Shown here piece after piece: positions 1 through 64,000 of a DNA stretch of 64,000 nucleotides (the first letter of the stretch is position 1; each line of letters begins with the position of its first letter). The DNA comes from Candidatus Bathyarchaeota archaeon (GTDB lineage: Archaea; Thermoproteota; Bathyarchaeia; Bathyarchaeales; Bathycorpusculaceae): NCBI GenBank assembly GCA_963806535.1, contig CAWDYC010000010.1, positions 69,085 to 133,084 of the forward strand, written 5' to 3'. The position numbers and the translations under genes were made by a program. The notes beneath the pieces are model-generated. The model searched no databases. It had not been told where the DNA came from and saw nothing but the letters and a program-made list of their open reading frames with translations.

Positions 1-419
1 CTGAAAGAGAGCCATCTATGGATATTGACGGATTTGATACCGCGTGCAAAGTGGTTATTCTAGCGAACTGGATTATGAATAAGAAAATAACGTTAAAAGA
101 CGTGGACAGAACAGGCATTCGCGACGTCTCTTTGCAAATGCTTGATGAAGCTTCAAAGAGGGGCAATACAATCAAGCTCATCGGCTCAATAGACGGCGAC
201 AAAGCATCTGTTAAGCCAACGGAAATACCGAAAAACAACCCGTTATGCGTCAGCGGAGTCTTAAACGCAATAACCTTCTCTACCGAATACGCTGCAGAAC
301 AAACTCTTATCGGCAGAGGTGCAGGCGGAATTGAAACAGCCAGCGCAGTTTTAAGAGACCTCTTAGACATAAGACATAAGTTAGCAGATCGAATGCTAAA
401 TAATAACCCGGAGTCCTAA
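1..419 (+). CDS. hom: Homoserine dehydrogenase, C-terminal part (5' end outside window)
   Basis: EPSMDIDGFDTACKVVILAN and GRGAGGIETASAVLRD motifs; frame open to window start; directly upstream of aspartate kinase. Confidence 0.93.
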   Translation, partial: EREPSMDIDGFDTACKVVILANWIMNKKITLKDVDRTGIRDVSLQMLDEASKRGNTIKLIGSIDGDKASVKPTEIPKNNPLCVSGVLNAITFSTEYAAEQTLIGRGAGGIETASAVLRDLLDIRHKLADRMLNNNPES

Positions 420-421
420 AA

Positions 422-1828
422 ATGAAAATCGTAATGAAGTTTGGCGGTACAAGCGTTGCCACAGGCGAAAACATACGCCATGTAGTTGACTTAGTAGCTA
501 AAAACGCGAAAAAAGACAAAGTTGCAGTGGTTGTCTCGGCGTTGGCAGGTGTAACCAACAGCCTAATTGAAGTTGCCGAGCAAGCCAAAAAAAGCGATGA
601 AAAACACATCGAAGACTTCATCAAACAGCTGTTGAAGAAACATTTAGAGGCGATTTCATCCGCAATTAGCAGCAAAGAGATTCAAAAGGAAGTTACTCAG
701 ATCACTGAGAAAACCTTAGCTGAGCTAGAGAAGGTTTTAACTGGTATCTGCTATGTTGGCGAAGTGACGCCCAAATCTAAAGATTATGTGGTTTCTTTTG
801 GTGAGCGATTATCTGCGCCTATTGTTTGGGGTGCCATAAAAGACAAAGGGCTTGAAACTCAATGGTTCACTGGCAAAGAAGCAGGCATTGTTACTGACTC
901 CAACTTTGGCGAAGCAGACCCACTGATGAATTACACTACTCATCTCATCCGAGAACGTCTTGTACCACTCCTAGAAAAAGGCGTAATCCCCGTTGTAACA
1001 GGATTTATCGCCGCAAACCAAGATGGCATTGTTACGACTGTTGGCAGAGGAGGCTCAGATTATACAGCCACAATTTTAGGTGCTGCATTAGAGGCTGACG
1101 AAGTCTGGATATGGACCGACGTTGACGGCATAATGACCACTGACCCAAAAATTGTGCCAACTGCCAAAATGCTGCCACAACTCAGCTACCAAGAAGCTGC
1201 GGAAATGGCAATTTTCGGCGCAAAAGCCATGCATCCACGCGCATTGGAACCTGTCATTAAAGAAAACATTCCAGTCAGAATACGCAGTGTTTTCCACCCC
1301 GAAAACCTAGGCACACTCATAACAAAAGAACCCGATCCCAAAGCAACAGAAGTAGTCAAAGCCGTAGCTTTGATAAAAGACGTAGCAATGGTGAACGTTA
1401 GCGGGGCAGGAATGGTAGGTGCACCAGGCAGCTACACAAAAGTCTTCGACGTTTTAGGCAAAAACGACATAAATGTAATGATGATTTCCACCGCTGTTTC
1501 AGAAGCCAACATTTCAATGATTATCAAACGAGGACTACTTGGCAGGGCAATTAGCAACCTTGAAATCGCCTTGTTGGACAGAGGCGGCTTAGTCAGCGAA
1601 GTCTCAGCCGAAGACGATGTTGCAGTAATTGCTGTTATGGGCGCAAACATGAAAGGAATGTTAGGCGTCGCATCAAAAATATTCTCAACTGTCGCGAAGA
1701 AAGGCATAAACATCCGCATGATTGCCCAAGGCAGTTCAGAACTAAACATTTCATTCGTTGTCAAGGAAAAAGATGGAGCAGCAGTAGTGAAAGCGATACA
1801 CGAAGAATTTAATCTGGATAAAATTTAG
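422..1828 (+). CDS. lysC: Aspartate kinase with two ACT domains
   Basis: MKFGGTSV, VVVSALAGVTN, GRGGSDYTA, WTDVDG motifs; C-terminal ACT repeats (IRMIAQGSSELNISFVV). Confidence 0.97.
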   Translation: MKIVMKFGGTSVATGENIRHVVDLVAKNAKKDKVAVVVSALAGVTNSLIEVAEQAKKSDEKHIEDFIKQLLKKHLEAISSAISSKEIQKEVTQITEKTLAELEKVLTGICYVGEVTPKSKDYVVSFGERLSAPIVWGAIKDKGLETQWFTGKEAGIVTDSNFGEADPLMNYTTHLIRERLVPLLEKGVIPVVTGFIAANQDGIVTTVGRGGSDYTATILGAALEADEVWIWTDVDGIMTTDPKIVPTAKMLPQLSYQEAAEMAIFGAKAMHPRALEPVIKENIPVRIRSVFHPENLGTLITKEPDPKATEVVKAVALIKDVAMVNVSGAGMVGAPGSYTKVFDVLGKNDINVMMISTAVSEANISMIIKRGLLGRAISNLEIALLDRGGLVSEVSAEDDVAVIAVMGANMKGMLGVASKIFSTVAKKGINIRMIAQGSSELNISFVVKEKDGAAVVKAIHEEFNLDKI

Positions 1829-1895
1829 TTTTTTTTCAGTTTTCTTATTATCTTATTTGGAAAAGGATTAACATTGGAGATAAATTAGGATGCTG

Positions 1896-2408
1896 TCAAT
1901 TATAAGGTCCGTTGACCATTTTCTGTTGACCCCAGTATCGCCTTCGTGACCTCCAGAGCAACATTCGAGCCGCAAACACAATTAACATAACAACCAAAAT
2001 TATGATTAGGAATTCTCCTGGATAATATCCTGATCCCGTGGTGATGAAAAAGAAGTACAGGACCACAGCAACGATTATGCCGATTGGCAACATAAGTAAA
2101 ATTCCAGCGTAACGCAACCAAGTCGGAGGACGCTGCCTGCTTCCGACACCGCCATAGCTACCAGACGCTGAATTGGCACGTTGCTCTTGAATCTGTTTAA
2201 GCCGTTCTTCGTTTAGGTAATATTTGCCGTTTACTTCAACAAAAATTTTTGTTTGACCGAGCCTACGCTGCATGGCTTGTTCGAAACGGGGTGGCAGATC
2301 TAGTTCTTGAAGGGTCATTGCTTTTTCGGGGCTTGTCGCTCCTTTTTGACGGAACTTTTCCACTATCTCGTTTAACCGTTGCCGTATTTCTTCAGGGTTT
2401 CTAAACAT
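1896..2408 (-). CDS. Hypothetical membrane protein (soluble N-domain, two C-terminal TM helices)
   Basis: 170-aa ORF with two hydrophobic stretches; 18 bp downstream of the AbrB gene, same strand. Confidence 0.7.
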   Translation of the reverse strand: MFRNPEEIRQRLNEIVEKFRQKGATSPEKAMTLQELDLPPRFEQAMQRRLGQTKIFVEVNGKYYLNEERLKQIQEQRANSASGSYGGVGSRQRPPTWLRYAGILLMLPIGIIVAVVLYFFFITTGSGYYPGEFLIIILVVMLIVFAARMLLWRSRRRYWGQQKMVNGPYN

Positions 2409-2426
2409 TTGTTTTTCCTCAAATGT

Positions 2427-2660
2427 TTATTCGTTTTTTTCTTCTGGAGCTTCTAGACCTTGCATTATTTTTTCTGCGAGTTCTCTCATGACGTCAGCTT
2501 TGACCATGGTGATGCCCCGTCGGTTTCTACCTGACATGACAAGTAGGAGGTCGCCTGGTTTAATGTCGAGTTCCTTGCGTGCGTCTGCGGGGATGACTAC
2601 TTGCCCTCTGTCGCCGACTTTTACCGTTCCGTAGAGTTGTATGTTGCTTTTTCTCTCCAT
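2427..2660 (-). CDS. AbrB/MazE/SpoVT-family DNA-binding protein
   Basis: GTVKVGDRGQVVIPADARKELDIKPGDLL signature; start taken at MERKS (2660). Confidence 0.9.
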   Translation of the reverse strand: MERKSNIQLYGTVKVGDRGQVVIPADARKELDIKPGDLLLVMSGRNRRGITMVKADVMRELAEKIMQGLEAPEEKNE

Positions 2661-2672
2661 CTGAATCACACT

Positions 2673-2699
2673 TTTCATACATTTCACACTAATATGAAA
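2673..2699. promoter_or_regulatory. Dyad TTTCATA-N13-TATGAAA upstream of the AbrB gene, probable autoregulatory operator
   Basis: Perfect 7-bp inverted repeat just 5' of the start codon. Confidence 0.4.
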
Positions 2700-2732
2700 T
2701 CAGAATTTAAGGATTTACCCAAATCTCTTCTT

Positions 2733-3203
2733 TTAACTTAACTTAAAAGGATGCAAACATTTATCAAGAAAATGAAAATTTTCTATTCTAAAAAGATGAC
2801 TCTTACAACGGCAATCGGAACATCCAAAACCTCTAATCGGCAAGGCACCACTTGTCTCGATCATATTGGAGACAATACATTCTTCCGCCTTCTTTCCGGC
2901 TGAATAATAAACCGCTATTACTTTTGACGCTTCATTACTTAACAAGTAGTCGATATGCCAAAACAAGTGCTTCTCTTTTCTTTGATGCCGCTTCACTCTG
3001 AGCTCTAAATTGTTTTGCGCAGAACCAACATAAGCATATAAGCCCTGTTGAAAGTTTAACTCGCCTAAGGCACCTATGCCACAGTTAACACCATTTTTTA
3101 TTTGAATAATTAAGACGTAGATTCCTTTCAACTTTTCCTCTTTCTTCAAGGCATTTTGCAAAATAGTTGCCTGTGGCTGTTCTAACTTAAGGTCATGTTC
3201 CAA
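2733..3203 (-). CDS. DUF123 / GIY-YIG nuclease family protein
   Basis: GIYVL...YAYVGSA...RH...WHIDYLL...GFGCSDCRCKSHL. Confidence 0.88.
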   Translation of the reverse strand: MEHDLKLEQPQATILQNALKKEEKLKGIYVLIIQIKNGVNCGIGALGELNFQQGLYAYVGSAQNNLELRVKRHQRKEKHLFWHIDYLLSNEASKVIAVYYSAGKKAEECIVSNMIETSGALPIRGFGCSDCRCKSHLFRIENFHFLDKCLHPFKLS

Positions 3204-3284
3204 TGGGGTCTGAACAGATTTTTAAGCTTAACTCTAATACATTAGCACTGATTTCAAGCAATTAAACGTCAATAGGCGAATCCG

Positions 3285-4473
3285 TTGAAATTTAACCGCA
3301 ATCCTCTTTCGCAAGAATCGTCCGTTCTCCTCAACATTATTCGTTTAGTCGCTTGCGAAATGGTAGTAATCGGACATTTTTTGACGAAATATCAACCCGT
3401 CCTAAACACCCCATCTTTCACGATTGGCAGCGTATTGGGTGGAGTTGCTGTGCTTTTGTTTTTCGCGCTTTCCGGGTTACTAATTTGTTACTCATTGCTA
3501 AATAAAATAGGGAACAAAGAGTACAAGTTTAGAAATTTTTTTGTTGACCGATTCAGCCGAATTTACTCCGGTTTAGTGCCAGCGCTAATTTTAGCAGGAG
3601 TTTTTGTCTTGTTAATTTATGTCACGAACCAAACCTATTTTGCTTCTTTGTGCGCCATGCAGACCACACCTTCATTGCTTAATTTCGGTATGACTCTTGG
3701 TATGTTAGAAAGATTCCCAACTTCACTTTTTGGGTTGCAACTTCCGTTACCTGCAGTTACTCCTTTTGGGTTCAACGGAATATTGTGGACGTTGGTTGTT
3801 GAATGGTGGATTTACATGTTTTTTGGCTGGTTAGTTATTGGGTCATTAGGAGTAACGGGAAAAAGAGAAAGGAACAAGCCTTACTGGGTTTTGTTTTTTG
3901 CGGTTGCTGCTTTATTGAGTTTAATGATTTTAACGTTGTTTCAAGAGTATAGCAGTTTTATCATCGTTTGGTTTGTGGGTGCTTTGATGATGCTGGCAAT
4001 CAATAGTTCGCGTCTTAACAGTATTTTGTCGAGTGATGTTGCGCGAAATGTTTTAGAGGGTTTGCTTCAAGTTTTTTTGGCAATCACGTTATTTGATATT
4101 TACATGACTTTCGCTTCGACCCGCCAATACTATGATGTTTTCTTGGGAATGTTACTTTCAATTTGTATTTTTCTTGGAGTACTACTGTTGAATGGAAGGG
4201 CGAGCAAGAGAGACTCCAAAGATGATTTTGAACAAAAAATTCGTTAACATTGTTAGCTCTGGAGCTGGTTTCTCATATACTCTTTTCTTAACTCATTATC
4301 CAATATTGATTTATCTTAGCGGATTGAATTTGTCCGTTGACAGATTCTACATGATAATTCCAATATTGCTGATTACAAATGTTACTGCATTTGCAATAGC
4401 GTATTTCACTGAGAAAAAGCACAAACAACTAGCATATTCAATTAAGAAATTATTGCATATACCTCAATGCTAA
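3285..4473 (+). CDS. Acyltransferase-3 (OafA-like) membrane O-acyltransferase; one frameshift near 4200
   Basis: IRLVACEMVVIGH, AVLLFFALSG, RFSRIY, LWTLVVEW, FSYTLFLTHYP motifs across two overlapping ORFs. Confidence 0.85.
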
Positions 4474-4484
4474 GGCGCTGCAGT

Positions 4485-6550
4485 CTATACAATAGCAGTT
4501 AGACCCAGTTGTTCAAGCATGGTTGCGATATGGTTTGTTGCTGGAAGGCACATTTGGTCTCGGCAAACATATGCAGTTGCTTTGCCCTCGATTTGCTGAT
4601 AGTCGAAAGCAGATTTCTCTGGACTCTTAAGTGACACAGTGGTTGTTGGCAGGTAATGCTTCTTTAATGCATCAAGCATTTCCAGCGGTGTCTTTGTGCG
4701 TTTTTTCACCAACTAAGGTAACGCTGTAGGATGGACCAATCAGAAAATCATATGCTAAAAGGAAGAACGTGTATGCTTCAGGCGCTCCTTCTACTTCTTG
4801 CCCAAATGTTTTCGTCATTTGGGTTGCCATTGTTTCGAAGGTAAGTTCGTTGGTTAAACGACTTAGCCGCAGCAGATTATACAGTGCGACTGAGTTTCCT
4901 GAGGGAACTGCTCCATCATAGAGCTGCTTGAGTTTTGGTAGTCCCGCCTCACTGGTTTGTGTTTGGTAAAATCCGCCGTTTTTGTCATCCCAAAACTTTG
5001 CCACCATAGTTTTGGTTAGCGCTGTGGCTGCTTGGAGATATTTGTCTTCGAAGGTTGCCTCATAGAGCTCAATTAGCCCCCATGTGAAGAAGGCGTAGTC
5101 GTCTAGGAAGCCGTCAATGGCTGCTTCGCCTTTTGCATATCGATGATACAGCACATCATCTTTGAGCATGACGGTTTAAGATGAAGTCTGCTGTTTTCTA
5201 TTGCGGCTTCAATGTACTTTGGTTCATTAAAAATACTGCCGGCTTTGGCTAAAGCTGCGATCATCAAGCCGTTCCAGTCTGTTAAGAACTTTATCATCTA
5301 TCGCTGGAGGCACCCGTTTCTTTCTTACTTCAAAAAGAATATGTTGAATTTTGCCCAGCCTCATGATAAGTTCATCCAGCGTTAAGCCTTTGTATGATGC
5401 AAGTTCATCGAGAGGTTCGGCGAGGTAAAGAATATTTTTGCCTCTGCTATTAGGAAAGTTGCCGTCAGCCTTTAATCCAAAAAGATGAACAGCCAAGTCT
5501 GCATCTGCCGGTTCTAGCGAATCCAGTGACTTCCTGCAAGGTCCACAGATAATATTTGCCCTCTTCACCCTCTGAATCGGCATCTTGAGCTGAGAAGAAG
5601 CCGCCTTGTGACGAAGATAAATCTCTAATGCAGTAATCCAGAGTTTCCTTTGCGGTTATCTTGAATTTTCCAGCCCGTGTTACCTGGTACGCTTCAACAT
5701 AGGCTATTGTGAGCAGTGCTTGGTCATAGAGCATTTTTTCGAAGTGCGGCACTAGCCATTGCGGATCTGTGCTGTAACGATGAAATCCAAGACCAATTTG
5801 GTCAAAGATTCCGCCTAGCCTCATTTGCCTTAGCGTCTGCTCAGCCATAGCTAATGCCTTCGTTTCTTTAGTTCTCGCGTAGTAGTGCATTAGAAACATC
5901 AGCTTATGAGGAGTTGGAAATTTTGGTGCAGTGCCAAAGCCGCCGTTTTCTTTATCAAAATCCAATGTTAAGCGCTCAAAGGTGTCTCTTAGCACTTCTT
6001 TACCCAAAGATTGTTGAGGAGTTCTCTTTTCCAGATATTCGATTCGGCTCTTGATGTCAGCTCCTACAACTTCAAGCTGAGCGCGTTGTCCTTTCCAAAT
6101 TCTCATAATTTGAGGAACAAGATCCAACATGCCCACTAAGCCTGCTCTGCTGAATTTTGGTATGTAGCTGGCAGCATAAAACGGGTTAAGCTTAGACGTA
6201 AGCAGTATGTTAAGTGGCCAACCGCAGTTTCTGCCCATAGCTTGACAAACAGCCATGTAAGCCGCGTCCAAGTCGGGTCTTTCTTCGCGATCAACCTTAA
6301 TGCAGACAAAGGCTTGGTTTAAGAGGTCTGCAACTTGTTGGTCGTTGAAGCATTCCTCCTCCATGACATGGCACCAGTGGCAGCTGGAGTAGCCGATGCT
6401 GAGGAAAATTGGTTTGTCTTCGGCTTTCGCTTTGTCTAAGGCTTCTTGGCTCCAGGGATACCAGTCTACTGGGTTGTAGGCATGCTGAAGAAGATAAGGA
6501 CTTTTTTCGTTAATCAGTCTATTAGGCTTATTTTCATGATTTGGCTGCAA
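4485..6550 (-). CDS. YyaL/SSP411 thioredoxin-domain protein; about four frameshifts
   Basis: [77 protein letters not shown] across consecutive ORFs. Confidence 0.92.
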
Positions 6551-6818
6551 AAACTAGAGACCTTCCTATTGAATTATTAATTGCGCGTTTTATTAATGTG
6601 TTTGAGAAACATCTGTGCAGAGAGAGGTAAATTTTGTTGTTTGTGTTTCAGTTTGCTTTTTTGGTTCAGGGTTTGCTTTGTTTGCAGGTTGCGTTTTTTC
6701 CCGTTGTTTTGACGTCTGTTCGACGTTGTTTTGCGTTGAATTGCGTTTATTTCCGTTTATTCCCGTTCCACTTAGTTTCTAAAAGCCTTAAGTGTAAGTG
6801 CATAAAACAAGAATCAGT

Positions 6819-7100
6819 ATGCCCCTAACTGAGAAAGTTACCTTTACAACAAAGCTTCAGAGCGCCAAATAAGGTGCAGATTCCAAAGGTGGTTCGGTGG
6901 CGTTTCAAAATGGAGAGCTGATCAGGCGTTAAAGGTTGGCGTGAATTTTTTAGAGTCTGCATAAGGGCTGGCAGTTTTTTTATGCAAAAATGCGAAAAGA
7001 CGGACGCATATCAATTCCAAAGTTGGTGTTGAGTCTTTTTGAAGATGAAAAAACAAGTTTGGCTGGATATACTTTAGAGGTAATGATTGAACCAGCATAA
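6819..7100 (+). CDS. Small tandem AbrB-like protein, frameshifted (not in ORF track)
   Basis: Joined frames read MPLTEKVTFTTKLQ..NKVQIPKVVRWRFKME..ALKV....FYAKMRKDGRISIPKLVL...LEVMIEPA, i.e. two xxxIP swapped-hairpin repeats. Confidence 0.6.
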
Positions 7101-7154
7101 CTCTGCGAATGCAGTCTTAACTCGGTTTATCTATTGGTTGAAGAAATCTGCAAT

Positions 7155-7538
7155 TTACTTTAACATTTTTCTAGATATTTTTCTATAATCAAGGTAAGCA
7201 AAGATTACCAGTATTCCAGTCCAAGTTAAGAATACGCCGTGAATGCCTCCAATGAAAATGGGTTCCGAGATTAGCCTATTGATTATTGAAATAGCAATTA
7301 GAAAAATGGGGCCCATTTTATTTCTTCGAATAATCCACCCCAACGCAACCAAGTTTAGAACAGCAAAAACAACAGAGTTAGCAACTGCGATTCTATAATC
7401 AACGGCTAAAGAAAAACGTGCCTGCCCAAGAGGAATTCTAGGATTCACTATCCACAGAAATATTGAAACAACTTCACCAATGATTGTTATTACAGTTAGA
7501 ACTAACAATATTTTGTGGCTAAATCTTTCATAATGCAA
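7155..7538 (-). CDS. Hypothetical 4-TM membrane protein
   Basis: 127-aa ORF with four hydrophobic segments. Confidence 0.6.
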   Translation of the reverse strand: MHYERFSHKILLVLTVITIIGEVVSIFLWIVNPRIPLGQARFSLAVDYRIAVANSVVFAVLNLVALGWIIRRNKMGPIFLIAISIINRLISEPIFIGGIHGVFLTWTGILVIFAYLDYRKISRKMLK

Positions 7539-7980
7539 CTAAATGGGGTTCAATAGAATAAACGTTTGAATGACTAATTTCCAAGCCAATAGCATACAAT
7601 ATCAGTGGAAGGATATGTCCGTTTTCAGATACATCTCTTTGGCGACGCCAGAATCCTCTTAAACTTACAGGACAACTAAAACACACGAGCCCAAGCTTTT
7701 CCATCTAAAATCTGCTCGTTTATCTTCGCCGCGCAAAGAGTGGACTTAGAGAACAGCTTGGAGTAATCATATAGTGAGCAAGCGTTTTTCCCTAAAAGGG
7801 CGTTTGGTCGCTATCGTCGCCTAAAGAGTGATGTCGTGTGAAAACTCTGTTTCTATCTTCATTTTTAGTTATGCGCAGGATGGAAACTCAACCCTTCTTT
7901 GTGAGATTATCCGTATCGAAATTGAATATCCTGATGGATTTGGATTTCTTAGATTTTGAAAATCGATTTACTCGATTAAT

Positions 7981-9092
7981 ACGCGCTGGCTTGTCCCTAA
8001 ATCAAGTTAACGTTTATTTTTGAGGTTGGGTCCCGTATCAAGTGAGTTACGTCCAAGCTTAGGAGGTGAGTCCTAGCGGGACAAGATGAACACGAAACCC
8101 TTGAAACCCTGTTCCGAAACGTAGACTTAAGCTTTGCTAACAACGTTGTCAACAGTTGCTTTCACAGAGATGGCCCAGGAAGACCGCCAAGAAATCCGTT
8201 GGGCATCTTCAGAACGTTCATCATAATGCGTATGAAGAGAGTTCGCAGCTTAAGAGAGATGACTAGGCTTCTTGACGTTGATCAGAGACTCAGGAAGCTA
8301 TGTTTAATCAGAGCAGGTGAGCGGGCATATCCAAGAAGCGTTCTAAGCAGGTTTACAAGAAAGATCGGGGAGGGTAAACTCAATAGAATAATTGACGAGA
8401 AAGTTGTTTTGCTTCTGATCGGTAATCGGACTGAAGAGGTTGATGTTGTACTTGATGCTTCCTTCATTAAAGCTTGGAGTACAAGAGATCCTATAGATAA
8501 TCAAACTGGGTATTCTGACAAAGAAGCAAGAGTTGGAAGAACAGGCAGAAGCTACGCTTTAGGTTATAAAGTACACTTATCGATAGATTCCAAGACAATG
8601 CTTCCGTTATCTTGCTTGTTTGCTTCAGCCAACGACAATGAGAAGAAACATTCCTTGGTCATACTTGAAAAAGCAAAGCAGATTTTGAATAGTTCAGGTA
8701 CTAAACTGAGAAGTTTAGTTGCTGATAGCCAATATAGCGATGGCAAAATTAGAACTGTAGTTGAAAAAGCAGTTATTCCTTATCCTGCAAACCAGAAACC
8801 AGGCGATAGAACTGTCTTGCGGGTTGATAAGAAGTTTAGGACTTACGGGCCCGAGGATCAGAAACGGGATTATCATAAGAGACCGCCTGTTGAAGCTGTG
8901 AATAGTTTCCTTAAAACTCAATGCGGCATGGTTGTAAACAAAGTCAGGGGTTTACGGCAAGTGGCTACTTACGCATTGTTTAGCATCTTATGCTTGGTTC
9001 TTAACAGGGAAGCAGCTCATAACATTGGCAGAAAAGACAAAGCAGTGTCACCCACCTACTTCAACACATAGTATCGGGACAAGGCAGCGCGC
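7981..9092 (+). mobile_element. Insertion sequence copy 1 (DDE, IS5/IS1182-like) with terminal inverted repeats
   Basis: Left end ACGCGCTGGCTTGTCCC (7981) and right end GGGACAAGGCAGCGCGC (to 9092) bracket a transposase. Confidence 0.85.
8073..9071 (+). CDS. DDE transposase (IS4/IS5 superfamily)
   Basis: GRPP N-domain, DASFIK, GYKVHLSID, VADSQY, RPPVEAVNSFLK; frame open and conserved with copy 2 back to 8073. Confidence 0.9.
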   Translation, partial: LAGQDEHETLETLFRNVDLSFANNVVNSCFHRDGPGRPPRNPLGIFRTFIIMRMKRVRSLREMTRLLDVDQRLRKLCLIRAGERAYPRSVLSRFTRKIGEGKLNRIIDEKVVLLLIGNRTEEVDVVLDASFIKAWSTRDPIDNQTGYSDKEARVGRTGRSYALGYKVHLSIDSKTMLPLSCLFASANDNEKKHSLVILEKAKQILNSSGTKLRSLVADSQYSDGKIRTVVEKAVIPYPANQKPGDRTVLRVDKKFRTYGPEDQKRDYHKRPPVEAVNSFLKTQCGMVVNKVRGLRQVATYALFSILCLVLNREAAHNIGRKDKAVSPTYFNT

Positions 9093-9907
9093 TTACGTCG
9101 ACTTGGTCAACGTTAAAATCTGTTTTTTCAGCTTTGCACCATAAGAATTCAAAGTACTCTTGACATAGAGTAACTATGTTTTTGTTGTTAGACCACAAAG
9201 AGAGGGCTGGATTTGCTGCGTCAATCGCCGAGACTGTTATCATGATTTCTTTTCGATCCCAAACGCTAAAAGTCGTCGTAGGTGGCTCTGACATCACTTT
9301 TACTGTAAAATCGGAGTATCTCTTGAAAATTTCAATCGCTTTCCAGAAGGCGTTAGTTTTTCCTACCCGTGGCATAATCATTCTGCAATTTACTTTTCTT
9401 GCTAAAGCTTCTTCCAAACAGGAAGAGTATTCAGTGAGCCAAGAAAGCATTCCTCTTGTTAAGCCTAAAAAACAGACGCATTCTTGAGCGTTCATGGTAA
9501 TTTTTTGGGCTCTAGCGTATACATTGCGTTTTGTGGGAATTAATACAAATTGGTTTTGCTCACCAACTCCTTTGGCTAGAAGACTCTGCTTGAAGTTCCG
9601 CGTTAATTTTAGCGCTTTCTCCTTAAGCTCCGCTGTTTTCTTTACCCTGTTAAGAAGTAGAGTTGAAAAGCACTCATCGATAGGTGTGGCCTCAAAACTC
9701 ATTGATTTACCTAATAACCTTTCGGCAAGACCGATTTTTTCAAGATCATACAGCGCTCGATACGCATCTGGCCTTGCTACTCGTGAAATTGCTGACACTT
9801 CTTTTGCTGAGAAGACGTTTTGCTTTGGCCAGTGCAATGAAAACCTTAGCTTGCGTGGAGTTCAAGCCTAGTTCTCCCAAAAAGGTCACGTATTCAACGT
9901 CACTCAT
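9061..9907 (-). CDS. TrmB-family transcriptional regulator; frameshift near 9825; C-terminus reads into the IS right end
   Basis: LGLNSTQAKVF..SRVARPDAYRALYDLEKIGL HTH plus PLD-like effector domain (VWDRKEIMI, LWSNN, YFEFLW). Confidence 0.85.
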
Positions 9908-10058
9908 GTTGCACGCCGACAAAAACTATGTTGTTGACTATATGTAAGCCTTTCTAGTTGTTGGTGGGCGTCCCAACTACAAGGTATTAAATGCATTTTG
10001 AAATATATCAAGAAGTTGTATACACTTGGTGTGTACTAAAATTTTGGAGAAAGGAATA

Positions 10059-12675
10059 ATGCGATTGAAAAAGGGTACAACTAGAGCGATTACGCTATTT
10101 CTAATTACTAGCAATGGTGGCTACCCTTGCGTTCCCGTTTGGCAATGCGGCATTTACATTATATCCATACTGTACTGCATCGCCTAACCCAGTAGGTGTG
10201 GGTCAACAAGTGCTGGTCGTTTTTGGGTTCACTTTTCCAACGAGAGGACTTGGATTTCCAGGATATGACGGTTGGACCGTGATTATCACAGATCCTACTG
10301 GAAAGGTTCAGACTCTTGGACCATTCAATGCTGATTCGACAGGAAGCACGTTTGCGAATTTTACTCCTGACAAGGTTGGCAACTGGACAATCAAAGCGCA
10401 CTATCCCGGAGGAAAGGTGGATTTTGCTACTACCTTTAATCAGATAGAGCCAGCAGCAGACACTCCCGTATTCGTGCTCAATGTGCAGCAGACACAGCTG
10501 ACTTATCCTAGTGGTATTCCACTGCCGACGGCATACTGGCAGTTTCCACAATACGGAGAGAACGATGCTTGGACTAACGTCGCGGGCAACTGGTTGATGC
10601 CAGGTTATGATACAAGCAGGCAATTTGACTGGGGCAGCATGAACGGAGCTTACAATCCATACAGCACTGTGCCAACCACGACGCACGTACTATGGACTAG
10701 ACCGACTTTGTTTGGAGGCGTAGCGCCAGGATCCGCCTCGCCAGAGTCGTCAAGCATAGTGGACATGTATACAGGGTCGGCGTACGTACGACAGCTACAA
10801 CCGCCAATTATCATCAACGGAAGGCTCTACTGGAAAGAAATGAATGAACCCCGAATGGGTTGGCACTGCACTGATCTCGCAACTGGACAAGACATTTGGT
10901 TTGTTAATGGAACCTATCCATCAGCATCTGGGTCGCTTGTAATGGCCCAAGATGCACAGATAACGCTAGGTCAAATACTAACAGTTGGATCGAGGAACTT
11001 TCATGGCGGCATGGCCTACTTATGGAGTACTACTGGTGGCGCACTGCCAGTCGGTACACTTTACGGAACAACATGGGCAATGTGGGATGCATTTACAGGC
11101 TCTTTGCAACTAACGATTAAGAATTGTCCCGTAGAATCGACGGATGGTTTCGGGTTGACTTTCTTTGAGGACAGAATAACTGGGGCTCTTCTGTGCTATG
11201 TGCTTGAAAACTCTCAAAACAGCACTACCCTAGTCAAGTGGAATTCAACACGATTGATGGATCAATCTGTTTCGCAAACTATGGGTGGATGGTACAGTGC
11301 AAGACCAATGTACAATCTGGATTGGCGAAATGGCATAGAATGGAATGTTACCTTACCTTCTCTAGGTCCACCAATTCTTGAAACTGTAGCTACCAACGCT
11401 ACAAGCATAACTCAGGTGCTAGGTTACTACTACTATCCTGCTATGGCTATAGCTGCATGGGATCCTAAAGATCCCTCGGTACTGATCATAACCAATCAGA
11501 CTCGCGGATTATCCAGTTCCCCAGATGCTTACACAGACTTGGCTGTTTCAGGTATAGATGGACATGTAATGTGGCAGAAAACACGCAACGAAGGAACATG
11601 GGAAATGATAGTTGGAGGCAGGGCGATGTCAGTGGCAGACGGAATATACGTTAACTTCAGGAAAGAGACAAGACAAGCATATGCTTACAGTATCGCTACA
11701 GGGGAACAAGTTTGGGTTTCCAATCCTCGCCCTAACCAATGGGGCATGTACATTATGGGAGGAGCAATCCTCAACGGCAAACTCTATTGGATCGCATACG
11801 ACGGAGAGCTATGGGCGAATGACGCAAAGACTGGAGCATTATTATGGAAATGGGGACCTGTTAATTCCGGGCTTGTCACACCCTACAGTGTTTATCCGCT
11901 TTACGGTGGCATAACCGCTGCATCTGACAAAATAATCGTAATGAACGGCGAGCACTCTGCTGATTCGCCGCTGTACAGAGGAGAGCAAATGTACTGCATC
12001 AACATGTCCAACGGCGCAGAAATATGGCGTATGCCTGGATGGTGGCAACAACCAGTCGCCGCAAACAGCATCATTTTAGCGCCTAACTGCTATGACGGCC
12101 AATTCTACTGTTTTGGTAAGGGTCCAAGTGCAACCACAGTCTCAGCGCCAGACACCGCTATAACTCAGGGGCAAAGCATCGTTGTAAAAGGTATGGTGAC
12201 CGACATTTCAGCTGGCACAACGCAAACCGTGATGGCAGCCCGCTTTCCAGAAGGAGTCCCAGCAGTATCTGACAATAGCATGACTCAATGGATGGAATAC
12301 CTATATCAGCAGAAGCCGATTCCAACCAACGTTACAGGCGTTCCAGTTACATTGACCGTCGTTGACGCTAATGGCAATTACAGAACAATAGGCACGACGA
12401 CGAGCGACTCCAGCGGATCATACAGCTATGTATGGCAGCCGGATATTCCCGGCAAGTACACGTTGACAGCTACCTTCACCGGTTCAGATTCCTATTATAG
12501 CTCCAATGCAGAAACCGCCTTTGACGTAACTCCAGCAACTGCGACCCCCGCAGCTACTCTTGCAGCTCAGTTGACGTCTGAACTATACTTTATGCCAGCA
12601 GTCTTGGGCATCATCGTCACAATCATTGTAGTTGGCGCTGTAATAGTAGTGCTAACGCTCAGAAAACGACCATAA
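10059..12675 (+). CDS. Secreted PQQ-like beta-propeller / Ig-like surface protein with C-terminal TM anchor; frameshift in signal peptide
   Basis: Repeated D/NxxTGxxxW motifs, PNPVGVGQ start, C-terminal hydrophobic helix + LRKRP; ATG at 10059 gives a signal peptide out of frame by 1. Confidence 0.85.
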
Positions 12676-12851
12676 ACAAAAGGAAACCACTAAATCATCC
12701 CCCTTTTTTTGGGTATTGCCACATCCGACAGCCCAGATGCCAAAAGTTTTTTTCTTTGGAAGCGCGCTGGTTTGTCCCGAAATTACTAATGTTTATGTTT
12801 TAGTTGGGGTCTCGTATTTTTTGAGAAACGTCCAAGCTTAGGAGGGGAATC

Positions 12852-13852
12852 CTAGCGGGACAAGATGAACACGAGACCCTAGAAACCCTCTTCAAAAACA
12901 TAGACTTAAGCTTTGCCAAAACAGCCCTGCTCAGTTGCTTCCATACCAATGGACCCGGCAGACCAGCCAGAAACCCCTCAGGCATTTTCAGAGCCTTCAT
13001 CGTAATGCGCATGAAGGGTGTACGTAGCCTTAGAGAGATGACGAGGCTTTTAGATGCTGATTCTAGGCTGAGAAAGTTATGCTTGCTCAAGCATGAAGAG
13101 AAAGGTTATCCGAGAAGTGTGCTGAGCAGATTTGCAAGAAGGCTTGGCCAAGAAAAGCTTAGCAGCATAATAGAAGAGAAAGTTGTCAAACTCCTCAAAA
13201 GCAACCGGTCAAAGCAGGTGGACGTTGTATTAGACGCTTCTTTCATCAAAGCTTGGAGCACTCGCGATCCAACAGATAACCAGATTGGATATTCAGACTC
13301 TGAAGCAAGAGTTGGAAGAACAGGTAGAAGCTTTGCTTTAGGCTATAAGCTACATTTATCGATTGATTCTGAAACTATGCTTCCTTTATCTAGTGTGATT
13401 GCTTCAGCTAATCAGAACGAGAAGAAGCATTCGTTAACTATTCTCGAGAGGGCAAAGCAGGTTTTGAAGAGATTCTGGAGCTAAACTGAGAAGCGTAATT
13501 GCGGACAGCCAGTATAGTGATGGGAAATTACGAGATGGCTGTTAATAGAGCTGTGATTCCTTATCCAGCAAACCAGAAACCCGGCGATAGGAGTGTTTTG
13601 CGGGTAGATAAGAAGTTTAGGACTTACGGACCTGAGGATCAGAAGAAGGAATATCATAAGCGACCGCCTATTGAAGCTGTGAATAGTTTCCTTAAAACTC
13701 AATGCGGCATGGTTGTAAACAAAGTCAGGGGTTTACGGCAAGTGGCTACTTACGCATTGTTTAGCATCTTATGCTTGGTTCTTAACAGGGAAGCAGCTCA
13801 AAACATTGGCAGAAAAGACAAAGCAGTGTCACCAACGTACTTTAACACTTAA
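12852..13852 (+). CDS. DDE transposase, paralog of 8073-9071; frameshifts near 13475 and 13525
   Basis: Same motifs as copy 1 and identical C-terminus (KDKAVSPTYFNT). Confidence 0.88.
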
Positions 13853-13976
13853 CATCGACGCAAAGGAGATCGCGCTACCCAAATCCACCAGACAGCTCTT
13901 CTTGAGAAAATTAATCGTTACCGTGAAATTTAGAAAGTTCTAAATAGGCAGTTAAGCCCATTTTGGCTGTGAGAAC

Positions 13977-15059
13977 TTGAAGAAGCGTACTGTTGCCTGC
14001 CTACTTTTGATTGTTGCATTGTTAACTGCAACTGAATTTGCCGTCTTCTTTGCTGATGCTTCAACAGGCGATTTTTGGGTGGCAAAAGCACCGATACCTA
14101 GTTCTTCAAGCGGATTAGACAGTGTTGTCTTAAACGGCAAAGTGTATGTAATCGGAACAAATCTCACCACGCAGGGCGCGAGTGCTGACACCAACTCAAA
14201 CTACATGTACGATCCAGCCACAAACACATGGACACAAAAAGCGCCTATGCCGTATTTCGAGGTAGACTTTGGTCTGACAACCTATCAAGGCCAAATCTAC
14301 GTCATAGGTGGATGGTGGTTCGTTCCCACAGCAGCAATTCAAGTGTATAATCCAACCACTGACAGCTGGAGTAATTCGACAGAATTACAATTGCCAGTTG
14401 CTGAAGGCTTTCTCAGTGCCGTCACTGTTAACGGAAAAATCTACGTTATGGGCGGAGCATTCACAGGTTTAGCGGTTCCGATTCCCTATGGCATAAATGA
14501 AGTCTACGACCCAAACAGCAATACATGGAATACACTAGCGAAAATGCCATCTCCAGTTATCGGGTTTGCCATGACAGCAGTCGGCGACAAAATCTATGTA
14601 ATGGGCGGCAGCACAAATGAGACTCAGATATACGATATTCAAACTAACACTTGGTCCTTTGGTTCACCTATACCTGTCACAACTAGTTACAGCGTTGCAG
14701 CAGAAACCACAGGCGTTTTTGCTCCAACAAGAATTTACTATATTGCTGGCCAAACCCAGATCTATGACCCTGAAACTGGCAACTGGTCAATTGGAGCCTC
14801 CGTGCCCACTTCTGGAGTAGAAACTTTAGCAACCGTCAATGACACAATCTATGCCATAGGAGGTTTCAATGGAACTTCAAACGAGCAATATTTCCCAGCT
14901 GGGTACACCGGCCCTGAACCTCAGGTCAGCCCAACCCCCTCTGTCAGCCCAACTCGCTCTGTTCCAGAATTCTCTTTAGCGACGTTTCCATTGCTCGCGT
15001 GTCTAGGCACAACACTTTTGGCTACTGTTTTTCTGAAACGACGCAGAACTAAGCATTAG
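13977..15059 (+). CDS. Secreted kelch-repeat protein with PEF-CTERM-like sorting signal
   Basis: Signal peptide; repeated GKIYVxGG...YDPxxNxW; Pro/Ser/Thr linker, VPEFS, TM helix, KRRR. Confidence 0.9.
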   Translation: MKKRTVACLLLIVALLTATEFAVFFADASTGDFWVAKAPIPSSSSGLDSVVLNGKVYVIGTNLTTQGASADTNSNYMYDPATNTWTQKAPMPYFEVDFGLTTYQGQIYVIGGWWFVPTAAIQVYNPTTDSWSNSTELQLPVAEGFLSAVTVNGKIYVMGGAFTGLAVPIPYGINEVYDPNSNTWNTLAKMPSPVIGFAMTAVGDKIYVMGGSTNETQIYDIQTNTWSFGSPIPVTTSYSVAAETTGVFAPTRIYYIAGQTQIYDPETGNWSIGASVPTSGVETLATVNDTIYAIGGFNGTSNEQYFPAGYTGPEPQVSPTPSVSPTRSVPEFSLATFPLLACLGTTLLATVFLKRRRTKH

Positions 15060-15211
15060 CCTAAAAGCGTCTCTGAAGCGCTTGTGCTGTGCCTTGACTA
15101 ACTAAGTTGATGAATGCTTAATTTCGGGACAAGGCAGCGCGCGATAATTTCCGAAGTCTTGGTTCTCGCATCAGAGAATAAACAAAACGGAATTTTGGAG
15201 GTGAAAACAAA

Positions 15212-15596
15212 TTGAAAAATACAGCAGAATGTACTACGCAGGATGAGTGTCCTATTATTCTGACTAGGCACACAGACAGTATTGACACACAAACTTTGCG
15301 AAAAAAGTGGATAACTGAACTAGATGACCTATTTGACATGGCTAATTTGATAGCTAAAGGAACGGTGGATCAGCAGGAAGTTGGTGGCAAGTTGCAGTCT
15401 ATAACGCCTAAAGAACGACAAATGTGGGCACAAGTAACAGCAAACATCGGACAAGTTATGGGCAATTTGGCAAAAGCGCACGATGAAACACAGTTTAATG
15501 ATGATTTTGCGAGATTAGAGAGAGTTGATTAATCAAGTCAAGGCATTGCATCGTGAAGCAGTTGCAAAGCAAGGAATAGTACAATCAAGTAGTTAA
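15212..15596 (+). CDS. Hypothetical helical protein; frameshift near 15525
   Basis: DTQTLRKKWITELDDLFDMA...KERQMWAQV...DETQF; continues in another frame as LINQVKALHRE to TAA 15596. Confidence 0.55.
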
Positions 15597-15808
15597 GAAA
15601 CCGCTGGACATGAAGTGACAAATTGGACTCTTAGTTTGAGATTTTCTTCTTTTTTTTCTTAGATTGGTTTTTAGGGAAAATTTGATTTTAACCCGATTTA
15701 AACTCGAAAATGCCATTATCCATTTTGCAGCTTGGTTTTGCCATTAATTGCGAGAGGTATCATCTTAAATATTCAAGTTTGTTTAAAAGAAACCGGTTGT
15801 GAAAAGCC

Positions 15809-16515
15809 ATGAAATGTTCTAAGAGCATTTCTAATACTCCTGATAAAGCAAAAAATTCTGCTAAATCTGGCTCAGATTCACCTGTTCGACGGTTTGAAAA
15901 AAGTATGAAGATTGATTATGAAAAGTGGCACGATGGAGTAGGTTATGATTTAGAAGCATTAAAGTCAACTACGCCAGATCAACTCAAAACAATCGAACAG
16001 ATATTGATCAATCATTGCCCTCGGGACTGGAGAGACATTGAAGCCCTCGCTCAAATCGACACAATAACAGCTCGAGAAACTGTAAAGAACGCTCTGAAGG
16101 ACCCCAACGTGGATATTCAAATTGCAGTCACAAGGTTCGCTCCAAATCTCTTAACGAAAACTGAACGAAGCCATACACTCATCAGGGCATTAGAAACTGC
16201 AGAAATATTTAATGGGCTCTCACAAGTACTTGATCAAATCGAGGGATATCATCCAAAAGAAATCATAGAAGCCCTCATGGAGGGATTATTAAATCGAGAG
16301 GGTGAAGTGCAGTCCTCTTTGCTGGAATGCTCTTTTACATATATGCAAAAGCATCTGTTGTTTTTGACTGGAGTCAGCGACCTTTCTTTCTTCGGTTTAA
16401 CACCGAGAATAAAGATGACCGAAGGCAGGCATTCTTAGAACTATGCAAACAACTCGACGTCAATCCAGAAAAATATTTAGCTCGAAATGATAAACTTGAA
16501 GAACCTCATAAATAA
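15809..16515 (+). CDS. Hypothetical alpha-helical (HEAT-like) protein; frameshift near 16310
   Basis: SMKIDYEKWHDGVGYDL...DWRDIEALA, continued by overlapping ORF 16327-16515. Confidence 0.6.
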
Positions 16516-16550
16516 CCGATTTTACGATAGATAAGCCTTTTCTGGTTTTG

Positions 16551-16602
16551 ATTGTTATTGCACAAAAAATATGTTCGTGCAAAGCCTTTTCGATTTGGAT
16601 TA
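16551..16602 (+). repeat. Copy A of sulfurtransferase promoter region (TTGCAC-N13-GTGCAA dyad)
   Basis: ATTGCACAAAAAATATGTTCGTGCAAAGCCTTTTCGATT aligns with 23471-23510 and 28521-28560. Confidence 0.8.
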
Positions 16603-16751
16603 CACAGCAATGCCGATCGACTGGGCAGTTGACGCTGCAATTGGAGAAAGAATTCGGAGAGCATATTGCTAAAAAAAGAGGCTGGCATTGGGACTAGCAA
16701 ATTTTGCAATGGATACTTGGGGTGAAACGGAGATGGTTTTGGGCTATGTGC

Positions 16752-17693
16752 TTACTGTTGAGTTGGTTGGGACATATACAGTAAAGTTCCATTTGGTTTA
16801 AAGACCGCGATTAAGACAGCCTCGCCATTAATGTATCCGTTCGGCAATACTGTCTGATGGCTTCCGATGAATTGCACAAATAAGCCATCATAATCTGTAT
16901 TGCCACCATATGTTAAGGTTATAGTTAAGGAATCTATTGTTGGCAAGTTGGATGTCCTGTTTTGAGCAATTTCCAAGGCACGATCATAAAACCATTGAAG
17001 TCCCAAGGCATCTATTTGCGCAAATGAGTCTTTGGCTGCCAGCCCTTGAGGATGAAATTGGTTCACACTGTAAGTTCCAACGTTAACATGGTAAGGATAC
17101 CCTTGACTGGAAAGGAAATAAAAATATGTGTTTGATTTTTGTCCGTAAAAATCAACCTGGACCTGTCCGCCGGGGAATGATGAGTCGAGTTTAATATTTT
17201 CTGCTTCCGTTGGTCCAAATTGGAGTGTTAACAACTTGTAAGTTGGGGTGCTTTCAATGTCTTGTAACATCTGAGATAGAGAGAAATTTAGCATATTGTT
17301 TTTTGAAATGGTAGTGCTTGTTTGAGAGGTTGAGTAAGTTGGCGGATAACCTGCATTCGAAATCAAATTAAATTCAACTGCCGTAAAACTTATCACAAAA
17401 ATCAAGACAGCAACCATGAAAAATTTGAACACTTTCCTTACGTTTCCGTGCGAGAAACGCCAAAGTAGTCCACCGACTAAAATTAGAGTAATAAATACAA
17501 ATTTTAACCACGAATTTAGTAACAAAACTGAACAGAATAATCCGGCAATCACTAGAAAACCCATAACCAAGTTCTGAAAAATTATTCTCGCTCTACTTGC
17601 TTTGCTTTGGTTTGGCAGAGCATGGGTACGCAAAATTGGTTCTTGAGGAAGCCAACCGCGACTGAACTTCAAGAGATGCCTCTTTAGATCCAT
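16752..17693 (-). CDS. Membrane protein: N-terminal RGWLP motif, ~3 TM helices, ~200-aa extracytoplasmic domain
   Basis: MDLKRHLLKFSRGWLPQEP, then three hydrophobic segments and a polar C-domain. Confidence 0.75.
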   Translation of the reverse strand: MDLKRHLLKFSRGWLPQEPILRTHALPNQSKASRARIIFQNLVMGFLVIAGLFCSVLLLNSWLKFVFITLILVGGLLWRFSHGNVRKVFKFFMVAVLIFVISFTAVEFNLISNAGYPPTYSTSQTSTTISKNNMLNFSLSQMLQDIESTPTYKLLTLQFGPTEAENIKLDSSFPGGQVQVDFYGQKSNTYFYFLSSQGYPYHVNVGTYSVNQFHPQGLAAKDSFAQIDALGLQWFYDRALEIAQNRTSNLPTIDSLTITLTYGGNTDYDGLFVQFIGSHQTVLPNGYINGEAVLIAVFKPNGTLLYMSQPTQQ

Positions 17694-17698
17694 ATTTC

Positions 17699-18079
17699 TT
17701 AAAGCCCTCCAAATAATAACCGAACAACAATCACTACTGAAAATAAAATTGCAAGGTTTATAGCTAGAATCGCAAGATTTCGCATTCTTGCTGTGTTGGT
17801 TGGTTTTGGCAAAACGCCTTTATGCACAAGGTAAGCTGCTACAATATTAGCAATGATAATAACTAATAGCGCCGCGAAGCCGAATATCTGTTGTTGAATA
17901 AAAGGCAAATAGATTACTGTCAAGGCTATTATGACCGCTAAAACTCCAAAGACAATTGAAAATCGAAGAGTCTTTGACGATTTAATTGGTGCTTGGAATG
18001 TTCTGGTCTCGTTACTAGGGCGTGGTTTTTGGGGAAGCCAGCCTCTAATTCGTGATTCTAAACTTTTTTTGACATTCAA
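17699..18079 (-). CDS. Membrane protein: N-terminal RGWLP motif, ~3 TM helices
   Basis: MNVKKSLESRIRGWLPQKP; TTG start overlaps the stop of the upstream HTH gene (TTGA). Confidence 0.75.
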   Translation of the reverse strand: MNVKKSLESRIRGWLPQKPRPSNETRTFQAPIKSSKTLRFSIVFGVLAVIIALTVIYLPFIQQQIFGFAALLVIIIANIVAAYLVHKGVLPKPTNTARMRNLAILAINLAILFSVVIVVRLLFGGL

Positions 18080-18558
18080 GCTTTCAGCTCCGGAATTAGT
18101 TTGCTGAAAATTACATGTGCCAGTTTGGCTGGGTGAATTGTCTGGGCTTCTTCGATTTCTATGTTTCTTTCTTTGGCGATATCGAGTAGGTATTGTCGTG
18201 TTTGTTTTAGGAAGGCTGTGTCGGTGACTTCTTCAGGGTTGTCGTGCCAATACCATACCTTAATTCCAAAATTTGTGCTGTAGGTCAATATGGCTTTACG
18301 TTTTAGTGCTGGGTGATATCCCAAAAGTATGCCTTCTTTTAGGTATAGTTTTGTAATTTGGAGGTCGTTTGCTTGTGCGACATCTAAAAGAGTTGTGGAT
18401 AACCTGGCTTCTGCGGAAAGTTTGGTCTGGTTAATGAACTGCCTTGTGGTGTTAAGTTTTTGTGCGATTGCTGCTGCAGATAAGCCCTTGTTTAGTAGTG
18501 ACCAAACGGTCTTTTGCTTTTGGCTTAGAGGTGACGCCAAGGTGCAACTTGCTCTCAT
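18076..18558 (-). CDS. HTH transcriptional regulator (sigma-r4/LuxR-like N-terminal HTH plus alpha/beta C-domain)
   Basis: LSQKQKTVWSLLNKGLSAAAIAQKLNTTRQFIN. Confidence 0.75.
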   Translation of the reverse strand: MRASCTLASPLSQKQKTVWSLLNKGLSAAAIAQKLNTTRQFINQTKLSAEARLSTTLLDVAQANDLQITKLYLKEGILLGYHPALKRKAILTYSTNFGIKVWYWHDNPEEVTDTAFLKQTRQYLLDIAKERNIEIEEAQTIHPAKLAHVIFSKLIPELKA

Positions 18559-18568
18559 GAACCTTCAC

Positions 18569-18592
18569 TTGTAAATAATAATTTATTTACAA
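18569..18592. promoter_or_regulatory. Perfect dyad TTGTAAATAA-N4-TTATTTACAA, probable operator of the HTH gene
   Basis: 10-bp perfect inverted repeat between a minus-strand TATA-like TTAAATAA (18593-18600) and the start codon. Confidence 0.65.
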
Positions 18593-18690
18593 TTATTTAA
18601 GACTGCTGGTTGCATTAAGCGTTCTACCCTTAGAACAAAGTGTTCTATGATTAGAGCTAAAAGCTGTAGGTTATTACTATAGAATTAGCG

Positions 18691-19629
18691 ATGAGTGATA
18701 TGAAAAACTTCAAAGTTAAATTGACTGAACGTTCTTGGGAATCAACTTCATCAATAGAACAGGAAAACACCTCATTGGCTCCGAAACGTCGATTATCTGG
18801 AAGAAAAATCTACTTTATGATATTTGCAATTATTGCAATTTTGATACTTGCGGTCACTCTGCTGATTCCGCAGGGAGCCGCCTCAATACCACTTAACGTC
18901 AACTATACTGTTGGAGAGAAGATGGTTTATGATGCTACGATGACTAGTTCTTTTCAATATGGTAATTCGGCTTTGCCAACAGGGATAACTTCTCAATTGC
19001 CAAATAATACAAGTATAAACATGCAGCAAACAATCGAAGTAACTGGTTTCGACGGTGAATATTATACTTTAAACCACACGATGACTTTGAGCACAAACAG
19101 CAAACCGTTAAGCATCTCATTAACTGAAAAGATGAATAAGACAGGGTACTCAGCATATTTGCTTGACCTTGGAACTACACAACAAGAGATACCAAACAAT
19201 GGCGTTACAAGTGCCTCTTATCTTGCACAACTGTTAAGCAAGCCAGAGGTTAAAGTTGGAGATTCAGTTGAGGTTCCATTTCCCGGTGGTAATTCAAGCA
19301 TTGGGATAACCGGAGACTTAACGATAACTTTCAAAGGCATACAAGACCTTACGGTTCCAGCTGGAACATTCAAGGTTTTTAGAATCGACATAATTAGTAA
19401 TAATCTAAAGATGAACTACAACCTGCCAACAGCCAGTTTAAGCAACTTTACCCCAGCCAATATTAGTATGAGCTTAGATATGAACTCTCAAATGTATATC
19501 GAATATGGATCAATGCGGCAGATAAAGTCAATCATGCAAGAAACGGTTTTGATGCAATCGGTAACTCTGAATTACGGAATGAGTACGAATATGGATATGA
19601 CGCTCGTAGAGCATATTGCGCCTTCTTAG
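18691..19629 (+). CDS. Membrane-anchored exported protein, Ser/Thr/Met-rich
   Basis: Single N-terminal TM helix; LTVPAGTFKVF motif. Confidence 0.7.
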   Translation: MSDMKNFKVKLTERSWESTSSIEQENTSLAPKRRLSGRKIYFMIFAIIAILILAVTLLIPQGAASIPLNVNYTVGEKMVYDATMTSSFQYGNSALPTGITSQLPNNTSINMQQTIEVTGFDGEYYTLNHTMTLSTNSKPLSISLTEKMNKTGYSAYLLDLGTTQQEIPNNGVTSASYLAQLLSKPEVKVGDSVEVPFPGGNSSIGITGDLTITFKGIQDLTVPAGTFKVFRIDIISNNLKMNYNLPTASLSNFTPANISMSLDMNSQMYIEYGSMRQIKSIMQETVLMQSVTLNYGMSTNMDMTLVEHIAPS

Positions 19630-20113
19630 GAGATGGATTACAGTGGCGATAAGACTGTTTGATGCGACTCTTATCGGCTTAATCCTAATTTCCCTAATCT
19701 TTTTAGGGATGGCATTTTTGCTTATTGATATTCCAATATTTAATGCTATTAACCCATTATTATTACAAATGTCTGTTTTGGGCATGTTTTTAGGATTGAT
19801 TTTTGGATTAATTGGTGGATATTGGTATACTAAACAACAACTTAGAATATTGGCAGAAAAGATTGAATTCAAAGGACTTGGATTAAGGAAAATGTACTAT
19901 GCGTTGTTTTTGGGTTTTGCAGTATTTCTCGTTTACTCTTTTTTCGTGTTCTATTATAAGTCAGTTGTTTTAGGTGATAGTTTAATTACCTTTGTTACTT
20001 CCGCTATTTTTACAGCTTATTTAATAAGGTTAATTCTTGTGTCTTCATGGGAAAAGAGAGCAAAAAAAACTATAATGATGGCTCAAAACAAGTTATATAC
20101 AGTTCCCAAATAG
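19616..20113 (+). CDS. Hypothetical 4-TM membrane protein
   Basis: Four hydrophobic segments; overlaps or abuts previous ORF; exact start uncertain. Confidence 0.6.
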   Translation: MRLLRRWITVAIRLFDATLIGLILISLIFLGMAFLLIDIPIFNAINPLLLQMSVLGMFLGLIFGLIGGYWYTKQQLRILAEKIEFKGLGLRKMYYALFLGFAVFLVYSFFVFYYKSVVLGDSLITFVTSAIFTAYLIRLILVSSWEKRAKKTIMMAQNKLYTVPK

Positions 20114-20172
20114 TCCTTAACTCTTGAAAGTATAGTTTGGATGGGTTTTACACTTGCTAGGGAAAGGTCTAG

Positions 20173-21754
20173 TTAATGAATTGTTTGATTCCAGTAAATT
20201 ATACGCTGATATTTGCCAGCAGTCAAAAAGTTAGGGCCATTGTAGATTATGTCAAGTTTTGATCCATATTTAGCAAGTGATGTCTGGAGTGCATTCCAAA
20301 CTTGCTGGGAGCTATCGGGTTGCCATAAGCCCCATACAGAATCTGTTGGGTTTCGTAGGCTTGAGCCATAGTCACTTGGCAGAACTAACGCATCCTGTCC
20401 TTTCACATTATTGGTTACTTTGGGATTCTGAACTACATTCGTCCAAAACCTTTGGATCGCGGCGAATTGTTCATCTTGTAAAAGCCCAGTAGTGTTACTG
20501 TTTGGTGCATAGTTGAAGATAACGCTGTATTCAGCGCCATCTTCGTACGCATGTTGCAACTCATTGTATATTTTGTCACCAGTTTGGAGGTTAAGCGGTG
20601 ATTGGCTTGCTGGCTCAATCATCACTCCCCAAGTCTTGTCTTGCATATCTGCAGCACCTCTGATTAAAGCTAACGTTTGGGCATCAGTTTGCTGACCAAA
20701 TTGTTCGGCAAAGACAGTATTGTAGCCTGCAAGGATAGTCAAACCAGTATAGACCATAATCTGAGGTGAAAAGTTTAACATCGGATTGATTACCAATTGA
20801 TGATAGGGTATTTTGAAGGTTGCTTACATAGAGATTAGCTATGTTAGTATCATTCAGAAGCGGATTTAGATTCCAAACTTGTTGATATGATTGAAATTGG
20901 GAAATATTCCCCTGATTTGTTACCATCTGACCATTTTCATCTGAAACTCTTCCGTTTGGCTCATAATTATAAAACAATGTTGCACTTGCTACGTAACAAA
21001 TTGTTCCATTAGGGTAATAAATGGTTTGAGAGGGTGTTACCAGTGTTTCGCTTGTTGTTTGATTAGTCCCCGTGGAATTTCCGGTCCAAATAATTCTTCC
21101 CAAATTCATTAAAGGATATGATGTTACCGTTACTATTCCAGACGGTATATAGAAGTTGTATTGATTTGAAGTTGAATTCAATCCTGACCCTGATAATTCA
21201 GGAAATGAGATGCTATTCGTATTTCTTGCAATGATAAGGTTTGGATCAACAAATGATGAGACGCTATCAATATTTCTCTCGATGGTAATATTTTTTGTGT
21301 TATTACCGTTTAAACCGAATGAAATAGAGTCAAACAAGTGCCCTGCTGGTTCATCGTTGAAATATACTCCAAGATAATGGCTACCCCAACGTGACTGGGC
21401 TTCATTAAGAAATGAATTTAAATTGTCTCCCAAGCAGTGGTCAGTATAACACAAAATTATGTTCAATCCTGAGTTAGCGGCATAATCGCATATTTGCTCA
21501 GTCGCAGTAAAATTAAGCATTAATGGCCCTGACTGTAAAACAAACAGGTTAGTGTAATTCTTAACCCTGTCAATTTGTTGTTGGGCTTCAATAACTGAAC
21601 TTCCACAGTAAGTAATGCCTACATAGAACGGCTTTTTGCTTGCCATAGAAGTAGATGGTGATTTGCTGTTTTCCATAGCGCCAAAAGATGACACAACAAT
21701 AATGGCTATTATCGCAATGGACGCGATTAATACTAAGCGTCTCTTGTTAGCCAT
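20173..21754 (-). CDS. Membrane-anchored exported protein, possible glycoside-hydrolase-like TIM barrel; frameshift near 20730
   Basis: N-terminal TM; FYVGITY, YTNLFVLQS, LGVYFNDEP, LFTSDYGLYWFDY joined to LAGYNTVFAE...WGVMI. Confidence 0.65.
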
Positions 21755-22011
21755 TAAGGCATTTCTAACTTGCAATAGCAAACCTTTTCTCTTCCATTGA
21801 AGTTAGCCATTACAACACTGTATTTATTTCTATACATTAGAACATGCTAGAAAATCTTTCGCATCCTATAGCACAAAAAACTGCATATGCGTAGGTATAT
21901 TCTTGACTGCATAAGAGTTTTTGACGATAAAAATCGTCAAGCAAAAAAAGAAAAATAAGAAAACAGCACAAAACTTAGAAAAAAATTATCAAGCTGATTT
22001 GAAGAATTTAG

Positions 22012-22557
22012 TTAAGAGCCATTGACTATTATTATGTTTATTGGTACTGTTTGCAAACGGCTGGTGGCGATTAAGTTGTTATCAGTTTCATAAAAACCTG
22101 CAAGTTGGTACACGCCAGTTGACGCTTGGGGTGTACTGCGGTAAGAGCCTGTATTCCAATTAAAAGTGTCATTAACGCTTTTTTGTGGGTCAAGCGTTAC
22201 AGCCCCATTGTAGTTTCCTGTGCCATCTTCCGTCCAGACCGAATCGTTTTCACTATTCCGAACGTCAAAACCGAGGTATGCGTCACATAAGTATGAGTTA
22301 TTAAAAGCGTTATTAGAAAAAACGGTCAATGCCTTATGACCAGTATTGGTTAACGTCACTGTCACGTAGATTTCTGCTCCTTGCTTATAGGTTGTTGATT
22401 CTGAATTCAGAGTTAGGAAAACTTGTAAGCCATCATTGTTAACGCTACTCTTAACGGTATTGACAGCGGTACCATAAATATTGAAAAAGTAAAGACTCGC
22501 CAACAAGGTTGCCAGAATCACTGCGAAAGCCATAACGGCTAACTTTTTCTTATACAT
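22012..22557 (-). CDS. Exported Ig-like (BsuPI-like) protein
   Basis: Signal anchor; VTVTLTNTG...FDVRN...VTLDP...FNW...GVYQL. Confidence 0.55.
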   Translation of the reverse strand: MYKKKLAVMAFAVILATLLASLYFFNIYGTAVNTVKSSVNNDGLQVFLTLNSESTTYKQGAEIYVTVTLTNTGHKALTVFSNNAFNNSYLCDAYLGFDVRNSENDSVWTEDGTGNYNGAVTLDPQKSVNDTFNWNTGSYRSTPQASTGVYQLAGFYETDNNLIATSRLQTVPINIIIVNGS

Positions 22558-22639
22558 TGCATTGAGATAAAGCTCCGTTTCTATTAAAATTAATCCTAAT
22601 GGTTCACTTCAAGAACCGCAAGCAAAAGGCTTAACGAAA

Positions 22640-23034
22640 GCAAGATGCCCCAAAAATATTCAGGTTACTGCACAAATAAACAATGATGTTAAAAAAATTA
22701 TGTCTGATGCTACTTGCCTAAAGCGGGTGCTTGGTAACCTGATATTGAATGCTATTCAAGCTATGCCAAATGGGGAACTTTGATGGTGGTTGCCAACAAG
22801 GAAGCAGACGATGCTGTCATTACTGTTGCGGACACGGGTGTAGGTATACCTGACGAAGTTAAGGCTAAGATGTTTACTCCAATGCTCACTACCAAATCTA
22901 AGGGGCAAGGCTTTGGATTGCCAGTTGTCAAGAGAATGGTGGAAGCTTTAAACGGCAAAGTAACCTTCGAAAGCGAGACAGGCAAAGGAACCAAATTTAC
23001 CATACGATTCCCGACCAGCGAAAATAAACCTTAA
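22640..23034 (+). pseudogene. Orphan histidine-kinase HATPase_c fragment
   Basis: LKRVLGNLILNAIQAMP (N box), DTGVGI (G1), FTP...KSKGQGFGL (F/G2), GKGTKF; no H-box or sensor domain. Confidence 0.75.
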
Positions 23035-23069
23035 TCAGACTTTACAAGTTACATTCAAAAGAAAAATAA

Positions 23070-23235
23070 AAAGAAGTAATTACAAACTGCATTCAACATG
23101 GGTTATTATGATTTGTCAGGGAAGATAAATTCCGACCAATTAGCGGAGAAGTTGGGTTTTAGTAAACTTCACTTTTGTAGTCATAGAGGGAAACCAGAGC
23201 GACGATTACTAGCTGAGATGCTTGGGAAAAAATAA
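23070..23235 (+). pseudogene. Degenerate Bat-type (HTH_10) regulator remnant
   Basis: TAFNMGYYDLSGKINSDQLAEKLGFSKLHFCSHRGKPERRLL resembles the HTH_10 consensus; no N-terminal domain. Confidence 0.55.
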
Positions 23236-23463
23236 TCTATTCGCCTTATCTGAAAATTTTTGAACTATGTTTGAAAGTTCATCGGTTCTACACTTCGAAA
23301 GGGTTAAGTCTTTATGAACTTGAACCTGAAACGGTCCAAAACCTTTGTTTATGAACAATAGCTTCCTTTAACTGTAGGTGGATGAATAATTTAGTTTTGA
23401 TATCTGTTTCAAAATCCGAAAACCAAACACCAAAAGAGCGAGAAATCAAAGCGAAGCAAATTA

Positions 23464-23659
23464 ATTGTTTATTGCACAAAAAATGTATTCGTGCAAAGCC
23501 TTCTCGATTGGCATTAAGGTAAGCTACTTTGTCTAAACAAGCCAAAACACGGACAGTGGAAGAGATTAACCAGAAAATCAAAAAAGCGACGTGCAGGTTT
23601 TAAGCGCTGACGAAATGAAAAAACTAGTTAAAAAAAGCGGCGTTGTAGTCGCCTTCAAA
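23464..23659 (+). repeat. Copy B: promoter plus first ~43 codons of the sulfurtransferase gene (truncated duplicate)
   Basis: Aligns with 28521-28709; TTG at 23529 reads [38 protein letters not shown], then diverges. Confidence 0.9.
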
Positions 23660-23982
23660 TCGGCAAAAGGCGGCGTGACCTTGCGCTTTCTTTTTAGTTT
23701 GTGGAAAATATCCTTTTTTATTAATTTCCAAACTTAATACAAACAAAGTTGCCTAGTTTTTTATGATGGTGTTTCTTGATTTATTTATCTATAAAATGCG
23801 AAATTTCCTTTGTAAAGCTTGAATCATAACTGTTAATAGATTATAAATAGTTAAGGCGTTGATGTTAGTTTGTCAGAACTATACTGTTCTGGAGGCTAGT
23901 AACGGCTTAGTTCCAATTGAGGAATGGAAAAGGTCAAGTGGAACACAATGAGGTTTCCACCTAAATATATGGAGGTAAAATA

Positions 23983-26781
23983 ATGATTAAAACTTCCAAA
24001 CAAAAACTCTTCTCAACAATAGCTTTCTTGATAGTACTCTTAATTTGTAGCACCTATGCATACAATACCCCTCCTGCTCATGCAAAGTTGACAGCGCAAC
24101 AACAAGCACTAACAGTCACAAACAACGTGCTAGGAATTAACACCGCCAGTTTCAATATTACCTCAAAAGACTATCCATCAACCTCCCAAACTGCTTTCTT
24201 AGGTATCGTTCCACAAGAGAGCATAATTTACAATCTCACATCTAGTCGAGAGAAACTTAATTTACTCTACACTTTTGCAAACGGAAACTTACAATTGTTA
24301 CAGGTACTTGATGACGGGTCCTCCTCAGTGAAGTATGCACCTTTATCGAACGCTACTCAAGTCAACGCAGTTGGGGCTCAAGCCTTCCTTAGTCATTACC
24401 GAGCATACACAGGCAACTTACTTTATGATAACTTGCGATCCACTTTAAACGCACTGAAAGGCAACGTGAACCAAACTGTTACTTCTGGGAATATTCGTCT
24501 TGAATCAACATCTTATGCAGACGGTAGTACTAATTTTAAATGGTATTACACTGCCAATGGCGCCTCTGCCGCTTATACAAAATTCATTGCTTTGGAGTTT
24601 GATAATGGACGTTTAACTGCTTTCGTAGACAATTGGTCTATCTATAATATCGGTAACACAATCGTAAGCATTTCAAAAGATAAAGCAATAGCAATCGCGC
24701 TGGAAGCTGCAAAAGCGTATGCTTATAATATGAGTCTTCAGATGGACGGATTCAAAGACCAGAGCATAAATGAAACAAGCATACAATGGTCCTCGTTAGT
24801 TCTTGATAGCTCTCTTAACGCTAATCTGACTAGAAGCAACGATAAGTTATCTCTCTATCCAGATTGGCGCTTCGGCATTCAATTGGACAAATGGTATGGC
24901 GAAATGTACGGCATAGAAGTCGATGTCTGGGCAGACACAGGACAGGTGAGAGATGTACAAGCCGCATACTCGGCAATGACACCGGCAGAAAATGCTTCGG
25001 TAGCAAGTCCCAACGGTCAAGTAACCGCCTCTAGTTTAAACCCAAACACATTAATCTTTATTTCATTTCCAATCATTGGTTTAACAATAGCAGGCGCTCC
25101 AATCTTATGGGCAAATTACGGGAAGAAGCTTAGCTTTAAGCAGCAAGGCAAATTTTCAAAGAAGATTATCGTCATAAGCCTCTGTCTGATAATGGTATTG
25201 CCAATATTCATGGAAAGCATAGGAACGGCTAATGCCACAACTAGGGGCGCAGCAGTATGGGGATCGCAGAGTGACGGCGCGGTCAATCCCCCACCGCCAA
25301 ATGGCGACGGATCGCATTGGCGCAAAAGTCCGGATGAGATAACCGACCAAAAGAATACTGCTGGGAACATCTCATATTACTTCTCACAAAACGGCTATAT
25401 AGGTAATCCCGATGTCGCTAACATTGATCATCAAGGAGTTGCCGCAACAAAAGCTCAAATCAACACTGACATTATAGACTTGCAGAATAGTAACGATTAC
25501 ATCGCAGTTGTCGATTTTGATCATGGTGTTGGAGGCACTCCGCAATTGATCGGTGAGCCTGCTCCACCTGACGAGTGGCATTACATGTTCGAAGATGATA
25601 CGGGTACACTGATTGGCGGCGAGGCATCTCCAACCCCATACCCACAAGGTCACTACACTGATTTCAACCATGGCATATTTGATATGGACATACACCAGTG
25701 GGTTCAACAAAGCAAGGTTACCTTTGCGTTCATCAATACCTGCTTATCCGCCGATACAACGACCTGGGGTCAAGGAATGTTACCAGCGGAGTGGCCAGCA
25801 TACCCTGCAAGAGCAATTGGAATGCCATTTGCTTGGACAAACCGGCTAGTGGAAAATCCATCAACTTACTCAGGCTTCACAATAACGCAAGATATAAGCA
25901 ACGACGGATACAATAATCCAGATTGGGGCTACCAAGTTTACATAGGCTTTCCAATCGGATCAGCATCGCTATCTCAAGGCATACCCTTTGATGGAGGCGG
26001 CGGCAACCCATACTATTATTGGGTTTACTCATTTTTCTACAATGCTTTATACACTAGCCAAACAGTAAACCAAGCATTGAACAGCGCTTCATTGCAATTC
26101 TTAGGACATAATTTTGGCGATTCAGCTCTTCGGACAGGATTCCCCGCATACTGGTGGCATCTAGGAACCCAACCAGGCTCTACAATGGCTGTATATGGCA
26201 ACGGCAATATAAGATTACAACAATTCACCCCACCTGCCGATGTAGCAAATCCGCAGTCAATCAATGGCCCAACAGCAGGAAGCGATAACACTCAAATTGG
26301 TCCATTCAACGCCTTTGCAACAAACCCTTATGGAAATAGCGTAATGTACCAATTCAGCTGGGGCGACGGCTCATACACAACGACAGAAAACTATTATACA
26401 GATGGTCAACCGGCCACAGGAATATACCACAGCTGGGCAACAGGCGGAACATATAGCGTTAGCTTCCGAGCAAAAACTCAAAATAGCGACTGGAGCAGCT
26501 GGTCAAATCCTATAACAGTTAACATTAACCCACCGCCAACATACACTACAACAATCAATGTCTATTACACTTGGGGAGGAGACCCAGATTACATCACCTA
26601 TCAGTATAGCTACACTACTCAGTTATCTTATGGAAGCAACTATCTCGACTTCACGAATGGCCCATACGGAGGGTACTTCATGCAAGCATACAACTACGCT
26701 GATTCATCTATGCACTATTCTTCTGCGGACACATATTGGACTGGTTACGGCACCTCAATAGACGTTTTGTGGACTTGGTAA
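23983..26781 (+). CDS. Large exported multidomain protein: N-domain, internal TM plus second signal-like segment, clan CD-like (HG...C) domain, PKD domain
   Basis: Signal peptide; two internal hydrophobic helices; VVDFDHG and FAFINTC; FSWGDGS...HSW...GTYSV (PKD). Confidence 0.75.
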   Translation: MIKTSKQKLFSTIAFLIVLLICSTYAYNTPPAHAKLTAQQQALTVTNNVLGINTASFNITSKDYPSTSQTAFLGIVPQESIIYNLTSSREKLNLLYTFANGNLQLLQVLDDGSSSVKYAPLSNATQVNAVGAQAFLSHYRAYTGNLLYDNLRSTLNALKGNVNQTVTSGNIRLESTSYADGSTNFKWYYTANGASAAYTKFIALEFDNGRLTAFVDNWSIYNIGNTIVSISKDKAIAIALEAAKAYAYNMSLQMDGFKDQSINETSIQWSSLVLDSSLNANLTRSNDKLSLYPDWRFGIQLDKWYGEMYGIEVDVWADTGQVRDVQAAYSAMTPAENASVASPNGQVTASSLNPNTLIFISFPIIGLTIAGAPILWANYGKKLSFKQQGKFSKKIIVISLCLIMVLPIFMESIGTANATTRGAAVWGSQSDGAVNPPPPNGDGSHWRKSPDEITDQKNTAGNISYYFSQNGYIGNPDVANIDHQGVAATKAQINTDIIDLQNSNDYIAVVDFDHGVGGTPQLIGEPAPPDEWHYMFEDDTGTLIGGEASPTPYPQGHYTDFNHGIFDMDIHQWVQQSKVTFAFINTCLSADTTTWGQGMLPAEWPAYPARAIGMPFAWTNRLVENPSTYSGFTITQDISNDGYNNPDWGYQVYIGFPIGSASLSQGIPFDGGGGNPYYYWVYSFFYNALYTSQTVNQALNSASLQFLGHNFGDSALRTGFPAYWWHLGTQPGSTMAVYGNGNIRLQQFTPPADVANPQSINGPTAGSDNTQIGPFNAFATNPYGNSVMYQFSWGDGSYTTTENYYTDGQPATGIYHSWATGGTYSVSFRAKTQNSDWSSWSNPITVNINPPPTYTTTINVYYTWGGDPDYITYQYSYTTQLSYGSNYLDFTNGPYGGYFMQAYNYADSSMHYSSADTYWTGYGTSIDVLWTW

Positions 26782-27061
26782 GGTAAATTTTTACTCTTCT
26801 TTTTCTCTTTTTTTGCGAAAAACTAGCCAACCCTTAACGTTACATAGTTACTGTAACGATTACTGAACCTAATCGGTAGCAAATGAATAAACAATACTAA
26901 ATCTTCTTTTTCATGGTTAAGTTGTACCATAAATTTAAACGGAACAGGACTTAGAGAAGTCTAAGTAAAGAAACGTTGACTAAAAAAGAAGAGCTTTGTC
27001 AAGAAATGTGAACAAGAATCTTTTTATTACTATGTAGTCGAAGGTAATTGTTGGATAAGGT

Positions 27062-28345
27062 ATGAGCAAAAGTTTAGTCTTGGCGCTTTTTCTCTTCTCC
27101 CTCTTAGTATCATGTGTTGTTGTCGCTAATCCGATTGCTGCCAATACGGTTACGCCAAACTCTTGGGTTGAATTGGCGCCGATACATCAAGCCAGAAGCA
27201 ATTTACAGGTTTCTGTAGTTAACGGCGAAATTTATGCGTTGGGCGGTCTTGCAGAAAATGGCAGTGTATGTACAAACGAACAGTATAATCCAGATAAAAA
27301 TAATTGGGTTTTTAAGACACCCATGCCGGTCACATCCTCTGCATTTGAAACAGCAGTTTATAATAATAAAATATATTGCATAGCACAAGGACTCAACGAG
27401 CTATATAATCCTGCAACAGACTTTTGGGAAAACAAGTCTATTGTCAATTTACCAGAAAATTGGTTGGCAAATGTCGTAGGTGACAAAATCTACATCATAA
27501 GTCCATCTGTCACACTGGCATACGACCCATTGAACGATTCTTGGTCTACTAAAACGCCCATGCCAATTTCAAAGCTGGTATATGCGTCAGCAGTCATCAA
27601 TAACAGGGTGTACATCATTGGGTCAAACTTTGGGGCTCCAAGCTCTAGCTCATTACAAATCTATGACCCCAAAACTGATAGTTGGAGTACTGGTTCAACC
27701 CCACCATTGGCTACGGCGGGAGGGGCAGGCGCAACGACAGGTGTAAATGCGCCAAAGGAAATCTATGTTATCGGTGACGAATCAACTAAAGTTTATAATC
27801 AGTTGAATGATACATGGAGTTTTGGTGCTGCCATGCCAACAGACCGTTCAGAAATAGGAATTGCTGTTTTGAATGATAAGCTATATGCTATTGGTGGATC
27901 GGCAGTCCATGGAACGTGGTCACCGTATGGTGAAACTTATACTGTCACTTACCTCAACAACGTTGAGGTGTACACTCCTTTTGGTTATGGAACTGTTTCA
28001 CCGACAATTTCTATAGACACACCCAAGAGCATCAATTACTCATCTAACGAACTATCGTTGGATTTCACTACAAGCAAGCCTGTTATTTGGATTGCCTATA
28101 GCCTTGACGGCCGGCAAAATGTGACCATAGTTGGTAATACTACGTTAACTGGGCTTTCAAGCGGTCAGCACAACTTTACAGTTTATGCTAATGACACGTT
28201 TGGAAACATGGGTGCTTCACAAACAGTCACATTTACTATTCAACAGCCTTTTTCTGTGCCAACTGTTGTCGCTGTTTCAGGAGTAATAGTTGTGGTTGTG
28301 GTGACTGTTGTTTTGGTGTTCTATTACAGGAAACGTAGGGGATGA
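27062..28345 (+). CDS. Secreted kelch-repeat protein with Ig-like domain and C-terminal TM anchor
   Basis: Signal peptide; kelch repeats; YSLDG..NVTI.GNTTLTGL..G.H...VYAND; TM + RKRRG. Confidence 0.9.
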   Translation: MSKSLVLALFLFSLLVSCVVVANPIAANTVTPNSWVELAPIHQARSNLQVSVVNGEIYALGGLAENGSVCTNEQYNPDKNNWVFKTPMPVTSSAFETAVYNNKIYCIAQGLNELYNPATDFWENKSIVNLPENWLANVVGDKIYIISPSVTLAYDPLNDSWSTKTPMPISKLVYASAVINNRVYIIGSNFGAPSSSSLQIYDPKTDSWSTGSTPPLATAGGAGATTGVNAPKEIYVIGDESTKVYNQLNDTWSFGAAMPTDRSEIGIAVLNDKLYAIGGSAVHGTWSPYGETYTVTYLNNVEVYTPFGYGTVSPTISIDTPKSINYSSNELSLDFTTSKPVIWIAYSLDGRQNVTIVGNTTLTGLSSGQHNFTVYANDTFGNMGASQTVTFTIQQPFSVPTVVAVSGVIVVVVVTVVLVFYYRKRRG

Positions 28346-28520
28346 AAAGCGCATTTTGTTCAATGTTACTAAATGCGTTCACTTGTGTTGAACATGTTCA
28401 ATTTTTTCCATGTGTTCAATAAAATTGAATGAGCAACCGACTTTTGCCTTGCATAAGCCACACGGCAAGAATTTTTTGTTAAAACAAGAATTTGTCGCGT
28501 TCAGAAAACAAGCGCAAGTT

Positions 28521-28577
28521 TTGCACAAAAAATATTAACGTGCGGCGCCTTTTCGATTGGCATTAAGGTAATCTACT
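28521..28577 (+). promoter_or_regulatory. Copy C: promoter of the sulfurtransferase operon
   Basis: AAAAAATATTAA BRE/TATA-like element inside TTGCAC-N13-GTGCGG, ~45 bp upstream of the TTG start. Confidence 0.55.
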
Positions 28578-30082
28578 TTGTCTAAACAAGCTAAAACTCG
28601 GACAGTAGAAGAGATTAACCAGAAAATCAAAAACGGCGATGTTCAAGTTTTAACCGCTGAAGAAATGAAAAAACTAGTTGAAAGCAGCGGCGTTGAAGTT
28701 GCCTTTAAAGAAGTTGATGTCGTAACTACAGGCACTTTTGGAGCCATGTGTTCCTCTGGTGCAGTTATTAATCTTGGCCATTCTGATCCGCCAATAAAGA
28801 TTGATCATGCATGGATGAACGATGTAGCAAGTTTGCCATCCAGGCGCAGCGGTCGACCTATTTATTGGAGCCACAAGCATGTCAGAAAAACAGCCGTTCG
28901 AATACGGCGGTGGACATTTAATCCAGGATTTAGTGGCTGGAAAAGAAGTTGAGCTCCGCGCAGACGGATATGGAACAGATTGTTATCCAAGAACTCAAAT
29001 TAAAACTAACATAACAAAAGACGATCTAAACCAGTTTTACCTATTGAACTTCCGCAACTGCTACCAACGCTACAACTGCGCCGTAAACACCAGCGACGAA
29101 ACAATTTACACTTATATGAGCAAACTTCTGCCCAGACTGCGAAATGCCACGTTTTCTGGTGCAGGCGAATTAAATCCCCTTATGAATGACCCCGACTACG
29201 AAACCATCGGCATGGGCACTCGCATCTTCCTTGGCGGAGGACAAGGCTACGTTATTGGCGAAGGAACACAGCACAGCCCCAAAAACCTGAACGGCACCTT
29301 AATGGTGAAGGGAGACGCAAAGAAGATGTCGCCTGAGTTTTTGCAGGGAGCCGCTTTCACTAAATATGGCACTTCAATGTATGTCGGGTTAGGCATCCCT
29401 ATCCCAATTCTCAATGAAGGCTTGGCTAAGAAGACAGCGATTCGCGACAGCGAAATCATGACTGACGTAGTTGATTATAGTGTTCCGCGAAGGGACCGAC
29501 CAAAGCTGAGGCAAGTAAGTTATAAAGAGCTAAAGTCTGGCTCAATAATAATTAATGATAAGAAAGTTAGAGTAAGCTCTTTATCGAGCACAAAGATGGC
29601 TAAGAAAGTTTCTCAAACATTGAAATCTTGGATTAAGGAAGGCTCATTTTTCTTAACATCGCCCGTTGAGCGGTTGCCAAATGACAGCGTCTTTAAGCCG
29701 ATGCGGCAGACTGAAGAAATACCATTTGTCGTCAGCGTTATGCATCCAGCAGTAACATGCACCGAAAATGAGGAAATACAAGCCATTGCCCATCGAATCG
29801 TCACCAAATCAGTTAACCACATAGTTGTGATTGATAACGACTGGCAAGTTGAAGGGAATAGTTACTTCTTGGGATGTTACTCGGGCTATGGCTGAAGGCA
29901 AAAAAGCGTTAGCCGACATCGAAACACACACTGTCTTCACCGCTAAACCAGATGAGCCACTTGAAGTTGCTTCAAAACGGATGGCGCAACACAATATTTC
30001 TGCACTTCCAGTTATTGACATCGAAAAGAAAGTGCTGGGAATAGTCACTGCAGAAGATGTTTCTAAACTGTTAGGACGCTAA
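28578..30082 (+). CDS. L-aspartate semialdehyde sulfurtransferase (DUF39 + CBS pair; MA1821/MJ0100 family); two frameshifts
   Basis: [47 protein letters not shown]; C-terminal CBS pair. Confidence 0.92.
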
Positions 30083-30086
30083 AAAC

Positions 30087-30521
30087 ATGGTACGTATTTT
30101 CTTGAGGTTCTCAGAAGAACAGGTTTCGCAGCCGATTGCTTCTCAAATAATTATTGAGTACAAAGTGCCAATGGTAATTTTGTCAGCGCAAATAAGCTCA
30201 AAGGGCGGCGAAATACTTGCTGAAATCCCAGATGAGCAACAGGAAAAAATAGTAAAAGCCTTCAGGGAAAGAGGCATCTCAGTTACGGTACCTAAACTCA
30301 TCGAAGTAGACGAGGAAAAATGTTTTAGCTGCGGCTCATGTGTCGCTCTTTGTCCTGTGGAAGCTATATCAATCGATAAGGATTCCACTGTACAATTCAA
30401 CAAGGAAAAATGCGTTGGCAGCACCTGCAGTATATGCGTTGATGCATGCCCAGCAAGAGCAATAAAATCCATTAAACAAAACAACAATGACCAACCAGCA
30501 AACAATAGGAAAAACAAATGA
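30087..30521 (+). CDS. NIL-domain 2x[4Fe-4S] ferredoxin (MA1822-type sulfurtransferase subunit)
   Basis: NIL-like N-domain; CFSCGSCVALCP and CVGSTCSICVDACP; operon position. Confidence 0.88.
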   Translation: MVRIFLRFSEEQVSQPIASQIIIEYKVPMVILSAQISSKGGEILAEIPDEQQEKIVKAFRERGISVTVPKLIEVDEEKCFSCGSCVALCPVEAISIDKDSTVQFNKEKCVGSTCSICVDACPARAIKSIKQNNNDQPANNRKNK

Positions 30522-31223
30522 CCCCTAACCTGTTCAAAGAAAACTTTACCCTAAAAGAAACTCAATGCACCATCATTTCAGATAAACAAAAAGGCATCCA
30601 AGCCGCAATAGAATCAATTAAACGCAACCGACAAGAACTCGAAATTTACGTAAGAACAAACCCAAAATTTTTATACACACTAAAACCAATCCCGGCTCCA
30701 GAGAAACCTCTTGTAGCTAAATCTGATGGCTTTAGCAGGGGAAAAAGCAGATGTTGGACCTATGGCAGCTGTAGCAGGCGTTATAGCTGACTTAGCCGTT
30801 AACGACATGATCAGTGCAGGCTGTAATGTAGCAGTTGTTGAAGACGGCGGAGAAATCTCAGCTCAATCAAACAGACCTGTTGATGTAGCAGTTGCTGTCG
30901 GAGAAGAACCCTTGTCAAAACGGTTCGGCTTTCGGCTTACTGAGTTTCCAATTGGTGTCGCTACAAGTTCAGGACGCTTCAGCCATGCGTTAAGTTTTGG
31001 TGATGCAGAGGCAGCAACGGTTTTCTGCAAAAACGCTTCTTTAGCCGATGCGGCAGCGACAGCGGTGGGAAATGTGGTTAAGGGCGAAGATGTCAACTCA
31101 GCGATCAAAGCCGGAATCAGAAGGGGGCTGTCAATTGATGGCGTTGAAGGAGTGATGATAATCTATAAGGGACAAGTAGGCACTGCAGGGAAAATCCCGG
31201 AAATAATTAAAGTAAAAAACTAA
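30518..31223 (+). CDS. UPF0280 / COG2122 ApbE-like protein; frameshift near 30720
   Basis: VGPMAAVAG.IAD, EDGGEI, GVATSSG...HALSFG.A.A, ADAAATAVGN. Confidence 0.88.
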
Positions 31224-31390
31224 TCTCCAAAAACGTTTTTCGCTCTTAAAAAATATGTGGCTTCAATCCAACTTCATGCTTTTTCGTTATTTTTCGATTT
31301 GAAATTAACCTTTGAATTCGAGAAAACACCAAGTCGATCATAAAAACTCTTAAATTATACAAGTCCCAACTGAACTGCAAGGTCTCGTTC

Positions 31391-32407
31391 ATGTCATCAA
31401 ACACTAGTTCGCTTGAAATCCAAAGCTACGATGATAAAGAAAAAATGTTTTATGTAAAATCACGTTACGGCAACATCGTGAAGGTTCAAGACACCTTTGC
31501 AGAAATGTTCGCACTTTGGGCAGGAAGAGTTTTAATTACAGCTCAAAACGAGAAATGGGCTCAAATCGCCGCAAGTTTAACAACAGGTTTTGCTACAAGC
31601 GTAATTGAGGCAACCGCCGAAGCAGCAATCGAACGAGCTGTTCCAGCAGATCAGACTCCTGACAAAAGACCCGGTGTACTTATTCAAATTTATAATCGTG
31701 ACCGTTTTGAACTCAAGCACCAACTTATGCAGCGTATCGGTCAATGCACCTTGACTTGTCCGACAACCGCAGCATTTAACGGATTAGATAAGAGTAAACG
31801 AACATTAGATGTTGGCAACAGCCTACGTTACTTTGGCGATGGTTTCCAGAAAAAAGCCATGTATGGAGGAAGAAAATGCTGGAAAATTCCAGTCATGGAA
31901 GGAAACTTCTTTGTTGAAAATGGTTTTGGTGCTATGGAAGCGGTTGCAGGTGGTAACTTTATGATTTTTGCGAAAGATCAACCTTCAGGACTTTTGGCAG
32001 CTGAGGCTGCAGCCGACGCAATCCGCGCAAATGCTCCAGACGTAATAATGCAGTTTCCTGGAGGAGTTTGTCGTGCAGGAAGCAAAGCTGGCTCACTCAA
32101 ATACAAGCTAAAAGCTTCAACTAATCATCCGTACTGCCCAACGCTGCGCACATTGGTACCTGATTCTGTTGTTCCAGACGGTGTAAATTGTGTTTATGAA
32201 ATTGTCATGAACGGTTTAACCCTTGACGCAGTTAAAAAAGGCATGAAAGAAGGTGTCACCGCAGCAATCGGCGTGCCTGGCGTTGTTAAGATCTCATCTG
32301 GTAACTATGGTGGCAAGCTTGGTCCGTTCAAGGCTTATCTTAGAGAAGCCATTGGCGCACCCATGCCTGAACCATCACCAACAGCTCCTGCGAAAGCAAA
32401 AGCGTAA
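31391..32407 (+). CDS. ftr: Formylmethanofuran:tetrahydromethanopterin formyltransferase
   Basis: DTFAEMF, TGFATSVI, RIGQCTLTCPTTA, IPVMEG, AGGNF, ASTNHPYCPTL, SSGNYGGKLG. Confidence 0.95.
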   Translation: MSSNTSSLEIQSYDDKEKMFYVKSRYGNIVKVQDTFAEMFALWAGRVLITAQNEKWAQIAASLTTGFATSVIEATAEAAIERAVPADQTPDKRPGVLIQIYNRDRFELKHQLMQRIGQCTLTCPTTAAFNGLDKSKRTLDVGNSLRYFGDGFQKKAMYGGRKCWKIPVMEGNFFVENGFGAMEAVAGGNFMIFAKDQPSGLLAAEAAADAIRANAPDVIMQFPGGVCRAGSKAGSLKYKLKASTNHPYCPTLRTLVPDSVVPDGVNCVYEIVMNGLTLDAVKKGMKEGVTAAIGVPGVVKISSGNYGGKLGPFKAYLREAIGAPMPEPSPTAPAKAKA

Positions 32408-32487
32408 CAGTTCCATTTTTTCTGTCGGAACTTTTATTTGATTCCTTTTAACGTTAGTTATCCAATAAACGATATATTTAGTGAATT

Positions 32488-33759
32488 ATGTTGAGTACAG
32501 CGAAAAAATCGAGTTTAGAACTATTCAGGCTAAGAAAAATGCTCAATTCCCTAGCCACCAAAGAGGGTAGCCACACAGAACTTATTACTGTGTATGTTCC
32601 GCCAGGAAAACAAATCAGCGACGCCCTCAACTTACTGCGCAATGAATATGGAACCGCTAGCAACATCAAATCAAACGTTACACGCAAAAACGTACTCGAT
32701 GCCATCACAAAAGCTCAACAGAAACTCAAACTTTTCAAAGACCCAGGCGAAAAAGGCATTGTAGTTTTTACAGGTGCCCTTCTTGGCGAAGGTGCTGCGC
32801 CAGGAACTGAGCGAATGGAAGCCTACGTTATCGTTCCGCCTGAGCCCATCAGAATTTTCCTCTATCGCTGTGACTCCCGTTTCCATACCGAGCATCTGCA
32901 AGAGATGTTGCGGGAAAAAGAAGCCTATGGTATCTTACTGGTGGATGCCAATAACGCAACTATTGCAATCCTGCAGGGTAAACATCTAGATATTGTTCGT
33001 CAGATGCATTCTGGTGTTACCGGTAAGACTAAGGCAGGTGGACAATCAGCCAGACGATATGAACGGCTTAGAGATATGCAGCTAAACGAGTATTTTACTC
33101 GAGTTGGAGTACATGCGAACGAAGCTTTCTTGCCACTTGACAATTTGAAAGGCATCATTTTGGGTGGACCTGGACCGACAAAATATGATTTTGAGAAAGG
33201 TGGCTACCTTAACTACCAGCTAAAAGATAAAATTCTCGATGTCGTAGACACCGCTTACGTGGAGGAGCAGGGCGTTAAAGAAGTGATGGATAAAGCGCCG
33301 GAGATCATGAAGAAAGTCCGCTACATTGAAGAGAAAGCAATTATGCAGAAATTTCTCTATGAAGTTGGCCATGATACTGGCCTGATAACTTACGGTGAAG
33401 CCGAAGTAAGGCGGCTACTGCAGTCAGGTGCGGTTCGTTTACTTATCCTGTCGGAAAGCTTAGATTTGATTCGTGTCACCGTTAAATGCAGCGCTTGCGG
33501 CTACGAAGAACAACATACCCTGAAAAAAGATCAAGTGGCTGATTTCGAGAAAGGCCTTGTCGGCAAACCTTGCGCTAAATGCAGTGCACCATCCTTTACA
33601 GTTCTAGATAAGAAAGACGTGGTTGATGACTTAGCTGAGTTTGCTGAGCTTGCGAACACAGATGTAGAGGTTATTTCTACCGAAACTGAAGAAGGTCAAA
33701 TGCTCAAGAACGCATTTGGCGGCATAGCTGCAATGCTTAGATTCAAACAACAAACCTAA
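32488..33759 (+). CDS. prf1: Archaeal peptide chain release factor 1 (aRF1)
   Basis: ASNIKS, YRCD, GGQSARRYER; zinc-ribbon minidomain; AFGGIAAMLRF. Confidence 0.97.
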   Translation: MLSTAKKSSLELFRLRKMLNSLATKEGSHTELITVYVPPGKQISDALNLLRNEYGTASNIKSNVTRKNVLDAITKAQQKLKLFKDPGEKGIVVFTGALLGEGAAPGTERMEAYVIVPPEPIRIFLYRCDSRFHTEHLQEMLREKEAYGILLVDANNATIAILQGKHLDIVRQMHSGVTGKTKAGGQSARRYERLRDMQLNEYFTRVGVHANEAFLPLDNLKGIILGGPGPTKYDFEKGGYLNYQLKDKILDVVDTAYVEEQGVKEVMDKAPEIMKKVRYIEEKAIMQKFLYEVGHDTGLITYGEAEVRRLLQSGAVRLLILSESLDLIRVTVKCSACGYEEQHTLKKDQVADFEKGLVGKPCAKCSAPSFTVLDKKDVVDDLAEFAELANTDVEVISTETEEGQMLKNAFGGIAAMLRFKQQT

Positions 33760-33903
33760 AAATTACTAGATATTAGAAGGATAAACAGTCTCAAACTTAG
33801 CTGTTTTACGTTTTTTTATGCCGATTAACGGATTAACGTTAATACCCAGTTGTAGATAAAACATTTTTGCTGAATGACTATCCATCAAACATAACGTCGA
33901 AAA

Positions 33904-33964
33904 CTGGTGTCTAGGCTTGTAGACTTGGGCTCTATAGACTCCGGTTCAAATCCGGGCAGCCCCA
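33904..33964 (+). tRNA. tRNA-Pro(TGG), 3' portion only (5' acceptor strand and 5' D-stem absent)
   Basis: Anticodon arm GTAGA-CT[TGG]GC-TCTAT; T arm TCCGG-TTCAAAT-CCGGG; acceptor 3' strand CAGCCCC-A; no GGGGCTG upstream. Confidence 0.75.
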
Positions 33965-34212
33965 TTAAAGGTTCTCAACCGTTTCGAGATTGTGTGAAAA
34001 CTCAAATTCAGTTTTGAAAATTGCACCTTATATCTAAAAAACAAACTATTAAACATTATAAAATAGACATAAAATCCTCAATTTTCTGAAATCGAAAATA
34101 GTTTTTGCACAATCTCATTTGGGGTTCAAAACCGTTAAGAAAAGAATTAATCTGCGCCTCAACTGGTCAGGTAGCATTTTCAATGTGTCATTGAAAATAT
34201 TCAGCTGGGCAT

Positions 34213-34238
34213 TGGGCTGGGGGATCCCAGCCCATTTT
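34213..34238. other. GC-rich 9-bp hairpin followed by T-run
   Basis: TGGGCTGGG-GGAT-CCCAGCCCA-TTTT. Confidence 0.45.
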
Positions 34239-34349
34239 ACCAGTAAAAACTGTTGTTCCAAGTAACATGACAGCTCAAGTTAGAGCTCAATAAGGGGGTC
34301 AGCGCAAAGATTATTAGTTTTAAGAACTTTAATCATAATTGGTGTTTTT

Positions 34350-34745
34350 ATGAGAATTAAGTATACTAGTGTTTACGTTAGTGATCAGGAAAAAGCACTT
34401 AAGTTTTATACTGAGGTCCTTGGTTTTGTAAAAAAGGCAGACATAACAGCAGGAAAATACAGGTGGTTGACTGTTACTTCGGCTGAAGATCAGGATGGTG
34501 TCGAGTTAGTTCTTGAGCCAAACGAAAACCCAGCTGCAAAGGCATACCAGGAAGCTCTCTTCTTGCATGGTATTCGGGCAACTAACTTCATTGTGGATGA
34601 TATCCAAAAAGAGTATGAACGATTGAAAAAGATTGGCGTGAAGTTTACCGTGGAGCCAACAAAGCTACCTGGTACGCCTTCTACCATCGCAGTCCTGGAT
34701 GACACCTGTGGCAATTTAATACAGATCACACAGATGCAGTTCTAA
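34350..34745 (+). CDS. VOC / glyoxalase family protein
   Basis: SVYVSDQEKALKFYTEVLGF, RWLTV, DDTCGNLIQI. Confidence 0.9.
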   Translation: MRIKYTSVYVSDQEKALKFYTEVLGFVKKADITAGKYRWLTVTSAEDQDGVELVLEPNENPAAKAYQEALFLHGIRATNFIVDDIQKEYERLKKIGVKFTVEPTKLPGTPSTIAVLDDTCGNLIQITQMQF

Positions 34746-34829
34746 TCAATGGGCTCGAGAAGAATGTCAGTTTAAAAGACAGGTATACGTGAAAAGTCGC
34801 CACAAAATAAGGCCGTTGATGATTCATCT

Positions 34830-34985
34830 TTTTGATAGATGCAAGAATCCAGGAGCTAGGTGATTAGCGCGGAGAGATGCTTTCCCGCCTCTGCGCTTTG
34901 ATCAAAAAACGACCCTGAAGTCGTCGAGGAAGTAAAGTGGATAAAGCCGTCCAATCCGCTGGGCGTTGCGGTTTGGTCTCACCCG
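34830..34985 (+). pseudogene. DUF1801 (YdhG-like) remnant
   Basis: IDARIQELGD*RGEMLSRLCALIKK/DPEVVEEVKWIKPSNPLGVAVWSH; in-frame TAG, frameshift and 3' truncation. Confidence 0.7.
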
Positions 34986-35112
34986 TTTTCGTTTTGTTTT
35001 CCAAAAAATTTACCTCCAAACCCTATCATTTAAGTTTAGAAAAAATCAAAGTTTATTTTAGTTTTTATAAGGTAAAAAAAGGAAAAGGGGATTAAGTTTT
35101 TCTGTTATTCGC

Positions 35113-36198
35113 TTAAGTTGCTGCTAATCCTGAAGCTGAACCCGGCACTGAACTGACTGTTGCTATCTGCCACATGCTTCCGTCATCGTAAACTTTGAAT
35201 CCTGTAATGCTACCTCCGTTGAGTGCGTATAAGAATTGACTGTGTTTGCTGAAAGCCAGATCGAGTGTGGGTATGTTTAGTTGTGCTTCTTTAGAGCTAA
35301 GTAAGGATAGTCCGCCGTTTCTTGAGATCGAGAATGTGGATAATGTTCCTCCGTGTGCATTAGACGTGTAGGCATAGGTACCATCATTGTTTATTGCGAC
35401 CCAGCAGGGGGCATTTCCGAAAGTTGGCATAGAACCGCTTATAGTTCTTAGAGTGCCTTGGTCAAAGAGAACGTATGAAGACAATGTGTTGGTTCCAGCT
35501 TCGGTTACGATCAAGTTGTTTTCTCCTGTGAATGCAAATCCATAAGGTCCGCCGCCAATGGAGTTGAAGGTTGTTGGAGCACTTGCAACGCCGTTTGAAC
35601 CGACTAGGTAAGTATCTATGATGTTTGTTCCTTTTTCTGTAACGACTAATACGTTTCCGTCTGGGTTAAATCCTATCTGCTCAGGTGAAGGCGAAGCCAT
35701 TCCGCTTAGAGGTTGGTTTGATCCTGATATGAAAGTTAATGTGCCCCATTTGTTCAACATAAATCCCGCTATATTTCCAGATCCGCCAGCATCTAACACG
35801 TAAACCCAATTATCATTGATGGTTAAGCTTATCGGCATGTTGCCTTGAGAACTAACTTTGCTAACATATGTCAATCCGCTGCCTAGAATACTGAAAACTG
35901 AGATTTCGTTGCTTCCAGCGTTAACAACTAGTAGGAACCTTCCATCCTGTGTTAGAGCCACTGCTCCTTGGCTTGCCAACGCAGTTCCTGTTCCGGAACC
36001 GTGTGTCAAGTAAGATGCAATATACGTAAGTGACCCATCCATAGATCTGCTATAGTACAAAACGTGGTTTGATGCCGCATTATCAATAGTATATATTGAT
36101 CCTGCATTTCCAAGACCAGCATTTACATAGGTTGCTGCAAAAACCGTTGCTAAAACTGCAATTGCAATACTTAAAATTGCTAAAAGTTTTCTTTTCAT
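35113..36198 (-). CDS. Secreted lactonase-family 7-bladed beta-propeller
   Basis: Signal peptide MKRKLLAIL; VNAGSNEISVF, FNPDG..LVVTEK, APCWV, YAYTSNA. Confidence 0.85.
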   Translation of the reverse strand: MKRKLLAILSIAIAVLATVFAATYVNAGLGNAGSIYTIDNAASNHVLYYSRSMDGSLTYIASYLTHGSGTGTALASQGAVALTQDGRFLLVVNAGSNEISVFSILGSGLTYVSKVSSQGNMPISLTINDNWVYVLDAGGSGNIAGFMLNKWGTLTFISGSNQPLSGMASPSPEQIGFNPDGNVLVVTEKGTNIIDTYLVGSNGVASAPTTFNSIGGGPYGFAFTGENNLIVTEAGTNTLSSYVLFDQGTLRTISGSMPTFGNAPCWVAINNDGTYAYTSNAHGGTLSTFSISRNGGLSLLSSKEAQLNIPTLDLAFSKHSQFLYALNGGSITGFKVYDDGSMWQIATVSSVPGSASGLAAT

Positions 36199-36458
36199 TT
36201 TTATGCCTGCCTCATACAAACTTAAATCTTCATTTAAGAAAATGTGGTAGGCGACAAGCCATAACAAAAATTTTCGTTATTTTCTTATTAATCAAGACAT
36301 GAAAACAACGTCTGCAAATTTCATTTCGCTGTCAAATTAGTGACTTGCTCATACCGACGGAGAATAAGGTTTGTATATTAAAGACAACCTTTAGCTCCAT
36401 TTATTTATTTTATTTAGAGATTTTCATCCGTGCCGTTTATATCCGACCTACATGTGCA

Positions 36459-38297
36459 ATGGGTATTCGAGAAGGAAAAATACACGTGAATTCTTCCGGT
36501 GCTTCTCGCGAATTTGGTTATCTTAGAAAATGGGTTCCAATCGCCCTTTTGATTGGCTTAATCAGTGGAGTAGGAAGCATTGTTTTCTATGAAGCAATCA
36601 GACTTGCAAGCACAATTCTGTTAGGTGACATCGCAGGGTTTTTTGCTCCTACACCAGTCGGAGAAGGTGGAACCCTAGGACTAATCTCGACACGACTTTA
36701 CTTGATTCCTCTAGTGACTACGGTTGGAGGACTTTTGAGTGGAATAATTGTTTACGGCTTTGCACCAGAAGCCGAGGGCCATGGAACAGACGCAGCAATT
36801 GATGCTTTTCACAATAAGAAGGGTGAGATTCGATCCAGAATACCGCTGGTTAAGCTTGTGGCCTCAGCGTTAACAATTGGATCTGGAGGAAGTGCAGGTA
36901 GGGAAGGTCCGACAGCTCAGATAGGGGCAGGATTCGGTTCCTTTCTCGGTAAGAAACTTCGTCTCAGCTCAAAAGATAGAAGAATCGCCGTTGCAGTCGG
37001 CATAGGTTCAGGAATAGGCTCCATCTTCAAAGCGCCCTTTGGAGGAGCCATAATGAGCGCTGAGATTCTTTATATCGGAGACTTTGAGGTAGAAACCCTG
37101 CTTCCTGCTTTCATAGCTTCGACGGTTGGTTACAGTATATTTGCGTCTTATGCCGGATGGACGCCCATATTTGGTTACTTAAATCTGAGTGCTTTCTCTG
37201 ATCCACTTGATCTGCCTTTTTACGCGGTCTTGGGTATAGTTTGCGGTTTAGTTGGCATCGTCTACGTCAAAGGGTTCTACGGCACAAAGTCTTTTTTCCA
37301 GAATCTTAGAATGCCGCGTTTCTTGAAGCCAGCTCTTGGAGGATTACTGGTGGGAATCATTGGAATGTTCTTACCGCAAGTGCTCGGCATGGGTTATGGT
37401 TGGCTTCAGATAGCGATGACAGGCAATTTTGTCTTGCTTCCAATAATTTTGATTCCAATAATCATCGTAGCGAAAATAGTTGCCACCTCTCTTACTGTAG
37501 GTTCAGGAGGGAGCGGAGGAGTTTTCGCTCCATCTCTGGTAATAGGCGGCTTGCTGGGAGCAGCTCTCTGGATATTACTAGATGGCCTTTTTCCAAACTT
37601 CGGTCCTGTCATTGCGGCATTTATTATTGTAGGAATGATGGCCTTTTTCGGAGGCGTAGGGAAGGTGCCCATCGCCGTCATACTCATGGTCAGTGAAATG
37701 ACTGGCGGATTTACTCTGCTAGTTCCCTCGATGATAGCAACTACAATTGCGTATGTAATCACAGGAAAGACTACTATCTATAAAAGCCAAGTTCAATCAA
37801 GGGCTGAATCACCTGCACACAGAAGTGAATACTCAATTCCTCTCCTGCAGAAGCTCTTTGTCAAAGATGCAATGACCAAAAAAATCATAACTACTACACC
37901 TAATTCATTGGTTTCAGAGGTCGCTGAGATATTATCAAAGAACGGAATAAAAGGTACTCCAGTTGTGGATGACAGCGGCAGACTTGTTGGCATGATTACA
38001 CTTACGGATGTTCTTCAGGTCCATCCAGATCAGAGAGCAACGACCAAAGTGAGCTCCATCATGACGAAAGAGCTAGTCACAACAACCCCTAATGAAAGCC
38101 TCTATACAGCTTTTGACAAGATGACAGGCAATCAGGTCGGACGCCTACCCGTCATGGATCAAGAGGGCAACTTAAAGTTGATAGGTATAATCACGCGAGA
38201 AGATATCTGGCGGGTCTACAACATTGAGATAAGATCAAAATTAGAAGATACTAAACTTTCAGGAAGAATAGCAGATAACAACAAAACAGACCTTTAA
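36459..38297 (+). CDS. ClC chloride/proton antiporter with CBS pair
   Basis: EAEGHGTD, GSAGREGP (gating Glu), GGSGGVFAPS; two CBS domains; start uncertain (36459 or 36486). Confidence 0.93.
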   Translation: MGIREGKIHVNSSGASREFGYLRKWVPIALLIGLISGVGSIVFYEAIRLASTILLGDIAGFFAPTPVGEGGTLGLISTRLYLIPLVTTVGGLLSGIIVYGFAPEAEGHGTDAAIDAFHNKKGEIRSRIPLVKLVASALTIGSGGSAGREGPTAQIGAGFGSFLGKKLRLSSKDRRIAVAVGIGSGIGSIFKAPFGGAIMSAEILYIGDFEVETLLPAFIASTVGYSIFASYAGWTPIFGYLNLSAFSDPLDLPFYAVLGIVCGLVGIVYVKGFYGTKSFFQNLRMPRFLKPALGGLLVGIIGMFLPQVLGMGYGWLQIAMTGNFVLLPIILIPIIIVAKIVATSLTVGSGGSGGVFAPSLVIGGLLGAALWILLDGLFPNFGPVIAAFIIVGMMAFFGGVGKVPIAVILMVSEMTGGFTLLVPSMIATTIAYVITGKTTIYKSQVQSRAESPAHRSEYSIPLLQKLFVKDAMTKKIITTTPNSLVSEVAEILSKNGIKGTPVVDDSGRLVGMITLTDVLQVHPDQRATTKVSSIMTKELVTTTPNESLYTAFDKMTGNQVGRLPVMDQEGNLKLIGIITREDIWRVYNIEIRSKLEDTKLSGRIADNNKTDL

Positions 38298-38374
38298 AAA
38301 AACGTTGTTTAATTCGTTTCTATCTTTCTGGAGATGAAACCTTACTCCTCTCAATTTTTGTGGATAAACGATTT

Positions 38375-40881
38375 TTATGATCTTTGGAAAAAGAATTGTT
38401 TAGCACGAGTAAATGTGGATGAAGCAAAGGTAGGTTGTTGTCTGTTAGATATTGCTTCTTCGTGTCCCATTAATCTAAAGAAGTGAATTTTCAGCTGGTC
38501 AGTTATTAGGAAGGCAAGCAAAGCGTATCCCCACACGAAGGCCGCGAAACCCCATCCAATCGGATTCATAAATACGCCGTAGACCGCGAACAACGTTGCA
38601 ACAACTTGAGTCCCTTCTGTGGCTACAAAAGAGAATACTGGCTGGAAGAGGCCGTTTCCAGAAATGGTTCACTCCAGTTCGCGCCAAATAAATCGTGAGG
38701 TGCCCAGCAACAGCCATTTTAAGGAAAATCAGCGACTGCAGCGTGCTAAAGCTTAAGTGGAAAACGTTCAAGCCAATTAAGAAGAGCAAGAAGCTTGAAA
38801 CAACCCCTGTCGCGCCAAGCAGAGAAGCCACAATCAATACACCCCGCATGTTCCAGCGAACGGGTTTCTCTTGCACCCTTACATTATCGTAAGCAATGGT
38901 CATAATTGGAATGTCGTTCAACAATGCCAGAATAACTAACATAACTGCCGTCAGCGGATAGAAGTTGAAGGCGAGAATTGCAAGCGACAAGAAAATTAAC
39001 ACACGAGTAGTCTCTGCGATTCGGTAAACGGCGTAATTGGTCATGCGTTCGAAAATCCTGCGGCTCTCTTTTATAGCGTCTATGATGACGGAAAGCCCTG
39101 GCTTTGTTAGAACCACATCCGCCGCGGATTTAGCTGCGTCAGTTGCTCCTGCAACGGCAACTCCAGCATCTGCTTTCTTTAATGCAGGTGCATCGTTAAC
39201 TCCATCGCCTGTCATGCCTACAATATGTCCTTTTTCTTGGAGCAACTCAACGATGCGATATTTGTGCTCAGGAAAAACTTGGGCAAAACCATCCGCATTC
39301 TCAATAATGCCTTTGGCTTCACTGTCAGGCTTGTCTGTGAAAGAAGAAGCGGGTATTATGTTTGTGCCCAGATTAACTTCTTGGGCAATCTGTGTAGCTA
39401 TTGCAATATGGTCGCCTGTGACCATCTTGACGTTTATGCCCATTTTCTGGGCTGTTTTTATTGTCTCAGCAGAGTCTTCGCGTGGCGGGTCATAAATTGC
39501 AAGAAGCCCTACAAATTGCCAGTTATCCACTTCGTTTCCCTTAATTACTCCTAATGCTCGATGACCCTTGGTTGCAAAAGTACTTACTATTTCGTTAACT
39601 CTACCTTCAATTTCCGTCTTATTGGAAACTAAGAGACAAAACAACCTGTGGCGCGCCCTTGGCAACTCTGAAACGCTCACCATTCTGGTCCTCCACCGTG
39701 GCTTCAGTCTTCTTTAAAACCGGGTCAAACGGCTTAAAATCAACTACATTATATCGACCAAGAGCATCGGCAACTGCTCGGATCGACTTGGCTTTAGTGA
39801 TGACAGCATCATCTATTGGATCGTGATTTTCTTCCCGAGAAGCTAATGTTCCATACAAGAGAGCGTCGTCGATTTCGAATTTGCCAAAAGCTTTCGCTTC
39901 TGCAATAGTAAGTTCATTCTTTGTTATCGTTCCTGTCTTGTCTGAACATAACACATCAACTCCAGCCATTTCTTCAATAGAAACCAACTTGCTAACAATA
40001 GCTTCTTTTTTGGCAAGGACGATTGCGCCAACAGCCATAGTGACTGTCAAAACGGCAGGCAACGCTACTGGAATTGAAGCTACGACCAAAATCAGGGCAA
40101 ACTGGAGAATAGCTAATGGATTGGCATGTCGAAATAGAGCTGCAATAACAACGGCAGAAACCATTATTGCAGCAAGGATAATCAAATAGTTGCCTATTCT
40201 TATGACTGCTTTTTGGAAGTGGCTTACAGTTTTGGCTTCAGCCACAAGTTTGGCGGTTTTGCCAAAGAAGCTGCTTATTCCAGTCGCTACTACGTATGCG
40301 TCCATTTCGCCTTGTCTGATAATGGCCCCTGCATAAGCTATGTCAGAAATGTGTTTTTCTACGGGCAAGGATTCTCCGGTCAAAGCAGATTCGTCTGCGA
40401 GTAAATAGGTGCCTTTCATCAGCTTAACGTCGGCAGGTACGATGTCGCCCAAGCGGACGCGTACGATATCGCTTGGGACAAGTTCCTTTGATGGTATCTC
40501 ATGCCATGTTCCATCTCTTAACACTCGGGCTTTTGGCGCAAGCCGTTTTTTCAACAATTCTATCGCGTTGTCAGCTTTCCGTTCTTGCCAAAATCCCACG
40601 ACTGCATTTACAATTAGCAAAGTGAAAATAATTGCAAAATCGTCATAGTGCTGTATAATTATGGACAGTATTGAAGCAATTTCTATCATCCAAGGAATAG
40701 GTCCCCAGAAATAACCCAAAAATTTGCGAAAAGGGCTCACTTTCTTTTCTGGAATCTCGTTAGTGCCGTACTTCTGCAGTTTTCGAGCCACCTCTTCTGA
40801 AGAGAGTCCCATCTTGACATATGTGGAAAATGGAGTTTCTTCTTCAGATGGTTTGTTTGACTTTTCGGATGCCACTTTCAC
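38375..40881 (-). CDS. P3A-type proton-efflux P-type ATPase, copy 1; frameshifts near 39620 and 38615
   Basis: FWGPIPWMIE, LTGES, CSDKTGTIT, DPPRED, TGDGVNDAPALKKA, ALLND. Confidence 0.93.
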
Positions 40882-41174
40882 AAAAGCCTTCTAATCTTAC
40901 GACAAAACTATTAATTTAATAGAAAATAAGCATCGTATTATTGCTTTTTAGTTTTTCGTTGTCAATAGTAAAATGTTCCTGATGCCACGGGCAAGTTAAC
41001 GATTTTCATAGCGTATTTCTCTTTAGGCTCAGTTACAAGCCTTCGTGAGCATATAGATTATATAAGTATCCAACATAAAGCGCCCGTATCAAGATTTTAC
41101 CTCAGATATATTTTACAGTCTCAAAAGCAAAACAAAAATATCGACCGAATAATTATTAAGATGCAGTGAAAAAG

Positions 41175-42386
41175 ATGGATGCATCCGTTGTTTTTGCGGC
41201 TGTTGCGGGAATCATCATCATCGGTTTTGCGGGAGAATTTTTCTTCAAGAAAACCGGCATACCTATTTTCATTTTCCTTATACTCACAGGAATAATCATA
41301 GGTCCAATCCTTAACATCTTTCCACGGCAATCGCTGATTTCGGTGATTGCGCCATTTGCAGAGCTGACACTTCTAATGGTCCTCTTTTACGGTGGTTTAG
41401 GCTTGAAGTCCTCCGTGGTCCTTACAAATGGAGGAAGAGCTTTGATTCAAGCTATAATCTATGTCGGATTAAGCTCCATACTGATTGGGACTATAGGAAT
41501 TTTCATCATGAAATGGGGGGCATTGTCGTCTTTCATTTTCGCTTCAATGATATCAGGCGAAACCACCGCTGCACTTCTCGTGCCGCTCTCAAGATGGGTG
41601 AAAATGTCGGAAGCAACCGCATCTTTCTTAAAAATAGAGGCTGAAATAAATTCTATTTTGCTCATAGTGCTTTTTTTTGCTTTTGTAGGGGTTTACACAA
41701 CTCCCGGAATGAATTTGGCCGCAGCCATTTCCAGCGTCACTTCACAATTCTCCAATGGAATAGTATTGGGCGCCATCTTGAGTCTAGCGTGGATATACAT
41801 ACTTTATCGTTTTCAAAACCAGAAATTCACCTACGTTTTGACTTTAGGACTAATCCTAATTACTTACTCCTTGACCACCCAACTCGGAGGTAACGGCACT
41901 CTTGCCGTTCTTGTCTTTGGCATAGTCTTGGGAAACTACGTCCTCGTGAATAAGCTTTTCAGAAGACAAATGAATTTGGATTCGCTTCAAAATCAGCTTG
42001 GAGCATTTCAACAGGAAATTTCGTTTTTACTCACAACTTTATTGTTCGTATCTTTGGGTTTGACTTTCTTTGTTAGCCCATCTCATATCGTTACTAACCT
42101 ATCAATTGCCCTTGTGATTCTTTTGGTGCTTCTTTCAGTCAGATTTCTAGCTACACGCGCCTCAACTTTCCAATCGTCGTTATCGAATGAGAAAAGGACT
42201 ATTTTGCTCATGTGTGCCCAGGGGCTTACCCCAGCTACACTCGCTATTCTAGCGGTAAGTCTTCAGTTACCAAATTCAGACACATTCGTTAACATCGTAA
42301 CCTATGTAATTATTCTCACTAACATAGTTACGACAGCCGGTGCGATTCTGAGCAGAAAAGCTGAAGCCAAACCATCAACTTTGTGA
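41175..42386 (+). CDS. CPA1 cation:proton antiporter, copy 1
   Basis: ~12 TM; FFKKTGIP, LFYGG, GGNGTLAVLVFG, QGLTPATLA. Confidence 0.88.
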   Translation: MDASVVFAAVAGIIIIGFAGEFFFKKTGIPIFIFLILTGIIIGPILNIFPRQSLISVIAPFAELTLLMVLFYGGLGLKSSVVLTNGGRALIQAIIYVGLSSILIGTIGIFIMKWGALSSFIFASMISGETTAALLVPLSRWVKMSEATASFLKIEAEINSILLIVLFFAFVGVYTTPGMNLAAAISSVTSQFSNGIVLGAILSLAWIYILYRFQNQKFTYVLTLGLILITYSLTTQLGGNGTLAVLVFGIVLGNYVLVNKLFRRQMNLDSLQNQLGAFQQEISFLLTTLLFVSLGLTFFVSPSHIVTNLSIALVILLVLLSVRFLATRASTFQSSLSNEKRTILLMCAQGLTPATLAILAVSLQLPNSDTFVNIVTYVIILTNIVTTAGAILSRKAEAKPSTL

Positions 42387-42405
42387 AGAGGGCAGGTAGG
42401 AAAAG

Positions 42406-43620
42406 ATGGATGTATCCGCAATTTTTGCATTGGTTGCTGGAATTATCGTCATCGGCTTTGCAGGCGAATTATTCTTCAAGAAAACGGGTATACCGATTTA
42501 TATTTTCCTCATCCTCGCGGGGATCATTCTTGGGCCAATCCTAAACCTCTTTCCAAGAGAATCGCTAATTCCAGAACTTGCCATTTTTGCAGAACTAACC
42601 TTGTTTATGGTCCTATTTTACGGTGGATTGGGCTTAAAATTAAGGTCAGTTCTTGCAAATGGAGGCAGAGCGTTGATTCAGACCATAATCTACGTCGGTT
42701 TGAGCATGATGTTAATTGGGCTTATCGGAATTTTCATCTTGAAATGGAACGCGTTATCATCATTCATCTTTGCTTCAATCATAGGGGGAGAGACCACGGC
42801 TGCAGTCGTTGTTCCACTCTCTATGGCGATGGAACTTTCAGAGGGGACCGTGACGTTTCTTACGATGGAGTCTGCAATGAACTCTATTTTGTCTGTAGTG
42901 TTTTTCTTCGCTTTTGTTGGTATCTATGAAAATGGTGGGATTGGCTTTGGTTCGATTGTTCTTGACATATCTGCGCAGTTTTTAGTTGGAATAGCTATAG
43001 GCGTTATACTTAGTCTGGCTTGGATTTTCTTACTGTTTCGTTTCCAGAAGCAGGGATTTACTTACGTTTTAACCGTAGGTTTTATACTCATTACATATTC
43101 CTTGAGCACTGTGCTTGGCGGCAATGGCATACTTGCCGTTCTTGTCTTCGGAATAATTCTCGGGAACTATCAGCTTGCAAATAGGCTTTTCAGAAGACAA
43201 ATAAGCATGGATCCTCTTGGGAAACAGCTTGAAAAGTTTCAAGGGGAAATTTCATTTTTTTTGGAAACTTTGTTCTTTGTCTTTCTAGGATTGATTTTCA
43301 TAATTACCCCCGCTTTAATAGTCAGCAATCTGTCAATAGGCCTTCTGATTCTTGTCATGCTCCTTGCAACCAGATTTGTAGCCGTGAAAATCTCAACTTT
43401 CAGATCTAAACTTAGCAACGAAAGAATGCAAATAACGCTTACTTGTGCTATGGGTCTAACCCCTGCCACTCTTGGAGTCCTAGCGGTAAGTCTCCAGTTG
43501 CCACTTGCGGGCACGTTCCTAAACATTGTAACCTACATTATTATTCTCACTAACTTAGTGACTACAATAGGCTCGATAATAAATACGAAGCAAAAGAAGT
43601 TGAACTCTAAGAATCTGTGA
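42406..43620 (+). CDS. CPA1 cation:proton antiporter, tandem paralog
   Basis: Colinear with previous gene; ESAMN, EISFFLETLFFVFLG. Confidence 0.88.
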   Translation: MDVSAIFALVAGIIVIGFAGELFFKKTGIPIYIFLILAGIILGPILNLFPRESLIPELAIFAELTLFMVLFYGGLGLKLRSVLANGGRALIQTIIYVGLSMMLIGLIGIFILKWNALSSFIFASIIGGETTAAVVVPLSMAMELSEGTVTFLTMESAMNSILSVVFFFAFVGIYENGGIGFGSIVLDISAQFLVGIAIGVILSLAWIFLLFRFQKQGFTYVLTVGFILITYSLSTVLGGNGILAVLVFGIILGNYQLANRLFRRQISMDPLGKQLEKFQGEISFFLETLFFVFLGLIFIITPALIVSNLSIGLLILVMLLATRFVAVKISTFRSKLSNERMQITLTCAMGLTPATLGVLAVSLQLPLAGTFLNIVTYIIILTNLVTTIGSIINTKQKKLNSKNL

Positions 43621-43700
43621 ATAAACAACATCTAAACAATAACTATTTCTCGATTTCGGTTATCTTCTTATCTCGCCTTTGTGCCTGTATTTGTAGATAA

Positions 43701-44269
43701 ATGCCTATGTCTGTAAAATTTGAAGGACCTATTTTGCAGGTTGGCGATTCTCTGAGCAGTAATTGTTCCGCCGGAAATTGTCAAACATCTCGATATCGAA
43801 AAAGGCGACGCAAATTGAGCTCTGGTTAAGTAATCATAGCCTGTTGATGGAAAAGAAAAATTTCGTTTATGATGCAATTTGGAGCTTTGAACAGGACATC
43901 TTAGAAGAGAGAAAAAGTCTAAGCAAAGATCTCGAATCGCATACATCTCAGTCCGTAGGTGGAATGCCACTACACAAATACAAAGGTCAACTGACAATCG
44001 AAAGAGGTAAAATTCTGCTTAAAGGAGAAAATACTGATTCGAAGGAGCACGCAAGTTTTGTTTTTTCTCTCTCAAAAATAGAAAATATCTGCTTGGGCTG
44101 GGACGAAACTCTGAGAAGATGGAGAGACACAAGAGCATTGATTCAGCCGCTGAGAATCACTTTTAAAGAAGAAACAGAATCAAAAAAACTTTACGTATAT
44201 GTAAAGAAATCAGAAGCAGGGATTTACGGTGAAGAGAATGAGCGTATTCTTGAAATCCTCCAGAAATAA
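43701..44269 (+). CDS. AbrB-like domain fused to a beta-rich C-domain; two frameshifts in the 5' part
   Basis: Joined frames: MSVKFEGPILQVGDSL-VIVPPEIVKHLDIEKGDA-IELWLSNHSLLMEKK, then YKGQLTIE...PLRITF...LYVYV. Confidence 0.6.
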
Positions 44270-44380
44270 TTTGCGTACTCAGTGAATTGCTCGTTGGCTG
44301 CGCAAGGGAGTCGCGATAAGTTAAAGTGTTCAGTGGTAATCTATTAACGCGTTAGTGTGATTAATGAGTGAGGTCTTAGA

Positions 44381-44848
44381 ATGGCTCAAACAAGCGTAGT
44401 TTTGGAAGTTGAGGATCCCCATTTTATAATTAGGCTCTATGTTGATCTCCTCAAGATTGATTTGAAAGGAAGCTTCAAGAATGAAATCGAAGAAGCCCTC
44501 GAAAATAAGCCCGTTCTCAAGGAAACGATTGGCAGGGTCCTTGGAATATTTGTTCCACTGCACATTCGCGTAGACGACATAGATTCGGTACATATGGACG
44601 AGACAGGAAAAATCAAAGTAAATCTCTCTCATCATCGAAGTATTGACATTCCGCTTGAACATAAAGAAGACGCTGAGAAACTTGTGGAAAAATTGAATCA
44701 ATTGATTTCAAGAGTTGAAACAGAGAAAATCCAAGAAATTAAAGCAAAGAGAACAGCCGAAAAGGAGAAAATTCAAGAAAGTAAAGTGAGGAGCAGAGCT
44801 AAAAGAAAACGGTATCGCAAGCGCTCGGACGCGGAACGAAGGGTCTAA
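44381..44848 (+). CDS. Hypothetical protein with basic C-terminal tail
   Basis: 155-aa ORF preceded by GAGGT SD-like motif. Confidence 0.65.
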   Translation: MAQTSVVLEVEDPHFIIRLYVDLLKIDLKGSFKNEIEEALENKPVLKETIGRVLGIFVPLHIRVDDIDSVHMDETGKIKVNLSHHRSIDIPLEHKEDAEKLVEKLNQLISRVETEKIQEIKAKRTAEKEKIQESKVRSRAKRKRYRKRSDAERRV

Positions 44849-44981
44849 AATCGTTACTTTGCGATTGACTCTTATTTTTATTCGCGGGTGTGCATTTGGT
44901 TTTGCCAAGATTGCTTTTTTAATTACCGGTTACTCAAACTTTTTTAATATCAAAATCGCTTACCTTTATAGGCGAGTACTT

Positions 44982-45327
44982 TTGATTTTTGGACACAAAA
45001 ATAAATCTCAAAGTAAACTCCACGTAGACTTAGGCGATTTGCAAAACGAAAAAGACAACCTCACCAGTTTTCTGCAATTGCACCTCAAAGTTTCCGTTTC
45101 CCAAGTTGAGGACAAGCTGACGGTGGATTCAGAAAATGTTGTCACTGCAGGATTTGGAGCATGTAGTGAACAAGTTTGTTTACCACCGAGACCTAAACAA
45201 CACTCATTGGGTCTCTGTTGAAGATGCTTCAACTGTAAAAATTAACAGGTTTAAGGGCATCGAGAAAAAAGAGAAACATGAAAAAGAACCGCCACACCAA
45301 ACTGCAATGCAAAGTTGGGGATTATAA
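44982..45327 (+). CDS. Divergent eL22 (L22e)-like protein; frameshift near 45135
   Basis: LHVDLGDL..EKDNLTSFL...KLTVDSE-LSLQDLEHVVNKFVYHRDLNNTHWVSVEDASTVKINRF follows eL22 spacing. Confidence 0.45.
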
Positions 45328-45542
45328 AAAAAACTGCATCAAATTAGCCATTTCTACAGGTTCTAACAGCAAAACAAGCCAGTGGCTCCAAACCACGGAA
45401 TCTTGAAACTTAATTCCTTTCTTTTTTACCATTGTCCCTGAGCGATAAGACCTTTATTTGGCTATATAGGTTAAATAATTCTTGTCTTGCTTTTTTCACA
45501 ATTATTTCTTCATGGGGCAATAGTTAATCTCTAATGGGTCGG

Positions 45543-46314
45543 TTATTTTAGGACTCCTTGCGCGGCCTCAATCGCAACTTTGTCGGGGCCAGGACCGCGC
45601 AGAAGATAAGCAAAAAAAACCGCAAGCAATGCACCTGCTATAGGTCCCACTAAGTATACCCAGTAGGTACTAAAGTTAAGAAGAAAAAGAGCAGGAGCAA
45701 ATGAGCGCGCTGGATTCATTGATGCTCCAGATACAGGCGCTGCCCAAAGTCCAGCCAACGCAATATAACCGCCAACTGCAAGAGCAGACAATGGTCCGAC
45801 GTTTTGAGCTTTAGAAGCGGTTCCAAGAATTACGCTAACAAGTCCAAGAGTAAGAATAAACTCTATCAAAACTGCTTGCAAACCAGTAAAGCCTGCTCCA
45901 GGTTGAGTGGAGCCAAAAGTTCCATTCACGCCAAATGTGAGGGCAAGAAAAGAACATGCTGCAACAGCACCAAGGATTTGAGCTATGATGTATCCGGGAG
46001 CTCGGCGCCAGGGGAAATCGCCTCGAGCAGAAAAAGCAATCGTTACTGCAGGATTAAGGTGAGCCCCAGAAACCTTTCCCATAAAAAGAATGACTGCCAT
46101 AACCATTAAACCAGGCGCAATAACAAGAGCAACTTGGCTAATCTGTCCGAGTGTCTGCAGTATTTACAACACCTCCTCCAACAGCTACTAAAACAAGAAA
46201 GAAAGTTCCTAACCCTTCTGACAATAATCGACGCATCTCAAGGAAGTGATAAGCCCGAACGTCAAGCATTGGTTCTGAGGCAGAGGGCTCTTTACTCGTG
46301 AAAAACATCGCCAT
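45543..46314 (-). CDS. MIP-family aquaporin/aquaglyceroporin; frameshift near 46155
   Basis: EGLGTFFLV, SGAHLNPAVT, GASMNPARS, WVYLVGP. Confidence 0.92.
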
Positions 46315-46738
46315 GTAAGTTTCTTTTAGACTACTGACGTATTTTAGCTACCATTTCAGAAATAAACGTTTGTGATTGTCTGCATACATTGGTAACAAAG
46401 GCGCTCAAATCCTGAGTTCCAATCTTCCCGGCTCACTCATTGATAAGAAAGGTTTGTCCCCACCTGAGTAGGATCGCTTAATACTTTAATCGTATCCCAT
46501 CGGACCTCTTTTAGAGGATAATTCTTAACATTATTCACAGAGTTGAGGCGTCAGAGTCTTATTCAATCCGATTTGAATTTGTTTGCGTACGCAGAAGGCG
46601 AAGTTGTTCCGTAAGCCAAATGAAAATAAGCGCAATAATTGGCGCGCGAGATCGCACACTTTATTTGACCTGCTTGTATGTTTTTCTTAATGCACAATTT
46701 TTAATAATCAATCCTTCTATAGTAAATCAAGATCAAGA

Positions 46739-47667
46739 ATGGAAATGGAAACATGGTACTTTGCTTATGGGTCTGATTTGAAAAGGCACATGTTGAAAGA
46801 AAGAATAGGTGACTGGAAAGAAGAGCAGAGAGCAATTTTAAAGGGTTTTGCACTCTCATTCGCAAAAGGAGACAGAAATCATGAAAGTGGCTACGCGAAC
46901 ATAAAAGAGTGTTCAGGCAGTGAAGTTGAAGGCGCGGCTTATCTTATTTCGGAAGACCAATTCAGAAAACTTGACTATTATGAAGGCGTCGCATTAGGCG
47001 TTTACAAAAGACGATTGGTCGGTGCCGTAACCGAGTGGAAGCCTAATACCTGTAACGATCTATGAAATGAACAAAGAGGTTTGTTCACTAAGACCGTCCG
47101 TTGATTATCTGAACTTAGTTCTTGAAGGGCTAAGAGAGCACGGATATGATGAAAGCACTATAAAGAAGGTTGAAACAATTGCAGCTCACACCAGCATATT
47201 GCAACCTTTAATACCTAAGAAATTGGCTATGGGACCATCGAATGAGTACGGAGGGCCTTCCCTTTCTGACTTAAAGAAAGAAGGCATAACCGCAATTTTA
47301 GATCTGACTCAAGATCCAGAAGAAATGAAGAAGGCTTCAGAAATCGGCTTGGAGTATATCGAAGATCCCAAATTTAATATTCCTGATTTCAGACCTATAC
47401 CGAGCGAAACGATGAGATATGCGACAACACAAATTCACCAACTTATTTTGAAAGGTCATTACATTTATCTCAAATCTGCCAAAGCCCATGGCAGGTCACC
47501 CACAATTGCCGCAGCTTACTTAATTTGTCTGGGAAAAGAGAAAAACGAAGCCATGAACATGGTTAGCAAATGTTCGAAATGGCGCATGGTCAGGAATGGA
47601 TTCGACATGCGCAGATTTTCTGGATGAGTTTGAAAAGACTTACAGAGGGACCTGCGTCGATAGATAA
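46739..47667 (+). CDS. Gamma-glutamylcyclotransferase fused to a dual-specificity-phosphatase-like domain; frameshifted
   Basis: YFAYGS, VEGAAY, LDYYEG, PSVDYL (GGCT); GITAILDL, IPDF, YLKSAKAHGRSPTIAAAYL (DSP-like). Confidence 0.7.
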
Positions 47668-47783
47668 CCGTGTGCTATCAAGCATTAAAAGCTCACTTTT
47701 GTTCTTGGACAAAAGTAAACCTCAAATTGGACTCTAAGTAGATTTAAACGATTTGCAAAAAGAAAAAAGTGAGAGCATTGAGT

Positions 47784-48185
47784 CTATGCTAACTTTTTGC
47801 TATCTTGTCCTGGTGAAGCTGAGAAGACTGCGCCTACTTTTATTATTCCAACACTTTTTATTTGCATTTTCATGGCTTCCATAATCTTCTTTGCGAAGTT
47901 ATCGAAAATTGGTCCGCTTGTTTGGAAACCACTGAATGTTCCCTTTAGTTGGTAGCCTGTCATTGGTCCTTTGAACACTGCAATAGCAATTTGCTTGTTT
48001 TTTTCAAGGTTTTCTTTTGTTTTCTTGATGAAAAGTTCTGCAAACGCAATAGTTTCAGGGTCTACTGCTACAATGCTCCATACTGGAACTACGTTTGGAA
48101 TGCCTTTAGCGTCTACTGTTGCCAACATTTTTGCTGAATCACTTGCACTTAAAACATCCATTACTTCTTTAGGTATACTTACCAA
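47784..48185 (-). CDS. Pyridoxamine 5'-phosphate oxidase-like FMN-binding protein
   Basis: LATVDAKGIPNVVP, KTKENLEKN, GYQLKG. Confidence 0.85.
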   Translation of the reverse strand: MVSIPKEVMDVLSASDSAKMLATVDAKGIPNVVPVWSIVAVDPETIAFAELFIKKTKENLEKNKQIAIAVFKGPMTGYQLKGTFSGFQTSGPIFDNFAKKIMEAMKMQIKSVGIIKVGAVFSASPGQDSKKLA

Positions 48186-48282
48186 ATTTCGTACATCCTA
48201 TTAATGGAAACATAACTGCAAAACGCTAATATACTTTTAGGGAATTAGAATATACTTGCAAATGAAGGGGAAATACAGTTTA

Positions 48283-49053
48283 ATGGCTAACAAAGACAGA
48301 GACTCATCATTCGATTACCTAACTGGTGCAATCGCTGAGTTGAAGATGGAGATTAAAGGCTTAAGAACAGACATGAACAGAGTAGAAGAAACTGTTTTGA
48401 AGGAACGTCTTCGTGCGGTTGAAGATACTCTTACACAAAATCACCTATTAGTCTATGCTGGTCAGAGGTCTCAATCAATAAATCAAGACATTGCACTGTT
48501 GCTCAAAGAAGATTGTCAAAACAGAGACAAATGTCTTGAGCATTACAAAAACACGATAGAAGAAAACACACAAGTTATCAAACAATCTGGATCAAAATGC
48601 GCACTCGCAGACTTAGATGATAGAATAGCGAAAAACAAGTTAATGATTGAAAAGACAAAGGGTCAGCAATGTGGAAACTGTTTCTCCAACTTTGATAAGA
48701 AGCTAAAGCTCGAAAAAAGAGCTTACCAAGAAATAGTCCTGGTCAAAGACATAAACAACGATTCAAAGGTTAACAATCAAACTTTAGACATTCCATTCCT
48801 TTTGCAAAACTTGTTTGAACCTTTGGGAAATGATTCACGTCTAAAAATCTTAGCTATTGTGTATGAGGGAAAGAAAAGCTTCTCAGAGTTGTCAAAAATA
48901 GTTGACCTTAAAGCTGGTCATCTCGCATTTCACTTAAAAAAACTGGTTAATGCAAAGCTGATAGCTCAAGAAGCATCAAAGGGAGATTACATCATAACCC
49001 AAAAAGGATTAGGTCTCATTAAAGAGATGTGTGTTCTTCAAAAACAAAGCTAA
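48283..49053 (+). CDS. ArsR-like winged-HTH regulator with Cys-rich N-domain
   Basis: EPLGNDSRLKIL...KSFSELSKIVDLKAGHLAFHLKKL...GDYIITQKG; CQNRDKC and CGNC. Confidence 0.85.
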   Translation: MANKDRDSSFDYLTGAIAELKMEIKGLRTDMNRVEETVLKERLRAVEDTLTQNHLLVYAGQRSQSINQDIALLLKEDCQNRDKCLEHYKNTIEENTQVIKQSGSKCALADLDDRIAKNKLMIEKTKGQQCGNCFSNFDKKLKLEKRAYQEIVLVKDINNDSKVNNQTLDIPFLLQNLFEPLGNDSRLKILAIVYEGKKSFSELSKIVDLKAGHLAFHLKKLVNAKLIAQEASKGDYIITQKGLGLIKEMCVLQKQS

Positions 49054-49071
49054 CTGATTAAGGGAGATTTG

Positions 49072-49673
49072 ATGAAGATAAAAATCGAGATGTACTCAGA
49101 TTATATCTGTTTCCTTTTTGCTATTTGGGTGAAGCGATAATTGAAAAACTCAAAAACAAATTTGATATTGAGATGGAACATATCGGAATAGAAATCCACC
49201 CTGAAACTCCCGAAGAATGAGTAGACTTGAGAGGAAGATTTTCTGGAATGGAAGAAATGTTTGAAAATTTGAGGGGTAGAGGAAAAGAGTATGGTCTTAA
49301 CTTCTGTGATATTAGACTCCTCTCGAATTCAAAAAAGGCATTGATAGTCGGTGAATATGCTAGGAAAGTTGGAAAGAATGAAGAATTTACTCATGAGGTT
49401 TTCAAGGCTTACTTTGAATGTTGCATTGATATTGGAAAAGAAGCGGTTATTTTAGAAATTGCGCAGAAAGTTGGTTTGGCTAAGAAAGAAATCGAAGACT
49501 GCTTGAAGAATCCCTTGTATCAGAAAAGTTTCGCAAACAACTGTGTTGAAGCGAGGAAATATGATATTTGGAGTGTGCCAACATTCATAATAAATGTCAA
49601 GCACAGAATCACAGGAGCACAAGCAGAGAAAACATTTGTTGAGTTATTCGAACAAGTGTCAGGTAATGAGTGA
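49072..49673 (+). CDS. DsbA/FrnE-family thioredoxin-fold oxidoreductase; frameshift and in-frame TGA near 5' end
   Basis: YSDYIC/PFCYLG, EIHPETP, SVPTFII...ITGAQ. Confidence 0.8.
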
Positions 49674-49807
49674 AGGAAAAGCCCACATCAGCAGATGTTT
49701 TCCATCATCGGATATTAGCGTGAACGCCGTAGGCGCAATCGTTTTTGAAATGTCCCTTAGAGTCGTTGCCTCAAGCGGTGATTAAGAAATGAAACAGTCC
49801 ATCCAGT

Positions 49808-52621
49808 TCAAGACTTGACCTGCCTTGTAGGGGGTGCTTGCGCGCCCTTTTCTTTCGAATTGGCGATCTTGTGTAATTGATCGACGCGCTTTTTGACCAT
49901 CGAGCTCACCTTTTCCTTTAGCTCATCGGAAGAGATATTCTTGCCGCGTAATGCTGCGACCTGGTCTGCCAACGATTTGTCTCCCAGCATTGTGAACCAG
50001 TTTTCAAAGTCTCCCTCTTCAACATGGAACTTGACTGAAGATGGCTCGATACTCTTCAAGTTGGCGACAAGTTCATCCAAGCTTTTTGAGGTAACGCCGA
50101 GAGGTTTCCCGGAATCCCTGTAGAAAGAAAAGACCTTATCGGGTGTTACTGTTCTGAGGGTGTTGGCGGCCTCGACTCTTTCAACTTTTTTGCCCTCGCG
50201 ATTCAGTAGCTTGTAAACTCTCACTTTGGCAAAATCTGTCATTACAAAGAGGAGCAACGCATAACCCCACACTAGAGCAGCTAGCCCCCAGCCCATGGCG
50301 GGAAGCAGAATACCGTACACCGTAATTATTGTAGCGGTAATTTGAGTACCAATGATTGCAAAGAGAAGTGGCTTTGCCGGTTTTACAGACCAAAAGTGAC
50401 CCTTAGTCCTCGCAACAAACACAGTTAAGTGCCCAGCAACTGAAAGCTTTAGGTATATAAGCGATTGAAGCACAAGCGGGTTTAACTTCAGTACAACTAA
50501 TCCGATATAAAGCATTCCGAAGGAAGAGAATATCCCTATTACTCCAAGAAACGTCGCTATTCCCAACAAAGACCGCATGTCCCATTTCTCAGGTTTATCC
50601 GAATATTTCACGTTGTCATAAGCTATCGTCATGATTGGCAGGTCATTTAGAAGAGCCAACAAAACAAGCATCAGAGCATTAACAGGGAAAAAATTAAAAA
50701 TGACGATTGAAGCGGTCATGAAAAGCAGTACCCGTATGGTTTCAGCGATGCGGTACGTGCAGTAATTCGTCATGCGCTGGAAAATCTTGCGACTTTCCTT
50801 AATCGCATCGATAATAACAGAGAGACCCGGCTTAGTCAGAACTATAGCTGCTGCGGACTTTGCAGCGTCGGTGGCGCCCTCAACGGCAATACCCGCGTTC
50901 GCTTTCTTCAAAGCAGGCGCATCATTAACACCGTCACCAGTCATTCCAACAACATGGTCTTTTTCTTGAAGTAACTCAACAATGCGGTACTTATGTTCAG
51001 GAAAAACTTCCGCAAATCCTTCAGCCTCTTCAACCACGCGTTGAGCCTCATTATCAGGCTTGTTCAAAAAAGCAGCAGGCAAAACAATATCATTTCCAAG
51101 GTTTACCTGGCTCGAAATTTCTTTGGCAATAGCTATGTGGTCCCCAGTGACCATTTTCACGTTAACACCCATCGATTGAGCTGTCTTTATTGTCTGAGCT
51201 GAATCTTCTCTTGGCGGATCAAACAACCCAATTAAACCAGCAAATTGCCACTTATTCTCCTTATCAGTTCGAGCCACGCCCAGAGCACGGTACCCTTTTT
51301 TAGCGAATTCATTAACATCTTGCGTCAATCTGTCGTTGATTGCTTTCTTGTCCTCGATCAAGGCTAAAATGGCTTGAGGAGCCCCTTTAGTTACCTTAAA
51401 CTGGCTTCCATCTTCTCCTTGCACCGTTGTCTCTGTTCTCTTTATGACTGGATCGAAAGGCTTAAAACCGGTCACTTTGATGTGTTCAATTTTAGCTGCA
51501 ATAACGGGTGTGCTCTCGGTTTTAGTCAAGATTGCTTCGTCGATAGGATCTTTATCTTCTTCTCTTGAAGCGAGAGCACTGAAGAATAGGACGTCATTTT
51601 CTGATAATCCGCCATAAGGTTTGGTTCCTCCCATCGTAAGCGCGTTTTTGGTGATGGTACCTGTTTTGTCTGAGCATAGCACATCCATGCTTGCCATTTC
51701 CTCGATTGCAACTAATTTGCTAACTATGGCTTCCTTCTTCGCTAGGGCTATGGCTCCTATGGCCATGGTGACTGACAGGACCGCGGGAAGTGCTGCAGGT
51801 ATCCCTGCAACAGTTAAGATCAATGCAAATTGAATGATGTCTAAGATGTTTTGTCCTCTCAAAACCGAGACTATAATTATCACTGCTACGAGCGCTATCG
51901 CTAGGAAAATCAGGTAGTCGCCTATTTTGCTGATGGCTTTTTGGAAGTGGCTTGGAGTTTTGGCTATCTCTACAAGTTTAGCTGTTTTGCCGAAAAAAGT
52001 TTTAGCGGCGGTGTTAACGACGAGAGCGTTCATTTCACCTTGTTTGACAATCGAGCTTGCGTATCCGACGTCGGAGAGATGTTTTTCTACAGGCAGAGAT
52101 TCGCCTGTTAGTGCAGATTCATCGGTTAAAAGATAGTCTCCTTCGATTAATTTTACGTCGGCTGGGATGATGTCTCCTAAGCGCAGTCGGACAATGTCGC
52201 CTGGCACCAGTTTTTCAGCCGGCATATCTTGCCATTTGCCATCTCGGTGAACTCGTGCTTTTAGAGCTAGCCTTTTTTTTAGCAGTTCTATTGCGTTGTC
52301 CGCTTTGCGTTCCTGCCACGATCCTACTATAGCGTTTACCATTAGTAGAGTTAAGATTATTGCAAAATCAGGCCATCGCTGGATAACTCCGGACATTATT
52401 ACTGCTGCTTCAATCATCCATGGAATTGGACCCCAAAAATAATGAAGAAACTTTAGTAGCGGGTTAACTTTTTTCTCCTGAATTTCATTAGGACCGTATT
52501 GCACAAGTCGTTTTTCAGCTTCCGCAGAAGAAAGCCCCCCCTTGCCCGCCGAAAGATTGCTTAAAAGTTCATCAACATTCGCTTTCTTTGCCTCTTCTGT
52601 AGTTAAGAGACCATCACTCAT
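49808..52621 (-). CDS. P3A-type proton-efflux P-type ATPase, copy 2, with C-terminal DUF5752-like domain
   Basis: Same P3A motifs as copy 1, intact frame; tail LRTVTPDKVFSFY...SLDEL...SVKFH...DFENW; ATG overlaps pgm stop (ATGA). Confidence 0.93.
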   Translation of the reverse strand: MSDGLLTTEEAKKANVDELLSNLSAGKGGLSSAEAEKRLVQYGPNEIQEKKVNPLLKFLHYFWGPIPWMIEAAVIMSGVIQRWPDFAIILTLLMVNAIVGSWQERKADNAIELLKKRLALKARVHRDGKWQDMPAEKLVPGDIVRLRLGDIIPADVKLIEGDYLLTDESALTGESLPVEKHLSDVGYASSIVKQGEMNALVVNTAAKTFFGKTAKLVEIAKTPSHFQKAISKIGDYLIFLAIALVAVIIIVSVLRGQNILDIIQFALILTVAGIPAALPAVLSVTMAIGAIALAKKEAIVSKLVAIEEMASMDVLCSDKTGTITKNALTMGGTKPYGGLSENDVLFFSALASREEDKDPIDEAILTKTESTPVIAAKIEHIKVTGFKPFDPVIKRTETTVQGEDGSQFKVTKGAPQAILALIEDKKAINDRLTQDVNEFAKKGYRALGVARTDKENKWQFAGLIGLFDPPREDSAQTIKTAQSMGVNVKMVTGDHIAIAKEISSQVNLGNDIVLPAAFLNKPDNEAQRVVEEAEGFAEVFPEHKYRIVELLQEKDHVVGMTGDGVNDAPALKKANAGIAVEGATDAAKSAAAIVLTKPGLSVIIDAIKESRKIFQRMTNYCTYRIAETIRVLLFMTASIVIFNFFPVNALMLVLLALLNDLPIMTIAYDNVKYSDKPEKWDMRSLLGIATFLGVIGIFSSFGMLYIGLVVLKLNPLVLQSLIYLKLSVAGHLTVFVARTKGHFWSVKPAKPLLFAIIGTQITATIITVYGILLPAMGWGLAALVWGYALLLFVMTDFAKVRVYKLLNREGKKVERVEAANTLRTVTPDKVFSFYRDSGKPLGVTSKSLDELVANLKSIEPSSVKFHVEEGDFENWFTMLGDKSLADQVAALRGKNISSDELKEKVSSMVKKRVDQLHKIANSKEKGAQAPPTRQVKS

Positions 52622-53940
52622 GCATTGACGCTCTCTATCAGTTTCATCATTTCTTTCTTGAGCTCGTCGAGTCTTTTTTGTTCTCTTGCCTCTATCGATA
52701 AGCGGAGTATAGGTGATGTGTTTGATGCTCTGATCAGAGCCCACGAATCTGGAAAAATAATTTTGACGCCATCAATTGTGTCTACGTTTTGATATGTAAC
52801 CAAAACCTTTTCTTTTATCTTGTTGATGACTTGAAACTTCTTTTCGTCAGAGCACTGTATTTCGATTCTTTCGAAAAGCCTCGACGGCAACTCTTTCACG
52901 GCTTCTGACAGTTTCTGTCCCATTTTTGAGACTATTTCTGCCATGTACATGCTGTTTATTATTGCATCATCAAACCAGAAGAACTTTGGAACACAGATGT
53001 GACCAGATTCTTCAACACCAATAACAGCTTTATGTTTCTTGGTTTCCTGCACCAAAAAAGTGTGCCCAACTGGTATTCGAAACACTTTTTCCCCATATTT
53101 CTTAACCTCATCCTCTATTATGTCTGAGCATTCAATGTTGGCGACGACAGGGCCCCTCTGAGTTTTCATAATGTCCCTGATAAAGATAATCGCGCTTTGC
53201 TCAGTCATGATCACTTTGCCTGTGTCATCAACAAAAATGGCTCTGTCGCCATCGCCATCGAACGCTATTCCGAGATCAGCCTTCTCTGATACAACCTTCT
53301 TGCAGAGAGCGGTCAAGGCTTCAGGTTTCGGTTCAGGGTCTCTGTTCGAGAACTTTGGGTCGGGCCAATCAAATAGGAAAGAGGCTTGAACACCGATTTT
53401 CTTGAGGATCTTGGGAACCAAACGACAAGCAGCCCCGTTTCCGAAGTCAGCGACCACACTTATTTTCGCTGGTTTTATTTTTTCAGCCACGAAATTAGCG
53501 TATTCTGCATCCATTCCCTCAAGCTTCTTCACGGACCCGGCGCCTGTTTTGAAATTTCCTGAGGCGCTTATCTCCCCCAGTTTTTTGTTCTCTTCTTCGA
53601 AGAAGCCGACTCCATCTTGATGGAAAAATTTGACGCCATTCCACTCCGCCGGCAGATGAGACGCAGTTATATACGCAGTCGCATCATTTTTCATTTTCCA
53701 GTTGGCAAAGACACAGAGACTCGCTGGACAAGTACCAACCAAATTCGCATTTGAACCCGTTTTTTTCAGTCCTGAAACAAACGCCTCCTCAAGTTGAGCT
53801 CCATGCTCTCTGAAGTCTCTTCCAATCGTATAATTGCCAGGGCACAAGGTTCCTGCTGCTTCACCTATTCGAGTCATAATCTCTTCCGTCAAGTCTTTAC
53901 CATAAATTCCTCTTATGTCGTACGCTCGAAAAATACCCAT
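52618..53940 (-). CDS. Phosphoglucomutase/phosphomannomutase
   Basis: IFRAYDIRG, ITASH, FDGDGDR, GVEESGH, LIRASNT. Confidence 0.95.
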   Translation of the reverse strand: MGIFRAYDIRGIYGKDLTEEIMTRIGEAAGTLCPGNYTIGRDFREHGAQLEEAFVSGLKKTGSNANLVGTCPASLCVFANWKMKNDATAYITASHLPAEWNGVKFFHQDGVGFFEEENKKLGEISASGNFKTGAGSVKKLEGMDAEYANFVAEKIKPAKISVVADFGNGAACRLVPKILKKIGVQASFLFDWPDPKFSNRDPEPKPEALTALCKKVVSEKADLGIAFDGDGDRAIFVDDTGKVIMTEQSAIIFIRDIMKTQRGPVVANIECSDIIEDEVKKYGEKVFRIPVGHTFLVQETKKHKAVIGVEESGHICVPKFFWFDDAIINSMYMAEIVSKMGQKLSEAVKELPSRLFERIEIQCSDEKKFQVINKIKEKVLVTYQNVDTIDGVKIIFPDSWALIRASNTSPILRLSIEAREQKRLDELKKEMMKLIESVNA

Positions 53941-53978
53941 TTTTTGTCACTTCACAGTTTTTGGACCAAAATGTTGAC

Positions 53979-55752
53979 CTAGAGATAGGCGTCTGTAGCG
54001 TATCTTCGCATCATTCGATGTGTATTGAAGTAATATGCGATTTTGCCTATAGAGTTTCTCATCATGCCTATCCAACTGTCGCGCTCTTGGTAGAATTTTG
54101 GAATGATTATGTATTCCAGCTTGTTGTAGAGATCATTGATTTCTCTTTTTCTTCTTTGTTCTTCGCTTATCGCTTGATTAGGAGACGGACCTATCGCCCA
54201 TCCTGTGAGGCCTTCAACGCAGCCTTCTATCCACCATCCGTCTAAAACACTAAAGTTAATTACGCCATTATGGGCTGCCTTCATTCCGCTTGTTCCAGAA
54301 GCCTCCATTGGCGGCATAGGCGTGTTGAGCCAAACGTCAACTCCCGAAGTCAACTTCTTCGCCATCTCCATGTTGTAATTCTCAAGATAGACTATTTCGA
54401 TTTCACCTTTCAAACGGTTTATGTAAGCGTAAATTTCCTTGATGAGGTTTTTTCCAAGTTCATCCTTCGGATGCGCCTTTCCAGCGAAAATAAGTTGAAT
54501 CTTGCCCTGACTATTGACTTCTGTGAGCTTTTCTAGATCTGAAAAAATCATTGTTGCCCTCTTGTACTCTGTGGCTCTTCTGGCAAAACCCAATGTTAAA
54601 GCGTCGGAATCCATCTGGAGCCCCGAACTAGTGTGAACAAAGTCGAGTAAATCTTGTTTAGCTTTCGTGTGAGCTTCCCACAGATCCTCGTCAGGAACGG
54701 TATCGACTCTAACCAGAAGTTCGGGTTCATTGGCCCATCGGGGAATACATTTGTCGAATAGTTTTCTAAAATATGAGCAGGTCCAGGTGTAGGAATGGAC
54801 GCCGTTGGTTATTTCCTGTATGTGATATCCCGGAAACAGTTTTCTTGAGTATTCCATATGTGCTTCTGTTACTCCGTTAGTGTATTTGCTCAGGTTTAAG
54901 GCCAGAAGAGTCATGTTCAATTTGTCAGATCCGCCGTATTCTTTCAAGCTTTTTTCGGGTACTTCTGTTTCAAGAACTTCCGAAAGAAGGTCGTATGAGA
55001 ATTTGTCAAATGCAGCAGCCACCGGAGTATGGGTCGTGAAAACACACCGGTTTTTTACTTTGTCAGCATTCAAATCATTGTTCTTTAGCAGTTCAAGGGT
55101 AAGTAGACTGCTATGGCCTTCGTTCATGTGATATTTCTTAACATTAATTTTCAGCGCTTCAAGTATACGTAACCCGCCTATTCCCAAAACAATTTCTTGC
55201 TTTAATCTGTATTTTTCGTCTCCTCCATAAAGAAAATCTGTAATTTCCCTATCCTCTTGAGTGTTCCCTTCAACATCGGTTGTAAGGAACAGTACAGGAA
55301 TGGTTCCGCCCGTTAGGCTCTCTTGCTCATAGACCCAAACGCCGATTCTGACATCTCGCCCAGAAATTTTTACGGTGGCAGTTTCTGGTAATAGTTTCAT
55401 GAACTTTGAGGGATCCCATTCTTCAGGATATTCCATTTGCCATCCATCAGGCGTTAATTTCTGTTTAAGATAGCCTTTTTTGCTGACTAAGGTTAATGCA
55501 ACTAATGGAATTCTCAAATCTGCACTTGATCTAATCACGTCACCCGCCAAGAACGCCTAGTCCTCCGCTGTAGGTTGGCATGGCAGAGTTTATGCCGATT
55601 TCCATGGAAAAGTAAGCAATTTTGGCGCCTTCGATGAAGCTGCTCATGCAATACTCGCTGTCAAAATAATATTGCTTAGACAAAAAATTCGCAGTAAACT
55701 GAGTTTTAGAAGAGTCTAAAGGCATTCCACAAACAGGATCCTTGATAAACAT
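53979..55752 (-). CDS. glgP: Alpha-glucan phosphorylase with N-terminal YHS/TRASH domain; frameshift near 55545
   Basis: KDPVCGM...YYFDSEYC, then IAYFSMEIG...[41 protein letters not shown]. Confidence 0.92.
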
Positions 55753-55969
55753 ATAAACAAAAACCTCGCTAAGAAGGAGAGTCACCTTCAGCAATAATTA
55801 GTTTTCGTTCGAGCCAAAATTGCATTTTTGACGATTTACTGTTTGAGTTCAGCTAAGAACACCATGTGATGCACGACTTCTGCTGTCCGTTGGAAACGTT
55901 TCCATCCATGTTTGTTGGATCCAAAACACTTAAGACTCAAATTCCTTTCATTTCTATGATGACGTGAGA

Positions 55970-57200
55970 ATGGCGAAGTTTCTAACTTTAGACGATGTGG
56001 AAGTTAAGAATAAAGTAGTACTTGTTAGAGTTGACTTCAACTCACCCATAGATCCCGAAACCAAGAAAATTATAGATGATTCGAGAATTCGAGCGCATGG
56101 AGAATCAACAATAAAAGAGCTATCAGAAAAAGGGGCAAAGGTTGTCGTTTTGGCGCATCAAGGACGCAAGGGTGATTCAGATTTTATACCCCTAAAACAA
56201 CACGCTGAAATCCTTGCTAAGGTTCTGGGCAAACCAGTCAAATACGTGGATGACCTGTACGGTGAAAAAGCAAAAGCGGCGATCAAAGAATTGAAGAGCG
56301 GAGAAATCCTTGTTTTAGAAAATGTTAGAATGTTCGATGCGGAAACTGAAGAAGGAACGCCTGAAGAACAAGCAAAAAAACCACTTGTTGTTAATCTTGC
56401 TCCGCTAGCTGACTTGTTCGTAAACGACGCCTTTTCAGCAGCCCACAGAGCGCACGTATCAATCATAGGCTTCACAACCGTGTTACCAAGTGTTGCAGGA
56501 CGCGTAATGGAAAGAGAGCTTAGGTCCTTGAGGAAGATTCTGGAAAAACCAGAGAAGCCATGCTTATTTGTTTTAGGCGGAGCGAAGGCAGATGATTCCC
56601 TTGAAATTTCAAGTTATGTTTTGAACAATGGAATAGCAGATTTTGTACTCACAGGCGGAGTTGTTGGCCACGTTTTCCTAGTGGCGATGGGTTTTGACCT
56701 TGGCAAACAAAACATGGCTTTCCTAGAGTGACAAAAATTTCTCGGTCTTAGTCTCAGGCATAAAAGAACTTATGCAAAAGTATCCAGACAAAATCAAAGC
56801 CCCGAAAGATTTGGCTGTAGAAGTCAACGGAAAAAGAAAAGAGATTTCTGTTCATGAACTCCCAACAGATTTTCCCATATTTGACATTGGAACAGAAACG
56901 GTTGAGGATTATGGCAAGATAATAAGGGTGGCGAAGTCAATTGTCGTCAGCGGACCAATGGGAGTTTTTGAAAACAGCGAATTCATGTTCGGAACGAAAA
57001 GGATTTTTGAAGAAATCGCGAATTCGAAAGCCTTTTCCATAGCTGGAGGTGGTCATACAACAGCAGCATTACATGAGCTCAAGCTAGCAGACAAGATTTC
57101 CTATGTTAGCACTGCTGGCGGCGCGTTAACCGAGTTCCTGATGGGCAAACAGTTGCCAGGTGTTACAGCATTAGAGAAGGCAGCCACCAGAGAAACATAG
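55970..57200 (+). CDS. pgk: Phosphoglycerate kinase; single-base insertion near 56729
   Basis: RVDFNSP, HQGR, LENVR, NDAFSAAHR, GGAK, GPMGVFE, STAGGA. Confidence 0.95.
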
Positions 57201-58626
<1,426 letters not shown>

Positions 58627-58652
58627 AACGAATTTTTGGAGATGACGTCTGA

Positions 58653-59977
58653 GTGAAAGATATAGAATTTTCTTTTGAAGATGCAATGATCCCTCAACAG
58701 AGGATCCTCGAAACTGCAGAAAGATTGAGACCTATGATTAGAAATATGGCAACTGCTATTTCTGAAGGCTACGAAGGTGATCTGGCTTCGCTATACCTAC
58801 CTGATGACAGACTCATGTTAGGCAAAGTTAGACAAGTCATAGGAGAGAATCTGCAACTGAAGCCGGTTTACCTCATTGTCGTGGGCATTGGCGGTAGCAA
58901 TCTAGGGACGATAGCTGTTCAGGAAGCTGTTCTTGGAAAGCTGTACAATCAATTGACGGCGGCTACAAAGGTGTTATATGCTGACACAGTTGACTCAGAC
59001 AGCATTAACAACATAATCACGCTCGTCAAACCCGTATTAGAAAAAGGCGGCAACATCTACTAAATGTGATAAGCAAGTCGGGAACTACAACGGAAACGAT
59101 AGCTAACGCTGAGGTTCTCATAGATTTATTACGAAGGCACAAGAAAGATTACAAAAAGTGCATTACTGTTACTTCAGATAAAGACTCAGAACTTTGGAAC
59201 ATTGCCGTCAAAGAAGGATTCAAGGTTTTAGAAATACCGAAGAAAGTTGGTGGAAGATACTCTGTCTTTTCGCCTGTAGGTCTGTTTCCTCTTGGATTGT
59301 TAGGAATAGATATTGAGCGGTTATTGGATGGAGCAAGAGCCATGCAGAGATAGCCTGTATCGACGCGAATGTTGAAAAAAACCCTGCAGCGATAAGTGCA
59401 GCAATACAGTACCTGCATTATGAGAGCGGAAAGAACATATCTGACTTGTTTCTATTCGCGAATGATTTAGAGTCTTTAGGCAAATGGTGCAGGCAATTAA
59501 TGGCTGAAAGCTTGGGCAAAGAATTCAACAAGAAGGGGGAGAAAGTGAACATAGGCATAACTCCAGATATCTCAATAGGCTCAACTGATTTGCATTCAAT
59601 GGCGCAACTTTATCTTGGAGGGCCATACGACAAATTTACGACGTTTCTAAGCGATCGAAAATAGTAATTCCCGCATAAATGTGCCAACGCTAAAAGAATA
59701 TTCTGAACTTGTCTATGGAATCCAAGGTAAGAGTTTGGAAAGTATAATGAGTGCAAAGTAGACGGAACAAAGGCTGCTTTCAGAAAGGGTAAACGGCCAT
59801 TCATGGAGATAACAGCTACCGTGTAAATCGGAATATTCCATAGGACAGTTCTTGCAGTTCAAGATGATAGAGACTATCTTTTTGGGATATCTATTAGACG
59901 TAAATCCTTTCGACCAGCCAAACGTTGAAAGCTACAAGGAAGAAACTCGGAAAATATCTGCAGAAAAATTAAACTAA
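58653..59977 (+). CDS. pgi: Glucose-6-phosphate isomerase (SIS-type); several frameshifts
   Basis: GIGGSNLG, ISKSGTTTET, VGGRYSV, QLMAESLGK, DLHSMAQ, NPFDQPNVESYK. Confidence 0.9.
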
Positions 59978-60228
59978 CTAGGTAAGATCTGCCTTAGACC
60001 AGTCTTGAAAGGACTGCGTATTGTCTGTTTCCAGAACAGACGTCAAAATGGAAACCTGTTGTAGGATGCATTTCAAGGTCATAATTCAGCTGCAGACGAA
60101 GTTGCTAAAGGTATGGAAAATGCCCCCACGGCAAAGAAGTACTCGTGAAGCTCCATGTCGTAAGTCAACTTATAGTAGATGAATCTTCGGAAGCATAGAC
60201 TTTTGCAAAGGCTACTAAAGTTGCACCT

Positions 60229-61586
60229 TCATCCCATATTTGTGTTCATTTCTCTAAGCAATTCTCTTCTTGTCCCTTTTCTGACTCTTATGTATCTTTT
60301 CACAGGTGAAATTTTACCGTGTTTTTCTTCTACGATGTTGTACTTCTCAAGTATTCGAAGAACCTCTGCGAGACTCCAGTGCTTGAGAAGTGGTTCCTCC
60401 TGGCTCGTAAGGTGGATCTCCAGAAAACAATTCTGGAAGGGACCTAAAGGGACTTTCCACAGCAAAACCTCACTAGCGGACCGATGTTCTGGGCAATTTC
60501 ATCGCGAATTGGATGGAGTGCTTTCCCCATGAGACAGGCGAACACTTGATAGAGCATCACAATAGGGTCCGATTAGCCATGGCCAAGCAGTGCCTTGATG
60601 GTATGCCAGATCTTTTTTATTACTAGGCAGATACGTATCAAAAATACCTCTGTACTGGGAATCTCTGGGAGAGAGGGTGCGCAATCCTCCGGGCGTCAGC
60701 AAATCTTTTTGTGCTGATTCGACTACCCGAGTCTGACGGTTTTGGGGAAGGAGGTCTCCCCCGTGACTCACAGCGAGAACCATATTAGGTCGAATTGCCC
60801 CTCATGGGCGTCTCCCTCAATGACATCTAGCAAAGCATTCTCAGACCAATTCCAAAATTTGCTATTGAAAGATTTTTTGATGTCACAGCGAGTGAATCAT
60901 AATCTCTTGCTTTAAGTAAATTCTTTTCCTGCCTTTCTAACGTTGCCAAAAATCTTATGTTATCATACCAAAGCGCATTGATTTCGACTGCCTTACCATT
61001 TCTTGGAGTCACGATTGTTCTGCCAGTACCTGAAGGGTCGGCATCCATCCAAGTTGCTTGGGGTGGACTTACAATAAGCGAGTCATTTTCATCCATCTTG
61101 ATGATTTGTTCTTTTCCAAAACGTTCATAACTGGTGCCATTCTTGTACGCATCTATTATCCTTCTTAGAACGGGAAGAACATTTCTGACGCAAAGTTCAA
61201 ATCGCACGTAAATTGCCAGTACGACTTCATTGCCTGAATGAACCACAATGGAGCGCCCACACTATTGTATTCAATCTTATTCTTCTTTATTCTATTTGGT
61301 ATCAAACCGTTTTTCTCATATGTAGCAAAATCTCTCACGATTTGTTTCGCTTCATGAAATCGTTTGGTGACGAGAAGAATCCGGGAATTGAAATGAACGT
61401 GTCTCTTCCCATTCTTCAAGAAACCAGTCTCTATTAGCCGCCCATATCTGGACGGTTCCATCCACATGTTAACGAAAGAATCCGCAGCGTGAATAAAAGT
61501 TTCGAGAACTGGATATTTCCCCAAAAAGAATCGTCATCTTCACCGTATACAAGTCTAGTGGGTTGATTTCCTACCATAGAAAACAT
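60229..61586 (-). CDS. Amylo-alpha-1,6-glucosidase (glycogen debranching enzyme, GDE_C); several frameshifts
   Basis: WGRDTFIS, GLIPN, TWMDA, TPRNGKAVEINALWY, LLTPGGLRTLSP, AYHQGTAWPWL, WSLAE. Confidence 0.85.
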
Positions 61587-61627
61587 CTTCTCGTTTATTT
61601 TTGACCGCTTGATCTTAAAAACCCGCG

Positions 61628-62591
61628 CTACGTCGTCAATACTCTTGCCAGGTCTAGTAGGCTCAGATCAATTGGTTTCTCTGTCTTGCAGGATTCCTCA
61701 AGCCCCATGCTCGTTATTTTGCCATTCTGCAACACAACCGCACTGCTTTTTTGTTGTTCATCTATTAGTTCAACCGCTTTGTTAGCGAATAGGCTAGCCA
61801 GAAGTCTGCTTCTTGCCGATGGATTTCCGCCTCTTTGGGTGTAGCCTAAAACGCTAAGCCTGACTTCAGCATCCGTGGCTTTCTCGATTTCAGTTGCAAG
61901 TAGACGGGTGTCTCCGATTCCTTCAGCCGCGACGATGATGGCTGACTTTTTTCCTCTTTCTTTAGCTTCTCTAATAGCTTGGAAGATTCTTTCATTTTCG
62001 TATTTTACTTCTGGAATCAGAATCATTTCGGCTCCAACTGTGAGCCCAACGGCTAGTGCAAGGAAACCTCTTGTTCGCCCCATGACTTCAACTATGAAGA
62101 TCCTTTCGAGGGAGACAGCTGTATCGCGTATCTTGTCGATTTCGTTTACTGCCGTATTTACTGCGGTGTCGAATCCTATTGTTTCATCCGTTCCGAAAAC
62201 ATCGTTGTCGATTGACGCAGGAACCCCTGCTATTAGTGTGCTGGTTTTTTTGCTTAGTTCTAGAGCTCCTTGGAGAGAACCGTTACCGCCAATAACAACA
62301 AGTCCTTCGACATTGTTTAACGCAAGAGTTTCAGCCGCTTTCTTGATCGCTTCATCTTTTTTGAATTCTAGGGCATCTTGATGTATGAAGGATTGTTCCG
62401 CCCAAATGCAATATTCCTCCAACAGAACGGGGATTCAAACGTCTAAACGAGTTTGTCAGTAAGCCTTCCCAACCCCTTTCAAAGCCTATGACTTCAAAGT
62501 TTTTTGAGTAGGCAATACGTACGATGCCTCGAATAGCTGCGTTCATGCCAGGCGCATCCCCGCCACTTGTCACCACACCTATAATCTTCAA
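61628..62591 (-). CDS. pfkA: ATP-dependent 6-phosphofructokinase; frameshift near 62365
   Basis: TSGGDAPGMNAAIR, GGTIL, IGGNGS, SIDND, VEVMGR, LGYTQRGG. Confidence 0.92.
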
Positions 62592-62767
62592 AAATCATTC
62601 CTCAAATAGACAAAACGAATGGGAATGCTTTAGCTTTTCTCTTCACCTTTTTGAAAAGACCTACCCCTGAGCATGCTTTAAAGTTTTGAGTTCATGTGAC
62701 AATTCAACAAGCTAACATTTAGTTTTGCTATCTTCTCGTTGATTCCCTTGCAAGTCTCTAATGCCGA

Positions 62768-64000
62768 TCAAGTTGCTTTCTTGCTGGCATAGCTGTCATA
62801 GATGGCAAGAGTTTGCTCGGCAACACTTTTCCAAGTGAAATGCTTCAAGACTGTTTTTCGTCCATTAATACCCCACTGCTTGGCTCTGGATGGGTCTTTG
62901 AGTACCTCTTTGAGTCCCCACGCAATGTCCACTGGGTTCCCACCATCCACATGAACCCCGTTTTGCTCCCGGACCTGCTGGCACGACCTGCTCACGAAAA
63001 CCAACCACGCCCTTAGCGCCGACCACCACAGGTTTTTCCATAGACATGGCTTCCAAACTCACTATGCCAAACGGTTCATAGATAGAAGGGAAAACGCACA
63101 AATCAGAAGCTGCATAATGCATAATCCGCTCCTCTTCAGACACAAATTCAGGGCGGTATTCTACGTTCTTGCTAATGCCAGATAGATCCGCAAGTTCAGT
63201 TATGTCCTGCTGCTCCTCGCCCTTTCCAAGTATTACCAGCTTTGCCTTTGGATATTCAGCCAAGACCAAAGGCATCCCCTGAACGAGGTTCCGGACACCT
63301 TTAACCCACGTCAAACGACCAAGAAAGTATCATAGTTTCATCTTTGGCTATTCCATATCTTTGCCTGAGCTTCTGCACATCCTCTGACTTTGATTTTTGA
63401 GGATCGTATTTTTCTGGATCAACGCCGTTCCAAACCACATGTATCTTTGATTCTCGCCAGCCTTGCTTAGCTAAATCTTCCTTCATTGCGTGACTTACTG
63501 TTCTATTCCGTCTGCCTTTTCAGCCATCACTGTCTCCAAATGATTTACAGTAGCTGAGCCTTCTCCACCGCTTCTTCCACTCGGTTGAGTGAACGTGAAA
63601 TACTACGGGTATTTTCAACTCGTTCTTGCAGATTATTCCTGCTATGCTGCTCAACCAGTCGTTAATGGTAACAATGGCGTAGTCGTAATTCTCTTGTTTT
63701 ATGACGGTTTTTATCATTTGTGCAGCTGCCAACATATTGTAAGCGAATATATCGGTGAAGAATTTTATGTTTGTACCCCAACGTTTAAGGTCGTCTGCCA
63801 CAAACAATGGAAATACGTTGCTATCTTCCACGAGGAGCGGCCTGTGAATGTCAACACCGCCCAAAATTTCTCTTGTTTTCAAGTTTCCAGGGTTAACTGT
63901 GTAAACAGAGACATCCCCATCCTAAAGTGACAAACTCCTTTGTCATGTACTAAGCGTGACCGAATCCACCGACGATTGCAGGCGGATACTCCATCACAAA
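62768..64000 (-). CDS. GT4 glycosyltransferase (glycogen-synthase-like); several frameshifts; start at or just beyond window end
   Basis: EYPPAIVGG, NDWLS, HVHSTE, VWNGVD, EPFGIVSLEAM. Confidence 0.85.

Follow-up and report, generated by a model that had tools for sequence, protein, structure and literature searches.

A candidate archaeal repressor predicted to be docked by tagged membrane proteins of its own operon

We propose here that a three-gene operon of a Bathyarchaeia genome encodes an autorepressor together with membrane proteins that dock it through a shared N-terminal tag, and that this tethering most likely pulls the repressor off its operator. We regard this as the probable reading of a locus whose gene order, whose co-occurrence and co-variation of tag and regulator, and whose operator conservation are all shown in silico. 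The regulator, which is Tfx/EnfR-like in build and probably a dimer on a 20-bp dyad (GTAAATA-N6-TATTTAC), would bind between the TATA box and the start codon and, to judge from this position, repress its own operon. The downstream genes encode unrelated membrane proteins that all have one 19-residue tag at the N-terminus, on the cytoplasmic side; it consists of a basic helix and then RGW[L/F/I/V]P[K/Q]EP, and its Trp-Leu-Pro is predicted to insert into a groove of the regulator C-domain lined by the family-invariant residues W102, Y103, H105, P143, A147 and F151. In this way every tagged protein would hold the regulator at the membrane, and tethering would most likely take the repressor off the operator (as an anti-repressor, in the way that an anti-sigma factor acts on a sigma factor or PtsG on Mlc), so that the state of the membrane proteins would thereby feed back on the operon.

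The operon lies on the minus strand of the window, by which we mean the whole stretch of 64,000 nucleotides analysed, taken from a genome of 2.95 Mb. Its features are as follows:

18594-18600, minus strand: TATA-like box TTAAATA, directly upstream of the dyad, read from the sequence
18569-18592, no strand assigned: operator dyad (putative) TTGTAAATAA-ATTA-TTATTTACAA, a perfect 10+10 palindrome between the TATA box and the start codon
18571-18590: dyad core GTAAATA-N6-TATTTAC, exact in the window
18076-18558, minus strand: gene of the HTH regulator, 160 aa, first gene of the operon
17699-18079, minus strand: tagged membrane protein 1, 126 aa, whose TTG start overlaps the regulator TGA (TTGA)
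18023-18079, minus strand: tag of protein 1, MNVKKSLESRIRGWLPQKP, residues 1-19, cytoplasmic
16752-17693, minus strand: tagged membrane protein 2, 313 aa, after a 5-bp gap from protein 1
17637-17693, minus strand: tag of protein 2, MDLKRHLLKFSRGWLPQEP
16671-16677, minus strand: run of seven T about 75 nt past the last stop codon, a possible archaeal oligo-T terminator

The original prediction had described a perfect dyad between a TATA-like box and an HTH gene, the tight coupling of that gene (TTGA overlap, then a 5-bp gap) to two membrane genes, and a resemblance between the two membrane proteins limited to the N-terminal tag. All of this is present, the dyad at 18569-18592, and beyond residue 22 BLAST places the two proteins in separate clusters. 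The dyad count and the specificity of the tag HMM, both given below, place the locus pattern beyond chance. In line with archaeal termination in general, the run of seven T may serve as the operon's terminator.

The window regulator consists of an HTH of the LuxR/sigma-70-region-4 type (about residues 8-60; helices at 13-23, 28-34 and 39-63, the last of them long) and a C-terminal domain (65-160) of four strands then two helices, in an AF2 model with a pLDDT of 89.4. Its fold matches are confined to residues 1-65. The best structural match of the HTH is EnfR (8hno_A; Z 9.5, rmsd 0.8, 52 aligned residues); RcsB, NarL and sigma region 4 also match this fold, and the DNA-binding domains of DesR, EsrB and NarL do so at Z 6.7-9.1. 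In profile comparison the E values were 7.6e-4 for RcsB, 0.009 for 8hno and 0.033 for Tfx (1nr3). For the window regulator, no family of Pfam or NCBIfam exceeded its cut-off: GerE (PF00196) gave 15.9 bits against a cut-off of 23.5, the LuxR/GerE fold class being shared, TIGR00721 gave 20 bits against 60.25 and over the HTH part only, and PF14601 (TFX_C) gave nothing at E<=1. Sigma70_r4 reached 15.9-16.6 bits on the regulator paralogs, against a cut-off of 24.1, and the ESM Atlas listed Tfx clusters at 0.87-0.88, no more than lead level.

EnfR, the TON_1525 protein of Thermococcus onnurineus (PDB 8HNO), is a dimeric repressor on a pseudo-palindrome (PMC10570040). The window regulator follows the Tfx/EnfR plan in that its two short helices lead into a long "stem" helix, with an alpha+beta domain after it. 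Its C-domain of four strands then two helices is unlike the beta-alpha-alpha-beta-beta arrangement given for EnfR (PMC10570040). No tagged membrane partner is known to have been described for Tfx/EnfR. Searches found no known fold for the C-domain: its best PDB match by VIA-align had a Z of 4.1 (9jwk_A), and Foldseek gave nothing at E<=0.001, with PipX matched weakly. A failed search of this kind does not make the fold new.

The predicted complex places the tag on this C-domain. For the window regulator with the tag of protein 1, the median score was 0.79 (runs of 0.73, 0.80 and 0.79), against 0.02 for the best of three controls; the score mark is one reached by 116 of 157 solved complexes and by 2 of 215 mismatched pairs, a calibration that holds only roughly here since custom alignments were used. 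The runs share at least 58% of their contacts, with a partner pLDDT of at least 46, below 50. Reproduction of a known structure by the predictor is unlikely, because no similar solved complex exists for the C-domain. In the model, tag residues 10-18 lie on the C-domain and leave the HTH free, with W14, L15 and P16 touching regulator residues W102, Y103, W104, H105, T120, P143, A144, A147, H148 and F151. This predicted interface covers invariant columns of the regulator alignment (A2), as well as positions 109 and 120, occupied by Cys in the Cys-type regulators discussed below. The idea, put forward in the original prediction, that the GWxP helix is a docking tag tethering the regulator to interchangeable membrane proteins is supported: each of the three computational checks put forward with it (co-occurrence, co-variation and complex prediction) had a positive outcome, binding itself being a prediction.

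The candidate operator is as conserved across loci as the tag. Of 67 Cys-free loci, 63 carry its core with no more than 2 mismatches, and nearly all of these have it at -25 to -45 relative to the match start. A TTAAATA precedes the dyad by 3-4 nt in almost every related locus. The remaining 589,477 nt of locus DNA hold only 7 such sites. In the 2.95-Mb genome itself, the exact core is present in 2 copies, against 0.056 expected from composition, both of them upstream of the two close regulator paralogs. The dyad is a conserved, clade-specific site between TATA box and start codon, and the regulator presumably binds it. No separate output regulon is visible, because the only perfect operators in the genome are the operons' own.

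These observations bear on the direction in which tethering would act. Because the regulator and up to five partners are co-transcribed, simple sequestration would keep the operon switched on all the time, short of a masked tag or turnover of the partners. A single transcript making regulator and partners, and perfect operators confined to the operons themselves, would be better accommodated if the regulator bound DNA only, or better, when docked on a tagged protein. Regulator and partner would then form a split membrane-bound transcription factor, acting like a two-piece ToxR/CadC-type regulator, or the tag would be a co-repressor, with negative feedback on the level of membrane proteins. The evidence for binding (the pairing described below and the complex prediction) serves this reading equally, as does an interface predicted on the C-domain with the HTH left free. 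However, known systems sequester a regulator more often than they let a non-covalent complex bind DNA at the membrane, and some Cys-type regulators are found without an adjacent partner (L097, L132, L145). We judge it rather unlikely, and prefer removal of the repressor from its operator by the tagged proteins.

What the tagged proteins have in common is the tag and a membrane-bound build. The two window proteins share M-x2-KK-x-L-x2-RIRGW[L]P[Q]xP. Protein 1 has three hydrophobic segments by Kyte-Doolittle, predicted to be TM; protein 2 has two by the same measure and three by eye (about 37-107), followed after about residue 107 by a tail of some 200 aa that is predicted to be extracellular. 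BLAST finds no relative for the tail of protein 1 (from residue 23 on) when it is compared with 119 other partner tails, and the tail of protein 2 has relatives in 5 other loci (L002, L016, L033, L048, L069), each of them tagged. In all, BLAST sorts the partner tails into 37 clusters. Of 119 partners, 118 have one or more hydrophobic segments, the first beginning at a median residue 40, and in 118 of 119 a basic N-terminus precedes the TM segments. A tag HMM of 20 positions, run over all 12,680 open frames of at least 60 aa in the window's own genome, gave 7 matches at E<=0.003, all directly downstream of regulator paralogs (the genome's own tags being part of the HMM), and below E 0.01 it scored nothing except proteins in that position. 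Conservation of the tag at the DNA level (overlapping frames, a hidden operator or RNA structure) was considered and rejected, because second to fifth genes are tagged too and synonymous codons vary freely: R12 uses 6 Arg codons, G13 4 Gly codons and P16 4 Pro codons. The tag is conserved as protein, not as DNA.

It is also conceivable, if improbable, that the C-domain is a chaperone or pilot that holds tagged N-termini before or during insertion, comparable with the chaperone-regulators of type III secretion, and that the HTH couples free regulator to expression. One binder common to so many unrelated client families (37 clusters) would suit such a role, as would the position of the tag at the extreme N-terminus (72 of 122 motif ORFs have the Trp at residue 14) and the translational coupling of regulator and first partner in most loci, by a -4 spacing with ATGA/TTGA overlap. 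The tag is nevertheless cytoplasmic, with some 20 polar residues between it and the first TM segment, which is not typical of an insertion signal; nothing hints that the tagged proteins need help with insertion; and the equal conservation of operator and tag speaks for regulation as the chief function.

Across 154 related loci, the tag adjoins this regulator family. Set A comprises 74 regulators from 80 loci, and set C 36 more Cys-type loci. In set A, 58 of 63 Cys-free regulators have at least one downstream GW[LFIV]P-tagged ORF and none has a Cys tag, and all 11 Cys-type regulators go with a Cys-Pro tag (10 WCP, 1 RCP). An adjacent x-C-[PRQS]-tagged ORF was found in 24 of the 28 set C loci outside the "KPP" subfamily, and no crossed pair of regulator and tag was observed. 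The five Cys-free regulators with no downstream tagged ORF are L004, L008, L023 and L027 (within 2.5 kb) and L064, whose locus ends at its contig end. These counts bear out both the expected co-occurrence of the tag with this HTH family, the tag being found nowhere else in its own genome, and the expected co-variation of GWCP or GWLP with the regulator cysteines. The source genome itself holds both types: contig C5 carries a regulator with 68% identity to that of the window and, downstream of it, four tagged genes, and on contigs C4 and C9 regulators with CxxCx5C precede membrane proteins starting ...DYCPQP and ...DWCRIPP.

A tree of 50 regulators puts the hydrophobic-tag types in one clade (100/100) nested among the Cys types, with each regulator subclade having its own tag flavour. 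The Cys-to-hydrophobic switch occurred once on this tree, so the large pairing counts are not independent events. Switches can be seen within two membrane-protein families, which carry either tag type to match the neighbouring regulator: L005_4938 (GWLP) is 58-60% identical to L071 and L073 (NWCP), and L059 (GWLP) is 38% identical to L072 (NWCP). Inside the Cys-free clade, an Ile at position 111 or 120 of the regulator accompanies Ile or Val at position 15 of the tag (8 of 12 regulators, against 1 of 43); these counts come from related clades and are not independent. Shared descent, given the single main switch, and the fact that binding is a prediction would together leave room for a tag unrelated to the regulator (a sorting, processing or lipid-contact signal in an operon inherited as a block), but a tag found nowhere else in its genome, orthologous membrane proteins that change tag type with their neighbour, subclade-specific tag flavours, the covariation at position 15 (with the reservation just made) and a complex score of 0.79 against 0.02 on invariant residues make this very improbable.

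In the older and more widespread form of the family, the regulator has CxxCx5C and the tag a Cys in place of Leu15. The three regulator cysteines align to residues 109, 112 and 120 of the window regulator. Together with the tag Cys they may form a four-Cys metal site shared across the interface, or a disulfide there, which the clade of the window regulator would have exchanged for a hydrophobic contact. The "KPP" subfamily (8 of the 36 set C loci plus L100, L110 and L111) keeps the three regulator cysteines with a Cys-free "K[VI]I[KR]PP" tag, and this weakens a strict 3+1 Cys model.

How does such a docked repressor compare with known systems? The analogy with ECF sigma/anti-sigma pairs drawn in the original prediction holds as a similarity of working, not as homology. 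SigW-RsiW (5wuq), SigK-RskA (4nqw) and CnrH-CnrY (4cxf) are among the fold matches of the HTH. As in ECF pairs, a small DNA-binding protein with a sigma-region-4-like HTH is encoded directly upstream of a co-transcribed membrane protein, with overlapping or near-abutting genes; the partner is N-in, with a variable outer part and a cytoplasmic N-terminal segment for which binding to the regulator is predicted; and the operon appears to be autoregulated. Unlike an ECF sigma factor, the window regulator is without region 2 (Pfam scans of it and its paralogs found none, giving only sub-threshold HTH matches), and a palindrome downstream of the TATA box makes it probably a repressor. The binding element is a 19-residue tag and not an anti-sigma domain, it is predicted to sit on an extra domain and not on the HTH, and one regulator serves up to five different tagged proteins. 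No partner scanned by Pfam has an anti-sigma domain (ASD, or zf-HC2 with HxxxCxxC), and none shows sequence homology to the anti-sigma side; a weak DUF4179 match (E 0.002, below the cut-off) covers the TM region of the C4 partner. Archaea are without sigma factors, and we know of no archaeal counterpart of the bacterial sigma/anti-sigma pairs.

Removal of a repressor from its operator by direct binding to a membrane protein has a precedent in Escherichia coli, where Mlc is sequestered at the membrane by PtsG, a transporter that Mlc regulates. The proteins are unrelated, and Mlc-PtsG, in contrast to the system here, has no shared tag and no operon coupling. A further likeness is to DUF1673 (PF07895), expanded membrane proteins with a GWCP motif in Methanosarcina, and one Bathyarchaeia partner subfamily starts ...Y[ML]GWCPG (L121, L123, L126, L134). 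Membership of that family was rejected: PF07895 matched none of the window's two partners, six other partners of the same genome and ten Cys-type partners. Its one match elsewhere in the genome, of 16 bits and with three stop codons, is sub-threshold and spurious.

Few archaeal routes are known for passing signals from membrane to transcription, and the system, if true, would be an undescribed way of linking the membrane to gene control. Among the papers listed by literature searches, in whose coverage subscription journals are largely absent, none describes it. It offers a concrete model open to test, in which the peptide, the pocket of invariant residues and the 20-bp operator are all defined, and would give a function to no fewer than 37 families of membrane proteins that lack annotation. 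It also suggests a partner principle for Tfx/EnfR-like regulators, for which the EnfR authors state that no anti-repressor is known (PMC10570040). The possible intermolecular metal site made of three regulator cysteines and one tag Cys would be of structural interest, and the model may explain the "MGWCP" DUF1673 expansion in Methanosarcina, which is genetically tractable. Extended to the whole class, the proposal becomes doubtful: one Tfx-like repressor would read a 19-residue N-terminal tag on dozens of unrelated membrane proteins, with the ancestral tag Cys completing a 3+1 Cys site (Zn or Fe-S) and the tether gated by metal or redox state, and the same logic would account for the DUF1673 expansions and supply an anti-repressor principle for Tfx/EnfR.

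The module is common in Bathyarchaeia. Of 301 sampled genomes 97 hold it, as do 24 of 107 genera, and a single genome can have as many as seven regulator matches. Among the best 120 matches listed for the Cys-type profile, every named one is from Bathyarchaeia or Thermoproteota. In the phylum sample reached through a MAG labelled Methanocella (L048), the same family occurs in 21 of 301 genomes, with Bathyarchaeia-like scores.

The 160-aa HTH protein of the window (the regulator) and the membrane proteins encoded just downstream of it (its partners), which carry an N-terminal tag of ~19 residues, form a module that is real, conserved and apparently undescribed; a literature search found no description of a regulator-tagged membrane protein system. 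Its general kind is already known: a transcription factor under the control of a membrane partner that is co-transcribed with it. In the genome (2.95 Mb, 12 contigs, G+C ~41%; the window is C10:69085-133084), the operon is laid out as follows:

18600-18594, minus strand: TATA-like TTAAATA, read from the sequence
18592-18569, minus strand: perfect dyad TTGTAAATAA-ATTA-TTATTTACAA, read from the sequence
18590-18571, minus strand: dyad core GTAAATA-N6-TATTTAC, 3 bases past TTAAATA and ending ~12 nt ahead of the ATG
18558 (ATG) to 18076, minus strand: regulator, 160-aa ORF by ORF reading
18079-17699, minus strand: partner 1, 126-aa ORF, TTG start overlapping the regulator's TGA (TTGA)
17693-16752, minus strand: partner 2, 313-aa ORF, starting 5 bases past partner 1

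The dyad thus lies between TATA-like box and HTH gene exactly where the original prediction had it, and the coupling of that gene to two membrane genes by a TTGA overlap and a 5-bp gap is confirmed. The partners begin with MNVKKSLESRIRGWLPQKP (126 aa) and MDLKRHLLKFSRGWLPQEP (313 aa) and are both hydrophobic from about residue 37 onward. As had been claimed, they are alike in the tag only, with no relationship past residue 22 in BLAST clustering of partner tails.

The tag keeps company with the regulator. Besides one fragment, the genome encodes four full regulator paralogs. The paralog on contig C5 (68% identical to the window regulator) is followed by four tagged genes, while those on C4 and C9 are distant (35% and 33% identical), have CxxCx5C in the C-domain (Cys-type, the window's clade being Cys-free there), and have membrane-protein partners with N-termini MKKMSIRKRIKNLIDYCPQP and MSIGNKFFDWCRIPPEP, respectively. 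A 20-position tag HMM, searched over the genome's complete set of 12,680 open frames of at least 60 aa, gave seven matches at E<=0.003 (the C4 partner besides the six GWLP proteins), placed the C9 partner at E 1.1, and found nothing else below E 0.4; since the HMM was built including these tags, the informative part is the absence elsewhere. The third tagged gene at C5 (L001 7321-7580, minus strand; C5 ~129320-129579) has no in-frame start, an extra base after the ATG shifting the frame, and upstream of it is a remnant of a regulator's last ~40 residues, 60% identical to residues 120-159. By its sequence, this stretch seems to be a tandem copy of the whole module that has decayed; the tagged gene has an intact counterpart in the first partner of locus L006.

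The predicted co-occurrence holds across the genomes sampled. Genome contigs gave 80 loci with 74 regulator ORFs (set A). Of these regulators 63 are Cys-free (WYWHDNPEEVT...), and 58 of them have a tagged ORF downstream: in 51 it is the first chained ORF that carries GW[L/F/V/I]P (27 L, 15 F, 6 V, 3 I), in 3 an ORF further along the chain, and there are 4 more. No tagged ORF was found downstream in L004, L008, L023 and L027 (2.5 kb examined) or in L064, where the contig end cuts the locus. The first four have regulators 80-87% identical to the window's, the operator kept, and MAG labels of Bathycorpusculum or Nitrososphaerota; the ORF adjoining the L008 regulator has the N-terminus MNTKKSMKDQTTEYY, apparently a decayed tag.

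The proposed co-variation of GWCP or GWLP with regulator cysteines is also borne out. A Cys tag stands beside 0/63 Cys-free regulators, and a Cys-Pro tag beside 11/11 Cys-type regulators of set A (10 WCP, 1 RCP). Among 36 further loci from other families of the class (set C, all Cys-type), 8 belong to the GKLCxxCPKE subfamily, in which the partners have a Cys-free start, ...K[VI]I[KR]PP; 24 of the other 28 have an adjacent x-C-[PRQS]-tagged ORF (10 WCP, 1 WCS, 3 WCR, 2 WCQ, 1 YCP, 7 ACP), and in 4 the partner is absent or doubtful. The GKLCxxCPKExEC regulators (L100, L110, L111, L137-L141, L148-L150), whose branch in the regulator tree is long (2.21), have a single partner with this start and a bacterial PH domain.

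Does this pairing reflect shared descent only? In a maximum-likelihood tree of 50 regulators, those with hydrophobic tags form a single clade (100/100) nested within the Cys types, and the sister of that clade is the WCP-type L067 (93/78), which means one switch on the regulator side. Three observations go beyond a single switch. Tag flavour is specific to each regulator subclade (RWCPQPER, Y[ML]GWCPG, [DE]WC[RQ], [DN]ACPF, KPP). Two membrane-protein families carry either tag type, matching the neighbouring regulator: L005_4938 (RGWLP) is 58-60% identical to L071 and L073 (NWCP) over ~235 residues, and L059 (RGWLPPQP) is 38% identical to L072 (NWCPQPP). Among Cys-free regulators with Ile at 111 or 120, 8/12 go with Ile/Val at tag position 15, as against 1/43 others, a pairing that is suggestive only, its examples coming from a few related clades. 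The tag's invariant Arg, Gly and Pro show free codon usage, so selection acts on the peptide.

What, then, does the tag bind? Complex prediction with the full regulator and residues 1-45 of window partner 1, using our own alignments (A2 and A3), scored 0.73, 0.80 and 0.79 against 0.00, 0.01 and 0.02 for three controls, where, with approximate calibration, the score mark is reached by 116/157 solved complexes and 2/215 mismatched pairs. The runs have at least 58% of contacts in common, with partner pLDDT of 46-49. Direct binding of tag to regulator, as originally predicted, is likely. The confident interface comprises tag residues 10-18 and regulator residues 64, 90, 100-109, 111, 116, 120, 123, 142-145, 147-148 and 151, with tag W14, L15 and P16 predicted to lie against W102, Y103, W104, H105, T120, P143, A144, A147, H148 and F151; W102, Y103, P143, A147 and F151 are invariant in a 77-sequence alignment and H105 nearly so. 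The three cysteines of Cys-type regulators align to positions 109, 112 and 120. Of these, 109 and 120 fall in the predicted interface, and 120 is in contact with tag residue 15, where the Cys of the tag stands; this would fit an ancestral four-Cys site (metal or disulfide) split between regulator and tag, with a hydrophobic contact instead in the window clade. A strict four-Cys site is, however, at odds with the KPP subfamily, where the regulator has its three Cys but the tag has none.

The dyad core is present with at most two mismatches in 63/67 Cys-free loci having enough upstream DNA (28 exact, 29 one, 6 two), in nearly all at -25 to -45 relative to the start of the match and preceded by a TTAAATA-like box; the rest of the Cys-free locus DNA (589,477 nt) has 7 such sites. 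This genome has two exact cores (0.056 expected), each ahead of one of its two Cys-free regulators. Cys-type clades have GTAAGC-N8-GCTTAC, GTCAAC-N8-GTTGAC or GTAAAG-N8-CTTTAC over the same 20-bp span. As its sequence varies with regulator clade, the dyad behaves as expected of the regulator's own putative operator. Archaeal repressors usually bind between TATA box and start codon and, the dyad being so placed, we infer by analogy that the regulator represses its own operon. In L121, L123, L126, L133 and L134 the GTAAAG-N8-CTTTAC spacer holds a TATA-like TTTTATA, which would place a Cys-type regulator right over the TATA box.

The regulator has no match above cut-off in Pfam or NCBIfam, the weak HTH matches being GerE (15.9 bits) and Tfx TIGR00721 (20 bits, cut-off 60.25). 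Its AlphaFold2 model (77 homologs as input, pLDDT 89.4) has helices at 13-23, 28-34, 39-63 (long), 114-130 and 143-159, and four strands within 67-103. Modelled residues 8-60 superpose on EnfR 8hno_A (Z 9.5, rmsd 0.8, 52 residues), and also fit LuxR-type response-regulator DNA-binding domains and many sigma-70 region-4 domains; sequence profile matches are RcsB (E 7.6e-4), EnfR (0.009) and Tfx 1nr3 (0.033). The C-terminal domain modelled by itself (pLDDT 88.9) resembles no solved structure convincingly (best Z 4.1; none at E<=0.001 in Foldseek). The EnfR paper describes a dimeric Tfx-family repressor of 'flag-stem-notehead' architecture and states that it has no known anti-repressor (PMC10570040). 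The N-terminal architecture is common to our regulator and Tfx/EnfR, but ours lacks the TFX_C domain, and the secondary-structure order of its C-domain is unlike that of the EnfR notehead (PMC10570040).

The functional consequence of tag binding is less certain than the binding itself. We prefer, by analogy, that docking would tether the repressor at the membrane and so take it off the operator, much as an anti-sigma factor acts, or PtsG on Mlc. The original comparison with ECF sigma/anti-sigma pairs may hold for manner of function, but the defining features of that family, sigma region 2 in the regulator and an anti-sigma domain in the partners, are absent. In the main rival the regulator is active in DNA binding when docked, which would give feedback on membrane-protein level; co-transcription and the surplus of partners agree with this rather well. 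A chaperone role of the regulator for tagged proteins, or a tag that is a sorting signal unrelated to the regulator, is less likely.

The tag Trp is residue 14 in 72/122 motif ORFs, of which 2 were false positives and were removed. Hydrophobic segments, one to nine in number, are present in 118/119 partners, and the median start of the first is residue 40. A single regulator can be followed by as many as five tagged genes (L016, L028, L038, L069). In BLAST at E<1e-5 the partner tails fall into 37 clusters, recognisable outer domains being NosD/beta-helix (E 8e-46) and bPH_2 (E 2.5e-9, L137 partner). DUF1673 was rejected as the identity of the partners, with no HMM match among those scanned; GWCP, recorded for Methanosarcina DUF1673 (PMC4158269), recurs letter for letter in one Bathyarchaeia partner subfamily.

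Downstream of the tagged gene(s), and in the same direction, stand genes for an ABC-transporter ATPase and permease in L084 (this genome, C9, 87500-93500) and likewise in L031, L032, L044, L055, L063, L077 and L106, with a further tagged gene at the cluster's end in L031 and L055; judging from gene content, the operon payload there may be an exporter. Divergent from the window operator region are a 312-aa N-terminally anchored protein (18691-19629, plus strand) and a 165-aa multi-TM protein (19616-20113, plus strand). A homolog of the former stands beside the C5 module (L001 3406-4326), and homologs of both lie inside the L043 tagged operon (5082-6020, 6007-6504); the pair may be cargo of the module or co-regulated with it. 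A 360-aa Kelch-repeat beta-propeller (13977-15059, plus strand; Kelch_1, E 1.5e-37), secreted or anchored and with a TM segment at its C-terminus, appears unrelated to the module.

The nearest named relatives are all Bathyarchaeia MAGs, and every named protein among 1436 at E<=0.001 in a word-indexed search is from Bathyarchaeia; when the profile was searched exhaustively, 731 clusters (50% identity) reached E<=0.001 and 189 reached E<=1e-10. Matches at E<=1e-5 occur in 97/301 sampled genomes of the class (44/152 high-quality genomes, 24/107 genera), and a phylum-level sample has matches in 21/301. In the exhaustive search, very long proteins (740 to 7703 aa; P0289, P0303, P0317, P0338, P0352, P0384 and others) match the HTH segment only (profile positions ~6-55), in 7 to 16 repeated stretches, and may be arrays of HTH-like repeats.
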